This document shows, piece by piece, positions 1 through 64,000 of a stretch of 64,000 nucleotides of DNA. The position numbers and the translations under genes were made by a program. Each line of letters opens with the position of its first letter. The first letter of the stretch is position 1. This stretch comes from Promethearchaeota archaeon. GTDB taxonomy: Archaea; Asgardarchaeota; Heimdallarchaeia; Hodarchaeales; Hodarchaeaceae. The notes under the pieces were generated by a model. It was not told the DNA's origin. It did no database searches and saw nothing but the letters and a program-made list of their open reading frames with translations. The DNA is taken from positions 205,591-269,590 of the forward strand of contig JBHLMN010000006.1 of NCBI GenBank assembly GCA_048938105.1. The letters are read 5' to 3'.

Positions 1-954
1 CTCAAGAATTTGTTCTGCTGGCAAATGAGTCAAATCAAGGTGGACATAACCATTTTCTTTTGTACCAAATCCTCGTCCTTCAAGAACTTCTTGATAAATT
101 GACCGAGAGACAATATCTCTTGGAGCAAGTTCCATTTTCTCTGGCGCGTATTTTTCCATGAAGCGTTCACCCTTATTATTTCGTAAGTAACCACCTTCAC
201 CTCGTGCTGCCTCAGAAATTAGGACATTATTCCCATATAATGTTGTTGGGTGAAATTGAATGAATTCCATATCCTTGAGACCGACACCTGCCCAATAGGC
301 TATTGCCATACCAAAAGCGTTACAGCTAAGAGCATTGGATGTTGCTCCATAAACCTGTCCAGCACCACCAGTGGCGAAAATAACTGCATCACATTCCCAC
401 ATCTCAAGATCGCCTGTTCTAAAGTTATAAACAATGAGTCCTTGAACTTTTTTGTCTTTAACTGCTAATCGGGTAACAAGGCGATCTTCATAAACAGAGA
501 CACCGAGTTTGACAGATCTTTCCCAAGCTACATGAAGTACAGAGTGGCCAGTTCGGTCTGCAGCAAAACATGTTCTTGGGTATCCAGCTCCTCCGAAAGG
601 TCTCTGTCCTATTCTTCCATCTTCAAACCTTGAAAAAGGACAACCCCAATGTTCTAGTTCATAAACTGTTTCTTTAGCCAAACCTATCATTTTAATGACA
701 GCTGGTTGATCAGCCAGATAATCTGAACCTTTAACTGTATCGAAAGCATGTCGTTCAACAGAATCATCCTCTGATTCTGGATTATTGCATAATGGTGCAT
801 TAATTCCTCCTTGAGCTGCAACAGAGTGGCTTCTCACTGGTTGACATATTGAAATAACGGCTACATCTGCTCCAGTTTCTCTGGCAGCTACTGCTGCACG
901 CATTCCAGCCAGACCTGACCCCACTACGAGTATTGAATGTCTTTGTATCTTCAT
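1..954 (-). CDS. sdhA: Succinate dehydrogenase/fumarate reductase flavoprotein subunit (5' part; runs off the window start)
   Basis: Not in the ORF track. Manual translation from ATG at 954 gives [51 protein letters not shown]: a GxGxAG FAD fold plus the RSHS-x-AAQGG covalent-FAD His motif. Lies directly downstream of the two membrane-anchor genes. Confidence 0.95.
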
Positions 955-959
955 TTTTA

Positions 960-1490
960 TCACTCACCTGCTAAAATCACAATTTCTGGAACAATTAGAA
1001 TGAATACTAAAGCTACAAGCCAAGTAATGATCCCTAGGATCAGTAAAATCCAGAAAATTGTTTTTTGACTACGAATTCCTATTCCCAAGTCAAAAAGGAC
1101 AACCCGAATGCCATTAAATCCATGATATACAAGAATCGCAATTAAACCTATATCTATCATATATCCGATACTAATAATGTTTTGGATGTTGATAACAATG
1201 TTCCCAAATTCTAGGGGAGCAAGGTCGGGGAAAATTGGTGAATTAACCCAGTGTATTAGGCTATTGTAGAATTGGCCAGCATTTAAGCCCCAAATTGAGT
1301 CTACAGCGAGTGTAAAGATCATTCCGAAATGGAATATTACATAAAATATTAGAAGAAGACCTGTAATTCGTTGAAGTAACCACGCCCACATTCCAATTCC
1401 GCGGGCAAAAGGATTGAACCATTGAAGAAAGTTTGTTGCTTTACTACTCGTATTTATTTGTGAATCATGTAGTTCCTCGTTTTTTGCCAT
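960..1490 (-). CDS. sdhC: Succinate dehydrogenase cytochrome b556 membrane subunit (SdhC-type)
   Basis: [12 protein letters not shown]...IFH and [17 protein letters not shown] heme-His motifs; three TM segments; adjacent to sdhA. Confidence 0.85.
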
Positions 1491-1496
1491 TAAAAA

Positions 1497-1940
1497 TCAC
1501 CTTATTCCAATACTTGCGACAGTAAGATTCAACCAAAGAGTGTAACTGATAGCCAAAATTCCTATGATTATTAACAAGAATGCGATTAATTTTCGAAGTG
1601 TTTGATTTGTTGTGAGGTCTAATATTACTGTTCGAAATCCATTCAACATGTGAAAGACTAATAGTGTAACCATGCAGAAAGATATTACAAGATACAAAGG
1701 TATTCCTAAGTATGTATATTGCATCTTCCATTGAACTGCTTCAAAAGAAGCAACACCAAATGCCCGTATGTCCTTTGGTAGGAGAGCTGTTAGATAATGA
1801 TTTGCCAGCATGTGAAATAAAATAAAGAAGAATAATAAAAACCCAGAGACCCGCTGGAAAACCCACCAAATTGCACTCCTTGCCTGATGTTTGGGCACAA
1901 AACGCTTAAGTTTACTTTCAGAAGAAATTTCTATTCCCAT
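1497..1940 (-). CDS. sdhD: Succinate dehydrogenase hydrophobic anchor subunit (SdhD-type)
   Basis: WVFQRVSG...FHM and FHMLNGFRTVILD motifs; three TM segments; first gene of the sdh operon. Confidence 0.8.
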   Translation of the reverse strand: MGIEISSESKLKRFVPKHQARSAIWWVFQRVSGFLLFFFILFHMLANHYLTALLPKDIRAFGVASFEAVQWKMQYTYLGIPLYLVISFCMVTLLVFHMLNGFRTVILDLTTNQTLRKLIAFLLIIIGILAISYTLWLNLTVASIGIR

Positions 1941-2279
1941 ATTTTGATCACATCATGTAACTATATTGCGATAGACTTTCAATTTTTACGAATATCGAAA
2001 GTTAAAGGCTCTGTGGAATATATTGGCAACCAGCTAATAGTATCTTATCTTTTTTTTCATTGGAAGGAAAAAAAAAGGCTATTTTTTAAACATAAAATAA
2101 ATTCAGTTAACAATTGTGGACTGATTTTAAAATTAAATTTTCAATTCAAAGCAATTCTGAGTACACAATTGTAAAAAGAAATTACTTGATGATATAGAAG
2201 CAAAAAGTGTCTGGAATATTAGTAGGTGAAAAATTAGGGATTGCCGTTTATCTTCAAGAGAAAATAGATTAAAGATAAA

Positions 2280-2307
2280 AAATGAGATGTGATTAAGAAT
2301 CTCATTT
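2280..2307 (-). terminator. Hairpin downstream of the larA-like gene
   Basis: 9-bp inverted repeat AAATGAGAT...ATCTCATTT just past the stop, followed by a T-run on the minus strand. Confidence 0.45.
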
Positions 2308-2309
2308 CT

Positions 2310-3668
2310 TTATCGATTCTTCACATCAATGTAATTCCCAGCATCTGGTAAAACATAAATAAGGGGATCTCGATTCCTTTCTTCTCTGTACTTCTGAATC
2401 CATGAACGAAGACTCTCTTGAATCGTACCTGTTCGTGGGACATATTTCATTTGAAAAACATTTTCAATCTCGTCTTTATCCATTTCAGTGATTATATGAC
2501 AAGTACAGCGCTTTAAAATTCGTAGTAAATCGACTACCTTTTGATTACCAATTTTAAAAGTTTCAATACTGCACTTTGTTTCAATAACATGATTCATTGC
2601 TTCACCAAGATCCATTCCCTTAATTTCTTGCATTGTGTCATAGTAATTCTGAGATCCATGACCAAAAGGGCAGTGAGCAAGTAGTAAAACATTTCCACCT
2701 TGTTTAACTGCATTCCAGCCAGCGTGAAAACCTTTTCCACCTTGGTATAAATTAATACTCAATGCTCCTGTAGATACAATTACTAGATCAGCAGGATCCT
2801 CAACTTCAACGATTCGAAGGGGTTTTAACGTTTCTAGTACTAATTCATGTAAAGAGTTGATATCTCCTCCGTTAAGAATAACAATATCATCACCCTCCAT
2901 AACAGCATCGATACAGAATACAGGGACTAGTTTCTTGGTAGATTTAGCCATCTCAATCATGTCTTGAATGACTGGATTACCTGTTGTATTCCCTAGACGA
3001 CATTCTGGTTTAAATCCATGAACCTTATCAAACATTTGTGGATGATTTCTGGCAATGGTTTCTTTACCAGCACATCCTGGGAAGAAGGATTTAACTGTTC
3101 CTGCAACTCCAGCGAAATAGTGATATTCGCTATCTGAGACAGCAATAACTAATCCAGATTCCAATACATCAATATCAACTTCAATCGGTGTACCTAATGA
3201 CGAGGTTCCAAGATTTTTGCAATTTTCATCTTGTTTATGAATTATAACATGATCTTTCCATGCATTGTAAATCTCAGAACCAAGGATTTTATTTTCAAGT
3301 AAATCATCACTTGGAGGACTATGGGATCCACTTGCGATCATAAGACGAATATCATCTTTATTTACTCCAAAATCAAACAGTTTTTCTAAAAGTATTGGAA
3401 GTAAAATCTTCGTATGCTTATTTGGTCTGGTTGCATCATCCACAAGAATCATTATTCTCGGTCTTGCCCGATTTTTCACCATTTCCTCTAAGGGAGGTGA
3501 ATCAACAGGATTTTTGATGATTTCGTCAAAACGAGCTTGGAGATCTGTGAAAGTACGTTTTGCTTTCTCGGGCTCCAGAACTCGTACATTCAAATCTGCT
3601 GGGATGAAATCGGAAATCATTTCATCCCCGTATGCTAACGATATATCCTTGTAAGACATAAGTATCAT
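2310..3668 (-). CDS. larA: LarA-family (nickel-pincer nucleotide-dependent) 2-hydroxy acid racemase/epimerase
   Basis: DxTRP (DATRP), SGSH, HYFAG-x-AG-x-x-KS-x-x-PG, IARNH and NLYQGGKG motifs typical of the LarA family. Substrate not determinable. Confidence 0.85.
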   Translation of the reverse strand: MILMSYKDISLAYGDEMISDFIPADLNVRVLEPEKAKRTFTDLQARFDEIIKNPVDSPPLEEMVKNRARPRIMILVDDATRPNKHTKILLPILLEKLFDFGVNKDDIRLMIASGSHSPPSDDLLENKILGSEIYNAWKDHVIIHKQDENCKNLGTSSLGTPIEVDIDVLESGLVIAVSDSEYHYFAGVAGTVKSFFPGCAGKETIARNHPQMFDKVHGFKPECRLGNTTGNPVIQDMIEMAKSTKKLVPVFCIDAVMEGDDIVILNGGDINSLHELVLETLKPLRIVEVEDPADLVIVSTGALSINLYQGGKGFHAGWNAVKQGGNVLLLAHCPFGHGSQNYYDTMQEIKGMDLGEAMNHVIETKCSIETFKIGNQKVVDLLRILKRCTCHIITEMDKDEIENVFQMKYVPRTGTIQESLRSWIQKYREERNRDPLIYVLPDAGNYIDVKNR

Positions 3669-3962
3669 CCCTATTAAATCCGTAATTTACAATATTTTAT
3701 AATAATTTTTCCTCCAGTGATTTACAAGATGCAAGGAAAAGCAAGTTTCACTTAATATTCTTTTTCTAACCACAATAAAACACAAATGTAATTAGAATGT
3801 AGAATACACTTTTTGTAATAAAATTCTTATTGACTTGACAATTTTTTTGTAACTAAACTAAAGAACCCCCTCACAAGCAAATAAGAGGGAAATTAAATAC
3901 GTACGGCACTTCCTGCCTTTTTCTATATTATATTTAGTAACTAGATTTAGAGAGGAAAGAAT

Positions 3963-5246
3963 ATGGCCCAAAAGTCAATATATGAATTTTCAGCAAAAAC
4001 TTTGTTAATGTCGGAGTTACCCAAATATTTTCCTGAATATAATTATCATGGAAAACTTGCGGTTATTACTCCTGATACTGACTGGAATAAATTAGTTACC
4101 GACCATCCTTGGCTTAAGACTGATAAGCTTGCAGCAAAGCCTGATCAACTATTTGGGAAACGTGGTAAGGCAAAATTATTATTATTAGATGCAAACTTTG
4201 ATGAGCTGAAATCATTCTGTTCAGATAGATTGAATAAAGAAGTAGAGATTGGGGGTATTAAAGGCACTCTCAACAGATTCTTAGTTGAGCCATTTATCCC
4301 ACACGAGAAGGAATTTTATGTTTCAATAACTTCTGATATGGAAAATGACATCATTCACTTCTCTTTTGAAGGAGGTATCTTCGTTGAGGAAAACTGGGAT
4401 AAGGTTGTGCATATTCCTATTCCCATAGGAACTGATATCTCTTCTTTTGACCTAGCAAGTAAATTACCTGATTTAGGTGATCTTAGAGACAAGCTAATAC
4501 AATTCATCAAAGGAGTATTTCAAGTCTATGTCGAACAAGATTTCGCTTTCTTGGAAATAAATCCTTTTGCAATCACTGAAGATAAAACAATTGTACCCTT
4601 GGATCTAAAGGCAAAACTTGATGATACTGCTAGCTTTCAACACATTGACACCTGGGGAAACCCAGATAATCCAATAGAATTCCCAAGAGCATTTGGACAA
4701 GTATTATCCAAGGAAGAGCATTTTATTTCTGATTTAGATGAGAAAACAGGGGCTTCATTAAAATTCACTATTTTGAACAGAGACGCCCGAGTATGGACAA
4801 TGGTAGCAGGGGGTGGTGGATCAGTTGTATATACAGATACTATAGCTGACATGGGTTTTGCTAAAGAACTAGGTAATTATGGAGAATATTCAGGAAATCC
4901 AAATAGAGAGCATACACAACTTTATGCTCAAACAATCATAGATATTCTGACAGAAAAACCTGATCCTCAAGGACGACCTAAGATTTTACTTATCGGAGGT
5001 GGAATTGCGAATTTCACCGATGTGAAAGCAACCTTCATGGGTATTGTAGCTGCGTTACGGAATTCTGCAGAAAAACTACGTAAAACCAACGTTAAAATTT
5101 ACGTCCGACGAGGCGGACCAAATGAAAAAGAAGGTTTAAAGCTGATGAAGGAAGTTGGGGAAGAAATAGGAGTTCCTATCGAAGTGTTTGATAGATACAC
5201 TCACATGACAAAGATTGTTCCATTATCACTTAAAGGAGATAGTTAA
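3963..5246 (+). CDS. aclB: ATP-citrate lyase beta subunit (ATP-grasp plus citrate-binding domain)
   Basis: KPDQLFGKRGK, LEINPF, WTMVAGGGGSVVY, NYGEYSGNP, IGGGIANFTDV and VRRGGPN are ACL-B signatures. Confidence 0.95.
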   Translation: MAQKSIYEFSAKTLLMSELPKYFPEYNYHGKLAVITPDTDWNKLVTDHPWLKTDKLAAKPDQLFGKRGKAKLLLLDANFDELKSFCSDRLNKEVEIGGIKGTLNRFLVEPFIPHEKEFYVSITSDMENDIIHFSFEGGIFVEENWDKVVHIPIPIGTDISSFDLASKLPDLGDLRDKLIQFIKGVFQVYVEQDFAFLEINPFAITEDKTIVPLDLKAKLDDTASFQHIDTWGNPDNPIEFPRAFGQVLSKEEHFISDLDEKTGASLKFTILNRDARVWTMVAGGGGSVVYTDTIADMGFAKELGNYGEYSGNPNREHTQLYAQTIIDILTEKPDPQGRPKILLIGGGIANFTDVKATFMGIVAALRNSAEKLRKTNVKIYVRRGGPNEKEGLKLMKEVGEEIGVPIEVFDRYTHMTKIVPLSLKGDS

Positions 5247-5259
5247 AGGAGGATAATAA

Positions 5260-7092
5260 ATGACATCAGAACTATTTAAGCGAAGTACACGAGCGATTAT
5301 TTATGGTTTTCAACGTAATGCTATTCAACGAATGCTTGACTTCGACTTTGTATGCAAAAGAGAAACTCCTTCCGTTGCTGCGGTAATTAGACCCAGCCAA
5401 GCAGGCGCAATTGGTTATCACAAGGTGTTTTGGGGGGGGAAAGAAATTGTTATACCAATCTATCGAAAACTGGATCTTGCAGTCAAAAAGCATCCTGACG
5501 CGGATGTTTTGATCAACTTCTCATCATTCCGTTCTGCATATCCAACAACAATGGAAGCACTGAACTTTGATACAATTAAGACCGTAGCAGTAATTGCAGA
5601 GGGAATACCAGAGCGAAGAAGTCGTGAAATGAATAAATTAGCTAGAAGCAAGGGTAAAGTAATAATTGGCCCCGCTACAGTTGGAGGAATACAAGCAGGA
5701 GCATTTAAAATCGGTAATACGGCAGGAACAATAGAGAATGTTGTTCTTTCAAAACTCTACCGTCCTGGCAGTGTCGGATTTGTATCAAAGAGTGGTGGTA
5801 TGAGCAATGAAATGAATTTTGCTATTTCCCAGAACTCCGATGGTATCTATGAAGGAATAGCTATTGGAGGTGACCGTTATGCAGGATCAACATTGCTAGA
5901 TCATCTACTTCGGTACGAAGCCAATCCTAAGATTAAAATGATGGTTTGTTTAGGTGAAGTAGGTGGTACTGGAGAAATTAATATAGTAAATGCCGTAAAA
6001 GATGGCCGTATAACAAAGCCCCTAGTTATGTGGTGTATTGGAACAGCAGCAAGTCTTCTCCCATCAGGTTTACAATTTGGCCACGCTGGTGCAATGGCTG
6101 GAAGCGAGATGGAAACAGCCAGTGCGAAGAACAAAGCTCTTGCAGAAGTAGGTGTAATAGTTCCTGAATCATATGATGATTTTGGGGACAAGATTAAAGA
6201 AACCTTTGAGAAACTCAAAGCTGAAGGGAAAATTGACCCTATAGAGGATTTCGAACCTCCTGAGTTGCCCATGGATTACGCTAAAGCTGCGAAAGCTGGA
6301 CTTGTAAGACGACCAACAGATGTTGTATGTACGATCAGTGATGAACGGGGAGACGTTCCAATGTTCTCTGGTGTCGGTCTTGACTCAATTGTAGAACAAA
6401 ATAAATCTCTTGGATATACTATTGGTCTTCTATGGTTTAAGAGAGAATTACCTAAGTTTGCTCAAGATTATATTGAAATTGTTGTCAAATTAACATCAGA
6501 TCATGGCCCTGCAGTTTCTGGAGCTCATAATGCTATTGTTACTGCCCGTGCAGGACGAGATCTGATGTCTTCACTCGCAACTGGGATTCTTACAATAGGT
6601 CCAAGATTTGGTGGAGCAATTTCTGATGCAGCAAAATATATGAAAATGGCCCTTGAAAAGAACATGACTCCTCTAGAATTTGTTGACCACATGAAAAACG
6701 TTGTTGGTATTAATATTCCTGGTATTGGCCATAGAATCAAATCAGTTCAGAATCCTGATGTACGAGTAAAGCTATTGAAAGAATTCGTTCTTAAAAACTT
6801 TGAAAAACATCCATATCTTGATTTTGCTCTGGAAGTCGAAAAAATCACGACAGCTAAGAGGAATAATCTAATCCTCAATGTTGATGGCTGTATTGGAATC
6901 TGTTTCATGGATCTCTTAGAGAACTTGGACTTTTCAGAGGAGGAAAAGAATGATGTTGTTGAAAGCGAAGTTTTGAATGGATTATTCGTACTTGGACGAT
7001 CAATTGGAATGATGGGTCATATCTTCGATCAAAAGAGACAGAGAGCTGCATTATATCGACAACCTTGGGACGAAATACTCTTTGCGGATTAA
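5260..7092 (+). CDS. aclA: ATP-citrate lyase alpha subunit (CoA-binding, phospho-His and citryl-CoA lyase domains)
   Basis: IIGPATVGG, QFGHAGA phospho-His loop, DHGPAVSGAHN, PGIGHRIKS, NLILNVDG. Confidence 0.95.
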   Translation: MTSELFKRSTRAIIYGFQRNAIQRMLDFDFVCKRETPSVAAVIRPSQAGAIGYHKVFWGGKEIVIPIYRKLDLAVKKHPDADVLINFSSFRSAYPTTMEALNFDTIKTVAVIAEGIPERRSREMNKLARSKGKVIIGPATVGGIQAGAFKIGNTAGTIENVVLSKLYRPGSVGFVSKSGGMSNEMNFAISQNSDGIYEGIAIGGDRYAGSTLLDHLLRYEANPKIKMMVCLGEVGGTGEINIVNAVKDGRITKPLVMWCIGTAASLLPSGLQFGHAGAMAGSEMETASAKNKALAEVGVIVPESYDDFGDKIKETFEKLKAEGKIDPIEDFEPPELPMDYAKAAKAGLVRRPTDVVCTISDERGDVPMFSGVGLDSIVEQNKSLGYTIGLLWFKRELPKFAQDYIEIVVKLTSDHGPAVSGAHNAIVTARAGRDLMSSLATGILTIGPRFGGAISDAAKYMKMALEKNMTPLEFVDHMKNVVGINIPGIGHRIKSVQNPDVRVKLLKEFVLKNFEKHPYLDFALEVEKITTAKRNNLILNVDGCIGICFMDLLENLDFSEEEKNDVVESEVLNGLFVLGRSIGMMGHIFDQKRQRAALYRQPWDEILFAD

Positions 7093-7146
7093 GTCCCAAT
7101 GTCTCTTTTTATTTTAAACTAAAAATGAAATATAAGGTGATAAAAA

Positions 7147-8346
7147 TTGTCTGAAGAAAATATCAAAAAAGCACTCGAACATTTTGAGAACCTTGTTCGT
7201 GAACAACTTGAACGTGTAGAAAGAATGAAAAAAGAGCCAGATTGGACTGATTTCAGCACATTAAAACCAATTATCATTGGTGCCTGCGGTGGAGATGGTA
7301 TTGGTCCGAAAATAACTGAACATGCAGTTGCCATTCTAAACTTCCTCTTAGAAGATGATATTAAATCAGGAAAGATTGAGATCCGGAATATTACAGGTTT
7401 AACAATTGAAAATAGAGCAAAAGTGATGAAAGCAATTCCTGATGATGTTTTAGAGGAACTTAAAAAATGTCATGTTATATTGAAAGGCCCAACGACCACA
7501 CCCTGGAAAGGAAACAAATATGGCTGGCCAAACATTGAATCTGCCAACGTAGCAATGCGTCGGGAATTAGATCTTTTCGCCAACGTTCGTCCTGTTCGTG
7601 TACCCGAGAAGAATATCGATTGGATGTTTTATCGTGAGAACACAGAAGGAGCATACATTCTCGGCTCAAAAGGTGTTGAAGTCACAGATGATCTAGCTGT
7701 TGATTTCAAAGTAATTACCAATCAAGGTTCAGATCGCATCATCAGAGCAGCATTTGAGTATGCAAAAAAGAACAATATCAATAAAGTCACGGTGGTCACT
7801 AAAGCTAATGTTGTCAAGAAATCAGATGGAAAGTTCTTAGCTATTGCTGAAGAAGTAGCAAAAGACTATCCAGAAGTGGAATGGGACGATTGGTACGTTG
7901 ACATCATGACTGCAAAGCTCATTGATCCTGCACGACAAAGCTCCTTCCGCGTGATAACTGCTCCTAATTTGTACGGGGACATTGTTACCGACGAAGCAGC
8001 TCAAATCCAAGGAGGACTTGGTACAGCTGGAGCCGCAAATATTGGTAAGAGATATGCAATGTTCGAAGCAGTTCACGGTTCGGCCCTTCGGATGGTTGAA
8101 GATGGAAGAGTTGATTATGCTGATCCAACTAGTATCATCAAAGCCACAGCTATGCTTTTGAACCATATAGGGTTCACAGAAAAAGGAAATACACTGGACA
8201 AAGCTCTAGACATCTGTTCTCAGTATGAAAAGAAGTTAACCATGACAGGGCGAGATACAGGCGCTACTGGCGAAAAATTTGCTGAATATATCATGGAAAC
8301 GCTTCAAGATCCCAACTTAGATCAGAAATGGCAAAGCTATCAGTGA
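7147..8346 (+). CDS. icd: Isocitrate/isopropylmalate dehydrogenase family protein, probably isocitrate dehydrogenase
   Basis: GDGIGP, LKGPTTTP, RRELDLFANVRP, RENTEG, KANV, PNLYGDI, FEAVHGSA. TTG start with AGGTGA RBS. Lies between acl and an aconitase. Confidence 0.8.
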   Translation: MSEENIKKALEHFENLVREQLERVERMKKEPDWTDFSTLKPIIIGACGGDGIGPKITEHAVAILNFLLEDDIKSGKIEIRNITGLTIENRAKVMKAIPDDVLEELKKCHVILKGPTTTPWKGNKYGWPNIESANVAMRRELDLFANVRPVRVPEKNIDWMFYRENTEGAYILGSKGVEVTDDLAVDFKVITNQGSDRIIRAAFEYAKKNNINKVTVVTKANVVKKSDGKFLAIAEEVAKDYPEVEWDDWYVDIMTAKLIDPARQSSFRVITAPNLYGDIVTDEAAQIQGGLGTAGAANIGKRYAMFEAVHGSALRMVEDGRVDYADPTSIIKATAMLLNHIGFTEKGNTLDKALDICSQYEKKLTMTGRDTGATGEKFAEYIMETLQDPNLDQKWQSYQ

Positions 8347-8474
8347 GTTGCTTTCCCTTCCCTTTTTCCTTTTTTTATAAATTGACTAGTCTCTATTTTA
8401 TTTGATTATAATTTTTTAATATAATTTATCTTAATCTTGAAAAACTATAAAAAAAAGAGGGGGAGGATGCCAAA

Positions 8475-10394
8475 TTAAATGTAGCTTAATGTGCCTCCAG
8501 CAATCAGAATTTTTCGGTCACGCTCAGAAAGATCATATGATGTTTTAATATCAAATCCTTGAGTAATATCTCGGATGACGATTGGTTTATTTCCTTCTAA
8601 AGCTTTCCGTACTCCTTTAATCTCTAGAACATCATTCTCTTTTATTTTATCATAATCTCCTGAATTTGAGAATGATAGAGGAAGAATTCCGAAGTTTATT
8701 AGATTATCCCGATGAATTCGCGCAAAAGATTTTGTCAGTACCGCTTTTATTCCAAGGTACATTGGAGCAAGAGCAGCGTGTTCTCGACTAGAACCTTGAC
8801 CATAATTTTCTCCTCCAATGATAATTCCACCACCTTCCTTTTTACTTTCAAGAGCTCTTTCGGGGAAAGTGGGGTCTACTTGTTCAAAGACATATTTACT
8901 AATCTCTGGGAGATTGGACCTTAAAGGTAATATTTTTGCTCCTGCAGGCATAATATGATCCGTTGTGATGTTATCCTCTGTTTTAATTAGAACTTTAAAC
9001 TGGAAATCATCAGGTATCGCGTGAAATTCTGGTAATGGAGCAATGTTTGGGCCTCGGATAATCTCTACATCTTCAGGTTTGCCAGAGGGTTTTAGAATCA
9101 TTGAATCGTCTATTTCGATTGAGGTTGGAATATTAACATTTGGATAATCTCCTAACTTCCGAGGATCTGTGAATTCTCCAAAAACAGCAGCAGCTACCGC
9201 AACTTCTGGGCTAACCAAATATGCATTTGCACTCTTTGTTCCACTTCTCCCATAAAAGTTCCTATTGAAAGTCCGAGCTATTGTAGCATTTGTTTTAGGA
9301 GCAAAACCCATACCGATACAAGGTCCACAGGCAGTTTCCAGAATTCGAGCACCCGCTGTAATCATATCAGCTAAACTACCATCTTTTGATAATTGCATTA
9401 ATACTTGACGTGATCCAGGGGAAATGCCTAAAACTGTATGTGGATGAATTTTACGTCCTTTTAAAAGAGCTGCAGCAGTTAACATGTCTTTTAATGAACT
9501 ATTAGTGCAAGATCCAATTGCCACTTGATCTACTTTCATCCCCTCAACTTCAGAGAGAGGAACAACATCACCAGGAGAATGAGGTTTAGCAACGAGGGGT
9601 TCCAGCTCAGAGAGATTAATCTCAATTATCTCATCATAATCTTCATCTGTTCCTGCAGGAATTTCCACCCATTGATCTCCCCTTTCTTGCCATTTGAGAA
9701 AATCATGTGTGATTTCATCAGAGGGGAAGATTGAAGTTGTTGCTCCAGTTTCAGCCCCCATATTTGTAATTGTGGCGCGTTCAGGAACAGACAGTGTTTT
9801 CACTCCTGGTCCATAATACTCTAAGATCTTACCAACGCCACCTTTTACTGAAATTCTCCTGAGAACTTCTAAGATCACGTCTTTTGCCGTAACGTAATCT
9901 CTTAACGCGCCTGTCAATTTCACTCCAACAATTTTGGGTGCTTTAAGGTAGAATGGGCCACCTCCCATTGCTACAGCAACATCAAGACCACCTGCACCAA
10001 TTGCTATCGCACCCATACCGCCAGCTGTCGGGGTGTGCGAATCAGAACCGATTAAGGTCTTTCCTGGTCTGGCAAATCGCTCAAGAAACACTTGATGGCA
10101 GATACCATTCCCTGGTCGAGAAAACATGATCCCATACTTGGCTGCAATAGATTGTAGATATCGATGATCATCAGGGTTTTTAAAATCCGTTTGTAACGTG
10201 TTATGATCTATGATTGACACAGATAACTCTGTCTTGACCTTATCAAGACCCATTGCCTCAAATTGAAGGTACGCCATAGTTCCAGTGGCATCCTGAGTCA
10301 GAGTGTGATCGATTCGAATAGCTATCTCTTCTCCAACTTCATATTTCCCTTCAATAATGTGTTCTTCTAATATTTTCTTTGCTATGCTTACCAT
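8475..10394 (-). CDS. acn: Aconitate hydratase, small single-chain type
   Basis: QDATG, DHN, GICHQ, DSHT, GSCTN, CGPCIG, FNRNF, TTDHI and GSSRE aconitase-family motifs. Confidence 0.9.
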   Translation of the reverse strand: MVSIAKKILEEHIIEGKYEVGEEIAIRIDHTLTQDATGTMAYLQFEAMGLDKVKTELSVSIIDHNTLQTDFKNPDDHRYLQSIAAKYGIMFSRPGNGICHQVFLERFARPGKTLIGSDSHTPTAGGMGAIAIGAGGLDVAVAMGGGPFYLKAPKIVGVKLTGALRDYVTAKDVILEVLRRISVKGGVGKILEYYGPGVKTLSVPERATITNMGAETGATTSIFPSDEITHDFLKWQERGDQWVEIPAGTDEDYDEIIEINLSELEPLVAKPHSPGDVVPLSEVEGMKVDQVAIGSCTNSSLKDMLTAAALLKGRKIHPHTVLGISPGSRQVLMQLSKDGSLADMITAGARILETACGPCIGMGFAPKTNATIARTFNRNFYGRSGTKSANAYLVSPEVAVAAAVFGEFTDPRKLGDYPNVNIPTSIEIDDSMILKPSGKPEDVEIIRGPNIAPLPEFHAIPDDFQFKVLIKTEDNITTDHIMPAGAKILPLRSNLPEISKYVFEQVDPTFPERALESKKEGGGIIIGGENYGQGSSREHAALAPMYLGIKAVLTKSFARIHRDNLINFGILPLSFSNSGDYDKIKENDVLEIKGVRKALEGNKPIVIRDITQGFDIKTSYDLSERDRKILIAGGTLSYI

Positions 10395-10535
10395 TCAACA
10401 AACATCCTTATCTTATAAGGTTTTAAGCTGTTTTTTCAGGATTTAGCTCGCTTTACCAAGCGCTTTCACAAATTTATAAATTCTTTTTACGAAAGATTCT
10501 GATCGTGCGGTAAAAATAACTCAAATTTTATGAAT

Positions 10536-10968
10536 CTAGAACATCTGCCTGCTTAATTTCACGAGCGATTCTTCATCTGAGGAAAAAGGGCGTAATCGAA
10601 AGCTATAGGAATACTCTTGTGGTGGAAGTGTATATTTAGTATGTACAGGTGCACTCCAGCTATTATCCCCTCCAACACCCATTTGTTTGTAGTCGAGATT
10701 ACATGATATTACATTTCTAGGTTTAATTCCATTAGAATGACTTCTCACATCATCTTTGTTTTCTAGTTCCCCTAATTTAAATTGATAAACACTTATACTT
10801 AATAGAGGTAATCCGATAGCTAACAAACCAAATCCCTCAATATTCGATAGAGCTACCCAACGAACGTCAGGTTTGTTTCCATTTTCCTGTAGACGAACAT
10901 TTGGATGATATTGGTCCCACACCTTTCCAGAGAAAACCCCAATAGCTGCCCCCGTTTATCGATCTCAG
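10536..10968 (-). pseudogene. C-terminal remnant of a GH2 beta-galactosidase (paralog of 13812..16922)
   Basis: The ORF matches the lacZ C-terminus ([20 protein letters not shown]). Similarity continues upstream of the called start as *DR*TGAAIGVFSGKVWDQ versus [19 protein letters not shown], with two in-frame stops. Confidence 0.85.
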
Positions 10969-11047
10969 ATTTTGTCCTTTTATTATATAGGAATCACAAA
11001 TATTCTCAGATTTTGTCTTTTTATTATATAGGAATCACAAATATTCT
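10963..11047. repeat. 41-bp tandem direct repeat, 2 copies with 1 mismatch
   Basis: TCTCAGATTTTGTC(C/T)TTTTATTATATAGGAATCACAAATAT at 10963-11003 and 11004-11044. Confidence 0.9.
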
Positions 11048-11170
11048 TAATAATAAATTCTTAGATTGAAGCTTTACAAGATTAAGATTGAATCATAAAG
11101 CAAAGTATGGTAATAAGTTTATACTATAAGTGAAAATTAGAAATCTTCAAAGACGATCAAGTGAAAGTGA

Positions 11171-16931
<5,761 letters not shown>

Positions 16932-17157
16932 TCATCTTCATTTTATGCATACTAACCTAATAATGTATTCATGATGTTATTCAGCCCATTTGAATGCTAT
17001 GTATCCATCTCTGAAATCTACCTACATATAAGGGACAGATCTGCTTAATCTACCAACAAAATCTTTGTCGCAAATCTCATTTCCCAATCATTTTCGGCTA
17101 AAACTTTAAAAAATTTTTTATAAAACATCTACCATCAAGTAAGGTTGGTTAAATACT

Positions 17158-17625
17158 ATGAGTAAACAAGAAAGAATCGATTTTTACAAGGATCAAGTCG
17201 AATTAGAGAATACAATCGTTGAAAAAGCTGAAAAAGCTGTTCAGGGTTTGGACAATGTCCTCATTCGAGAATTGATTCTAGGGATCGCTCTAGACTCAAA
17301 AAAACATGCAGGAATGTTGAATGCACTGGTTAGCATATATACCAAGCCGACTCCCTCTGTAGCAGAAGAATTTGGAGATGAGCTTAAAAAAACTATCGCA
17401 GAACATATTGAGCTAGAACAACAAGCTATAGATACCTATCAAGAAAAATTGGAAACAACTGATAACGAAAGTGAGAGAATTATCATTAAAGCAATACTAA
17501 ACGACGAAAAGAAACATCATAAGCTCTTAACAACTATTCAAAAAATGATTGTGGAGAAACTGACTTTATCAGAAAAGGACTTATGGGAAATGGTTGAAGA
17601 GAGCTATTTCGATTTTGGGGAATAG
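17158..17625 (+). CDS. Ferritin-like diiron four-helix-bundle protein
   Basis: DSKKH / EHIELE / DEKKHH metal-ligand pattern; paralog of 45593..46069. Confidence 0.75.
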   Translation: MSKQERIDFYKDQVELENTIVEKAEKAVQGLDNVLIRELILGIALDSKKHAGMLNALVSIYTKPTPSVAEEFGDELKKTIAEHIELEQQAIDTYQEKLETTDNESERIIIKAILNDEKKHHKLLTTIQKMIVEKLTLSEKDLWEMVEESYFDFGE

Positions 17626-17907
17626 GACGATTACACTTGTAGAGCTCTTATACTTAATATTACCTCTCTCTTTTTTCACTAAAGCTTTACAACGGTGTTA
17701 AATCATATATATTCTAGCTTGATATGTCCCTGTAAGGGGTACTGGTAATTTTCTATTTTGACTTACTATTATGTAATTCATTCCTATTGTTTTTAAGAAT
17801 GTTTAAAAACTTGAAACTTCATATAATGATTATCTATTTAATTTTATATAACATTAAATAGTAATTTGAAAATAATTTCAATATTTAAATAAGATGAGGT
17901 TAGGTAA

Positions 17908-19818
17908 ATGGATTTATTCAAAATTCTCAAATTAAACAAAATCGCATATAAAATAGCTGCATTAGCTCTAGTTATAGCGTTAGTACCTATAGTAGTTATT
18001 ACTGTTTTTAATGCATCAGCTCTTCAAAATGAACTTTATTCAAATGTAAAACATGATTTGACCAACAGAGCAACAGATGTAATGCATATCAGCAATGAAA
18101 TGCTATTAAATCCTGTAGAGAGCGTTGAAAGCTTAGCTGAAAGCACAATGGTTCGAAGAAGCGCTTTAAATGCAACAAAACAAAATTTGACTGTATTATG
18201 GGATAGTTATGAAGGAGCAAACTTTGATAATGATGAGAATATGAAAAATAATAAAACAGCGAAGACATGGAATCCAGATAATGACATTGATCCTGGACTC
18301 TCTTCATACTTGGATACTTTTGCAATCAGATTTGGTTTTTCAGAGGTATTTATTGCCGATTCCCGAGGTTATGTATATGCTTGCTCCCAATCGGTTCCAG
18401 GTGATTTTTTACAGAAAGATGAGGATTGGTGGACCGCTGCTCGTGATACATCGGATGGGCAATTCATAGAGTTTGGTTACGATGATAGTACTGGTCAATA
18501 TTTGATGGACATCATTCAGGAAGTTCAGCTATCTGAGGGAACCTTCACTGGAATGATCAAGGCAGGATTTAATGTCGGAACATTGAATGAAGTAATTGCA
18601 GATGTTTCTCTCCTCCATGGATTAGAGGAAGAAGGAACAGAAGTAGAATATACTTCAGAATTCATTACTTCTGCGATAGAAGAAGAGGGGTTAATAGTAT
18701 TTATGGTTACTAGTGATGGTAAAATCTTCTCTCATCTTGACAGTTCACTCGTAGGGAAAAACTTAACTGAAATTATGTCACCAACTCATTCTGCAAACAA
18801 ACCTATATTTTCCATCTTGAATAGTGGCGTTTTGGAATATTCTCATGGAAAAAAAATAAATATCAATGGTGTTGATTATTTTGCTTCTTATGAACCACTT
18901 GTGAATTGGGATATTTTACTATTTTTTGGAGAAAAGGCAGCTCCTATCGAAAATAAGATCTTTAACCAAATTTTAGTTTCAATTGTCTTCTCTGTGGTCT
19001 TGGTAGCATTAGCCGTAGTTAGTGCTGTTTTCATGGCTACAACACTAGCAAAACCTATTAACAATTTATCGAAAGTCACTAATAAAATAGCCTCGGGTGA
19101 TTTAACTAGTAGTATAGAGGATCTTGACCTTGATAGACATGATGAAATTGGGAGGCTAAGCCGATCATTTGGTAGCATGGTAGAGAATCTTAGTGCTTTT
19201 GTTTATGGTTCACAATCGTCTGCAGAGGAAGTGGCTTCATCAGCTGAGGAATTAGCATCTACTTCAGAAGAAGTGAACGCTCTTAGCGAAGAAATTGCCG
19301 CGACAATTCAACAAATTAGCCGTGGTTCATCAAATCAATCCGAATTATCAGTGAAAGCCATTGAAGACGTAAAGCAAATGTCAGAGATAGTTGATCAGTC
19401 TCTTGAAAGAATTGAAAGTACATTACGAGTCATTGAAGATATTGCAGGCCAAACAAACATATTAGCGTTGAATGCAGCTATTGAAGCTGCACGTGCAGGT
19501 GAATATGGTAGAGGTTTTGCAGTTGTCGCTGATAATGTTCGAAGGCTTGCAGAGGAAACAAAAAACAATTCAGCTGAAATTAGCAAAGTGACTGTAGATA
19601 TTGTCACAAACATTGGTGGTAGTGTAGCGAGCTTACAAGAAACATTACAAGCATTTGCGGCTCAATCAGAAGAATTTAGCGCCTCTAGTGAGGAAGTGGC
19701 TGCTGCAACCGAGGAGCAAACAGCAGCTATGAATCAGATGACTACAGCAGCTCAAGATTTAACGAAGCTTGGTGAAAAAATGGCACAACTTGTTACAAAA
19801 TACAAAGTTGACAAATAA
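17908..19818 (+). CDS. Methyl-accepting chemotaxis protein (TM, Cache-like, TM, HAMP, MA)
   Basis: Two TM segments, HAMP (GDL...[10 protein letters not shown]), hairpin tip [35 protein letters not shown] methylation-type sites. Confidence 0.9.
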
Positions 19819-19836
19819 ATTCTGTGTTGTTATGAA

Positions 19837-19881
19837 TGGAGATCTTATTTTTAAGTATGAGTAGTGATCTCCAATTTTTTT
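19837..19881 (+). terminator. Hairpin plus T-run after the MCP gene
   Basis: TGGAGATC...GATCTCCA inverted repeat followed by ATTTTTTT. Confidence 0.45.
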
Positions 19882-19995
19882 AATTCTTAAAAAGAAGCTT
19901 AGATGCACCAATTAAACGTATATATTCTATATAGATCAGAATATAGAAAAGAAAGATCCCACCCCTTTTTCACTTGGATATATCCCTTTAAAAAA

Positions 19996-22395
19996 TCAAG
20001 CTGCAGCTTTCGCTTCTTTGTGGACTACTTCATGGTTTTTTCTAGCAATTTTACTCATTTCTGTTACAACGTCTGCAAATTTCTTCCCTTCTGCAGCTGA
20101 CATCCATTCAATGATAAACCGTTCATCAGCGATACCTTCTTTTTTCATCCAGCGACGAATCTTTTTCTCACGTTTCAATGCCCAATCGTTCCCAGAAATG
20201 TAATGACAGTCTTGAGGATGACAACCAGTCAACATCACGGCACCTGCCCCGCGTTCAAAGGCTCTTTTTATAAAATCAACATCGACACGACCCGAGCACA
20301 TTGTACGGACAATTCTAGAATTGGTTGGGTATTGAATGCGACTAGTTCCAGCTAGATCAGCTCCTCCATATGAACACCAGTTACAAGCAAAGATCATTAC
20401 TTTCTCTGAGGCGTTGTCTCTAAGGGCAATGTCTATTTGCCGCATAATCATCGCATCTGTAAAGTTGGTCATTGTTATAGCATCTTTCGGGCAATCTGCA
20501 GCACATGTTCCACAACCCTTGCATAAGATGGGATTAACATGAGCAGGAGTCTTCTTTTTCTTATCCACACTAATAGCATTGTAAGGACATCGTTTAGCAC
20601 AGGTACCACAAGAATTACAAAGCTCAGCATCAACATAGGCGTATAAGGGTTCAACAGTGAACTCTCCCTTAGCAAGTAACCTTGTCACTCGTCCTGCTGC
20701 AGCACTGGCTTGAGTAACACACTCGCGAATGTCTTTTGGAGATTCTGCCCCACCGGCGATGAAAACACCATCAGTTGGGGTATCAACTGGTTTTAATTTA
20801 GGGTGAGCTTCGATATAAAACCCTTTAGGATCACGAGAAACTGGAAATGGAATAGGATATGGTGAACCCTCTGCTCCAACAGAGAGAACTACAAGATCAA
20901 ATTCTTTAGTTAGAAGTTTCCCCGATTGGATATCTTCAACAGAGACGAGAAGATTGTTATTTCCCGGAATTTCTTCTATCAAACCTGGTCGTCCGCGGAT
21001 GAAATGGACTCCTTCCTCTCTTGAACGAGTATAAAGTTCTTCAAATCCTTTCCCAAAGGCTCGAATATCCATATAAAACACAGATATGTCTACGTCAGGC
21101 CAATGCTCTTTGATCAAAAGAGTGTCTTTTATAACTTCCATACAACAGAAGTTACTACAGTATGGGTTAAATCGAACGTCTCTCGATCCAACACAATTGA
21201 TGAATGCAACGCTTTTCGGAGGTTTGAGATCACTTGGGCGTACAAGTTCACCAGAAGTAGGCCCAGCTGCATTAATCAATCGCTCAAATTCGAATGTTGT
21301 TACTACATTGGGATAAGCTCCCCAACCATATTCTGGTATCTTGGAGGCATCAAAAATCTGAAAACCTGTAGCAACGATGATGGAACCCACTTTGAAGTTA
21401 TATACCTTTTCAGTGTCTTCATAAATGATAGCTTCTTTATCACACGTGGTAGTACATTTGCCACATGCTAATGGAGAAAGACCAAGACAGTTCTCGGTAT
21501 CTATTAGGTAAGCTGCTGGAACAGCCTGCGGATATGGAATATAAATTGCTTTCCTCCATCCTAGGTTACCAGAATATTCATCAATGACATTCACAGGACA
21601 AATATCAATACAATCATTGCAAGCGGTACAAAGGTCTTCATCTACATATCGTGGTTGTTTCGTAATAGTTACCTCGAAGTTTCCTACATATCCATCAATT
21701 TTCGTAACCTCTGCACTTGCAATCAAGTTGATATTTGGATGATTACCTACATCAGCCATCTTAGGGCCAAGAATACAGATTGAACAGTCCATAGTAGGGA
21801 ATGTTTTGTCAATTAACGCCATTCTCCCACCAATTGTCGGGCTTTTCTCGACCATGATGACTTCATAGTCATCAGCTAAATCTAACGCAGCTTGAATACC
21901 CGCTACCCCACCACCAATGATTAATACTCTTTTTTCAACAGGGACAACGATTTCCTCAACAGCTTCTAATAATTCAGCTTTGGCTATTGCCATTTCAGTT
22001 AATTCTTTAGCTTTTAAAGTTGCCTCTTCTTTTTCGTGGAGATGAACCCAACTACAGTGCTCTCTGATGTTAGCAACCTCAACCACTTCTGAATTCATTC
22101 CCAATCGTCGTAAGAGATTCTTCCATGTTGGAAGATGTAATCTTGGGGAACAAGCAGAAATAACTATTTTTTCTATTCCCTGTTCTTTAATAGCTTCCTC
22201 AATCTCAACCTGTCCTGGATCTGAACAGGTATAGGTGTTTACCTGTACCAGTTTTACTCCTGGTAACTGCTCAACTTCTTTGGCGATTTCATCTATATCG
22301 ACAGTTCCACCAATATTCTTCCCACATTTACAGAGAAAAACACCAATTTTAGATTCATTTGTTGGTTGATCAACACTTTCGGTCATTGTAATCAC
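19996..22395 (-). CDS. hdrA: HdrA (FAD/[4Fe-4S]) fused to a C-terminal MvhD [2Fe-2S] domain
   Basis: KIGVFLCKCG, CSPRLH, ANIREHCSWVH, GGGVAG, KTFPTMDC, CVGSRD...YCSNFCC, ferredoxin motifs; C-terminal ACNWCSY, MCSGRVD and GCHPQDCHY mark MvhD. Confidence 0.92.
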   Translation of the reverse strand: MITMTESVDQPTNESKIGVFLCKCGKNIGGTVDIDEIAKEVEQLPGVKLVQVNTYTCSDPGQVEIEEAIKEQGIEKIVISACSPRLHLPTWKNLLRRLGMNSEVVEVANIREHCSWVHLHEKEEATLKAKELTEMAIAKAELLEAVEEIVVPVEKRVLIIGGGVAGIQAALDLADDYEVIMVEKSPTIGGRMALIDKTFPTMDCSICILGPKMADVGNHPNINLIASAEVTKIDGYVGNFEVTITKQPRYVDEDLCTACNDCIDICPVNVIDEYSGNLGWRKAIYIPYPQAVPAAYLIDTENCLGLSPLACGKCTTTCDKEAIIYEDTEKVYNFKVGSIIVATGFQIFDASKIPEYGWGAYPNVVTTFEFERLINAAGPTSGELVRPSDLKPPKSVAFINCVGSRDVRFNPYCSNFCCMEVIKDTLLIKEHWPDVDISVFYMDIRAFGKGFEELYTRSREEGVHFIRGRPGLIEEIPGNNNLLVSVEDIQSGKLLTKEFDLVVLSVGAEGSPYPIPFPVSRDPKGFYIEAHPKLKPVDTPTDGVFIAGGAESPKDIRECVTQASAAAGRVTRLLAKGEFTVEPLYAYVDAELCNSCGTCAKRCPYNAISVDKKKKTPAHVNPILCKGCGTCAADCPKDAITMTNFTDAMIMRQIDIALRDNASEKVMIFACNWCSYGGADLAGTSRIQYPTNSRIVRTMCSGRVDVDFIKRAFERGAGAVMLTGCHPQDCHYISGNDWALKREKKIRRWMKKEGIADERFIIEWMSAAEGKKFADVVTEMSKIARKNHEVVHKEAKAAA

Positions 22396-22404
22396 TTATT
22401 ATCA

Positions 22405-23280
22405 TCATTTTTTTGTCTTACTTTGTGCTAACTCTATCACACGATCTACTTTCTGAGTAAAACCCTCCCGTTGCGCATCAACAAACTCCCCGCAAATAAT
22501 TATGCCTTTCTTAAAGTCAAATGTAGCTTCGTGGGGTGGACAATTAGTTTTTACTCTAACTTGCTTTTTTAACCATTCTAACATCGCTACAGCATCACCA
22601 AGTTTATTCTTTCGGCCGTATTGGGTAAAGCAAGGAGCAAGAACCTCTATGAAACTGAAACCTGGATTATCAAACGATTTTAGGATACTTTTTCGTAATC
22701 GAAGTGTGTCATATCCAGGCCACCTAGCAACATAACTGGCTCCTGCAGCTGCAGCTAGAGAAACTAAGTTGAATGGAGGCTCAATGTTTCCGTAAGGTGT
22801 TGTTGCTGTGAAGTCACCAATTTGAGTCGTTGGAGCTACCTGTCCACCCGTCATTCCATACACATTATTGTTTATACACAGAACAGTTACCTCTATATTT
22901 CTTCTACATGCATGAATGAAATGGTTACCTCCTATTGCAAAGAGATCTCCATCTCCTGAAAGTACAACGACTTCAAGATCAGGATTCGCTAATTTCAACC
23001 CTGTAGCAAAAGGAATAGCCCTCCCATGTGTGGTATGAAAAGCAGGTGCTTTAAAACAACCGCTTGATCGGCCAGTACAACCTATACCTGACACAACTGC
23101 GTACTCTTTAGCAGTGAGGCCTCTTTCTCGAATACAACTAGTTATAGACGTAATTGCAGATCCAATTAAACACCCTGGACAAAAGATAAAACGATGCAAG
23201 TTCAACCATTGATGTAAAGGGTGTTCCTCTGGAAAGTCCTCAGAGCTTTCAGGTGATGGTATTTTTTCTATTGTAGTCAT
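22405..23280 (-). CDS. korB: 2-oxoacid:ferredoxin oxidoreductase beta subunit (archaeal multi-subunit type)
   Basis: FCPGC, SGIGC, HTTHGRA, GDGD...NN TPP motif, YGMTGGQ. Confidence 0.9.
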   Translation of the reverse strand: MTTIEKIPSPESSEDFPEEHPLHQWLNLHRFIFCPGCLIGSAITSITSCIRERGLTAKEYAVVSGIGCTGRSSGCFKAPAFHTTHGRAIPFATGLKLANPDLEVVVLSGDGDLFAIGGNHFIHACRRNIEVTVLCINNNVYGMTGGQVAPTTQIGDFTATTPYGNIEPPFNLVSLAAAAGASYVARWPGYDTLRLRKSILKSFDNPGFSFIEVLAPCFTQYGRKNKLGDAVAMLEWLKKQVRVKTNCPPHEATFDFKKGIIICGEFVDAQREGFTQKVDRVIELAQSKTKK

Positions 23281-23282
23281 AT

Positions 23283-24437
23283 TTAAACCTCCTTAAGTAA
23301 CTGTTCATATATAAATGTTGGACTAAATGGAATAGTCGTTGGAATTAGGATACCAGGAACTTCAAATCCAAGATGGCGAAATCGTTGAACTTCTCGAATG
23401 ACCATTCCATAGTTCATTTCACTAACAATAACCTTTTTCACACCGAGCTTACTTAATTTCTCCATTAACTCCTGGGGGAATGGCCAAAGTGTCCTTAACC
23501 GAACTAATCCGACTTTATGGCCTTTTTTACGTACGCGCTCTACAGCTTCAGGAACACTTCTTGAATTTATTCCATAAGACAACATGACTATCTCTGCATC
23601 GTCTAAATGTTGTTCTTCCCATGGGATATATTTGTTAATATCGGAACTTGCGTTTCTGATCTTATCACAAAGACGCTTGACAAGTGTTATTGCTGTCTCT
23701 GGGGTCATATCAGGACTACCAGTTACATCATGGGTAAGACCAGTGACGTAGAAATTATAATCACTTCCTGCAGTAGCCATCCCAGGAACGAGGTCGTCAT
23801 CAAACACTTCAAAAGGTTGGTACTTTTCTGGTGGAACTTGAGGGGGTTTACGATTTATAATCTCAAAATCTGTGTGATATCGAACGGGTTCCATCATCTG
23901 CCCAACGATACCATCTGATGCAACAATCACAGGCGTTCTATATTTTTCTGCTAAATTAAACGCGTAAATCCCAAAATCATACATCTCTTGAACTGATCCT
24001 GGAGCTAAAACAATAACTTCATAATCACCATGAGAAGCAAATCTTACCTGCATTACATCAGATTGTGATGCTTTTGTAGGTTGTCCTGTACTAGGGCCGC
24101 CCCTCATAATAGTCACAATAACCAATGGAGCTTCTAACATCACTCCAAGGCCAACAGTTTCAGCCATAAGTGAAAAACCTGGCCCTGAAGTTGCAGTCAT
24201 TGCTTTTACACCAGCATAAGAAGCACCAACAACAGCAACTATTGAAGCAAGTTCATCCTCCATTTGGATAAACTTCCCCCCAACCTGGGGTAAACGTCTG
24301 GACATGTAATGCGCTATTTCTGAAGAAGGAGTGATGGGGTATCCACCAAAGAATCGACAACCAGCTGCGATCGCGCCTTCAGCTACCGCATAATTACCAG
24401 TAGTCAAAATTAGTTTGCCATTTTTACTACTACTCAT
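23283..24437 (-). CDS. korA: 2-oxoacid:ferredoxin oxidoreductase alpha subunit
   Basis: GYPITPSSE, QMEDE, TATSGPGFSL, RGGPSTG. Confidence 0.9.
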   Translation of the reverse strand: MSSSKNGKLILTTGNYAVAEGAIAAGCRFFGGYPITPSSEIAHYMSRRLPQVGGKFIQMEDELASIVAVVGASYAGVKAMTATSGPGFSLMAETVGLGVMLEAPLVIVTIMRGGPSTGQPTKASQSDVMQVRFASHGDYEVIVLAPGSVQEMYDFGIYAFNLAEKYRTPVIVASDGIVGQMMEPVRYHTDFEIINRKPPQVPPEKYQPFEVFDDDLVPGMATAGSDYNFYVTGLTHDVTGSPDMTPETAITLVKRLCDKIRNASSDINKYIPWEEQHLDDAEIVMLSYGINSRSVPEAVERVRKKGHKVGLVRLRTLWPFPQELMEKLSKLGVKKVIVSEMNYGMVIREVQRFRHLGFEVPGILIPTTIPFSPTFIYEQLLKEV

Positions 24438-24721
24438 GGTTCTATACCCTCCTGTGGTATTTGAATTTCAGTAACGAAGATTGAAACCGAGGGACATAGT
24501 CTCTCACATTGTTGACATCCTACACATTCATCAGGCTTCACAGCGACAGCTGGGTGTAGCATTCGTGAGTTATATGCATCCAAATCAATCTCTATAACAT
24601 TTGTCGGACAGAATTCCACACATAATTCACATCCATCACACTGTTCAGTTAGTATTGACACAACATACTCATGTTCAGCACGAGGAGGTGGTAATATGGG
24701 CTTCCGTTGGCTTCTTAACAT
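24434..24721 (-). CDS. korD: 2-oxoacid:ferredoxin oxidoreductase delta subunit (2x[4Fe-4S])
   Basis: CDGCELCVEFCP and CVGCQQCERLCP; 4-bp overlap with korA. Confidence 0.88.
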   Translation of the reverse strand: MLRSQRKPILPPPRAEHEYVVSILTEQCDGCELCVEFCPTNVIEIDLDAYNSRMLHPAVAVKPDECVGCQQCERLCPSVSIFVTEIQIPQEGIEP

Positions 24722-25317
24722 TTTCTTTCCTCTTTATGAAGTTCACACTTCTAATCATATTATTCTTAGTTATGGTTCAATTTAAAGACTAGGCTTTTAA
24801 ATTTGCTTTTTGTTGGGTTAATTCGATTTCACTTTATAGTTACTTCTTAGTTATAATCATTCTTATGTAAAATAGATCTTGTTCAATCCCCTAGTATTTT
24901 CTCAATTGTTAACTATTATCATTGATTCTTTCTTCTCAGATATTGATCTTCGATGACAATCCATTCGTTCTTATCATTAAGCATCTCAGTTTATTCTTAC
25001 GCCAATAATTCTGGTTTTTAAAGGATTATTAAGATATGGTAAGTTAATTAGTAATCTAACATTAACCTAAAATGAAGATTAGAATAATATTTCTGATAAA
25101 TCTAATTTATTATGGTCATTAACTATTTAAAATGATTGTTATACGTAAATCATACTCCTAAACAATTGTTATTACGTCATAAAAATTGTTCCAATTATAT
25201 TTTTGAAAAAATTCTCACCACTTTTCTCCGTAAGAGTGTTAGAGATAATTATTTCAATCTTAACGTTCTTGTTGCCTTTAAAGATAATAATTTTCTTTTT
25301 AATTTTAAAAGTGTTGA

Positions 25318-26178
25318 TCAAAGTTCTCTGATCTCTTTGATTAATTCCCCTGCTTCATTACACTTTTCCTGAATTAAAAGTATATTAGGTTTCTCTGATT
25401 CATCCAAAGTTCCTCTCATCTCAATAATAGAAGCCGCGCTGATTATGATCTGAAGAATATTTCCAATATTATGTGAGTATTTATCTTTCAGCTGATCTTT
25501 GTCCATATATGCAATACCTCTTTCAAGATGAATAAAAAGAACAATAATTAGGATGGTTAATAAAATCCCCATTGTATAATTGCTGATTATCGCTAATATA
25601 TTTGTAGAATAATATAATCCATAAGAGTAATCCTCTATTGATAACATAAGGATGATTGATAAGATCAAATAACAGATTACACTAATAATAGTTAAATATA
25701 ACCATTTAGCTCCTCCTCTTATAGTTGTATTGATTTCTTTTCCTTTAAGTAAGATCATCAAGGAGATAGCAACATATGATATAAAAATCATCGCAACTGC
25801 AAAGGGTAATGCAAATGTTTCCCCAAATAGTCCATAAATTGTTAGGGGAAATATCATATAAAATAAAGTCACTAAAAACATTATTTTTCCTGGAACAAAG
25901 CGAAAATACGATAAAATTCCCATGAAGATAAGGATTAGCCCTTCTGCACTCAAAATCGCATTCATGAGAAGGAGGATTTCATTTAGAAAACCTGTAGTGA
26001 GATTATCAGCAATAATTGGTAAAAATCCAGTCACTACCCAACAGATCCAACCAAAAACAGGTGCGATAAATCTCTTTTTTTTCAGATTGATTAAGAATTC
26101 AATAGAAAGAGCCAAACCAATTATTCGAATAATGGTTAGAAGAATTAAGTTGTAAAACGAGAGAAGATTCATTTTCAT
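25318..26178 (-). CDS. Multi-TM membrane protein ending in a HisKA-like helical hairpin with no ATPase domain
   Basis: About 7 hydrophobic segments, then KYSHNIGNILQII, resembling a kinase H-box. The protein stops about 50 aa later. Confidence 0.6.
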   Translation of the reverse strand: MKMNLLSFYNLILLTIIRIIGLALSIEFLINLKKKRFIAPVFGWICWVVTGFLPIIADNLTTGFLNEILLLMNAILSAEGLILIFMGILSYFRFVPGKIMFLVTLFYMIFPLTIYGLFGETFALPFAVAMIFISYVAISLMILLKGKEINTTIRGGAKWLYLTIISVICYLILSIILMLSIEDYSYGLYYSTNILAIISNYTMGILLTILIIVLFIHLERGIAYMDKDQLKDKYSHNIGNILQIIISAASIIEMRGTLDESEKPNILLIQEKCNEAGELIKEIREL

Positions 26179-26342
26179 TCAGCATCTAGTATGTCTCAAG
26201 AGAACACTTGATTGAATTCGATGATCTTTAAAATACTTCTCAAATATGTGATCTCCTCCCTTTTTAGAAACATGTAATATTCACAGGAATTGTGTGCCTT
26301 TGGAAAAAAAGAAAGTTAAAGAAATAGTAACACTGATTGAAA

Positions 26343-26822
26343 CTATTCCCCGAGGAATTGCATCATTTTATTTTCATGTACAACTTCTTCTTCTAAGATA
26401 TGCATCATGAGGTTGTAAGTTCGAAAATCTTTGTCTTTAGTTAACTCCATGAGTTTCACATATACCCCGATGGCACATCGTTCGTCCTCTTTTATTAACT
26501 CCGCCATCGCAGTCAAATCATTGGCATCTGGAAGCGTATTTGGATATTTACAATTCGCCTGGCGGTTGACTTCATCCCACATGACAATTGGCTGACCTCC
26601 CAATTCGAGAATTCTCTCAGCTAATTCATCAGCGTGTTCTAACTCTTCTTCTGCAATTTCTTTTACTGCATCTGCAAATTGAAAGGATCCCCTACCATTT
26701 GCGATAGTTGCTAAACTAATGTATTGAAAGTAAGCTAACCACTCATCGCAGTATGCTTTATTCAATTCTGATACTATTTCTTCTTTATTCCCCTTTACAA
26801 GATCAACACTTTTTGTACCCAT
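26343..26822 (-). CDS. DPS-like (DpsL/thioferritin) protein, bacterial-type
   Basis: DEWLAYFQY, EELEHA, ANCKYP, ERCAI, EEVVHE with the Cys pair. Likely start is the ATG at 26822, preceded by AGGAGA. Confidence 0.8.
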   Translation of the reverse strand: MGTKSVDLVKGNKEEIVSELNKAYCDEWLAYFQYISLATIANGRGSFQFADAVKEIAEEELEHADELAERILELGGQPIVMWDEVNRQANCKYPNTLPDANDLTAMAELIKEDERCAIGVYVKLMELTKDKDFRTYNLMMHILEEEVVHENKMMQFLGE

Positions 26823-26964
26823 CTTTTCTGTCTCCTTTGAAATACACAATTTATATCATTCGAATGGATTTATTTTTTTAAGCCTAGTTTGAGTGTCTTT
26901 TAATTGTCTCTACCTTACTTATTAATGTCAGTATATTTTTTTCGGAACTTCATCTTCAAAAATA

Positions 26965-27024
26965 TTGAATATTAATTAATACTTGATATTAACTAATATT
27001 CAAATCCTAATTTATTAGTTAATA
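26965..27024. promoter_or_regulatory. 17-5-17 inverted repeat plus a third copy of the core; candidate Fur/PerR operator
   Basis: TTGAATATTAATTAATA-cttga-TATTAACTAATATTCAA (1 mismatch) at 26965-27003, and TATTAGTTAATA at 27013-27024, between the divergent DpsL genes. Confidence 0.6.
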
Positions 27025-27052
27025 GACTACTAAACTAAAAGGATATGAAAAT

Positions 27053-27610
27053 ATGACAGCAGAAGTAGCTAGAAAAATGGTAGAGAAAGCTGGAATTGAT
27101 GTCGATAAATTGTTGGAGCTATTAATTAAGAATGCAGCAGCAGAACTAACGACATATTATTATTATACCATATTACGGACAAATCTTATTGGATTTGACG
27201 GAGAAGGTTTGAAAAAGATTGCTGAAGATGCAAGAATAGAAGACAGAAATCATTTTGAGGCTTTAGTTCCTAGGATCTATGAGCTCGGTGGAAAATTACC
27301 TGATGATATGAAAGAGTTCCATGATGTTTCGGCTTGTCCGCCTGCGTATTTACCGAAGGATATTACTGATGTGAAAGAAATTGTTAAAGTCTTACTAAAA
27401 GCAGAACAGTGTGCAGTTCGAGGATACACTGAAATCTGCAATATGACGGCTGGGAAGGATCATAGAACCTATGATTTAGCTTTAGCAATCCTAAATGAAG
27501 AAATTGAGCATGAAGCATGGTTCACAGAATTTTTAGGAAAAGGGCCTTCAGGACACTTTCTCAGACCTAATGGTGTGAACAGCCCCTATGTTTCAAAGTT
27601 TCTTCATTAG
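27053..27610 (+). CDS. dpsL: DPS-like protein, archaeal type
   Basis: [66 protein letters not shown]. Confidence 0.92.
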
Positions 27611-27718
27611 AAACACATCCCCTTTTCTTCTTTTTTCTAATTCCAAATTTTTTTTTAACTGAATGTAGAATGCATAGATTAAATTCAGATTTACACCTTA
27701 ACAATATTTTAAGGACGG

Positions 27719-28108
27719 ATTACAATAAGATATACCAACCAGCGAATTACTATCTTAGATTTTCTCAAAGACAATCTTAATCATCCTACTGTAGAAGAGA
27801 TCTTTAAAGAAGTTAGGAAGAGCTTACCAAGAATAACTAAAGCCACTGTTTATAAAAACTTAGATGTTCTTACCGAAGAGGGGTTAATTAGGGAAGTCAA
27901 TGTAAAGGGAGTCTCAAGATTTGAAGCAAAGACAGAAGCTCATCATCATCTTATATGTAAATCCTGTGGGAAAATTACCGATTTTAATTCCAAAGAATTA
28001 ATAGATTATGCTTTACAATTGATACAGAATCAGAAAGATTTTAAAATTAGCACTGCAGAAACTAATTTTTATGGTTATTGTGTAGAATGTAAAAAAGATG
28101 AATTATAA
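27719..28108 (+). CDS. Fur/PerR-family transcriptional regulator (non-canonical start)
   Basis: Not in the ORF track. The frame reads ITIRYTNQRITILDFL...NHPTVEEIF...ITKATVYKNL...SRFE...HHHLICKSCG...FYGYCVEC...*. An in-frame TAA lies three codons upstream, so the start must be ATT 27719 (or ATA 27725), after AAGGA. Confidence 0.88.
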   Translation: MTIRYTNQRITILDFLKDNLNHPTVEEIFKEVRKSLPRITKATVYKNLDVLTEEGLIREVNVKGVSRFEAKTEAHHHLICKSCGKITDFNSKELIDYALQLIQNQKDFKISTAETNFYGYCVECKKDEL

Positions 28109-28158
28109 ACACCATAATTTTAATTGATCAAAATAAAAAAATAAAGAGAGGAATATCT

Positions 28159-28701
28159 CTACTTCAAGATTGGATATCTCTCAACAAAAGAAAGCTTTGA
28201 CCACTTTTTACCTAAGCCAAGATAATTACCAACTGGTACCATAATGAACAATAATAGTACGAGAATATAGATAATGTGTTCATCGATTAAAGGATTGAAT
28301 ACCATCGTACCTTGAGCAGGAGCAATAAGCCACTCGGAAAGATATACAGAGATTAGGAAGATTATAGTAGAAATACTCGATAATCTTACAAGAACTCCAG
28401 ACATAAGGCCAATACCAGCAAATAGTAACATCCCCATATATGCAACATCTACGAGTTGATATGTGCTCCCTAAGATATCTGTGAAAAGAAAAGCAAATGG
28501 ACTATTTTGATTCACACCGTAGAATTTCAAGAATCCTTCTGTAGGAGATGCACCAGCAATCCACGAGTTCTCAGGTGTCGTAGCAAACCCTAATCCAAAC
28601 ATTTTATCTAAGAATGGCCATAGAAACACGAATCCCATCACTATTCTTAATACACCAAGAGTTATTTGTTCAAAGTTATATTTCTCAAATTTTGAATTCA
28701 A
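28159..28701 (-). CDS. DoxX-family membrane protein
   Basis: LRIVMGFVFLWPFLDKMFG, SPTEGFL, NPLIDEHIIY, GLGKKW. Confidence 0.8.
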   Translation of the reverse strand: MNSKFEKYNFEQITLGVLRIVMGFVFLWPFLDKMFGLGFATTPENSWIAGASPTEGFLKFYGVNQNSPFAFLFTDILGSTYQLVDVAYMGMLLFAGIGLMSGVLVRLSSISTIIFLISVYLSEWLIAPAQGTMVFNPLIDEHIIYILVLLLFIMVPVGNYLGLGKKWSKLSFVERYPILK

Positions 28702-28823
28702 TTATTGTCCCTTCTATTGAATTAATATTACTAATTAACAATTGTTAACTTGTTATATTTCAATAATATGATCTGATTTTCGTAAGATTTAATAAAGAAT
28801 CTTTATTCTGCTATATTGAAATT

Positions 28824-29504
28824 ATGCAAACAAAAGAACATGAATCGTTTTTAGATGTGAATAAAGGTAGACTCTTATTCTCAACTATATTCACGATCTT
28901 ACTCCCAATCTTTACCCTTCTATCTCCGCTCTTAGTAATAATTTTTAATTTCCTTTATTTTCCTTTCACTTTGATTCATGAATTAGGACATCTTCTTACA
29001 ACAACTCTATTTTTACCTAATTTAAATCCTCACTTAGAATTTCATCAATTTGAATGTGAATTCTGTTGTGCTTGCCTAACTACTAATGAATTTCCTTATT
29101 GTTGGCAATCTATAATTGTCATGCTTGCTGGATCTGTTTCAGTAATAATTTTCGCAATTCTTTGTATTTTTTCATTGTTTCGGATGGGTTCGGACATCTC
29201 ATATAATATTGGAAAGTATTATTTTTTCTTTGGCATATTAGCTGATCTTCCCAATCTTTTACCAATCCACCCTTCTTCCTTAGGATTCATTACCGATGGT
29301 TTTGCGATAAGCACTTGTTTGTGTCAAATGGGGTGTTTCCCCTTTTTATCAGATGAATTGTCATATATTTTTTCTCTAATCTCGATTCTACTAGTTCTGG
29401 CATCCTTTTTCCTCCTTGGAACTTTTTTTTATCGCTTGGGAGAACTTATAATGAATAAATTCGAGAAAGACGAGGTAAATGAACCAGTTTCATCTAATAA
29501 GTAA
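28824..29504 (+). CDS. Cys-rich membrane protein, M50/site-2-protease-like
   Basis: HELGH within a TM segment, MLAG motif, downstream NLLP...TDG; Cys clusters CEFCCAC and CLCQMGC. Confidence 0.55.
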   Translation: MQTKEHESFLDVNKGRLLFSTIFTILLPIFTLLSPLLVIIFNFLYFPFTLIHELGHLLTTTLFLPNLNPHLEFHQFECEFCCACLTTNEFPYCWQSIIVMLAGSVSVIIFAILCIFSLFRMGSDISYNIGKYYFFFGILADLPNLLPIHPSSLGFITDGFAISTCLCQMGCFPFLSDELSYIFSLISILLVLASFFLLGTFFYRLGELIMNKFEKDEVNEPVSSNK

Positions 29505-29678
29505 TTTTGAAGATACTGGTTATAGTAAGTAGTTATATGTTTGTTTTTGTTGTTATCTAATTCGAAAAAAGAACGAACATACTTAATAAATAAAATCATC
29601 CTCCTCAAGAATGTTCAGAAATTTGAATTTTTAGATAAAAAATGAAAAATGGTTCAATTTCTGTAAGAAAAGTTAGAG

Positions 29679-30191
29679 TTGATACTTATGGGAAAAATAG
29701 AAGAGGATTTAATGGCAGCTTTTGCTGGTGAAAGTCAAGCAAACCGAAAATATCTAGCATATGCAAAAAAGGCGGAAAAAGATGGATTTCCTCAGATAGG
29801 ACGGCTTTTTCGTGCAGTTGCTCATGCTGAGACTATACATGCTCACAACCACCTACGTGTTTATGGTGGAATTAAAACAACTCTTGAAAATATTAGGGCA
29901 GCAATAGAGGGGGAACATTATGAATTCACTAAGATGTATCCTGAATTCTTGGAGGATGCCAAGGAAGAAGGGAGGAAAGCTGCGGAACGGACGTTTGATT
30001 TTGCCAATCAAGTAGAGAAAATACACCATGAATTATATTCACGTGCGCTAAAAACGGTTGAAAGTGATAATGACCTTCCAGAAAAGCCAATGTACGTGTG
30101 TGAAGTCTGTGGTTATACGATTGAAGATGGGATCCCAGACAAATGTCCCATTTGTGGTGCCTCTCACGAGAGATTTACTAAGATAGAATAA
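29679..30191 (+). CDS. rbr: Rubrerythrin
   Basis: AFAGESQANRKY, ETIHA, EHYE, EKIH, C-terminal CEVCG...CPICG. Probable start is the ATG at 29688. Confidence 0.95.
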   Translation: MILMGKIEEDLMAAFAGESQANRKYLAYAKKAEKDGFPQIGRLFRAVAHAETIHAHNHLRVYGGIKTTLENIRAAIEGEHYEFTKMYPEFLEDAKEEGRKAAERTFDFANQVEKIHHELYSRALKTVESDNDLPEKPMYVCEVCGYTIEDGIPDKCPICGASHERFTKIE

Positions 30192-30262
30192 GAAAGTCTT
30201 TTTCTAAGAGATTTCTATATCTTTTTTCTTCTATACTTTCCTTAAGACAAGGTGATAATGGA

Positions 30263-30826
30263 TTGACATTTGAAGACTTAGTTAATAGAAGAAGAGCATA
30301 TAGAGCATTAGAATCTGTTGAGATAACAAAGGAATTAATCGAAAAAACTGCGTATATAGCTCAATTAGCTCCCTCATGCTTCAATAAACAACCATGGAGA
30401 TATATCTTCGTTTTTGAGAAAACATTACTCACAAAATTGCAGAATGAGGGTCTTTCAACAGGAAATAAATGGGCAAAAGATGCTAGTATGATCATTGCAG
30501 TATTTTCCAGAGTTGATTTAGATTGTGTAATAGGTGACCGACAATATTATCTATTTGATACGGGAATGGCAACTGCACTTATGATTCTGTATTTAACTGA
30601 TCAAGATTTAGTTGCACATCCAATAGCAGGATTTGATCCAGTAAAAGTAAAGGAAGTCTTGGAAATCCCTAATGAAATGCATCTGATAACTTTAATAATC
30701 GTTGGGAAAAAAGCAGATAAAATTCCAGACTTTTTTGAAGACTATCAAAAGAAAAGTGAAGTAAAACGCCCAGCACGAAAACCTTTAGATGAGTTTATCT
30801 ACATGAATAAATACTTCAAAAAGTAG
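30263..30826 (+). CDS. Nitroreductase-family flavoprotein
   Basis: RRAYR, APSCFNKQPWRY, DTGMA, AGFD, RKPL. Confidence 0.9.
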   Translation: MTFEDLVNRRRAYRALESVEITKELIEKTAYIAQLAPSCFNKQPWRYIFVFEKTLLTKLQNEGLSTGNKWAKDASMIIAVFSRVDLDCVIGDRQYYLFDTGMATALMILYLTDQDLVAHPIAGFDPVKVKEVLEIPNEMHLITLIIVGKKADKIPDFFEDYQKKSEVKRPARKPLDEFIYMNKYFKK

Positions 30827-30845
30827 TGTTAAATAATCCTTCTAA

Positions 30846-30986
30846 CTAGTCATTGATTCTTACAAAGTACTTTTTCGGAGCTTTACACCAAGGACAAACC
30901 CAATCGTGTGGAAGCTCTTCAAACGGAATTCCTTTTTTTTCGTCATCATATGTATATCCACACATTCTACATTCCCAAATTGCCAT
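30846..30986 (-). CDS. rub: Rubredoxin (46 aa)
   Basis: Below the ORF-track cutoff. MAIWECRMCGYTYDDEKKGIPFEELPHDWVCPWCKAPKKYFVRIND*, with AGGTG RBS. Confidence 0.92.
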   Translation of the reverse strand: MAIWECRMCGYTYDDEKKGIPFEELPHDWVCPWCKAPKKYFVRIND

Positions 30987-31233
30987 ATTTTGCACCTTGT
31001 TAAATGTTGATATTTACTGAAATCAAAACTTTGGGATTCAGAATAATATTTGCTTAGAAATAGGCTATTTTATCAAAGATTATTTGGATTAATATCTTTA
31101 ATCAGTCCATCTAATTTTTGATATGGTATAATTGATAACGAATTTCATATTGAAAAGATTATAATCCAATAAATTAATGTCATATCGAGAACCATGTATT
31201 TTATTCAAAGACTCTGATATAAGTGATGAATGA

Positions 31234-31785
31234 ATGAAATTTAATACTTTATTAGATGTCTTCAAAAGAAAAAAACAACCTCCTCAAATTCACTTAGAAT
31301 ATATCATTATCTGTCAAAATTCAGGCCAACCTATCTATACAAAATGTTGGGGGAATGTTTGCGGGATGTTGGGAAAAAAAGATGAATTAATGACTGCATT
31401 TCTAGCAGCAATTTCCACAATGCCAAGAATGTTTGCCGAATCAGATAGAAAAGTCCATAGTATGAGTATTGGATCATTAGAATTGTTATTTTCATATACA
31501 GAATCAGAAAATATTATATGCCTGGCATTTCCAATGAGGGACGTAAATAAGAACACAATGGGAATTGTAAATAATCTCTTCAAGGATATCTCTCAATTGT
31601 TAGATGAGGATTTTTCTAAAACACCCTGGGATCGATTAAACGATCCAAAAGTCCTCTTGTTTGAAAAGGAACTCCTGAAGAAAGCTATTCATCCATGGTT
31701 CCATCTTGTATTGGCAAATAATGGAGCTAAACATGAAGAGAATTGCCCAATATGCATGCCAATGATTTTACAATCATGTTCCTGA
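31234..31785 (+). CDS. Longin/roadblock-like domain protein with CWGNVC and HxxxCPxC motifs
   Basis: Beta-beta (YIIICQNSGQPIYTK), helix (ELMTAFLAAISTM), beta-beta-beta (VHSMSIGSLELLF..IICLAF), helix pattern, as in longin folds. The fold call is inference. Confidence 0.55.
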   Translation: MKFNTLLDVFKRKKQPPQIHLEYIIICQNSGQPIYTKCWGNVCGMLGKKDELMTAFLAAISTMPRMFAESDRKVHSMSIGSLELLFSYTESENIICLAFPMRDVNKNTMGIVNNLFKDISQLLDEDFSKTPWDRLNDPKVLLFEKELLKKAIHPWFHLVLANNGAKHEENCPICMPMILQSCS

Positions 31786-31860
31786 TCTACTTACTGAATG
31801 ATTGTTTTAATGTAATCTCAACAATATTAAAAAGAATATATTAAATTACGTGAGGAATAA

Positions 31861-32958
31861 ATGAAACTCAAATCCATACTAAATATTTTTAAAAAAAAGA
31901 AACGATCTAGGGGAATTAACTTAGAGTACCTCATCATTTATCAAGATTCGGGGCAGCCAATTTATTCCAAGTGTTGGGGAAATGTTTGTGGGTTGTTAGG
32001 AAAAAAAGACGAATTATTAACAGCTTTTTTAGCTGCTGTCTCCACGATGCCAGGGATGTTCGCTGAATCAGACACCAAAGTTCATAGTATGAGTATTGGA
32101 TCCTTAAAATTATTATTCTTTTATACAAAATCAGATAATATTATTTGTGCAGCATTTGAGGAGAGAGATGTCAATCCTGAAACAATGGAAATTGTAAATA
32201 ACCTCTTCAAAAGTGTTTCCTTGTTATTAGATGAAGAATATCAAGGAACTCCCTGGGATCGATTGAACGATCCAAGAGTCCAAGCATTTGAAAAAGAACT
32301 ACTTTCAAGTATAATCTACCCTTGGTTTCATGTTGCCTCATACATTAATGGAAGTTCTCATGATGAGAATTGTCCTTTATGCATGCCTACGATACTAAGC
32401 ATGGATAAAAAGCTTCCTGTCTGGGGAAGAATCAAGAATAATTATTCAACAGAGACTCAATCACTAGCAAAAGTTGAAACACAAAGCGGTTCATTGCAAA
32501 TAGGTGATCTAGCTCCTGACTTTGTTGCGGAAACTGATAGAAGTGAATCAATAAGACTTTCTGATTATCAAAACAAAAAAAATGTTGTTCTCTTCTTTTA
32601 CCCCAAGGCAAACACTCCAGGATGTATTATTGAGGCACAAGGATTTCGTGATGCCTATAATGAGCTGAAAAATCTAAATGCAGAAGTCATTGGAATCTCG
32701 GTTGACAACATTTCTGATTTGCAATCCTTTAGAAACGACCAACAACTCCCATTTCCACTAATAACTGACATTGAAAAAGATATTTCAACTAAATATGGCT
32801 GTTTAAATGACAAAGTTGGATTGGCTAAAAGAACAACTTTTCTAATCGATAAGCAAGGGAAGATTAGAAATATCTGGAAGCTTTCAGGGACGTTTGTTCA
32901 AGAACGATTGTTTCAACATGCACTTGATATTAAAAAAACTCTATTAGACTTAAATTGA
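31861..32958 (+). CDS. Longin-like domain fused to a BCP/PrxQ peroxiredoxin
   Basis: The first ~180 aa are a close paralog of 31234..31785. The C-terminal part has GDLAPDF, FFYPKANTPGC, GISVD and RTTFLID (PxxxTxxC peroxidatic motif). Confidence 0.8.
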   Translation: MKLKSILNIFKKKKRSRGINLEYLIIYQDSGQPIYSKCWGNVCGLLGKKDELLTAFLAAVSTMPGMFAESDTKVHSMSIGSLKLLFFYTKSDNIICAAFEERDVNPETMEIVNNLFKSVSLLLDEEYQGTPWDRLNDPRVQAFEKELLSSIIYPWFHVASYINGSSHDENCPLCMPTILSMDKKLPVWGRIKNNYSTETQSLAKVETQSGSLQIGDLAPDFVAETDRSESIRLSDYQNKKNVVLFFYPKANTPGCIIEAQGFRDAYNELKNLNAEVIGISVDNISDLQSFRNDQQLPFPLITDIEKDISTKYGCLNDKVGLAKRTTFLIDKQGKIRNIWKLSGTFVQERLFQHALDIKKTLLDLN

Positions 32959-32999
32959 AAATAATTTATTTTCATAATTATAATCCAGGTGATTGAAAT

Positions 33000-33983
33000 T
33001 TGGTGGGTTTATCAGGTGATTTTGATGTCATTGTTGTAGGAGGTGGCCCAGCAGGGCTGTCCGCTGGAATTATTTCTTCTCTTAAAGGATTAAATACGGC
33101 AGTTTTCGAGGGAGGAACGTGGGGAGGGCTTTTAAGCACCATATATCCTAAAAAGAAGATCTATAATTACCCTGGCACCCCTCGTATTCGGGCTGAACAT
33201 CTTGTTTCAGAGTGGGTTCGTCAAGCTGCAGATCACGGAGTGCATCTCATCAAAGAACGAATAACAAAAATATATAAGAATCTAGAAGTTGAGACTTCTG
33301 AAGGGGCAATCTATCAAGCAAAATCAATTATTATTGCCACAGGAATGAAACCGAATGAATTGGGGATTCCTGGCGAATCAAAACTCTCTAAGAAAGATAG
33401 GGGAGTATATCCTTATGTTATTGAACCAGAAATCTTTAATAATCGTCGTGTATTAGTTATAGGGGGTGGAGATACCGCTATTGATGCAGTTATCGATCTA
33501 AATAAGATTGCGCAAAAAATATATCTAGCACACCGACGAACAGAGTTCAGGGCATCAGAAACAAACTTGGAACTAGTAAAAAACGAAAAAATGGCCGACA
33601 TTCTAACAAATGTAACTATAAAAGAGATTCTTGGGCAACGTAAAGTGGAAGGAGCTATCCTAGAGGACGTTAACACTAGAGAGAAAATAGAACTTAACAT
33701 TGAAAAAGTCATCCTCGCAGTAGGGTTAACACCAAACACTGAGATTTTTCAGGATTTAGGATTAGAATTCCAAGGTAAATTCCTTAAGGCCGATGAACTT
33801 CAACGTACAAATATTGAAGGAGTATTTGCTGCAGGAGACATTGTTACTCCTTACCAGTTAGCTACGGTGGCAGCTGCTCAAGGAGCTCTAGCTGCTCATG
33901 GTGCATATCTTTATATTCGTGATCCATACTGGAAACAAGAACATATGAAAGAGAAATCAGAAATTAAACACCAGATTCTCTAA
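33000..33983 (+). CDS. Thioredoxin-reductase-like flavoprotein lacking CxxC (FNR/YumC-type)
   Basis: GGGPAG, GGLLSTIYPKKKIYNYPG, GGGDTA, HRR, FAAGD. The CxxC position reads VYPYV. Confidence 0.8.
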   Translation: MVGLSGDFDVIVVGGGPAGLSAGIISSLKGLNTAVFEGGTWGGLLSTIYPKKKIYNYPGTPRIRAEHLVSEWVRQAADHGVHLIKERITKIYKNLEVETSEGAIYQAKSIIIATGMKPNELGIPGESKLSKKDRGVYPYVIEPEIFNNRRVLVIGGGDTAIDAVIDLNKIAQKIYLAHRRTEFRASETNLELVKNEKMADILTNVTIKEILGQRKVEGAILEDVNTREKIELNIEKVILAVGLTPNTEIFQDLGLEFQGKFLKADELQRTNIEGVFAAGDIVTPYQLATVAAAQGALAAHGAYLYIRDPYWKQEHMKEKSEIKHQIL

Positions 33984-34045
33984 ATTCACTCTAATCATAA
34001 GGGCTTCTCATTTGTTTAAAAAACCCGTAAGTTGAAGTGTGAGAA

Positions 34046-34885
34046 TTAATCATTTGACAAGAAAAAATCTTTCCTTCCTTCAAAAAACCTAGCTAATCTT
34101 CCAAGAATAGCTGATTCATCTTGAGAGAAGTATCTATCTTCATTTGAAATCTCCTTAATAGCTGGGATAAAATTTTTCAAGAAAGATTCTTTATTTATTC
34201 TTTCAGTTTCCGCTAATTTCCTAGTTCTACGAGCTATTGTGAAAGCTTTGTAAAGAAGTTCCTTATTTTTCCCAATACGATGAATAATCTCTTTATCTTC
34301 CTCAGATAATTTATTACTAGGAATAGCCTCTTTGAAACTATTTAAAACCTTATCAAAACCTCCCAAGCTTGGATATAGCTCAACAATATAGTGTAATATA
34401 TCTCGAATGTTGATTACCCGAATCGGATCATCTTCAATGATTGCGTAAGAATATCCTTGAACTTCCATCATATGGAGAGCACATGCTACTGAATCAGTCT
34501 TTTTGAGAACAACAGGTGATTTTAGCATTGCTTCTCGAATTGGCTTATCTAAATTTATTGGTGATTCATTGCATACTCTTCGAAGAAGAGATCGTTCTGT
34601 AAATATCCCTTCTATCGATCGATCTAATCCTACAACAACCACTGAGCATTTTTGATGATCAATCATCAACCCAACTACTTCTCTAACTGATTTATTTGGT
34701 GGAACTTCAAGAGCTAGTGATTCTTGTCCTCCAACTTCCCCAAGACAATCCTCTAATATTGCTTTCTCGATTCTAGAGTCCATTTTTGGCTTTCTTTTTT
34801 CGATAACAATATCACTATTACAATTGGAGCAATAAAGTGATCCAGGTAAATTCTCATGTCCACAAACAGCACATCTTATCATCAA
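34046..34885 (-). CDS. Zinc-ribbon plus CBS-pair protein with a helical C-terminal extension
   Basis: CAVCGHEN...CSNC, CBS motif EGIFTERSL, INIRDIL. Confidence 0.75.
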   Translation of the reverse strand: MMIRCAVCGHENLPGSLYCSNCNSDIVIEKRKPKMDSRIEKAILEDCLGEVGGQESLALEVPPNKSVREVVGLMIDHQKCSVVVVGLDRSIEGIFTERSLLRRVCNESPINLDKPIREAMLKSPVVLKKTDSVACALHMMEVQGYSYAIIEDDPIRVINIRDILHYIVELYPSLGGFDKVLNSFKEAIPSNKLSEEDKEIIHRIGKNKELLYKAFTIARRTRKLAETERINKESFLKNFIPAIKEISNEDRYFSQDESAILGRLARFFEGRKDFFLSND

Positions 34886-34920
34886 AGTAACCTCTTAATT
34901 TAGCGATTAGATTCTTCAAA

Positions 34921-35937
34921 CTAGGTAACACTCCAAGTTTCTCCTTCACTAACCAAATCTTGGAGTGACTTGGTACGAGTTTCCTTGGCTTCTCTCATTG
35001 ATTGTTCTAACATCTCATTATATGTTTCCTTTTGTATTGCGCGAAATACACCAACTGGTTCAGGGAACTGAGGGTGACGCATTCGTGATAAAAAGAATGC
35101 TAAAGTAGGTTCTGTAGCATATTCATCATGATAAAGTAGATCTTCACGATTAAATCCTGCATCTTTATACTTAATGACTTTAGGTGTCAGACCGTGAAGA
35201 AAAATACCTTTTTCCATATCTCGACCAAAAACCATCGGCTCTCCATGTCTAAGTTCTAAGACATTATCATAACGTAATTCTTTATCTGTGGCGTAATTGA
35301 AGGCCCCATCATTAAAAATTAAACAATTTTGATAGATTTCTATAAAAGCTGTCCCCTTATGGTTTGCAGCTCGTCGTAAAACCTCTCTCATATGGTCTCC
35401 GTATGAATAAACAGTTCTAGCAATAAATGTTGCCTCAGCTCCAAGTGCCCATGAAATAGGATTGACAGCATAATCAATAGAACCTCTTGGTGACGATTTT
35501 GTTTTTTTACCAAAAATAGAGGTTGGTGAGTATTGCCCTTTAGTTAATCCATAAATCTGATTGTTAAATAGAAGAATCTTGATGTCAACATTTCTCCGCA
35601 TTGCATGCATTAAGTGATTCCCTCCAATGCTCAATCCGTCCCCATCTCCAGTGACTACCCAAACAGAGAGATCAGGCCGACTACACTTTAATCCTGTGGC
35701 AATTGCTGGAGCCCTACCATGAATAGTATTCATCCCATAAGTGTTCATGTAATAAGGAAATCGTGAACTACAACCAATACCGCTAATGAATACAATATTC
35801 TCCTTTGGTATGTTTAATGTTGGTAGAGTTTTTTTAATATTTGCTAAGATACTGTAGTCTCCACAACCAGGACACCAGCGAACATCAAGATCGGTAGCAA
35901 AGTCTTTTGGTGCTAAAACTGGTTCTGATTTGTTCAT
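34921..35937 (-). CDS. korB: 2-oxoacid:ferredoxin oxidoreductase beta subunit (bacterial two-subunit type)
   Basis: VRWCPGCGD, SGIGCSSRFP, GDGDGLSIGGNH, YGLTKGQYSPT. Confidence 0.92.
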   Translation of the reverse strand: MNKSEPVLAPKDFATDLDVRWCPGCGDYSILANIKKTLPTLNIPKENIVFISGIGCSSRFPYYMNTYGMNTIHGRAPAIATGLKCSRPDLSVWVVTGDGDGLSIGGNHLMHAMRRNVDIKILLFNNQIYGLTKGQYSPTSIFGKKTKSSPRGSIDYAVNPISWALGAEATFIARTVYSYGDHMREVLRRAANHKGTAFIEIYQNCLIFNDGAFNYATDKELRYDNVLELRHGEPMVFGRDMEKGIFLHGLTPKVIKYKDAGFNREDLLYHDEYATEPTLAFFLSRMRHPQFPEPVGVFRAIQKETYNEMLEQSMREAKETRTKSLQDLVSEGETWSVT

Positions 35938-35941
35938 CGTC

Positions 35942-37825
35942 TTATTCAGCTCCTAAAACGTTCAGAATTTTATCTTGAATCTCCCTTACTTGGAATGGTC
36001 TTCCCTGTACTTTAGATAATCCAGTAGTTTTAATTGAATACCTTGCTTGAACCATAAATTGTAATTGTCCTAAATTCATCTCCGGAATCAAGATCTTATT
36101 GTAAGATTGTAGAATTTCTTCCAAATTTGGAGGAAAAGGATTTAAGTATTTTAAATTTGTATTTGCAACGCTGTAACCCTGTTTTCTCATATTTTTTGCA
36201 GCCGTATAAGCTGCTCCATATGTCGATCCCCAACTAAGGACTAATAAATCACCCTTTTTAGGACCTTCTATCTTTTGCAGAGGAATGTCTCTCGTAATCC
36301 TTCTAATTTTCTCTGCTCTTACATTGACCATTTTTTCATGATTTAAAGGGTCGTAGCTTACATTACCAGTCACCTCTTCCTTCTCCAACCCCCCTGTACG
36401 ATATTCTAATCCTTTAACTCCTGGGATCGCCCATGGTCTTACTAGATTCTCATTACGAATGTATGGATGAAATATGTCAGAATCTTTTAGGAATTCTTTT
36501 GAAGGATGTTGAACATCTATTTCTTTGTACTGGCTTATATCAGGGATTCTCCAAGGATCAATGTTATTTGCAACAAAACCATCACTGAGAATTACGACAG
36601 GAGTCATATATTTAATAGCAAGTCTTACAGCTTCTATCGCAGTCTCGAAACAATCCCCAGGTGTCTGTGGGGCGATAACTGGTAGAGGAGACTCACCATT
36701 TCGTCCAAATAGTGCTTGCAAGAGGTCTCCTTGTTCTGATTTGGTTGGCATCCCAGTACTCGGACCTGCTCTCTGTACATTAATAACTACGAGTGGTAAT
36801 TCAGTAATTACGGCAAGCCCCAACGCTTCGGTCATTAAAGCAAATCCTGGCCCTGATGTTCCAGCGACTCCAATAATTCCTCCAAATGAAGCACCAATGG
36901 CTGAACCAATAGCAGCTATCTCATCCTCAGCTTGAAAAACCCGTACCCCAAACTCTTTATGCTTTACTAGTTCATGTAATAGATCGCTAGCAGGGGTTAT
37001 TGGATATGCTCCATAAAATAATTCTTTTTTTGCAAGATTGGCTGCTGCAATTAAACCCAAACTCAAAGCTTCATTACCAGAAATGTATCTGTAAAGTCCT
37101 GGTTTCATTTTAGCTGGGGGAACATGATACTGAATTGGAAATAGTTCAGCAGTTTCTCCAAAATTGTACCCGGCTTTTAATGTCTTAATATTTGCTTTTA
37201 CTATCGCAGGACGATGTTTGAATTTTTCTTCAATCCATTCAACAGTAGGGGTAAGAGGTCGATCATACAACCAAGAAATTAATCCGAGAGCAAAGAAGTT
37301 CTTTGTTAAATCAATTTGCTTAAAAGATAACCCCTCAGATTCTACAGCTGTCTGATTTAGTTTTGTTATACTTATAGGGTAAACATGATAATTTCGTAGC
37401 GAATTATCCTCCAATGGATTTTGATTATATCTGGCTTTTTCTAAGTTTCTATCAGTAAATGTGTCTTGATTTACTATCAAGATTCCTTTTGGTTTTAAAT
37501 CTGGTAGATTAACTTTTAATGCAGCAGGATTCATTACTACAAGAGCATCTAAATCATCCCCAGGAGTAGAGATAGTCTCCGAAGAAAAATGTATCTGAAA
37601 CCCCGAAACACCTGCAAGTGTACCTGCAGGTGCTCGGATCTCTCCTGGGAAATCAGGGAAAGTAGAAATGTCATTACCATAAATTACTGACGCAGTAGTG
37701 AATTTTAATCCAGCTAATTGCATTCCATCTCCACTATCCCCTGCGAGTCGAATCACAACATGATCAAGAGTAGAAATTTCCTTATCCTGATCCGTTTTCT
37801 TCTCCTCTGAGACTATTTCTTCCAT
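35942..37825 (-). CDS. korA: 2-oxoacid:ferredoxin oxidoreductase alpha subunit with fused gamma domain
   Basis: AGDSGDGMQ, EIRAPAGT, YPITPAS, QAEDEIAA, QRAGPSTG. Confidence 0.92.
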   Translation of the reverse strand: MEEIVSEEKKTDQDKEISTLDHVVIRLAGDSGDGMQLAGLKFTTASVIYGNDISTFPDFPGEIRAPAGTLAGVSGFQIHFSSETISTPGDDLDALVVMNPAALKVNLPDLKPKGILIVNQDTFTDRNLEKARYNQNPLEDNSLRNYHVYPISITKLNQTAVESEGLSFKQIDLTKNFFALGLISWLYDRPLTPTVEWIEEKFKHRPAIVKANIKTLKAGYNFGETAELFPIQYHVPPAKMKPGLYRYISGNEALSLGLIAAANLAKKELFYGAYPITPASDLLHELVKHKEFGVRVFQAEDEIAAIGSAIGASFGGIIGVAGTSGPGFALMTEALGLAVITELPLVVINVQRAGPSTGMPTKSEQGDLLQALFGRNGESPLPVIAPQTPGDCFETAIEAVRLAIKYMTPVVILSDGFVANNIDPWRIPDISQYKEIDVQHPSKEFLKDSDIFHPYIRNENLVRPWAIPGVKGLEYRTGGLEKEEVTGNVSYDPLNHEKMVNVRAEKIRRITRDIPLQKIEGPKKGDLLVLSWGSTYGAAYTAAKNMRKQGYSVANTNLKYLNPFPPNLEEILQSYNKILIPEMNLGQLQFMVQARYSIKTTGLSKVQGRPFQVREIQDKILNVLGAE

Positions 37826-37848
37826 AATGTTTCACCGAAATTTGCTGT

Positions 37849-38328
37849 TCAAGCTCCTTCTCTCTCTTTCTGGTCTGGTTGATCTGGTATTAGAGTATAA
37901 ATGCTCTCAGCAAAATAGTCTACTAAATAAGATACAAAATCTCTAACTGAAACAACACCTTTCACTTTTCCTTGATCGACTATCGGCATATGCATGAAAT
38001 TATTTTTTTCCATTGTCATTACAAGTTGGGATATCGGTTCAGTCCTTTCCATACAACACTCTAATTCAGTTGACATTATAGTACTTATTGGAGCTTCCTC
38101 ATCCAGAGTACTATCTCTCACCCAACGCACAATACGCTGTTCTGTAACGATACCCTTAAATCTCTCTTGATCATCTAATATGCAGACATAATCTGTTTCC
38201 TTATCTAGCATGGATTTAATGGTTTCTCTAATACTTGCTGTTTCAGGTAATGTATTAAGCTGTTTGCGAATTAAACGCTCACATGGATCCTTTCGGAATA
38301 ACTTAAGAATATAGTCTCCATATTCCAT
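37849..38328 (-). CDS. Stand-alone CBS-pair protein
   Basis: GIVTE and HMPIVDQGKVKGVVSVRD CBS motifs. Confidence 0.85.
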   Translation of the reverse strand: MEYGDYILKLFRKDPCERLIRKQLNTLPETASIRETIKSMLDKETDYVCILDDQERFKGIVTEQRIVRWVRDSTLDEEAPISTIMSTELECCMERTEPISQLVMTMEKNNFMHMPIVDQGKVKGVVSVRDFVSYLVDYFAESIYTLIPDQPDQKEREGA

Positions 38329-38389
38329 TTTTTAACCACATTATTTCAGTTTTTTTTAAAATACATGTAATTATGCTGTTGACACTCCA

Positions 38390-41104
38390 TTAACTAATGA
38401 TTGAAACTAGATATTGCAGAATTCCTCCACTCTTATAGTATTCAATTTCAATAGCCGTATCCAAACGCACTGTGACAGAAAATTCAAGTGGAGAACCATC
38501 TGTTTTACATGCAATCACCTTGAGCTTCTTTTTTGGAGTTATACCTTCGCTTAATCCTACAATATCGAATTTCTCTGTCCCATTTAAACCGAGTTCCTGC
38601 CACCCCTGATTAGCTTCAAATTCTAATGGAAGTACCCCCATTCCAATAAGGTTACTTCTATGAATCCGTTCAAAAGATTTGGCAATTACTGCCTTAGTTC
38701 CTAATAAAGCAGGTCCTTTTGCAGCCCAATCTCTAGAACTTCCTACACCGTATAGATCTGAACCTAAAATGATTGTTGGAGCGTTTTCTTTATCGTATCT
38801 CATTGCTGCATCATATACACTCATGACTTCCCCAGTGGGATGATATTTAGTCCACCATCCCTCTTTTTCTGGTGTTAGCTGGTTTCTAACCCTAACATTG
38901 GCGAAAGTGCCCCGCATCATTACTTCATGATTCCCTCTTCGACTGCCATATGTATTAAACTCTGTTTTAGGGATCCCCTTATCTATTAGATATTTCCCTG
39001 CAGGACTTTCTGGGGCAATAGCTCCTGCGGGTGAAATATGGTCTGTAGACACTTTATCTTCTAGCAAGATTAGTACATTAGCATCCTTGATATCCTCGGG
39101 TTCCTTAAGCTGAGGGGAAAAGAATTTTTTACTGAAAAATGGAGGTTTTTTAATATATGTCGAATCAGGATCCCATTCAAAGAGAGTTGTTGTTGGAGCT
39201 TCTAATTTTTGCCAATTAGGATCTCCTTCTGTTATCTTAGCATATTCTTTCTTATAAATTTCGGCTGAAATACAACGATCGATCGCTTCTTGTATTTCTT
39301 CCTGACTAGGCCAGATGTCTTTCAGAAATACAGGTTTACCGTTTGGTGTATAACCAATGGGTTCAGTCGTTATGTTAATGTCAATGGTTCCAGCCAATGC
39401 ATATGTTACAACTAGCATTGGAGATGCAAGAAAGTTTCCACGAGTTAATTGGTGAATTCGTCCACCATAATTCCGATTTCCACTTAGAATGGAAGTAACA
39501 TACAAGTCATTCTTCTTGATAGCATCTTCAATTTCTGTTCTTAATGGACCACTATTCCCAATACAAGTGGTACACCCGTATCCAACAAGATGGAAACCTA
39601 TAGCCTCCAGATATGAAGAAAGGCCAAGATCTTCTAAATAATCTGTCACAACTTTAGAGCCTGGTGCCAAACTAGTCTTAATAAAAGGCCTCACTCGCAA
39701 TCCTAATTTAACAGCTTTCTTTGCTAATAAGCCTGCTCCAACCATAACTGATGGATTCGAAGTATTTGTACAAGATGTTATTGCAGCAATGACTAAATCT
39801 CCCTCTTTTATAGGCCAAGACATACCATCCAAATCAACATTGGTTACCAACCGTTCTCTCCCTCGAGCTCTTGTATGCTCATCTAAAAACTTGTTTAACC
39901 TGGCTTTAACTTCTGAAATGCCAACCTGTTCTTCAGGATTTAATGGCCCAGATATAGATGATCTGATATTACTCAAGTCTACTTCAATAACCTCTGTAAA
40001 TGTCAGATCTGGCGTATCAGGATATCTAAAGAGTTTATTCTTCTTTGCATAATTTTCAACAAATTTAATGTGAACAGGATCTCTACCACTTAATTTCAAA
40101 TATGAAATGGTCTGATCATCAATCGGAAAAAATCCAATAGTAATTGCTTGTTCTGGAGACATATTTGAGAGGGTCGCCCGATCAGGAACAGTCAAACTAG
40201 CAACTCCTGGTCCAAAATATTCTACAAAACGCCCTACTAAGCTTCTTTTTCGGAGATTTTCAGTTATTGTCAGAACAAGATCGGTTGCTGTAGTCCCTTC
40301 AGGGAGAGTTCCTGTTAATTTAATACCAATAACTTCAGGAAGCGGCATATAATACGGTTGGCCTAACATTACCGCTTCTGCTTCTATCCCTCCAACCCCC
40401 CAGCCAATCACTGCAACACCATTTACCATAGGAGTGTGTGAATCCGTACCTACACAGGTATCTAGAACAGCAGTCATTTCTCCTTTAAAGTTTCGCATAT
40501 CAACAACTGAAGCTAGGTATTCTAAATTCACTTGATGGCAAATCCCAGAACCAGTAGGTACAATTCTTGTGTTATCAAAAGAATTTTGGGCCCATTTGAT
40601 TAACTTATAACGCTCACTATTCCTTTCATATTCTTTCTCCAAATTTAACGGGTAAGCATCATGAACCCCATAGAAATCCACTTGAACACTATGATCAATA
40701 ACTAAATCTGTTGGGATTAAAGGATTTATCTTAGTAGGATCTCCACCCAATTCACTAACTGCATCTCGAATAGCTGCCATGTCCACAATCAACGGAATAC
40801 CCGTTAAGTCTTGTAAAAGAACACGTGAAGGCATATATGGAATTGTTTCCCCCGTAGACTGAGGCCAATTCGCAATAGAATTCACATGTTCAAGAGTGAC
40901 GAGTTTACCATCATAATTACGTATACTATTTTCAAGAAGCACACGAATTGAAAAAGGTAGTTTATCAAGATTAATACCAGTAAGCTTTCCTAGTGTTGGT
41001 AAGCTATAAAATGTACATTCACCTAAACCAAAATCTTGTTTCAGTTTAGTTTGAGTAATTATTTCTTCATCTAATTCATTCATAATATAAAGATTAAAAC
41101 ACAT
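38390..41104 (-). CDS. acnA: Aconitate hydratase AcnA (IRP1 family)
   Basis: LPFSIRVLLEN, DHSVQVD, GICHQVNLE, DSHT, AITSCTNTSNP, GCTTCIGNSG, STDHISPAG, GSSRDWAAKG. Probable start is the ATG at 41083. Confidence 0.95.
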   Translation of the reverse strand: MCFNLYIMNELDEEIITQTKLKQDFGLGECTFYSLPTLGKLTGINLDKLPFSIRVLLENSIRNYDGKLVTLEHVNSIANWPQSTGETIPYMPSRVLLQDLTGIPLIVDMAAIRDAVSELGGDPTKINPLIPTDLVIDHSVQVDFYGVHDAYPLNLEKEYERNSERYKLIKWAQNSFDNTRIVPTGSGICHQVNLEYLASVVDMRNFKGEMTAVLDTCVGTDSHTPMVNGVAVIGWGVGGIEAEAVMLGQPYYMPLPEVIGIKLTGTLPEGTTATDLVLTITENLRKRSLVGRFVEYFGPGVASLTVPDRATLSNMSPEQAITIGFFPIDDQTISYLKLSGRDPVHIKFVENYAKKNKLFRYPDTPDLTFTEVIEVDLSNIRSSISGPLNPEEQVGISEVKARLNKFLDEHTRARGRERLVTNVDLDGMSWPIKEGDLVIAAITSCTNTSNPSVMVGAGLLAKKAVKLGLRVRPFIKTSLAPGSKVVTDYLEDLGLSSYLEAIGFHLVGYGCTTCIGNSGPLRTEIEDAIKKNDLYVTSILSGNRNYGGRIHQLTRGNFLASPMLVVTYALAGTIDINITTEPIGYTPNGKPVFLKDIWPSQEEIQEAIDRCISAEIYKKEYAKITEGDPNWQKLEAPTTTLFEWDPDSTYIKKPPFFSKKFFSPQLKEPEDIKDANVLILLEDKVSTDHISPAGAIAPESPAGKYLIDKGIPKTEFNTYGSRRGNHEVMMRGTFANVRVRNQLTPEKEGWWTKYHPTGEVMSVYDAAMRYDKENAPTIILGSDLYGVGSSRDWAAKGPALLGTKAVIAKSFERIHRSNLIGMGVLPLEFEANQGWQELGLNGTEKFDIVGLSEGITPKKKLKVIACKTDGSPLEFSVTVRLDTAIEIEYYKSGGILQYLVSIIS

Positions 41105-41502
41105 TAATTTAAGATTTAGGGCTTGGTTTTCGTAATTTTTAATTAATGACCAGTATATTCACTCATTATCTTAAGTTTACACCATATTACTCTCCCTTAC
41201 AAATAAGGATCCATTTGATATAAATAAAAAATGCAAGAAATGAGAATTAAGGCGATTAAACTGAACAATCTTACAATAAGAAATACCTTAGTGATAAAGA
41301 ATGGAATAGAAATTCCATGGATAGGAGGAGGAGTTTACCGTAGTACTCCCAGTGATGTAACTAGATAGACAGTATTATTGTTATTATAAGTTTGATATTG
41401 TCCTTACAAAAAAAGCATGAACAACCTACGTAATTTTCTTTTGAAGAATTGAGAATTCTTGAATATTATTATACTAATTTGAAGAACTTTTGTTTATATC
41501 AA

Positions 41503-42525
41503 CTAAATAACGATTTTTTTTATTATCATTTCATTATCATCATCAATTTTTAGGAAATAAATCACTCCTTCTTCATTCGAGGGTTTAAACTCGATGGAAA
41601 GATCGGTTTTTGGGGCCCAGTTTTTTAATGATGATACATAGACATTCTTACCAAAAAATCCCTTTGATTCAATAACTTTCAAAAGAACATCATGTATAAT
41701 ATCTGGACTATCATTGCGAACGATCACTCGAATGATTTTTTCATTAATCACATGTTCAGTCCGAATAATTTTGATATGTTCGTGTTTTAGGCCAAAAACT
41801 GCTTTTTTCTCCTCCTCTTGAACCTCAGTTCTCTTTCTTGTGGGTATTGAAAAATGTATCATTTTATGTTCAGAATTGTGTTGTTGTAGTTTTGATTCCA
41901 GAATTTCAGCATCCTCACCTTCCCGATGGCTTTTTTCCAGTTGAGCTTCTAGCTTTGTTATAGGGAATTTCGGAATTAGTGATTTACATAGCTGGGTAAG
42001 ATGTTCCTCAACTTTTTTAGATTTTTTTTTAAGAAAATCTCCAATTTTTGAAGCTTCATTTAATCTAATATTTTTTTCTACAAGAAAACCTAAATTTTCG
42101 CCAATACTGCCTTCAATCCGAGTCTTTAGTACATGTAGTATTTCATGAGCAATAAAAGATACCAATGAAGGTGCTCTGACAACAAGTACAAATCGTTCGT
42201 CTTGCCACTTTATTGTATTCATTCCAGGGCGTCTTTTCATTCTATGTGTAGGACAAAAAACTAGCGTGGCTGTGTAGACAATATTTCCTAATTCAACATC
42301 CATAGTAGTAAATTTTCTTGTTTCTAAGAACTTATCCTGGTTCCACCAAATGCTATGAATTGAAATTATCTGCTTCTCGTTTTCATTCGTTAGGAGCTCC
42401 TTGGGATATGCAAAAAGTGGGATATGTCCTCTGATTTCGTCAAAAAAGAAGAGAAAAAATCCATAGGAATTGTCCACAACGAATTTATCAGTATTCAAAC
42501 GTTGGGAGACATTTCCATTCGTCAT
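41503..42525 (-). CDS. Hypothetical protein with a uDENN/longin-like N-terminus and an Ig-like C-terminus
   Basis: FFLFFFDEIRGHIPLFAYP resembles the FD-x-x-x-G-x-x-x-x-x-x-YP start of uDENN domains. C-terminal RVIVRN...HDVLLKV beta-sandwich pattern. Confidence 0.45.
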   Translation of the reverse strand: MTNGNVSQRLNTDKFVVDNSYGFFLFFFDEIRGHIPLFAYPKELLTNENEKQIISIHSIWWNQDKFLETRKFTTMDVELGNIVYTATLVFCPTHRMKRRPGMNTIKWQDERFVLVVRAPSLVSFIAHEILHVLKTRIEGSIGENLGFLVEKNIRLNEASKIGDFLKKKSKKVEEHLTQLCKSLIPKFPITKLEAQLEKSHREGEDAEILESKLQQHNSEHKMIHFSIPTRKRTEVQEEEKKAVFGLKHEHIKIIRTEHVINEKIIRVIVRNDSPDIIHDVLLKVIESKGFFGKNVYVSSLKNWAPKTDLSIEFKPSNEEGVIYFLKIDDDNEMIIKKIVI

Positions 42526-43154
42526 AGTTAGGTATTTCTCCTTGATACCACTCTTTAAATGAGTCCAAAATTAATCATTTTTCGCAAATGATGATATAAG
42601 GTAGATTTACTCTTATTCATATGTTTGGTAAGCTCAGTTAGACTAATCAAGATGAACAGTTTAATTAAAATATCTAATGTTGATGAGTTTTCAGCAATTA
42701 AAAATATTCCAGATTCCAGTATTAACAAAGAAGTTATTTGTATTTAAGGAATCTTAATATGAGTGACATCATTCCTACCCTTGTTTAAAACATGTCGAAT
42801 TAGCAAAACTGTGAAATTTATTAAGTAATGATTCATGATAAAATCTTTATGTGAGTTTAGACTAATTAAAAGCAATAAACGTGATTAAGATCTAGGAGAT
42901 ATTTAGGATAGCTAATGAATTTGAATGGATAAAGGAGTAACTTCCCTCATATTATCGACTGAATTCATACCTTCCTTTTTAAGCCCTCTTACCTCCATTG
43001 TGACAACTTTCCATTTAATGTTCTCTGTATATTCCAACTGTTAAAAATCGGCAATTATATTTTTAGCTTCTTCGGTTCCAATAAATGCAGAACTTAGAGC
43101 TATTTTCGATATTAAAAAAAAGGGAATAATCTAATAATGACTTTTATGTCATTA

Positions 43155-43511
43155 TTAGAGAGAGAGGGGTTGCTCACTTCTCCAAAAGCCGTGGATATTG
43201 CAGAAAGAGAACGCAATTAATGTTCCAGGTTTACTGGTCTTAATGGAAAATAATCCTTTGGGTTCCGTCTGGCCAGCGTCACCGTGCGAACTAAATTCAA
43301 TCTTCCCAATTTCAACTGGAAATTTCTCCCCTTCTGGGTGGAATACTAGCTGAATCCATCGAATGTGATGTTCAACCGTATTCGGATGTTCAATTTCTTT
43401 TCCCACACTAACTTCCACCAAAACTGGGTCTTTACTCTTCACCTCAATGACTGGAGCGTGTTTCTCCTTCTTCCAATCCGCTGACTGGAAAAATTCGTTA
43501 TAATCTACCAT
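43155..43511 (-). CDS. sor: Superoxide reductase (1Fe, neelaredoxin type)
   Basis: EKHAP, HPNTVEHHI, CNIHG. Confidence 0.95.
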   Translation of the reverse strand: MVDYNEFFQSADWKKEKHAPVIEVKSKDPVLVEVSVGKEIEHPNTVEHHIRWIQLVFHPEGEKFPVEIGKIEFSSHGDAGQTEPKGLFSIKTSKPGTLIAFSFCNIHGFWRSEQPLSL

Positions 43512-43568
43512 ATTTCACACCTTTATAACTGTTATTCTCGTTTTATATCCATTTATTTTCTGAGGAAC

Positions 43569-44054
43569 CTAATCTTCGCCTCTCACAGTATGTTGATCAA
43601 AGAGTATGTCATTTTTAAAAGCAGCTTGCCTTTCCACCATTTCAGAGGCGTTAGATTCTTCCTCGATCTGTTCGGTAACAAACCACTGCAGTAATTCTCT
43701 AGGATTGTAGTCTTTCAACTCTTCAGCAAGAGTCACCAGCTCATGAATTTTCCCTGTTATGTATTGTTCGTGTGCATAACCTGTTTCTACAATTTCTTTC
43801 ACAGAGGCCCAATCAGATTTGGGTTCAGGGATTGCTGGGATTTTAGCTGTTCCGCCGACATCAATGATATAGTTGATAAACTTGTAAGCATGAGCTAGTT
43901 CTTCGCTGTATTGGGCCCAGTACCAACTGGACAGTTTATTAAATGAATGTTCTTTCAACCAAATACTCATACTCAAGTAAATGTATGCAGAATTAAGTTC
44001 TTCTCCAATTTGTTTATTTAGAGCTTCATTGAATTTTTCGTTAATTAAAACCAT
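43569..44054 (-). CDS. ftn: Non-heme ferritin
   Basis: ELNSAYIY, EELAHA, HEQYIT, WFVTEQIEEE. Confidence 0.95.
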   Translation of the reverse strand: MVLINEKFNEALNKQIGEELNSAYIYLSMSIWLKEHSFNKLSSWYWAQYSEELAHAYKFINYIIDVGGTAKIPAIPEPKSDWASVKEIVETGYAHEQYITGKIHELVTLAEELKDYNPRELLQWFVTEQIEEESNASEMVERQAAFKNDILFDQHTVRGED

Positions 44055-44136
44055 TTTTTTTCCTCTTTACTCGTTATTAGATTATTTTTTTCAAGACTTA
44101 ATATAGAATTAGGTAATGAAATCGAATCTCAAGATA

Positions 44137-44814
44137 TTAGAGTTTCTTATGGCATAACCACCAGTCAAAACATTCAAACTCGCCTGTTTTAGCTTTTACA
44201 AGACGATCTTCCGCGGTTTTCACATCAGAAGCAGGTGGGACGATAACTCGGTCTTTGAGATCGAGACTTGTGTTATTAGGCCAATCAGCGGGCATAGCTA
44301 CTTTGTGTTTATCAGACACTTGGATAGCTTTTACCATTCGGAGTAGTTCATCAAAATTTCTACCCAATTCTGGGGGATAATAGATGATTGTCCTAACGAT
44401 CCCCTTGGGATCAATGAGAAAAACAGCTCGGACTGTACTACTTCCTTTTGATGGGTGCACCATTCCATACAAAGCACCAATCTCACCGTGGTCTGCAATG
44501 ATTGGAAACTTTATTTCAACGTTTAATTTCTCTTTTATCCACTCAACCCACTTAATGTGACTGAACACTTGATCGATGGAAAGTCCAATCAATTCTGTAT
44601 TTAAAGCTTTGAATTCATCGAATTTCTTTTGAAATGCTACAAATTCAGTAGTACAAACAGGCGTAAAATCTGCTGGATGGGAAAATAAAATCACCCATTT
44701 TCCCTCATAATCCTTTGGGAAATTTACTGTACCATGGGTTGTTTTGGCCTCAAATTCAGGTGCGGGATCACCTATTAAAGGTAAAAAATATTCTTCTTCG
44801 CTCATTGTTTTCAC
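44137..44814 (-). CDS. Peroxiredoxin (archaeal Prx6/TDXH type)
   Basis: [24 protein letters not shown]-terminal CFDWWLC. Confidence 0.95.
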
Positions 44815-44945
44815 TCCGCTTGTTTTTTTAGGAATTAATTTTCCAACACTCTGGCAATGTAAAATTTTATTTTATATTTAGGTTCGAAAAATTAACCGGT
44901 TGTATATAAAAAAGGACTTTGATTAATCTAAAAACATCTTAATTA

Positions 44946-44957
44946 AAGTTCGAACTT
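44946..44957. promoter_or_regulatory. Perfect palindrome AAGTTCGAACTT; candidate Lrp-family operator
   Basis: 12-bp palindrome between the divergent prx and lrp genes; a related GGTTCGAA occurs at 44881. Confidence 0.45.
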
Positions 44958-45007
44958 AAATTTCAGGATGATATAAAGAACAAAATTTCTTTGGGATTGA
45001 GGCTAAA

Positions 45008-45427
45008 TTGGTCTTTACGGATGATGAATTATTAACCGCGTTACAGATTAACTCTAATATTTCATATGTGGAGTTAAGTAAGAAATTCAAAGTATCAGAT
45101 GTTTCAGTAAGAAAAAGAGTGCATAAGCTGAAAAAAGAAGGAATAATCAAACGATATACTATAGAAATCGACCAAAGAAAACTGGGTTTTGAATTGACTG
45201 CATTTATCGGGTTTGATGTCGAGGCCGAATCTTACATTTCAATCATAAATGAAATAAAGGGCTGGAAACAAGTACAAAGTATTTTTCAAACTAGTCTTGA
45301 CCATGATTTTCTGATGGAGTGTTGGTTTCGAAATAATGATGATCTTACAACATTTATCAAAAAGTTAGAGAATTTTGATGGGGTAACTAAAGTCTGTCCT
45401 GCAACAGTTATTCAAAGAATAAAGTGA
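45008..45427 (+). CDS. Lrp/AsnC-family regulator (LrpA-like)
   Basis: HTH (VSDVSVRKRVHKLKKEGIIKRY), KLGF, C-terminal GVTKVCPA. Confidence 0.9.
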   Translation: MVFTDDELLTALQINSNISYVELSKKFKVSDVSVRKRVHKLKKEGIIKRYTIEIDQRKLGFELTAFIGFDVEAESYISIINEIKGWKQVQSIFQTSLDHDFLMECWFRNNDDLTTFIKKLENFDGVTKVCPATVIQRIK

Positions 45428-45592
45428 TTTCAATTTTTCTTCTTTCGCTATAAAGCGTGAAACTTTGGCCGTAATTTTATTATCTAACGGTATTTAGTAT
45501 TGTAAATGTATAGATTTTGATAAAAACAAAGAACTATTTAAGAATAATTTAAGGAAAAATACCAGTGACCTTTTTGTAGAGGAGTTTTAACT

Positions 45593-46069
45593 ATGAATAC
45601 ACAAGAAAGAGTTGAATTTTATAAAAAACAGATTCTATTAGAGGAGAAAATTGTAGAGATTGCAAATACCTCCATTAAAGATGTTCCAAATGTTATGGTA
45701 AAAGAACTGATTTTAGGTATTGCAATGGATTCTAATAAACATGCTTCTTTGTTAAATGCACTTATTGCTTTGAACACAGGAAGTACACCCCTAATCCCAG
45801 AAGAGACTACAGACCAATTAAAAGAAAACATTTCAAAGCATATTGAGTTGGAACAACAAGCGATCGATACTTACAAAGCATTTTGGAAGGAATTGAAGGA
45901 TGAGAAAGAAAAAGTTGTTATTAAAGCAATTTTAAATGATGAAATTCGTCATCACCAATTACTAAAACGCCTTCATGAAATGATAGTCGAAAAAGAGAAA
46001 CTTACCGAACAAGATATCTGGGATTGGACTTGGAAAGATTCACTGTTCCACGGATCACCTGGAGGATAG
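45593..46069 (+). CDS. Ferritin-like diiron protein
   Basis: DSNKH, HIELE, DEIRHH; paralog of 17158..17625. Confidence 0.75.
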   Translation: MNTQERVEFYKKQILLEEKIVEIANTSIKDVPNVMVKELILGIAMDSNKHASLLNALIALNTGSTPLIPEETTDQLKENISKHIELEQQAIDTYKAFWKELKDEKEKVVIKAILNDEIRHHQLLKRLHEMIVEKEKLTEQDIWDWTWKDSLFHGSPGG

Positions 46070-46144
46070 AGTAATAACACTAATATCAAGAAATATTTGA
46101 TCGAGAGCTAGTAAAATTAAGTTTAAGTTCAGAGTCGAGGTTTA

Positions 46145-47317
46145 ATGATCGATTTTAGTTTATCAGATGACCAGAAAAAACTCCAATTAAAGGCTCGAGA
46201 ATTCGCTATTAAGGAGATCATACCAGTATCAAGAAAATATGATCAAACAGGGGAGTTTCCTCACGAAGTTCTCCAAAAAGCCTTTAAGCAAGGATTAATG
46301 AATACGATTTTTCCCCAAAAAATCGGAGGACCTGGGTTAGGGATCCTAGACACCTGTTTAATAGTAGAAGAAACCGCTGCAGCAGACCCTGGTATTACCA
46401 CCAGCCTATTTGATAATTGTTTAGGAGCTGAACCCATCTTAATTGGAGGGACTGAGGAGCAGATTGATCAGTTTCTTAAACCATTAACTAAAGAACTAAA
46501 ATTCATTGCGTTTGCCACCAGCGAACCAGGAGTAGGAAGTGATGTCGCGGGCTTAACTACAACTGCTCGTTTGGAAAAAGATGAGATTGTATTAAATGGT
46601 CGAAAAATGTGGGTTACTAATGGAGGAGTGGCTTCTCTACTCAGCACTTTTTGTCGTTTGGAAGGGACAAAGAGACATGAAGGCATTACTGGCGTTGTTG
46701 TACCTATGGATATCGAGGGAGTGAAAATTGGAAAACCTATTCCGAAAATGGGCCATAAAGCTTCAAATACAGTGATGGTTCGGTTTGATGAAGTACATAT
46801 TCCTGCAGAAAACATCCTTGGGGAACCAGGAAAGGGGTTCTCAATAGCAATGCATACATTTTCGCGTACACGTCCAACAATAGGGGCATTTGCCTGCGGA
46901 ATGGCGAGAGCAAGTATGGAATATGCGATTGCATATGCAAAACGTAGAAAAGCCTTTGAAACAGAAATTGCCAACTTTCAAGCTATTCAATTCCTGATTG
47001 CCGAGATGAAAATGAATGTAGACGCGGCTCGTTTACTGACATGGAAAGCCGCTTGGGAAGCAGATCAAGGCCGTGATAATACTATTTCAGCAAGTATCGC
47101 TAAAGCTTTTGCCACTGATTATGGGATGAAAACAGCGTCTGATGCTCTCCAAATCTTCGGAGGATACGGTTACACAACAAACTACCTCATAGAGAAATTG
47201 TTCAGGGATGCAAAGCTTTACCAAATATACGAAGGAACTTCTCAAATTCAAAGGATGGTTATTGGTCGCTACCTACTTACAAAATATAATCCGATTTTTG
47301 ATAAGACATTCACCTAG
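46145..47317 (+). CDS. Acyl-CoA dehydrogenase
   Basis: SEPGVGSD, LNGRKMWVTNG, RKAF, FQAIQF, FGGYGY, RDAKLYQIYEGTSQIQ (catalytic Glu). Confidence 0.92.
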   Translation: MIDFSLSDDQKKLQLKAREFAIKEIIPVSRKYDQTGEFPHEVLQKAFKQGLMNTIFPQKIGGPGLGILDTCLIVEETAAADPGITTSLFDNCLGAEPILIGGTEEQIDQFLKPLTKELKFIAFATSEPGVGSDVAGLTTTARLEKDEIVLNGRKMWVTNGGVASLLSTFCRLEGTKRHEGITGVVVPMDIEGVKIGKPIPKMGHKASNTVMVRFDEVHIPAENILGEPGKGFSIAMHTFSRTRPTIGAFACGMARASMEYAIAYAKRRKAFETEIANFQAIQFLIAEMKMNVDAARLLTWKAAWEADQGRDNTISASIAKAFATDYGMKTASDALQIFGGYGYTTNYLIEKLFRDAKLYQIYEGTSQIQRMVIGRYLLTKYNPIFDKTFT

Positions 47318-47328
47318 GAGCCAATTTA

Positions 47329-48414
47329 ATGACATTAGCTTTTGAACAATTAAATCCACACGCGTGCTTATCTTATTTAGTAAAAAAGGAAGGATCAAAT
47401 GAGTCTATCCTAATTGATCCCGTCTTAGACCATGTTGATGATTACCTCGAGATGTTAAAAGATCAAAATTTAAGATTAACACATATCATTGAGACACATA
47501 CTCATGCAGATCATATTTCGGGTGCGGCAGCAATCAAAGATCGTACAGATTGCAAGATAATAATGCACAAAAATGCACCTGCTAGGTGTGTAGATATTCA
47601 TGTAGAGGAAGGAGAGGAGCTAGATCTCCTAGGAAGTCCAATTAAAGTTATTTATACCCCTGGACACACTCAAGATTCGATATCTTTAATTTTCGAAGAA
47701 TCGAATCGAATTTTCACTGGTGATGCATTATTTTTAGATGAAGGTGGAGCAGGGAGGGATGATTTACCAGGAGGAGATCCTGCTAAACATTACGACAGTA
47801 TTCAGAAGTTTTTAAGCCTCCCCAACCATTTTATTGTATTCCCTGCTCATGAATATCGTGGCCGTCAACCATCCACGCTTGCTAAGCAAAAAACTAGCAA
47901 TCCACATCTCAAACCACGAACCCGAGAGGAATTTGTTCATTATCTTGAAGATTTGAAACTTGGGCCTGCAGATTGGATGCGTGATGTTCTTAAGTCAAAT
48001 TATGCATGTGCTCGTGATCCAGGAGGCATTTGGATACCTGTTGACTCACCTGCGTGTGAAGTAAAAGGTACTCTAGAAATAGGTGTTAATGAACAGGTTG
48101 TTTCTTCAATTTCAGTCCAAGAACTAAAGAATCGCTTAAATACTCAACAAATACCTTTGATGATTGATGTACGAGAAGAAGATGAATTAAAAGGGCCACT
48201 TGGCCAACTTAAGGATATTAAACACATCCCATTAGCTCAATTAATTTCTAATCTTGAGAAATTATCCAGTCTAAAGGATCAAGAAATTATTATAGTTTGT
48301 AGAAGTGGAGCCAGAGCTCATACAGCAGCGCAAATTATGCAGATGAAAGATTTCTCTAAAGTGTTTGTTTTGGAGGGGGGTATGAAAGCTTGGAGAGATT
48401 TTGCAGCTAGTTAG
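47329..48414 (+). CDS. Persulfide dioxygenase-like MBL domain fused to rhodanese
   Basis: ETHTHADH, TPGHT, FTGD, GR-x-D, PAHEY; C-terminal DVRE...CRSGARA...LEGGM rhodanese domain. Confidence 0.85.
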   Translation: MTLAFEQLNPHACLSYLVKKEGSNESILIDPVLDHVDDYLEMLKDQNLRLTHIIETHTHADHISGAAAIKDRTDCKIIMHKNAPARCVDIHVEEGEELDLLGSPIKVIYTPGHTQDSISLIFEESNRIFTGDALFLDEGGAGRDDLPGGDPAKHYDSIQKFLSLPNHFIVFPAHEYRGRQPSTLAKQKTSNPHLKPRTREEFVHYLEDLKLGPADWMRDVLKSNYACARDPGGIWIPVDSPACEVKGTLEIGVNEQVVSSISVQELKNRLNTQQIPLMIDVREEDELKGPLGQLKDIKHIPLAQLISNLEKLSSLKDQEIIIVCRSGARAHTAAQIMQMKDFSKVFVLEGGMKAWRDFAAS

Positions 48415-48437
48415 TTCCATCGAAGAGTGAATATCTT

Positions 48438-49397
48438 ATGAATGATAGAAAGAAATATCCCACTGAAGAGGTTGAACCAGAGAATTTTTTAGATAATGAT
48501 GAGGTTATGAAACTTTTAGAGAATCGTAAAAGCTATAAATTCAAACAAGAGGATTATCTAAAATTATTGAATTGTGTACATTGTAATGCTTGTGGAACCT
48601 CAGAGGAGAGATGTCAGCTAAATCAAAAATTTTTAGAAGATGGAAATGAAATTAAGGGCCTTGCTGAAATGATTATTAGTTTCGAAAAGTATGGTACTCC
48701 ATATTCAACTAATAAAATGCGAATCAGAAAGCCTGAAGGTATTCCTGAAGAAAGTAAGACCCTTTATTATATGGGGTGTTTATCGACCATTAGAGTTCCT
48801 CGCTATACTGAAAATTCTTTGAAATATCTCCTACAACAGAATATTGACTTTACTATCTTAGATAAAGAAATATGCTGTGGGTATCCGTTATATGTATCTG
48901 GTGCATTTGATGAATATGAGAAATGCAAAAAAGAGAATGTAGAAATATTCAAAGACTACGAGAAAATCATTTGCGCTTGTCCTGCCTGCTACTATGTGTT
49001 TAAAGCCCACTATCAAGAAGATGTTGATGCAGAAATATCATTTGTAGTAGATTATTTAAAGCCAACAGACACGAAAAAAACGGGTCAAATTGCTGTTCAA
49101 CACCTCTGTCAATTAATGAATCGTGGACGCCCTGAAGTTACAAAGTTTGTCAATGATGTTCTTCATGAATCGGGCTATGAGGTTCTTGATGTTCCTCATT
49201 GGTGTTGTGGAGGTGGGATTGGATACATGCATAGGCTAGACATTATTGACAAAATAGCGATGAAAAGGATGAGTGATTTCAAGGAAGGAGATTATAGCAC
49301 CACGTATTGCGTTTCGTGTTGGTGGATTCTCTCCCACTTTGGTAGAAAGTATAAGATCACACCAAAACCCAAAGATATTTTTGCATTATTAATGTAA
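48438..49397 (+). CDS. CCG-domain (HdrB/HdrD/GlpC-like) Fe-S protein
   Basis: CVHCNAC, YMGC...CCG...CPAC, and a second C...CCGGG...CVSC repeat. Confidence 0.75.
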   Translation: MNDRKKYPTEEVEPENFLDNDEVMKLLENRKSYKFKQEDYLKLLNCVHCNACGTSEERCQLNQKFLEDGNEIKGLAEMIISFEKYGTPYSTNKMRIRKPEGIPEESKTLYYMGCLSTIRVPRYTENSLKYLLQQNIDFTILDKEICCGYPLYVSGAFDEYEKCKKENVEIFKDYEKIICACPACYYVFKAHYQEDVDAEISFVVDYLKPTDTKKTGQIAVQHLCQLMNRGRPEVTKFVNDVLHESGYEVLDVPHWCCGGGIGYMHRLDIIDKIAMKRMSDFKEGDYSTTYCVSCWWILSHFGRKYKITPKPKDIFALLM

Positions 49398-49489
49398 CTT
49401 TTCCCATTTCTGCCTTTAAAGAGGAGCCATCTTTTTAAGCAGAAGTAGATTTCAATTTTGGGTGTATATTAACGAAGGGCGTAAAAATT

Positions 49490-49771
49490 ATGTTTGGACA
49501 GGTACCTATTAATCTTGAAAAAATAAGTAAAGAACATATGAACATGGAAATATTACGGATAGCTCTAATTGCTGAATTGGATGCTATAAACCTTTATGAA
49601 CAAATGGCAGCTTATACTGACGATGGTAATATAAAGAAGGTTCTTCTAGAAGTAGCTAAGGAAGAGAAAGAACATGTTGGAGAATTCCAGACTCTCCTCC
49701 TAGGACTAGACAAGGAACTGGTAGAAGAGATGGAAGAAGGGAAAAAAGAAGTTGAAGAATTGACTGGGTAA
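49490..49771 (+). CDS. Short ferritin-like protein (encapsulin-cargo Flp/EncFtn family)
   Basis: LRIALIAELDAINLYEQ...EEKEHVGEF two-helix half-ferritin. Confidence 0.8.
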   Translation: MFGQVPINLEKISKEHMNMEILRIALIAELDAINLYEQMAAYTDDGNIKKVLLEVAKEEKEHVGEFQTLLLGLDKELVEEMEEGKKEVEELTG

Positions 49772-49821
49772 TTAAAAGAATCATCCTTATGTGAATTGTT
49801 GAAGTAAAGACACCATTTACT

Positions 49822-50490
49822 TTAATTTTCACGCTGTTTCATACATAAAAAAAACCCTAAATCTTTCAGAAATTTATATTCTTTGAGAATTAAAAAACCA
49901 GCATCAGCAAGACCTTGATTGAACTCATTCCAAGTGAAATAAGCTTTCCTAGGATGGAACACCTTTAGATACCTCTCGAACCAGCTTAATGACCTACTGT
50001 TAATTTCATTTATCAGTAATAATCCTTTTGGTTTTAGAACCCTGTTGATTTCTTTTAATCCATCTTGCCACCCTTCAACATGGTGAAGTACAGTAAAAAC
50101 AAAGACCATATCAAATTTTTTTGAGGGCAGGTTGATTTCTTTAACATCCCCTATAAAGACCTTAACTGGGAGGTTTTTCTTTTTTACTTTAGCAGTTGAT
50201 AATAACACCATTTTTAGACTTATATCGAACGCAAAGTACTCTTTAGGCTTAAAACTTCTATAAATAGGTTCTATTCCGTATCCAGCTCCACATCCTACTT
50301 CCAAGATATTCTTCCCTATTAAATCAAAATTACAAGACTTTATAAAGAATTTAAAAACTTTTAATTCAAGAAAGGAGAGCATTAGCTTCTTAATTGGGCT
50401 AACCATTAATCTTTCTTCTAAATGATGTAAATTAAGGTTTTTCCCATGGATTTTATTAAAATCTTCGTTAACAATACTTTCAAAATTCAA
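49822..50490 (-). CDS. Class I SAM-dependent methyltransferase
   Basis: ILEVGCGAG, FDIS, FDMV, RVLKPKG. Confidence 0.88.
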   Translation of the reverse strand: MNFESIVNEDFNKIHGKNLNLHHLEERLMVSPIKKLMLSFLELKVFKFFIKSCNFDLIGKNILEVGCGAGYGIEPIYRSFKPKEYFAFDISLKMVLLSTAKVKKKNLPVKVFIGDVKEINLPSKKFDMVFVFTVLHHVEGWQDGLKEINRVLKPKGLLLINEINSRSLSWFERYLKVFHPRKAYFTWNEFNQGLADAGFLILKEYKFLKDLGFFLCMKQREN

Positions 50491-50706
50491 TTTATATTAT
50501 TCTCCTAACAGAGAATAAGACCCTAGTCAAATAGATGCTGTTTGAGTTTCAGTTTAATTCTTAATTGAGCGGAACCATGAGATTACGATAAAATGATCGA
50601 AATAATGTAAAGATTAAAACCATTCCAAGAATCATGAATTTTCCTAGGAATAATAAGGAAGAAAGACTTTTTTTAATTTAAAATCATTACTTAATGGTGA
50701 AATTAG

Positions 50707-51465
50707 TTGGTTACTAACCTAGAGAGTATTATTACGAAAAAAGAGGGGTCAATCAACCAAAAAATATTCGGTTTAATTAGGTTAGCAAGACCCCAGTTTT
50801 TAATTGCCTATCTGATTGTCGGTATTGGAGGATTGGTTGTTGGAGTTCAGCAAGGATTTGAGATTGATTTTTTTATTGCGTTATATTCTCTAATAGTTGT
50901 CCTCATTTCTGCAATTGGTGTTCATTACCGTGACGAAGCAGGGGACTGGGCTGCGGGGTATGATATTGAATATGGTGGAATGGGAGTCATTAGAGAAGGT
51001 ACATTAAACGAAAAGACTGTTCGACTCTTGGGTCGGCTCATCTCTTTTATTACAATAATTATGGGGATCATACAGGCACTTTATCATTTTTTGTATAAAA
51101 ACGACCCCATTTTAATGATTATTGGGATTCCAATAATATTTATGATAGTTTTAGTTAATTATTTAACCGAAGAGATTCCTCTTGGTCATGAAATTATCAC
51201 AGCAGGTTCATATCTCGCAACTTTCTATTGGATATACTTGAATCAAACGTGGAACATCACAACATCCGTGTTATTCTTCTCGGTTTTCATATACTTGATT
51301 GTTTTTGCTCTCATCCCGTATCAAGACATAGGGGATGTGGAAGTGGATACAAAAACTGGAAAGAAAACATTAACACGAAAACTAGGATTAGATAGAGTTG
51401 GTCACCTATCAATCTTTATTGGGCTATTCTCAATTGTGTTCTTATATCTTGCATTACTAAGCTAG
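50707..51465 (+). CDS. UbiA/MenA-family prenyltransferase
   Basis: LARP, DEAGDWAAGYD and QDIGDVEVDTKTGKKTL Asp-rich motifs; multiple TM segments. Confidence 0.8.
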   Translation: MVTNLESIITKKEGSINQKIFGLIRLARPQFLIAYLIVGIGGLVVGVQQGFEIDFFIALYSLIVVLISAIGVHYRDEAGDWAAGYDIEYGGMGVIREGTLNEKTVRLLGRLISFITIIMGIIQALYHFLYKNDPILMIIGIPIIFMIVLVNYLTEEIPLGHEIITAGSYLATFYWIYLNQTWNITTSVLFFSVFIYLIVFALIPYQDIGDVEVDTKTGKKTLTRKLGLDRVGHLSIFIGLFSIVFLYLALLS

Positions 51466-51504
51466 CCAAGTGATCGAAAACATGATTTTTAAGAGGAGAA
51501 GACT

Positions 51505-52083
51505 ATGAGTAATGAAAAAAAATTTGAAATTTGCCGTGTTTGTGGTTATGTCCGAGTTGCAGGAAAGGGTGGGGATTGCCCTGCCTGTGGCGTTAGGGAG
51601 ACAGCTTTTGTTCCGTTTCAGCACAGAGCCTCTTTCAACAGACGAACCTATCTTAAGTTAGATGTACATCCAGTAGCAGTGCATTTTACAATATCTTATA
51701 CAGCTGTAACAGCCTTACTGTATTTCTTACTGCTATTTACCGACACATTACTTGGAGTTCCTATCCAAGGGATTTTTGATTTACAAATTACCTTCCTTCC
51801 CCTTTTAATTGCAGGGGGAGGAATAACTGGGCTTATAGATGGGAAAATTAGGTTTAGGAAAATTAAAACACCTTATCTTAAGAGAAAAATAATGCTTGGG
51901 TGTATTTTGCTGGTAACTTCTGTAATCCTTTTTCTACTACATCTCATCAGTCAAGGTGCTAATACATTTCTATTGATTGAAGGATTATTAATTTCTGTTG
52001 CTTTCATACTCGCAAGTTATCTTGGATGGATTGGTGCAGAATTAATATGCCCAATTGTACCAATGGGAAAAATGGAATCATAA
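51505..52083 (+). CDS. Rubredoxin-like domain fused to a DUF2231-like membrane domain
   Basis: CRVCGY...CPACG, then HPVAVHF and four TM segments ending in GWIGAEL. Confidence 0.7.
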   Translation: MSNEKKFEICRVCGYVRVAGKGGDCPACGVRETAFVPFQHRASFNRRTYLKLDVHPVAVHFTISYTAVTALLYFLLLFTDTLLGVPIQGIFDLQITFLPLLIAGGGITGLIDGKIRFRKIKTPYLKRKIMLGCILLVTSVILFLLHLISQGANTFLLIEGLLISVAFILASYLGWIGAELICPIVPMGKMES

Positions 52084-52151
52084 TTTCATTTTCTTATACC
52101 CAGAGGTCGACGTGTTTGAGAAAAATTATTAAGTATATGAAAGGGCTCCTA

Positions 52152-53222
52152 TTAATATACTCCTATATCTGTTTCTTGTATTTTACCACTAAATAATTTA
52201 TAGACAAATGCAGTATAAAGTAAGACAAGTGGAAGAGCTATTAAGGCAATCATAAGCATGATGAGTAATCCAAGATCTGAAGCTGAAGCATTATGAATTG
52301 TAAGACTGTAATTAGGATTTACTGAAGATACGACTAAGTTCGGATAGACTGCTATAGCTGCCCCGAGAATGCTAAAAGCGATAGAAAAAATTGAACTGAT
52401 AAAAGTACGAATTGGGTCTGCTTCAATCCAAATATGCCACAGGGCGGTGAGAATAGCCACAAATCCTAATATAGGAATTAGTAAGAGAATAGGATTTGCA
52501 ATGAAATTCTCAAGAACATGATTATAAAAAAACGCACTAATAACTAGAGAAAAACTCGAACAAACTAAAAAAGCTATAATCCCGATTTTAGCCCATTGAG
52601 TCGCTTTTTTTTGGAGTGTCCCAGTCGTTCGCAGACAAATATAGATGGCTCCATGAGTAATGATTATAGTAAGTGCCAATAATCCAATCAAGAGGGCATA
52701 GGGATTAAATAAAGAGAAAAGGTCTCCTGTGAAGTTTTTATCGACATCGATAGGCAAGCCTTGGATTAAATTTCCAATTACCACTCCAAAAGAGAAAGAG
52801 GGAACAATGCTACCGATAATAAAAGCTGTATCAGTTATCCTATGCCAGAGGGGTGAGTCAAATTCATCATGGAATTCAATAGAAGTTGCCCGGAGAATTA
52901 GACAAAAGATAACTAAAATCAAGGGGAGGTAGAATGCGCTAAAAACAGTAGCATACACATCAGGAAAAGCTGCAAATAAGATACCTCCGGCTGCTATTAG
53001 CCATACCTCATTTCCGTCCCAGAATGGAGCTATTGTTTTAAGGAGAACCTTTCTATTGGCCTTTGTGATATTCTCATCCTTTTCACGGGCAAAAAAGAAC
53101 CAAAAACCAACCCCAAGATCAAAACCATCAAGGATGGTATAAATGATTATAATCAAAATTAAAACGATGAACCAAATATCTTGTAATAATGTCAACATAT
53201 CTAGTCCTTGACTAAGAGTCAT
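52152..53222 (-). CDS. cydB: Cytochrome bd oxidase subunit II
   Basis: LDGFDLGVG, PFWDGNEVW, SLTIHNASAS. Confidence 0.95.
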   Translation of the reverse strand: MTLSQGLDMLTLLQDIWFIVLILIIIIYTILDGFDLGVGFWFFFAREKDENITKANRKVLLKTIAPFWDGNEVWLIAAGGILFAAFPDVYATVFSAFYLPLILVIFCLILRATSIEFHDEFDSPLWHRITDTAFIIGSIVPSFSFGVVIGNLIQGLPIDVDKNFTGDLFSLFNPYALLIGLLALTIIITHGAIYICLRTTGTLQKKATQWAKIGIIAFLVCSSFSLVISAFFYNHVLENFIANPILLLIPILGFVAILTALWHIWIEADPIRTFISSIFSIAFSILGAAIAVYPNLVVSSVNPNYSLTIHNASASDLGLLIMLMIALIALPLVLLYTAFVYKLFSGKIQETDIGVY

Positions 53223-54571
53223 TGTTTCACCTCCTGTTTAATTGGCCCTTTGATTATTATCCGTCTCATGATGAGAATCCAAATTATAGTAAGTATAATA
53301 TAGGTTGAAATGAAAAGCATTAATGAAATAAAAACCTGTTCTGCTGGAACGACTGTTGAAACTCCATCGATAGTTCTCATGACACCCTGAACGATCCAGG
53401 GCTGTCGGCCGACTTCAGTTGTTATCCAACCTACCTCATTTGCTAGAATTGGAAGGGGAATACAAATAATGGCTAAGCGAAGGTACCATTTCTGAAATCT
53501 CCAATTGGTGTCAAATAACTTCTTTTTCCAGAGAAGGATCACTCCAAGACCAGAAGTTAGGATTAAAATCCCACCTAAAATCACCATAGCATGAAATGAA
53601 TAAAATGTAAGCATGACAGGAGGCGTATCAGGAGCCAAATCATTTAATCCAGTAACTGTAGCATTTGGATTTCCAAGAAGGATACTGAGAAGAGGAATAT
53701 CCAGCAAACCAAAAAATGAAGTATCAATTTGGAAAAGAATTCGTGATTCATCGAGGATCGCAAATATTACAAGCGGGACACCACTTTCTGTTTCAAAAAT
53801 TGCCTCTTGAGCTGCAAATTTTGCTGGTTGATATTCATATACTATCGTTGAATTCCAGTGTCCAAGAAAAACTTGAAATAGTGAAAGAAAAATTCCGACG
53901 ACGAGTGCAGCTTTTATCGAGTCTTTGGCAGCCTGGGTATGTTCATTCTTTAATAAGTACCATGCGCTAACCCCTATAATGAAGAAAGATCCCGTCATCA
54001 GACATGCATTTACTGTATGAAAGAAACGGGGAAACATTGATGGTGTAAAGATTGCTTGCCAAAAATCAGTTAATACTGCTCTTCCCCCTTCTATTTTATA
54101 TCCCCCAGGAGTATGCATCCAAGAGTTAGCGCAAAGAATCCAAAATGCTGAGATAACCGAACCAATTGCCACCATTAGTGATGAAAACCAAAGAACTCGA
54201 TCAGAAATACGTTCACTTTTCCATCCTTGAAGCATTACTCCAAGAAATACGGATTCTAGAAAGAATGCAAAGAAGACTTCGAGAGTTAACATACTACCAA
54301 AAATCCCACCTACAAAACGTGCGAATTCACTCCAATTGGTACCAAAGCTAAATTCCATTACAATCCCCGTGGGGATTCCAATTGCTACAGTTGTAGCTAA
54401 AAGCTTTACCCAGAACCATGAAAGATCTTTGTAATGACTATTTTTAGTTCTCATGTATTTTGTCATAAAATAGACAATAAACCAAGCCAAACCAATTGTG
54501 AGTGGGGGAAATATGAAGTGATATCCAATAGTAAGCCAGAATTGTATTTTTGCAAGCGTAACAGTATCCAT
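53219..54571 (-). CDS. cydA: Cytochrome bd oxidase subunit I (short Q-loop)
   Basis: HFIF, FGTNW, NSWM, FHT, QPAKFAAQE, FHAM, EVGRQPW. Confidence 0.95.
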   Translation of the reverse strand: MDTVTLAKIQFWLTIGYHFIFPPLTIGLAWFIVYFMTKYMRTKNSHYKDLSWFWVKLLATTVAIGIPTGIVMEFSFGTNWSEFARFVGGIFGSMLTLEVFFAFFLESVFLGVMLQGWKSERISDRVLWFSSLMVAIGSVISAFWILCANSWMHTPGGYKIEGGRAVLTDFWQAIFTPSMFPRFFHTVNACLMTGSFFIIGVSAWYLLKNEHTQAAKDSIKAALVVGIFLSLFQVFLGHWNSTIVYEYQPAKFAAQEAIFETESGVPLVIFAILDESRILFQIDTSFFGLLDIPLLSILLGNPNATVTGLNDLAPDTPPVMLTFYSFHAMVILGGILILTSGLGVILLWKKKLFDTNWRFQKWYLRLAIICIPLPILANEVGWITTEVGRQPWIVQGVMRTIDGVSTVVPAEQVFISLMLFISTYIILTIIWILIMRRIIIKGPIKQEVKQ

Positions 54572-54750
54572 AGTTTAACCTCGTTATTACTTTCCATAGA
54601 TTCTTCTTATTCTTACTTCATTTTCAAAAATCTATAGTTTTTTCTTGGTTCTGAAAACCTGAACTATAAGAATAAAATCATTATCCCAAAATACTGGAAC
54701 AAACAAAAAAAGAGGTATCTTCAGTAATCTATTTTCAAAGTAAAATTAAG

Positions 54751-55821
54751 GTGACAAACATGTCTTCTGGAAATATGACATTAGAAGAGGTTCGTTCTAA
54801 AGCAAAGGAAAAGTTAAAGGGAGTATGTATGGTTTATAAGGACTGTGATGGTAACCCAACCAGATTTTGTCAGGGTCAACATTACGGAAGACCGTTAGGT
54901 TTTGGGGGTATTGGAAGTGGAGCTTCATTCCACAATAATTGGTTAGCATTAAGAAAGCTGAAATTAAAGATGAAGCTAGTTGAGACTCACTTCGAACCTG
55001 ACATTACTTTTCAATTTTTTGGTAAAACTTTGTCAATGCCAATTATGGGGGCTTCTGTTACGGGCGTAAACTCATTTGGGGGTGAAAAGGTGATATCAGA
55101 GAAGGATTTTTGTCAAAAGACTGTTCAAGGATGTGTTGCAGCAGGAACTCTTTCTTGGAGAGGAGATACTTATACTTATTCTATCGAGAATTCTTTTGGT
55201 CTTGATGCGATTAGGGATGTCAATTCAGGTGGCGTTAAAATTGTTAAGCCAAGAGAACAGTCTGTTATCATTGAGTTCTTTAAGAAAGCCGAACAGTATG
55301 GGGCAACAGCAGTGGGGGTGGATACGGATGGTTGTGGTTCATATATGATGAATAAGCACAATAGACCTGTATTTAAGAAGACACCTGATGACATTCGTGA
55401 ACTGGTGAATTCTACGACTCTTCCAGTAATAATAAAAGGTGTTATGTGTACTGAAGATGCTTTAGAGGCAGTTAATGCTGGAGTTTCAGCTATTGTTGTT
55501 TCAAATCATGGAGGCCGTGTACTTGATCATACACCTGGAACTGCTGATGTACTCCCAGAGATTGCAGAGGCGTTGAAAGATAGAAAAGTTATGATTGTAG
55601 CTGATGGTGGTATTAGAACAGGTTTTGATGTTCTAAAGATGTTAGCTCTGGGTGCTGATGCGGCTTTGATTGGACGAGACATTGTAAGAGCAGCTGTAGG
55701 TGGTGGATCTGAGGGTGTTCGATTACAGATGGATTATTTACGAAAGACACTGAAAAAAGCAATGAAAATGACTGGATGTTCTTCTTTAGATAATATAAAC
55801 CCTAATATCTTAGAATCCTGA
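54751..55821 (+). CDS. FMN-dependent alpha-hydroxy acid oxidase/dehydrogenase
   Basis: [21 protein letters not shown]-x-D; N-terminal Cys cluster. Confidence 0.88.
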
Positions 55822-55840
55822 TTACCATACTAATTTCAAT

Positions 55841-57280
55841 TTGATATGGATAAAGTGGAGGTTACTAATTATGGTTGAATTTAGAATTGAAATAGATAGC
55901 TTAGGAGAAGTGAAAGTTCCAATAGATAAATATTGGGGAGCACAAACACAGCGGTCTCTTGATAATTTTCCTTTTACTTCATTAGGAAAAATTAAGTTTT
56001 CTACCGAATTCATTCGAGCTTTAGGTATAATCAAAAGAGCATGTGCTGAGGTTAACAGAGATTTAGGCCTTTTGAAAACAGAATACGCTGAACTTATAGT
56101 GAAAGCTTCTCAGGAAGTCATTGATGGTAAATTTAACGATGAATTTCCACTTGTAATTTGGCAAACTGGATCAGGTACTCAAACAAACATGAATGTGAAT
56201 GAAGTAATCAGTAACAGAGCAATTGAGCTTAGTGGTGGAAAAATAGGTTCTAAAACTCCAATCCATCCCAACAATCATGTCAATTTATCACAATCCTCAA
56301 ATGATGTAATTCCAACAGCAATGCATATTTCTGCTGTTGAACAGATAAATGAGGAATTATTACCATCTCTAACTCATCTTAAAACAACATTAAGAGAGAA
56401 AGAGAGAGAATTTCAAGGTATTATTAAAACTGGTAGAACTCATTTAATGGATGCGACACCAATAACCTTGGGTCAGGAATTTTCAGGATATGTTACTCAA
56501 ATCGCAAACAACATTACGCGGATTAAAAATTCGTTATCTCACCTATATGAGCTAGCATTGGGAGGTACTGCAGTGGGAACAGGATTGAATTCCCATCCTG
56601 AATTCGCGGAACGAGTTGCAAAACGTATTACAGAGTTAACAAATTATCCTTTTAAAACAGGAAGAAATAAATTCGAGGGTATAGCTGCTCACGATGCAAT
56701 TGTCGAAACTAGTGGAGCTCTAAAAGTCTTGGCGGTTAGTCTGATGAAGATAGCTAATGACATTCGATGGCTTGGTTCTGGACCTAGAGCTGGTCTAGGT
56801 GAGCTTTTTCTCCCCATAAACGAACCTGGATCTTCAATTATGCCAGGAAAAGTCAACCCAACTCAACCAGAATCAGTTACCCAAGTTGTAACTCAAGTTT
56901 TAGGTAATGATGTAACAATAGGATTTGCTGGGTCACAAGGTAACTTTGAACTTAATGTATTCAAACCTGTAATGATTTATAATTTATTACAATCAATTCA
57001 ACTACTTGCTGATGTTTCCATGAATTTTGCAGATCGATGTATAAAAGATCTTAAACCTAACAAAGAAAGAATTTTGGAGACTTTAGAAAAGAATCTCATG
57101 CTAATAACAAGATTAAGTCCAATCATAGGTTATGAGGCTGCAGCTGAGGTAGCACATGAAGCTTATAGGACTGGAAAGACTTTGAAGGAAGTAATACTTG
57201 AAAAAGGTATAATGGAAAATGAAGCAGAAATAGACAAGGCTTTAGACCCTATTAAGATGATAAAACCAGGATTCCAATAA
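55841..57280 (+). CDS. fumC: Fumarate hydratase class II
   Basis: [41 protein letters not shown]. Probable start is the ATG at 55871. Confidence 0.95.
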
Positions 57281-57451
57281 TTACGTAATTTTGATTAAGC
57301 TGCTGGGATTATAAAGATTTTGTTGAACCTCTACACCTTTTCTCTTATCCTTCTTTATCTAAAAATCACTAATAGTTGATTTTTAATTGAATTTATTTAT
57401 CTAACAGCTTGACAGGCTTATCACATTCGCAAAAAGTAGAACATAATGAAT

Positions 57452-57859
57452 TTACTCCTCCAACTCTTCTAATGATCGTTTATTTTTCTCTAAATAATTG
57501 GTTATTGCCCTTCGAAGTGCATCGACTGCTAAATTTGAGCAGTGCATCTTTTGTTTTGGTAACCCACCTAAATCTTCAGCAACCTGCTTCTTAGTAATTT
57601 TATAAGCTTCTTTTAATGTTTTACCTTTGGCAATTTCTGTTGTGTGAGAACTTGTCGCTATAGCTGCAACACATCCAAATGTTTTGACCTTAATATCCTC
57701 AATTACGTCAGTTTCATCATTAACCTTAATATAGATCCACATTACGTCTCCACAAACAGGGTTCCCTATTTTACCAAGCCCGCTAGGATTCTCAATCTCT
57801 CCCATATTCTTAGGTTTCATAAAAAGATCCATTACTCTTTTAGAGTATAATTTTGCCAA
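57452..57859 (-). CDS. iscU: Fe-S cluster scaffold IscU/NifU
   Basis: GNPVCGD, FGCVAAIA, LPKQKMHCSNLA. Confidence 0.93.
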   Translation of the reverse strand: MAKLYSKRVMDLFMKPKNMGEIENPSGLGKIGNPVCGDVMWIYIKVNDETDVIEDIKVKTFGCVAAIATSSHTTEIAKGKTLKEAYKITKKQVAEDLGGLPKQKMHCSNLAVDALRRAITNYLEKNKRSLEELEE

Positions 57860-57878
57860 TTTTTAGTTCTCCTAAATA

Positions 57879-58202
57879 TCAATGTTTTCGAGCAGTATGT
57901 TTTAGAAGGTACGCAAGGGGAATGTCTTGATATCTACCATCTGGTAGAGTTCTACGAACTAAGATAGGGAGAAGCCCCTGTTTAATTTCTCGTTCAGCTA
58001 CCAAAATTGGGTCACCTTGCTCTTGTTTTCTTCTTCTCGGATTTTCAGGGATTTTAGATTCTGTTGGAGCATCCACCTCAACGAGAACTGGTGCGCCCAT
58101 GGAAATCTGAAGTGCACGGGCTCCCAAAATGCGGGCATACTCAAATCGAGTAAGCATATCAGGCCCGATTAGATTTTTTGATTTTTTATTGTTATGTATC
58201 AC
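57879..58202 (-). CDS. rpo6: DNA-directed RNA polymerase subunit Rpo6 (K)
   Basis: [22 protein letters not shown]...P[10 protein letters not shown]. Confidence 0.93.
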
Positions 58203-58359
58203 AAAATAGCCAGCTGTCCTTCTAGAATTGTCCTAGAGAACCCTTTTGGTGTATTCAATCTTCTCAAGCAATATCAAGAGAACATTCTTCTTTTTTGAAC
58301 CGTTCCTTGGTAATTTAGGATCCAGAAATCATCCAATTTAGTCACTTGAGAGGAATCAT

Positions 58360-59385
58360 TCAATTTGATAGTTCAAACATTCTTTCCAGACATTTTTTAG
58401 CCCGAAAGTGAATATTATTTGGAATTTCAATAATTTGATCACGGTGAGGGGATTGTAGTACTTGGAGAATATTTTCAAGGTTAATTGTTTTCATATAGGG
58501 GCATAAAATACAGGTACCAAGGAAGTTCTTTTCAGGATATTCTACCTGTAGCCTTTCCGTTAAGCCACATTCAGTTATGAGAGCAAAATTTTTCGCAGGA
58601 GAGGATTTGACATAACGAATCATGTCTCCAGTACTCCCGACTAAATCAGCTTCAGCTGCAACAGAAGGATCACATTCTGAGTGAGCAAGGATCTTGATAT
58701 TTTCATTTTGCTCCCTAAGGTACTGAATTTGTATTTGGGTGAACTGGTTGTGAACAATACACTCTGCATCCCAACCAATGATTCTTTTCCCAGTCAAGGG
58801 CCCAAGATTCTCCTTCATATGTTTATCAGGAAGAAAAATTACTGTCTCAGAATCTAGTTTTGTGATGATTTCAACTGCATTTGCACTAGTTACACATACA
58901 TCACATTCTGCTTTGACTGCAGCTGTAGTGTTCACATAACAAACTATAGGGATACTTGGATATTTTGCTCGTAATTTCTGGACATCTTTCGCAGTAAGAC
59001 CATCAGCAAGGGAACAACCTGCTTTGGATGAGGGAAGTAATATCGTTTTGTTAGGGTTGACAAGTTTAGCAGTCTCAGCCATGAATCGTACTCCACAAAA
59101 AACAATGATATCAGCATTGACTTCCATGGCTTCTCTGCTAAGCCCTAAGCTGTCCCCAACGAAATCAGCAACACCAAAAATGATTTGGGGCATCTGGTAA
59201 GAATGAGCGAGAATAATAGCATTTTTCTGTTTTTTGAGTTGCTTAATCTCTAAGGTTAAAGGAGCAATGAATGAACAATGTTCACGAGTCCACTTAAGAT
59301 GGTTCAACTTGTTTGATAAGAAGTTAATTTCTGCTTCAATTTCATTTTGAGAGTGTTCTATACATTCTTGCCTTGAATCTTTCAT
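58360..59385 (-). CDS. nadA: Quinolinate synthase
   Basis: LAHSYQ, GDSL, CGVRFMAE, GCSLA, YVNT, CIVH, HSEC, CPYM. Confidence 0.95.
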   Translation of the reverse strand: MKDSRQECIEHSQNEIEAEINFLSNKLNHLKWTREHCSFIAPLTLEIKQLKKQKNAIILAHSYQMPQIIFGVADFVGDSLGLSREAMEVNADIIVFCGVRFMAETAKLVNPNKTILLPSSKAGCSLADGLTAKDVQKLRAKYPSIPIVCYVNTTAAVKAECDVCVTSANAVEIITKLDSETVIFLPDKHMKENLGPLTGKRIIGWDAECIVHNQFTQIQIQYLREQNENIKILAHSECDPSVAAEADLVGSTGDMIRYVKSSPAKNFALITECGLTERLQVEYPEKNFLGTCILCPYMKTINLENILQVLQSPHRDQIIEIPNNIHFRAKKCLERMFELSN

Positions 59386-59629
59386 ATATTATGGACCTAG
59401 GACGTACAAGGACTCCTATCTCTATCTAACAAATTAGACTCATTTCATATAAGATTTTCTCATATCAGGACAAAAATTTTCATATTCTTAGGCCTCAAAA
59501 CATAAATGAAATGAAAAGAAATCTAAAAATCAGCTTCTCCTCTTTTTCAGGTAATGTCCATTCATACAATACTCATCACTCAAAAGTATCTCACTAAAAT
59601 GTATTTGACAATTGGGACATTCCTAGACT

Positions 59630-61069
59630 TTATTTGCTAATATTTTTGATTAAATCCTTCACTTGTGACGTAAAATCGGCCATTAACCTTTCAGCTTCAC
59701 TTTGAGAATTAGCCTCTACGGTTATTCTAATTTCTGGGTTTGTATTTGAGGCTTTGATCAAAACCCATGATTCTATTCCAAATTTAATTCTGATACCATC
59801 AACAGTATTGAGATCATCAAATCTTGAGCGACATTCTCTGATTAATTCATCAATAACATTGAATTTTATTAAATCTACGCAGGGTTCAATATGTTGAAGC
59901 CGATGTGTTGTTGGTAAACTATCAACAATTTTGTTCAAAGATCGGGTGTCCTCACTTAGGACTTGGCCAAGTTTAAGGGGAATGGGTATTGCATCATCAA
60001 AGGTGAATAAGTCAGGAAAAACCATATGACCGCTTCGTTCTATTCCCAACAAAGTATCTGGATTTTCAATTGCATTTAAAACTAAGTGAGTTTGGCCTAC
60101 CTTTATTCGGTCAATAATTCCTTTTTTTGGTACTAATATTTTTTCTAAAGCCAATGAGCAATCAACACTAGCAACGATGCGTCTTTCTAGTGTTCTTTTT
60201 TTGTTTAAGTAATGGTCAGCAATTACCAGACCAGTGATGTCAGTAGATAAAACTCGACCAATATTATCTACAATAATTGCACGATCAGCGTCACCGTCAA
60301 AGCTTACACCAAAATCAGCTTTTTCCATTCTAACTTCTTGAGCTAGAAGATCTAATGAATGTTGATCAGTTTCCGGGGATCTATTAGGAAAAAAAGTATT
60401 TGATTCATTAAAAAACTTTTCCACATTTAATCCTACATCTTCAAGAATCTGGGTGATTGATTTACAAGATGAATTAGTACTACAGTCTATAACGACTTTA
60501 ATTGGTTTCTCAAATGTAAATTTTGAAATTAAATAATTTTTATAATCATTTTTCAAACAGACGTTCTGGCTTTGCCCTACATGGGAATAATTGGGTTGGA
60601 TGAATGTACCGTTAAAGAAAATATCACGAATTTCCCGATATTTTTCTTGAGAAAAACCAACACCATTCATATGGTAAAACTTAACCCCAGCCCAATCAGG
60701 TGGGAGAGGAGATGCTGTTATAAAGGCACTCGCGTAATCTTTCCTTTGCAAAGCTGAGAACAACGCAATCCCAAGAAGAACAGGCTCTCCCGAGAATTCC
60801 ACGTTGACACCAGTGCTTAATATACCAGCAATTAAAGTATCAACTAGAATCTGACTGGTTTTACAAAAATCGTAACCAACATAAACTGCTCTATTTCTCA
60901 ATTCTGTTTCTTCAATCAGAAATGTACCAAATGCCTGACCAATTCTATAGATGATTTGTGGGGTTATGTACTCACCGTACTTTCCCTGAATACAAGAAGT
61001 CCTAAATATATGTTTTAGATTCTCTTGATCGTCCTTATCCGTTTTTTCCATCTTTCTCAACTTCAACAA
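59630..61069 (-). CDS. Alpha-D-phosphohexomutase family protein (divergent)
   Basis: FDGDADR metal loop and E-x-SGH are present, but the phospho-Ser loop reads TASPLPP. Confidence 0.8.
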   Translation of the reverse strand: MLKLRKMEKTDKDDQENLKHIFRTSCIQGKYGEYITPQIIYRIGQAFGTFLIEETELRNRAVYVGYDFCKTSQILVDTLIAGILSTGVNVEFSGEPVLLGIALFSALQRKDYASAFITASPLPPDWAGVKFYHMNGVGFSQEKYREIRDIFFNGTFIQPNYSHVGQSQNVCLKNDYKNYLISKFTFEKPIKVVIDCSTNSSCKSITQILEDVGLNVEKFFNESNTFFPNRSPETDQHSLDLLAQEVRMEKADFGVSFDGDADRAIIVDNIGRVLSTDITGLVIADHYLNKKRTLERRIVASVDCSLALEKILVPKKGIIDRIKVGQTHLVLNAIENPDTLLGIERSGHMVFPDLFTFDDAIPIPLKLGQVLSEDTRSLNKIVDSLPTTHRLQHIEPCVDLIKFNVIDELIRECRSRFDDLNTVDGIRIKFGIESWVLIKASNTNPEIRITVEANSQSEAERLMADFTSQVKDLIKNISK

Positions 61070-61226
61070 ATATATTAGTAATCACTGAGTTAAGTATGTT
61101 AAGATTTCATGTCACAATAACACATGTAAATAACTCATTTTAATTGTCTAAATCTTGGTCATTCTCTAGATTTATTATTTAGATTCGATGAGGTTTTATG
61201 TAACTTGTAGTTATTGATACCAAGAA

Positions 61227-61691
61227 TTATCTGATGATTAGAACATCACACTCGGCATTATTCACTATGTAGGTAGCCACAGTACCTAAAACTAAATCGA
61301 ATTTTGAATGGTGCCCCTTGCTACCTAAGACAATAAGATCGAAAATTTCGTCCTTAACCCTTTCGATCGCATATTTTTCTGGCTTTATATCATATATTAA
61401 CCTTGCTTCAATCGGAACACTAGCTTTTTTGAAGATTAGTTTTGTTTCTTTTATAATCTGTTTTCCTAATTTCTCATAATCACTACGAACCGTATCATAT
61501 GATTCGATAGATGAAGGAATCTGACCGAAAATCGTAAAAACTGGTATAACCATATGATGCTCGATAGAATGAAATGCAACGATTTTACAATTCCATATTT
61601 TATAGAATTCTATGACCTTGTTAACAGCTTTATATGCTTCCTCTGAACCATCTATACAGAGCAATACTTTTTTGTACATAATATTTTTCAC
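61227..61691 (-). CDS. Universal stress protein
   Basis: LCIDGS, DLIVLGSKG, LGTVA...CDVLIIR. Confidence 0.92.
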   Translation of the reverse strand: MKNIMYKKVLLCIDGSEEAYKAVNKVIEFYKIWNCKIVAFHSIEHHMVIPVFTIFGQIPSSIESYDTVRSDYEKLGKQIIKETKLIFKKASVPIEARLIYDIKPEKYAIERVKDEIFDLIVLGSKGHHSKFDLVLGTVATYIVNNAECDVLIIR

Positions 61692-61797
61692 CTTTCATCA
61701 TTTTCTACATATTCTATCGAAATTTCCTTCTTTTTATTTTTCATGAATTCATTTTAACGTTTATAATAAATACTTAAATATTTACTCATTTTTATGG

Positions 61798-61832
61798 AAC
61801 GTTAAATATAAATATATATTATGTTTAATGTT
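61798..61832. promoter_or_regulatory. Imperfect 13-9-13 inverted repeat upstream of the ArsR-like gene
   Basis: AACGTTAAATATA-n9-TATGTTTAATGTT (2 mismatches) between the divergent usp and arsR genes. Confidence 0.4.
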
Positions 61833-61863
61833 AAATTGATTTGTAAAGTGTTTCAGAAAAAAA

Positions 61864-62658
61864 TTGGACCAAAAAAACAGCAATTATAACCCAATTTATC
61901 TCTACATTAAAAAAGGAAGTGATCTAGTGTCACCAAACAAGAATAAATCTCAAGAATTGGCTAATAGAGATGAAGTCGCTTTAAATAATTTGTTAGAAAT
62001 TTTCGATAGTAAGATTAGGTTTCGTATTCTCCAACTTCTCTTCGTATATGGAGAACTTAGTTTAACTGATCTTACTAAACATATGAATAGGAGTAAACCT
62101 GCTTTATATCATCATTTACAGAAAATGATTAATCTAAATGCAATCAAGGTCTCAAAGGAAGAACAGGTTCGTGGTTCAATCATGGCTAAACACTACTGTC
62201 TTGATGAACAAACTGCTTTAAAACTTCAATTAATTTCTGAGAAAGAAATAAATAAAATTATTGATCAAAAAAAACGTCTAAAAGCACTTGAAAATATTAT
62301 TACTACTTATAGATACTCAATATCTTTGTTTAGAAAAAAATTGGATATGTTTGATCTTTATACAGACTTTTTAGAAGATCAACTACAATCTAGAGAAGAT
62401 TCTGATTTGTTCCATCTCGACTTTAATCATTTGATCTCCGATTTTAACATTGGATTTCATGCTCAATATCTAACTGAGAAACAATATTCAAAATTCTTGG
62501 AATATTATCAAGAATTTTATTCGAAAGTTAGAGAGATGATCATCATTTCTGACTCTAAGGGTTCTCAAAAGAATGGAAAAATAGTAGAACGTCCTTATTT
62601 TGTCACAATACTGATCATGCCACTGAAAAAACTGTTAGAGCTAGAATTAGAAAAATGA
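61864..62658 (+). CDS. ArsR-like winged-helix regulator with a C-terminal extension
   Basis: RFRILQLL...LSLTDL...SKPALYHHLQKM...KHY. Confidence 0.8.
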   Translation: MDQKNSNYNPIYLYIKKGSDLVSPNKNKSQELANRDEVALNNLLEIFDSKIRFRILQLLFVYGELSLTDLTKHMNRSKPALYHHLQKMINLNAIKVSKEEQVRGSIMAKHYCLDEQTALKLQLISEKEINKIIDQKKRLKALENIITTYRYSISLFRKKLDMFDLYTDFLEDQLQSREDSDLFHLDFNHLISDFNIGFHAQYLTEKQYSKFLEYYQEFYSKVREMIIISDSKGSQKNGKIVERPYFVTILIMPLKKLLELELEK

Positions 62659-62732
62659 TGGCTTAATTTCTTTCAAGAATAACCAAAATCATGCGAAAGT
62701 GAAATATTGTTCAGAAAAGCTGGGAAATCATC

Positions 62733-64000
62733 ATGAGTCAAACCTTAATAACAACTGAAGAAGCAAAAACAATCGATCTAGACGAGCTGTTGAGGAAACT
62801 CTCAACTAGCAAGACCGGTCTTTCGAATCCTGAGGCAAATAAACGTGTTCAACAATTCGGGCTAAATGAAATAGCTGAAAAGAAAGTAAATCCACTTATA
62901 AAATTTTTAAGTAATTTCTGGGGGCCTATCCCTTGGATGATAGAAATTGCTGTCATTTTATCGGGAATAATTGGCCACTGGCAAGAATTCTTTATTATCT
63001 TGTTCCTATTACTCATAAATGGGGTTATTAGATTTTGGGAGGAGCATCAAGCAGATAATGCCATTGAAGCATTAAAACAGAGACTTGCACTAAAAGCTAA
63101 AGTACTGCGGGATAATCATTGGTCAGAACTACCTGCCCGTGAACTTGTCCCTGGAGATATTATTCGTGTGCGTCTTGGGGATATTGTTCCTGCCGATATT
63201 AAACTTATAAATGGGGAATACTTACTTGTAGATCAATCTGCATTGACGGGTGAATCTTTACCTGTTGAAAAACACCTTTTTGATGTTTCATATTCAGGAT
63301 CTATCGTCAGACAAGGTGAAATGAATGCATTGGTTGTTTCCACAGGGATGAATACTTACTTCGGTAAAACTACCAAACTAATGGAAGAGGCAATGACACA
63401 CAGCCATTTCCAAAAAGCAATTATTAAAATTGGAGATTTCTTAATTACTCTCGACCTTTTACTGGTGGCCTTTATATTTTTAATAGCTATCTTTAGACAC
63501 GAAAGTATTTTAGAGACACTACAGTTTGCACTGGTTCTGACGGTCGCTTCAATCCCAGCTGCTTTACCCGCAGTCTTATCAGTCACCATGGCAATAGGTG
63601 CAATGGCGTTGGCTAAAAGAGGAGCCATTGTGACTAAGTTATTATCCATCGAGGAAATGGCAGGGGTGGACGTTCTATGTTCAGATAAAACAGGTACAAT
63701 CACTAAAAATGAGCTATCCATCGCAGCAGTGGAACCTCTAGAGAACTTTACAGCCACCGATGTATATCTGATTGGAACATTGGCAAGTAAAGAGGAGGAT
63801 CGGGATCCGATTGATAATACGATCATTAGTAAAGCCAAAACCCTAGAACCAGTTATCAAGAGCCTGGATCGTTATAAAGTAACTAAATTCACACCATTTG
63901 ATCCAGTTATAAAACACACAGAGGCAACGATTCTGGATGCTGATGGAACCAGTTTTAAAGTCGCAAAAGGAGCTCCACAGGTCATTCTATCTCTAGTTTC
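62733..64000 (+). CDS. P-type (P3A) proton-efflux ATPase, 5' part
   Basis: Not in the ORF track. The ATG at 62733 gives MSQTLITTEE...FWGPIPWMIE...LVPGD...DQSALTGES...ASIPAALP...CSDKTGT...FDP...KGAPQ and runs off the window end. Confidence 0.92.
   Translation, partial: MSQTLITTEEAKTIDLDELLRKLSTSKTGLSNPEANKRVQQFGLNEIAEKKVNPLIKFLSNFWGPIPWMIEIAVILSGIIGHWQEFFIILFLLLINGVIRFWEEHQADNAIEALKQRLALKAKVLRDNHWSELPARELVPGDIIRVRLGDIVPADIKLINGEYLLVDQSALTGESLPVEKHLFDVSYSGSIVRQGEMNALVVSTGMNTYFGKTTKLMEEAMTHSHFQKAIIKIGDFLITLDLLLVAFIFLIAIFRHESILETLQFALVLTVASIPAALPAVLSVTMAIGAMALAKRGAIVTKLLSIEEMAGVDVLCSDKTGTITKNELSIAAVEPLENFTATDVYLIGTLASKEEDRDPIDNTIISKAKTLEPVIKSLDRYKVTKFTPFDPVIKHTEATILDADGTSFKVAKGAPQVILSLV

Follow-up and report, generated by a model that had tools for sequence, protein, structure and literature searches.

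Genes of the locus

The window analysed here is a 64,000-nucleotide stretch of an Asgard archaeal contig, within which two adjacent genes, P0001 and P0002, encode paralogous proteins with longin-like N-terminal domains, the second of them fused to a peroxiredoxin (Prx) and followed by a flavoprotein gene, P0003. The features relevant to the analysis are as follows.

26343-26849 (-) and 27053-27610 (+): two divergently transcribed ferritin/Dps-like genes, part of the upstream stress island
27713-28108 (+): Fur-family regulator ORF, also in the upstream part of the island
29679..30191 (+): rubrerythrin carrying a rubredoxin-like domain at its C-terminus, syntenic
30263..30826 (+): nitroreductase-family flavoprotein, syntenic
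30846..30995 (-): rubredoxin, 49 aa, its position kept in relatives
31234..31785 (+): P0001, standalone longin protein with a putative metal site, 183 aa; an amphipathic/polybasic helix (aa 2-14) and the longin core (aa 20-156) precede a Cys/His tail with the terminus QSCS
31345..31362 (+): candidate first ligand pair of P0001, codons C38...C43 (C-W-G-N-V-C), where beta2 ends and alpha1 begins
31732..31755 (+): candidate second ligand group of P0001, H167-x3-C171-P-x-C174, a ZAS-like HxxxCxxC
31861..32958 (+): P0002, longin and Prx fusion, 365 aa
31861..32400 (+): longin module of P0002, aa 1-180, with C38/C43 and H167/C171/C174 as in P0001
32401..32499 (+): tail of P0002, aa 181-213, a conserved L-P-x-W-x-x-I-x-x-x-Y helix (187-195) followed by short beta strands
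32500..32958 (+): BCP/PrxQ-type peroxiredoxin domain of P0002, aa 214-365, Pfam AhpC-TSA
32623-32625 (+): codon of the peroxidatic C255, within TPGC, in the Prx domain
32800-32802 (+): codon of C314, a clade-specific invariant cysteine of the Prx domain
33000..33983 (+): P0003, TrxR-fold flavoprotein, 327 aa, zero Cys, 41 bp downstream of P0002

The coordinates of the three ORFs P0001, P0002 and P0003 are exactly those of the original prediction, and the gap of 41 bp that separates P0002 from P0003 was reproduced. Three features of the locus had gone unmentioned there: the invariant C314 of the Prx domain, the rubredoxin gene at 30846-30995 (-) and the lack of cysteines in P0003.

The gene order rubrerythrin, nitroreductase, rubredoxin, longin, longin-Prx, flavoprotein is conserved, with P0003 syntenic in all relatives examined, and both Dps genes and the Fur gene lie upstream of this block. 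The locus is situated in a conserved rubrerythrin/rubredoxin/Dps/Fur stress island. A Fur/PerR operator-like repeat, TATTARTTAATA, is found with one mismatch or fewer within the Dps promoter (26970-27024) and at three sites elsewhere, and no copy within one mismatch was found upstream of the longin genes. A 17-nt stretch at 31160-31176 matches the repeat at 82%, is AT-rich and was discarded as unconvincing.

P0003 scores 234 bits against TIGR01292, for which the cutoff is 343. Neither P0003 nor its two orthologs contain any cysteine, and the motif YPYV[IT]EP (YPYVIEP in P0003) occupies the position at which the CxxC of a TrxR would be expected. As it has no cysteine P0003 cannot be a disulfide reductase, and a role as thioredoxin reductase or other thiol reductant was rejected. 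It probably represents a reductase of the NAD(P)H:rubredoxin/ferredoxin type, which fits the adjacent rubredoxin and rubrerythrin genes better than thiol reduction does. The “NADPH flavin reductase” originally described 41 bp after P0002 is therefore where it was said to be, although as a Cys-free protein it fits a rubredoxin/ferredoxin reductase rather than a thiol reductant.

The longin modules and their Cys/His site

P0001 and P0002 are 69% identical across 179 aa (BLASTP, E 4e-96). Over residues 21-100 the identity is 81%, close to the figure of about 80% over a core of some 80 residues that had been estimated by hand. The AF2 models of both N-terminal domains have the topology β-β-α-β-β-β-α-α, with elements assigned by DSSP at E23-28, E33-38, H48-68, E74-79, E82-88, E93-100, H106-126 and H138-155. 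The best VIA match is sedlin (2j3w_A, Z 12.6, rmsd 3.3, 133 aa aligned), followed by TRAPPC2L (Z 12.0) and the Sec22 longin (Z 11.8), with 123-133 residues aligned across these three. Nearly all of the 30 best VIA matches are longin domains, with roadblock/MglB proteins lower at Z 7-8.4, and the 68 Foldseek matches with E below 1e-3 are all longin or roadblock structures. Topology, VIA and Foldseek agree in supporting the longin fold originally suggested for these domains, as judged from predicted models. There is one such domain in P0001 (about 160 aa) and one, plus the Prx, in P0002.

Sequence affinities are more distant. The search of PDB sequence profiles returned no significant match, the top one being TRAPPC2 at E 0.22, and P0001 matched no NCBIfam family. 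The sole curated family match for the longin part is PF19036, the first longin domain of Mon1/Fuzzy/HPS1, with scores of E 0.001 (19.7 bits) and E 0.041 (14.5 bits) that lie below the gathering threshold of 26.1; the shared region is beta1-beta2-alpha1. Among 42 members of the wider family 19 match PF19036 at E 0.01 or better, the best at E 1.5e-6. G31, P33, F56, L57, F86 and C171 are near-invariant in the family alignment, and G31-x-P33 falls just before beta2, where GAP longins carry a GP motif (PMC12290439), although here the motif is G-x-P, not GP.

These affinities raise the possibility of a GTPase regulator, the two longins forming a minimal Mon1-Ccz1-like GEF, or an FLCN-like GAP, that acts on an Asgard GTPase of the Arf/Rab/Rag type, and the Prx being an accessory. 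The PF19036 match and the position of the G-x-P motif would suit such a role, as would VIA scores of Z 8-10 to Mon1-Ccz1, CPLANE, BLOC-3, FLCN and C9orf72-SMCR8, the presence of two Arf/Ras-like genes about 2 kb from one distant member, and the joining of a longin domain to a putative Zn module in FLCN/Lst7 (PMC3438538, PMC4703059). However, there is no small GTPase gene within the conserved neighbourhood of the longin pair, which goes against the GTPase link of the original prediction. No arginine is invariant or near-invariant in either the family alignment or the alignment of 30 homologs, and so no arginine finger is seen in the family. Moreover, each protein has a single longin domain, being neither tri-longin nor longin-DENN, and in structure the proteins match the longins of TRAPP and SNAREs better than those of GEFs or GAPs. 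We give the regulator reading only a slim chance.

Both proteins do begin with the hydrophobic/polybasic segment noted earlier, which is conserved within the clade and has a helical hydrophobic moment of about 0.4 and a net charge of +4/+6. This amphipathic helix could dock the membrane or further partners, although archaeal membranes are not an obvious target of peroxidation and a purpose for tethering to them is not evident. The proposal that the two longins form a heterodimer found weak support. The predicted P0001-P0002 complex has an ipSAE of 0.51 against 0.00 for the best control, with at least 65% contact agreement between runs and a partner pLDDT of at least 70. Of 80 solved complexes 58 reach the mark used for pairing, as do 2 of 110 mismatched pairs, and scores that reach it at 0.60 or under come from 7 of the 80 solved complexes and from both of the passing mismatches. 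A homodimer of either paralog would be expected to give a similar score.

The CWGNVC motif (C38, C43) and H167-x3-C171-P-x-C174, pointed out in the original prediction, are invariant in 30 of 30 close homologs. In the wider family, in which every named member is Asgard, the corresponding ligands are a C-x4-C after β2 and a C-x3-7-C-P or H-x3-C-P-x-C in the C-terminal tail. The first pair is retained in about 36 of 42 members. The C-terminal pair varies between C-x3-7-C-P (most distant members), H-x3-C-P-x-C and H...C, and yet four metal-type ligands are present in nearly every member and most members have exactly four cysteines. Members from other GTDB families have a Cys pair at each end in all 16 cases, with exactly four cysteines in 15 of the 16. 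A thioredoxin-like redox dithiol at CPxC was considered and is unlikely, as most members lack the second cysteine while the number of ligands is retained. This pattern of conservation suggests that the site probably binds a metal, most likely Zn, although Zn, Fe(Cys)4 and Fe-S sites are indistinguishable by sequence alone. The tail of the longin module is modelled confidently given a deep alignment, and the four-ligand site would clamp it onto the beta2/alpha1 loop.

If the ligands instead hold a rubredoxin-like Fe(Cys)4 or an Fe-S centre, reduced by P0003 with NAD(P)H, the longin module would carry electrons or act as a sensor labile to O2/ROS. Both the C-P-x-C knuckle and the arrangement of cysteines as 2+2 recall the rubredoxin knuckles of the rubredoxin and rubrerythrin encoded in the window. 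P0003, unable to reduce disulfides, is strictly syntenic with the longin genes, and flavoproteins of its type are reductants of small iron proteins. Against this, the same cluster encodes a genuine rubredoxin that is a natural substrate for P0003, most family members have no such flavoprotein neighbour, and a His ligand or an H...C variant would be unusual for a rubredoxin-type site. We also know of no thiol peroxidase that takes single electrons from an iron centre. A redox-active iron site is, on this balance, very improbable, and P0003 would most likely supply the neighbouring rubredoxin and rubrerythrin, not the Prx.

The peroxiredoxin fusion and the role of the site

The C-terminal domain of P0002 matches PF00578 (AhpC-TSA) at E 2.2e-39. 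The closest models are those of BCP/PrxQ, and the best NCBIfam match, NF006960, scores 105.2 bits against an equivalog cutoff of 140. T252, C255 and R324, forming the T-x-x-C motif and the conserved Arg, are invariant in 13 full-length orthologs, in all of which position 260 (+5 of C255) is Q, H or E. The domain is therefore, as first described, a BCP peroxiredoxin with the peroxidatic cysteine and without the +5 resolving cysteine, and the latter is absent from all three fused lineages, including P0055 and P0072. This absence suggests a 1-Cys type, or a type that uses C314. Between the longin module and the Prx domain, aa 181-213 are modelled at a pLDDT of about 81-88, with strands that run into the Prx domain. 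Distant standalone members have a homologous C-terminal tail, which makes this segment more than a mere linker; the PxW...Y tail helix is absent from P0001.

The fusion is carried by about 14 independent protein clusters from four sources (NCBI, JGI, ENA and Logan), one of them belonging to the closed 4.9-Mb genome CP070695.1. An assembly artefact, one of the ways in which the original prediction could have failed, was rejected on these grounds. The literature search found no paper on a longin-Prx fusion. The longin tree unites the standalone and fused copies in a single clade (92/90), within which the standalone group is monophyletic (100/99), and P0001 is a truncated tandem duplicate of the longin half of the fused gene. 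The Prx fusion is old. The Prx domains of the distant fusions P0055 and P0072 are 44-50% identical to that of P0002, compared with 36-38% for the free Prx genes of the same genome as P0002. While the Prx domains favour a single fusion origin, the longin tree sets the lineages apart, with P0055 and P0072 on long branches separate from the P0001/P0002 clade. The tandem arrangement is absent at P0072, where the 219-aa gene upstream is no paralog (hhalign probability 0.3%).

The original prediction saw the Cys motifs as the oxidation target of the fused Prx. The wider family does not bear this out, since the four-ligand site looks ancestral in a family that mostly has no Prx. A Prx lies within 6 kb at 1 of 16 loci from other GTDB families, and no general neighbourhood tie between the family and redox genes was found, the contexts of P0036, P0039, P0043 and P0084 being heterogeneous. 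It is an ancestral site with few ties to redox genes. As it is common to a family mostly without Prx or redox neighbours, it did not evolve as a target of the Prx. A redox switch is no more likely than a structural Zn site, which the original prediction had named among the findings that would speak against it.

A peroxide relay, a sharper form of the original idea, can nevertheless be envisaged, in which the fused Prx is an H2O2 receptor whose C255 sulfenate condenses with a Zn-thiolate cysteine, either its own or that of P0001. Zn would be released, the tail unclamped and the binding of the longin dimer changed, making the protein a stoichiometric sensor and not a catalytic enzyme. The missing +5 cysteine in all three fused lineages is consistent with such a relay. 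H-x3-C-x2-C with a distal Cys is also the ligand pattern of the ZAS proteins, and oxidation frees Zn from RsrA and RslA (PMC2877774). The H-x3-C-P-x-C variant falls in the region of the tree where two of the three fused lineages lie (the P0002 clade and P0055), and P0001, which has no Prx domain, keeps every ligand strongly conserved. There are further clade-invariant residues, among them additional cysteines: C96 in both copies, H153 and C182 in the standalone copies only, H157 in the fused copies only, and C314 in the Prx. The Fur/Dps/rubrerythrin island surrounding the locus would also suit a relay, as would a second longin-Prx-FDP neighbourhood, in which a third paralog of the family adjoins a Prx and a flavodiiron protein, at another place in the genome and throughout the genus.

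Several observations weigh against the relay. The site is older than the fusion and occurs mostly in members without a redox context, in ChrR the ZAS motif has only a structural role (PMC2877774), and the distant fusion P0072 has only H...C at its C-terminal site. In the P0002 clade C314 could act as an internal resolving cysteine, and the conserved neighbours are all detoxifying enzymes, none of them a signalling protein. We therefore regard the relay as unlikely, if far from fanciful. A peroxide-gated longin switch, in which the Prx oxidises the Zn-thiolate clamp of a heterodimer and the freed tail alters binding to GTPases, partners or membranes, we consider improbable.

The reading that we favour is that the tandem longins and the Prx work as a unit in peroxide defence. 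The Prx domain would reduce peroxides at C255, aided by T252 and R324, while the longin modules would provide for protein-protein interaction and dimerisation, bringing P0001 and P0002 together, and the metal site would primarily be an inherited structural clamp. This account combines the clamp with an old Prx fusion and a truncated duplicate, and we hold it tentatively, at a little under an even chance. A purely structural site does not explain the invariant C96, H153, C182, H157 and C314, nor does it explain the absence of the +5 cysteine in the three fused lineages.

Comparison with known systems

The best structural matches of P0001 and P0002 are the longins of TRAPP (sedlin/TRAPPC2, TRAPPC2L, synbindin) and of SNAREs (Sec22, VAMP7, Ykt6), although sequence identity to them is about 10% and there is no sign here of TRAPP or SNARE partners. 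We know of no TRAPP or SNARE longin with a Cys/His metal site, a clamped C-terminal tail or a peroxiredoxin. Mon1/Fuzzy/HPS1 proteins are heterodimers of longin proteins with three longin domains, whereas P0001 and P0002 carry one, and the putative metal site and Prx fusion set the Asgard family further apart. It is well established that a peroxiredoxin can be fused to a thiol partner or relay oxidation to one (Prx-Grx hybrids, Orp1-Yap1, Tpx1-Pap1, PRDX2-STAT3). In P0002 the fused partner has a predicted longin fold and not a Trx/Grx fold.

In the ZAS (zinc-binding anti-sigma) proteins RsrA and RslA oxidation leads to a disulfide and Zn release, while in ChrR the motif is structural and redox-inert; ZAS domains are described as anti-sigma domains that bind sigma factors (PMC2877774). 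H-x3-C-x2-C with a distal ligand is identical in RsrA, RslA and RshA, and here either C38 or C43 could be the distal ligand. However, the predicted fold of P0001 and P0002 is that of a longin, not an anti-sigma domain, and most of their relatives use C-x6-C-P. Pfam gave no anti-sigma domain match in P0001, P0002 or the family. Sigma factors are, to our knowledge, absent from archaea.

The roles of Asgard longin domains, which are eukaryotic-signature folds, are almost wholly unknown, and this family offers a concrete biochemical handle on them, with a conserved putative metal site that can be measured, an enzymatic partner that is simply assayed and a setting in an oxygen/peroxide stress island. 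The host belongs to the Heimdall/Hodarchaeales-type archaea, the most discussed microoxic relatives of eukaryotes, and the fusion links a eukaryote-type regulatory fold to defence against oxidative stress. Were the peroxide-gated switch true, it would mean that, in the archaea nearest to eukaryotes, a eukaryote-type trafficking or signalling module has a direct H2O2 input, for which we found no counterpart described, and would be the first redox-regulated longin as well as a prokaryotic Prx relay within one polypeptide. If the site is only structural, the family would still be a new, uncharacterised longin subfamily, its named members all Asgard, in which longins have been recruited to stress enzymes.

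A precedent for putative Cys/His Zn ligands in a longin module is found in folliculin/Lst7, where an N-terminal 'HxCx2H...Cx2C' putative zinc module is joined to the longin domain (PMC3438538, PMC4703059). The GP motif before beta2 of GAP longins (PMC12290439) likewise resembles G31-x-P33 of P0001 and P0002. Pfam gave no Folliculin match for P0001, P0002 or the family. Unlike folliculin/Lst7 the Asgard proteins have a C-x4-C after beta2, a C-terminal tail motif and no DENN, and their site is one with which the putative Zn module of folliculin/Lst7, itself unexplained, can be compared.

Genes of the longin pair and their stress island

The longin-peroxiredoxin (Prx) pair and the flavoprotein gene behind it were recovered at exactly the coordinates of the original prediction, with intergenic gaps of 75 bp between the first and second genes and 41 bp between the second and third:

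31234-31785, + strand: P0001, standalone longin protein of 183 aa
31861-32958, + strand: P0002, longin-Prx fusion of 365 aa
33000-33983, + strand: P0003, flavoprotein of 327 aa

P0001 is 69% identical to the first 180 residues of P0002 (E 4e-96), rising to 81% over residues 21-100, in line with the identity first estimated by hand. A word-indexed search yielded 30 proteins more than 60% identical to those of the window: 16 standalone ones (182-184 aa) and 14 fused ones (mostly 361-369 aa, 2 being partial). These come from NCBI, JGI, ENA and Logan assemblies and are labelled Heimdallarchaeota, Hodarchaeales/Hodarchaeota or Promethearchaeota. The single exception is P0029, a fused ortholog 77% identical to P0002 that bears the NCBI label 'Candidatus Thorarchaeota archaeon', probably through an error of binning or of taxonomic labelling. 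The standalone and fused genes are adjacent in the closed 4.94-Mb genome CP070695.1 and also in other MAGs; with 14 fused homologs across four sources and this closed genome among the carriers, the fusion is genuine. Among the GTDB species representatives a fused-size ORF with an adjacent standalone copy is present in 5 genomes, all of the window's own genus, while generic longin cores are matched in 379 of 399 Asgard genomes. In full-text literature searches no account of a fusion between a longin and a peroxiredoxin came up.

Gene order in the relatives is conserved as rubrerythrin, nitroreductase, rubredoxin (opposite strand), longin, longin-Prx and the 327-aa flavoprotein, followed by a 451-aa Nox/CoADR-like flavoprotein, a CBS protein and a 2-oxoacid:ferredoxin oxidoreductase. 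Upstream of the pair are two ferritin/Dps-like genes and a Fur-family ORF, and this setting places the locus in an oxidative-stress island. Two of its smaller genes in the window are:

30846-30995, - strand: rubredoxin of 49 aa, between the nitroreductase gene and P0001, in a position conserved in relatives
27713-28108, + strand: Fur-family ORF (Pfam FUR, E 1.4e-29)

The rubredoxin gene went unmentioned in the original prediction. The Fur-family ORF appears only in a stop-to-stop listing, with no ATG, GTG or TTG start yielding at least 80 aa, which suggests that the start codon is non-canonical or that the gene extends a little further upstream. The spacer of the divergent Dps-like genes (26965-27024) holds TATTA(A/G)TTAATA three times and a 17-nt inverted repeat. 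Allowing at most 1 mismatch, this motif has 11 matches in the window against 3.3 expected by chance, none of them upstream of the longin genes. The 451-aa Nox/CoA-disulfide-reductase-like gene of the relatives (L004:8173-9528) encodes a single cysteine (GAC42G) and lies between the 327-aa flavoprotein and CBS genes, which in the window are separated by only 62 bp (33984-34045). Also missing from the window is the DUF547 gene found upstream of rubrerythrin in relatives.

P0003, introduced as an NADPH-dependent flavin reductase accompanying the pair, had to be reassigned. It scores 234 bits against the thioredoxin reductase model (cutoff 343), and both it and two orthologs have YPYV[IT]EP at the expected CxxC site and no cysteine anywhere, so that it is unable to reduce disulfides and a disulfide reductase is ruled out. 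Anaerobes have NROR-rubredoxin-rubrerythrin chains, and by analogy we infer that the adjacent rubredoxin and rubrerythrin are the likely natural clients of P0003.

Longin fold and the predicted metal site

For the N-terminal halves of P0001 and P0002, Pfam matches were limited to PF19036 (first longin domain of Mon1/Fuzzy/HPS1) and fell below threshold. An AF2 model of P0001 built from a 30-sequence alignment (pLDDT 73.6, pTM 0.71) has the predicted element order β-β-α-β-β-β-α-α. In an exhaustive structural comparison its best match was sedlin (Z 12.6, rmsd 3.3, 133 residues aligned), followed by TRAPPC2L (Z 12.0) and the Sec22 longin (Z 11.8), and then by VAMP7, AP σ/μ subunits, SRX, Lst4, CPLANE, a Lokiarchaeal longin and Mon1-Ccz1; Roadblock/MglB proteins ranked lower, at Z 7-8.4. 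Since longin domains lead this ranking and both Foldseek and an ESM Atlas shape search agree, the longin assignment originally made stands on the predicted models.

In the close clade C38, C43, H167, C171 and C174 never vary and C96 hardly does, which upholds the conserved Cys/His motifs first noticed by eye. An exhaustive phmmer search extended the family to 46 representatives, down to approximately 20% identity, and every member with a source name is Asgard (Hodarchaeales, Kariarchaeaceae, Heimdallarchaeota). The N-terminal C-x4-C is retained across this wider family, whose proteins mostly have four cysteines in all. At the C terminus the ligands vary: most members have C-x3-7-C-P, H-x3-C-P-x-C is restricted to the P0001/P0002 clade and a few other members, and a few have H...C alone. 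In 16 additional members drawn from other GTDB families (f6, f31, f32) C-[FY]-G-x-F-C occurs together with a C-x3-7-C pair, mostly C-x6-C-P, in all 16, and 15 have exactly four cysteines. Because the number of ligands is conserved while their positions shift, judged by sequence the site behaves as a predicted tetrahedral metal site and not as a CPxC redox dithiol; that the metal would be iron we consider improbable.

The Cys/His site connects the β2/α1 loop with the extension after α3. A full-length P0002 model with a deeper alignment (pLDDT 85.8, pTM 0.69) places residues 171-200 at pLDDT 81-88, with a tail helix at 187-195. The stretch of P0002 that looks like a linker (L-P-x-W...Y) corresponds by homology to the C-terminal tail in distant standalone members, a tail that has been lost from P0001.

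The family is only partly tied to redox biology. The gene neighbourhoods of distant standalone members vary from one to the next; at loci of other GTDB families a Prx lies within 6 kb in only 1 of 16 cases and other stress-island genes in 0 of 16. With one counter-example in the same genome, these neighbourhoods point to an ancestral and generic metal site and a Prx connection that is a lineage-specific elaboration. The counter-example is a second longin-Prx neighbourhood (G000 contig C50, L014:162-3133) with genes for a flavodiiron protein (+), a 166-aa Prx (-), a 157-aa protein without a Pfam match (+) and a third, 156-aa family paralog, which has C-x5-C-x2-H-x2-H, keeps the SFW...LF tail and lacks the C-terminal Cys pair. 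Across the loci compared (L017-L019, L022, L023) this grouping has withstood rearrangement in three genomes of the window's genus; in another family a Prx lies within 4.5 kb in two genomes and not in five others. The distant member P0036 (ligands H...C; L010:5001-8812) adjoins a histidine kinase gene, with two genes for Arf/Ras-like small GTPases approximately 2 kb away. Nothing else seen in the wider family hints at a connection with GTPases, and we think it improbable that the longin pair regulates GTPases.

Peroxiredoxin domain, fusion history and pairing

Pfam places an AhpC/TSA domain at residues 214-337 of P0002 (E 2.2e-39), closest to BCP/PrxQ models yet under their equivalog cutoffs. 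T252, C255 and R324 are invariant, no fused lineage has a cysteine at position +5 after C255, and C314 is invariant in the close clade only.

Maximum-likelihood phylogeny unites the longin domains of the clade's standalone and fused proteins (92/90); the standalone copies are monophyletic (100/99) and placed beside or within the fused group. The ancestral tail survives in the fused copy alone, from which we conclude that P0001 most likely arose when the longin half of a gene already joined to a Prx was duplicated in tandem and shortened. The longin-Prx architecture recurs in two distant proteins, P0055 and, from Hodarchaeales, P0072. Their Prx domains share N- and C-terminal extensions with that of P0002 and are 44-50% identical to it, against just 36-38% for the free Prx genes of the genome itself. 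This favours one ancient fusion whose longin half has evolved fast, something that the longin tree, with its long branches, cannot confirm.

The original prediction also held that the two longins form a heterodimer. Longin-longin dimers are common, giving the pairing a fair prior. P0002 with two Zn ions, predicted against P0001 in one job, gave an ipSAE of 0.51 (runs 0.53, 0.48, 0.51) against 0.00 for the best control, with contact agreement between runs of at least 65% and partner pLDDT of at least 70. In calibration, 58 of 80 solved complexes reached the mark, as did 2 of 110 mismatched pairs; of those that reached it, both mismatches but only 7 of the 80 solved complexes scored no higher than 0.60, the range in which our score falls. 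By this calibration the modelled pairing weakly supports a heterodimer; a paralog would probably score equally as a homodimer. Some residues are invariant in one type of copy alone, namely H153 and C182 (P0001 numbering) in the standalone proteins and H157 in the fused ones; these may be complementary ligand sets in a heterodimer.

Readings of the fusion and comparison with known systems

We tentatively favour, at somewhat short of even odds, a zinc-clamped longin dimerisation or adaptor module on a thiol peroxidase that lacks the +5 resolving cysteine, within a peroxide-defence island. The relay first proposed, in which the fused Prx would oxidise the predicted metal-site cysteines in response to H2O2, seems to us unlikely. 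It keeps some weight through the missing resolving cysteine, the ligand set resembling ZAS anti-sigma factors and the extra clade-specific cysteines, and is made less compelling by the evidence for the site as an inherited clamp. Membrane association of the pair, likewise part of that proposal, is conjectural. The original observation is confirmed and extended and its interpretation partly supported. The pair is of interest because it is easy to test.

The H-x3-C-x2-C and distal cysteine of the clade match the ZAS zinc site, which serves RsrA and RslA as a redox switch and is structural in ChrR (PMC2877774). By this analogy the motif supports zinc binding and, given ChrR, does not by itself support redox sensing. 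GAP longins have a GP motif before β2 (PMC12290439), at the place of which the wider family has a near-invariant G-x-P; no arginine is conserved in the wider-family alignment. Folliculin/Lst7, in which a putative zinc module is joined to a longin domain (PMC3438538, PMC4703059), provides a precedent for such an arrangement, although its motifs and their positions differ from those of the wider family. By sequence the domain comes nearest to the first longin domain of Mon1/Fuzzy/HPS1, with PF19036 matches in 19 of 42 family members (best E 1.5e-6), while by structure the domain of P0001 and P0002 is nearest to the TRAPP and SNARE longins.
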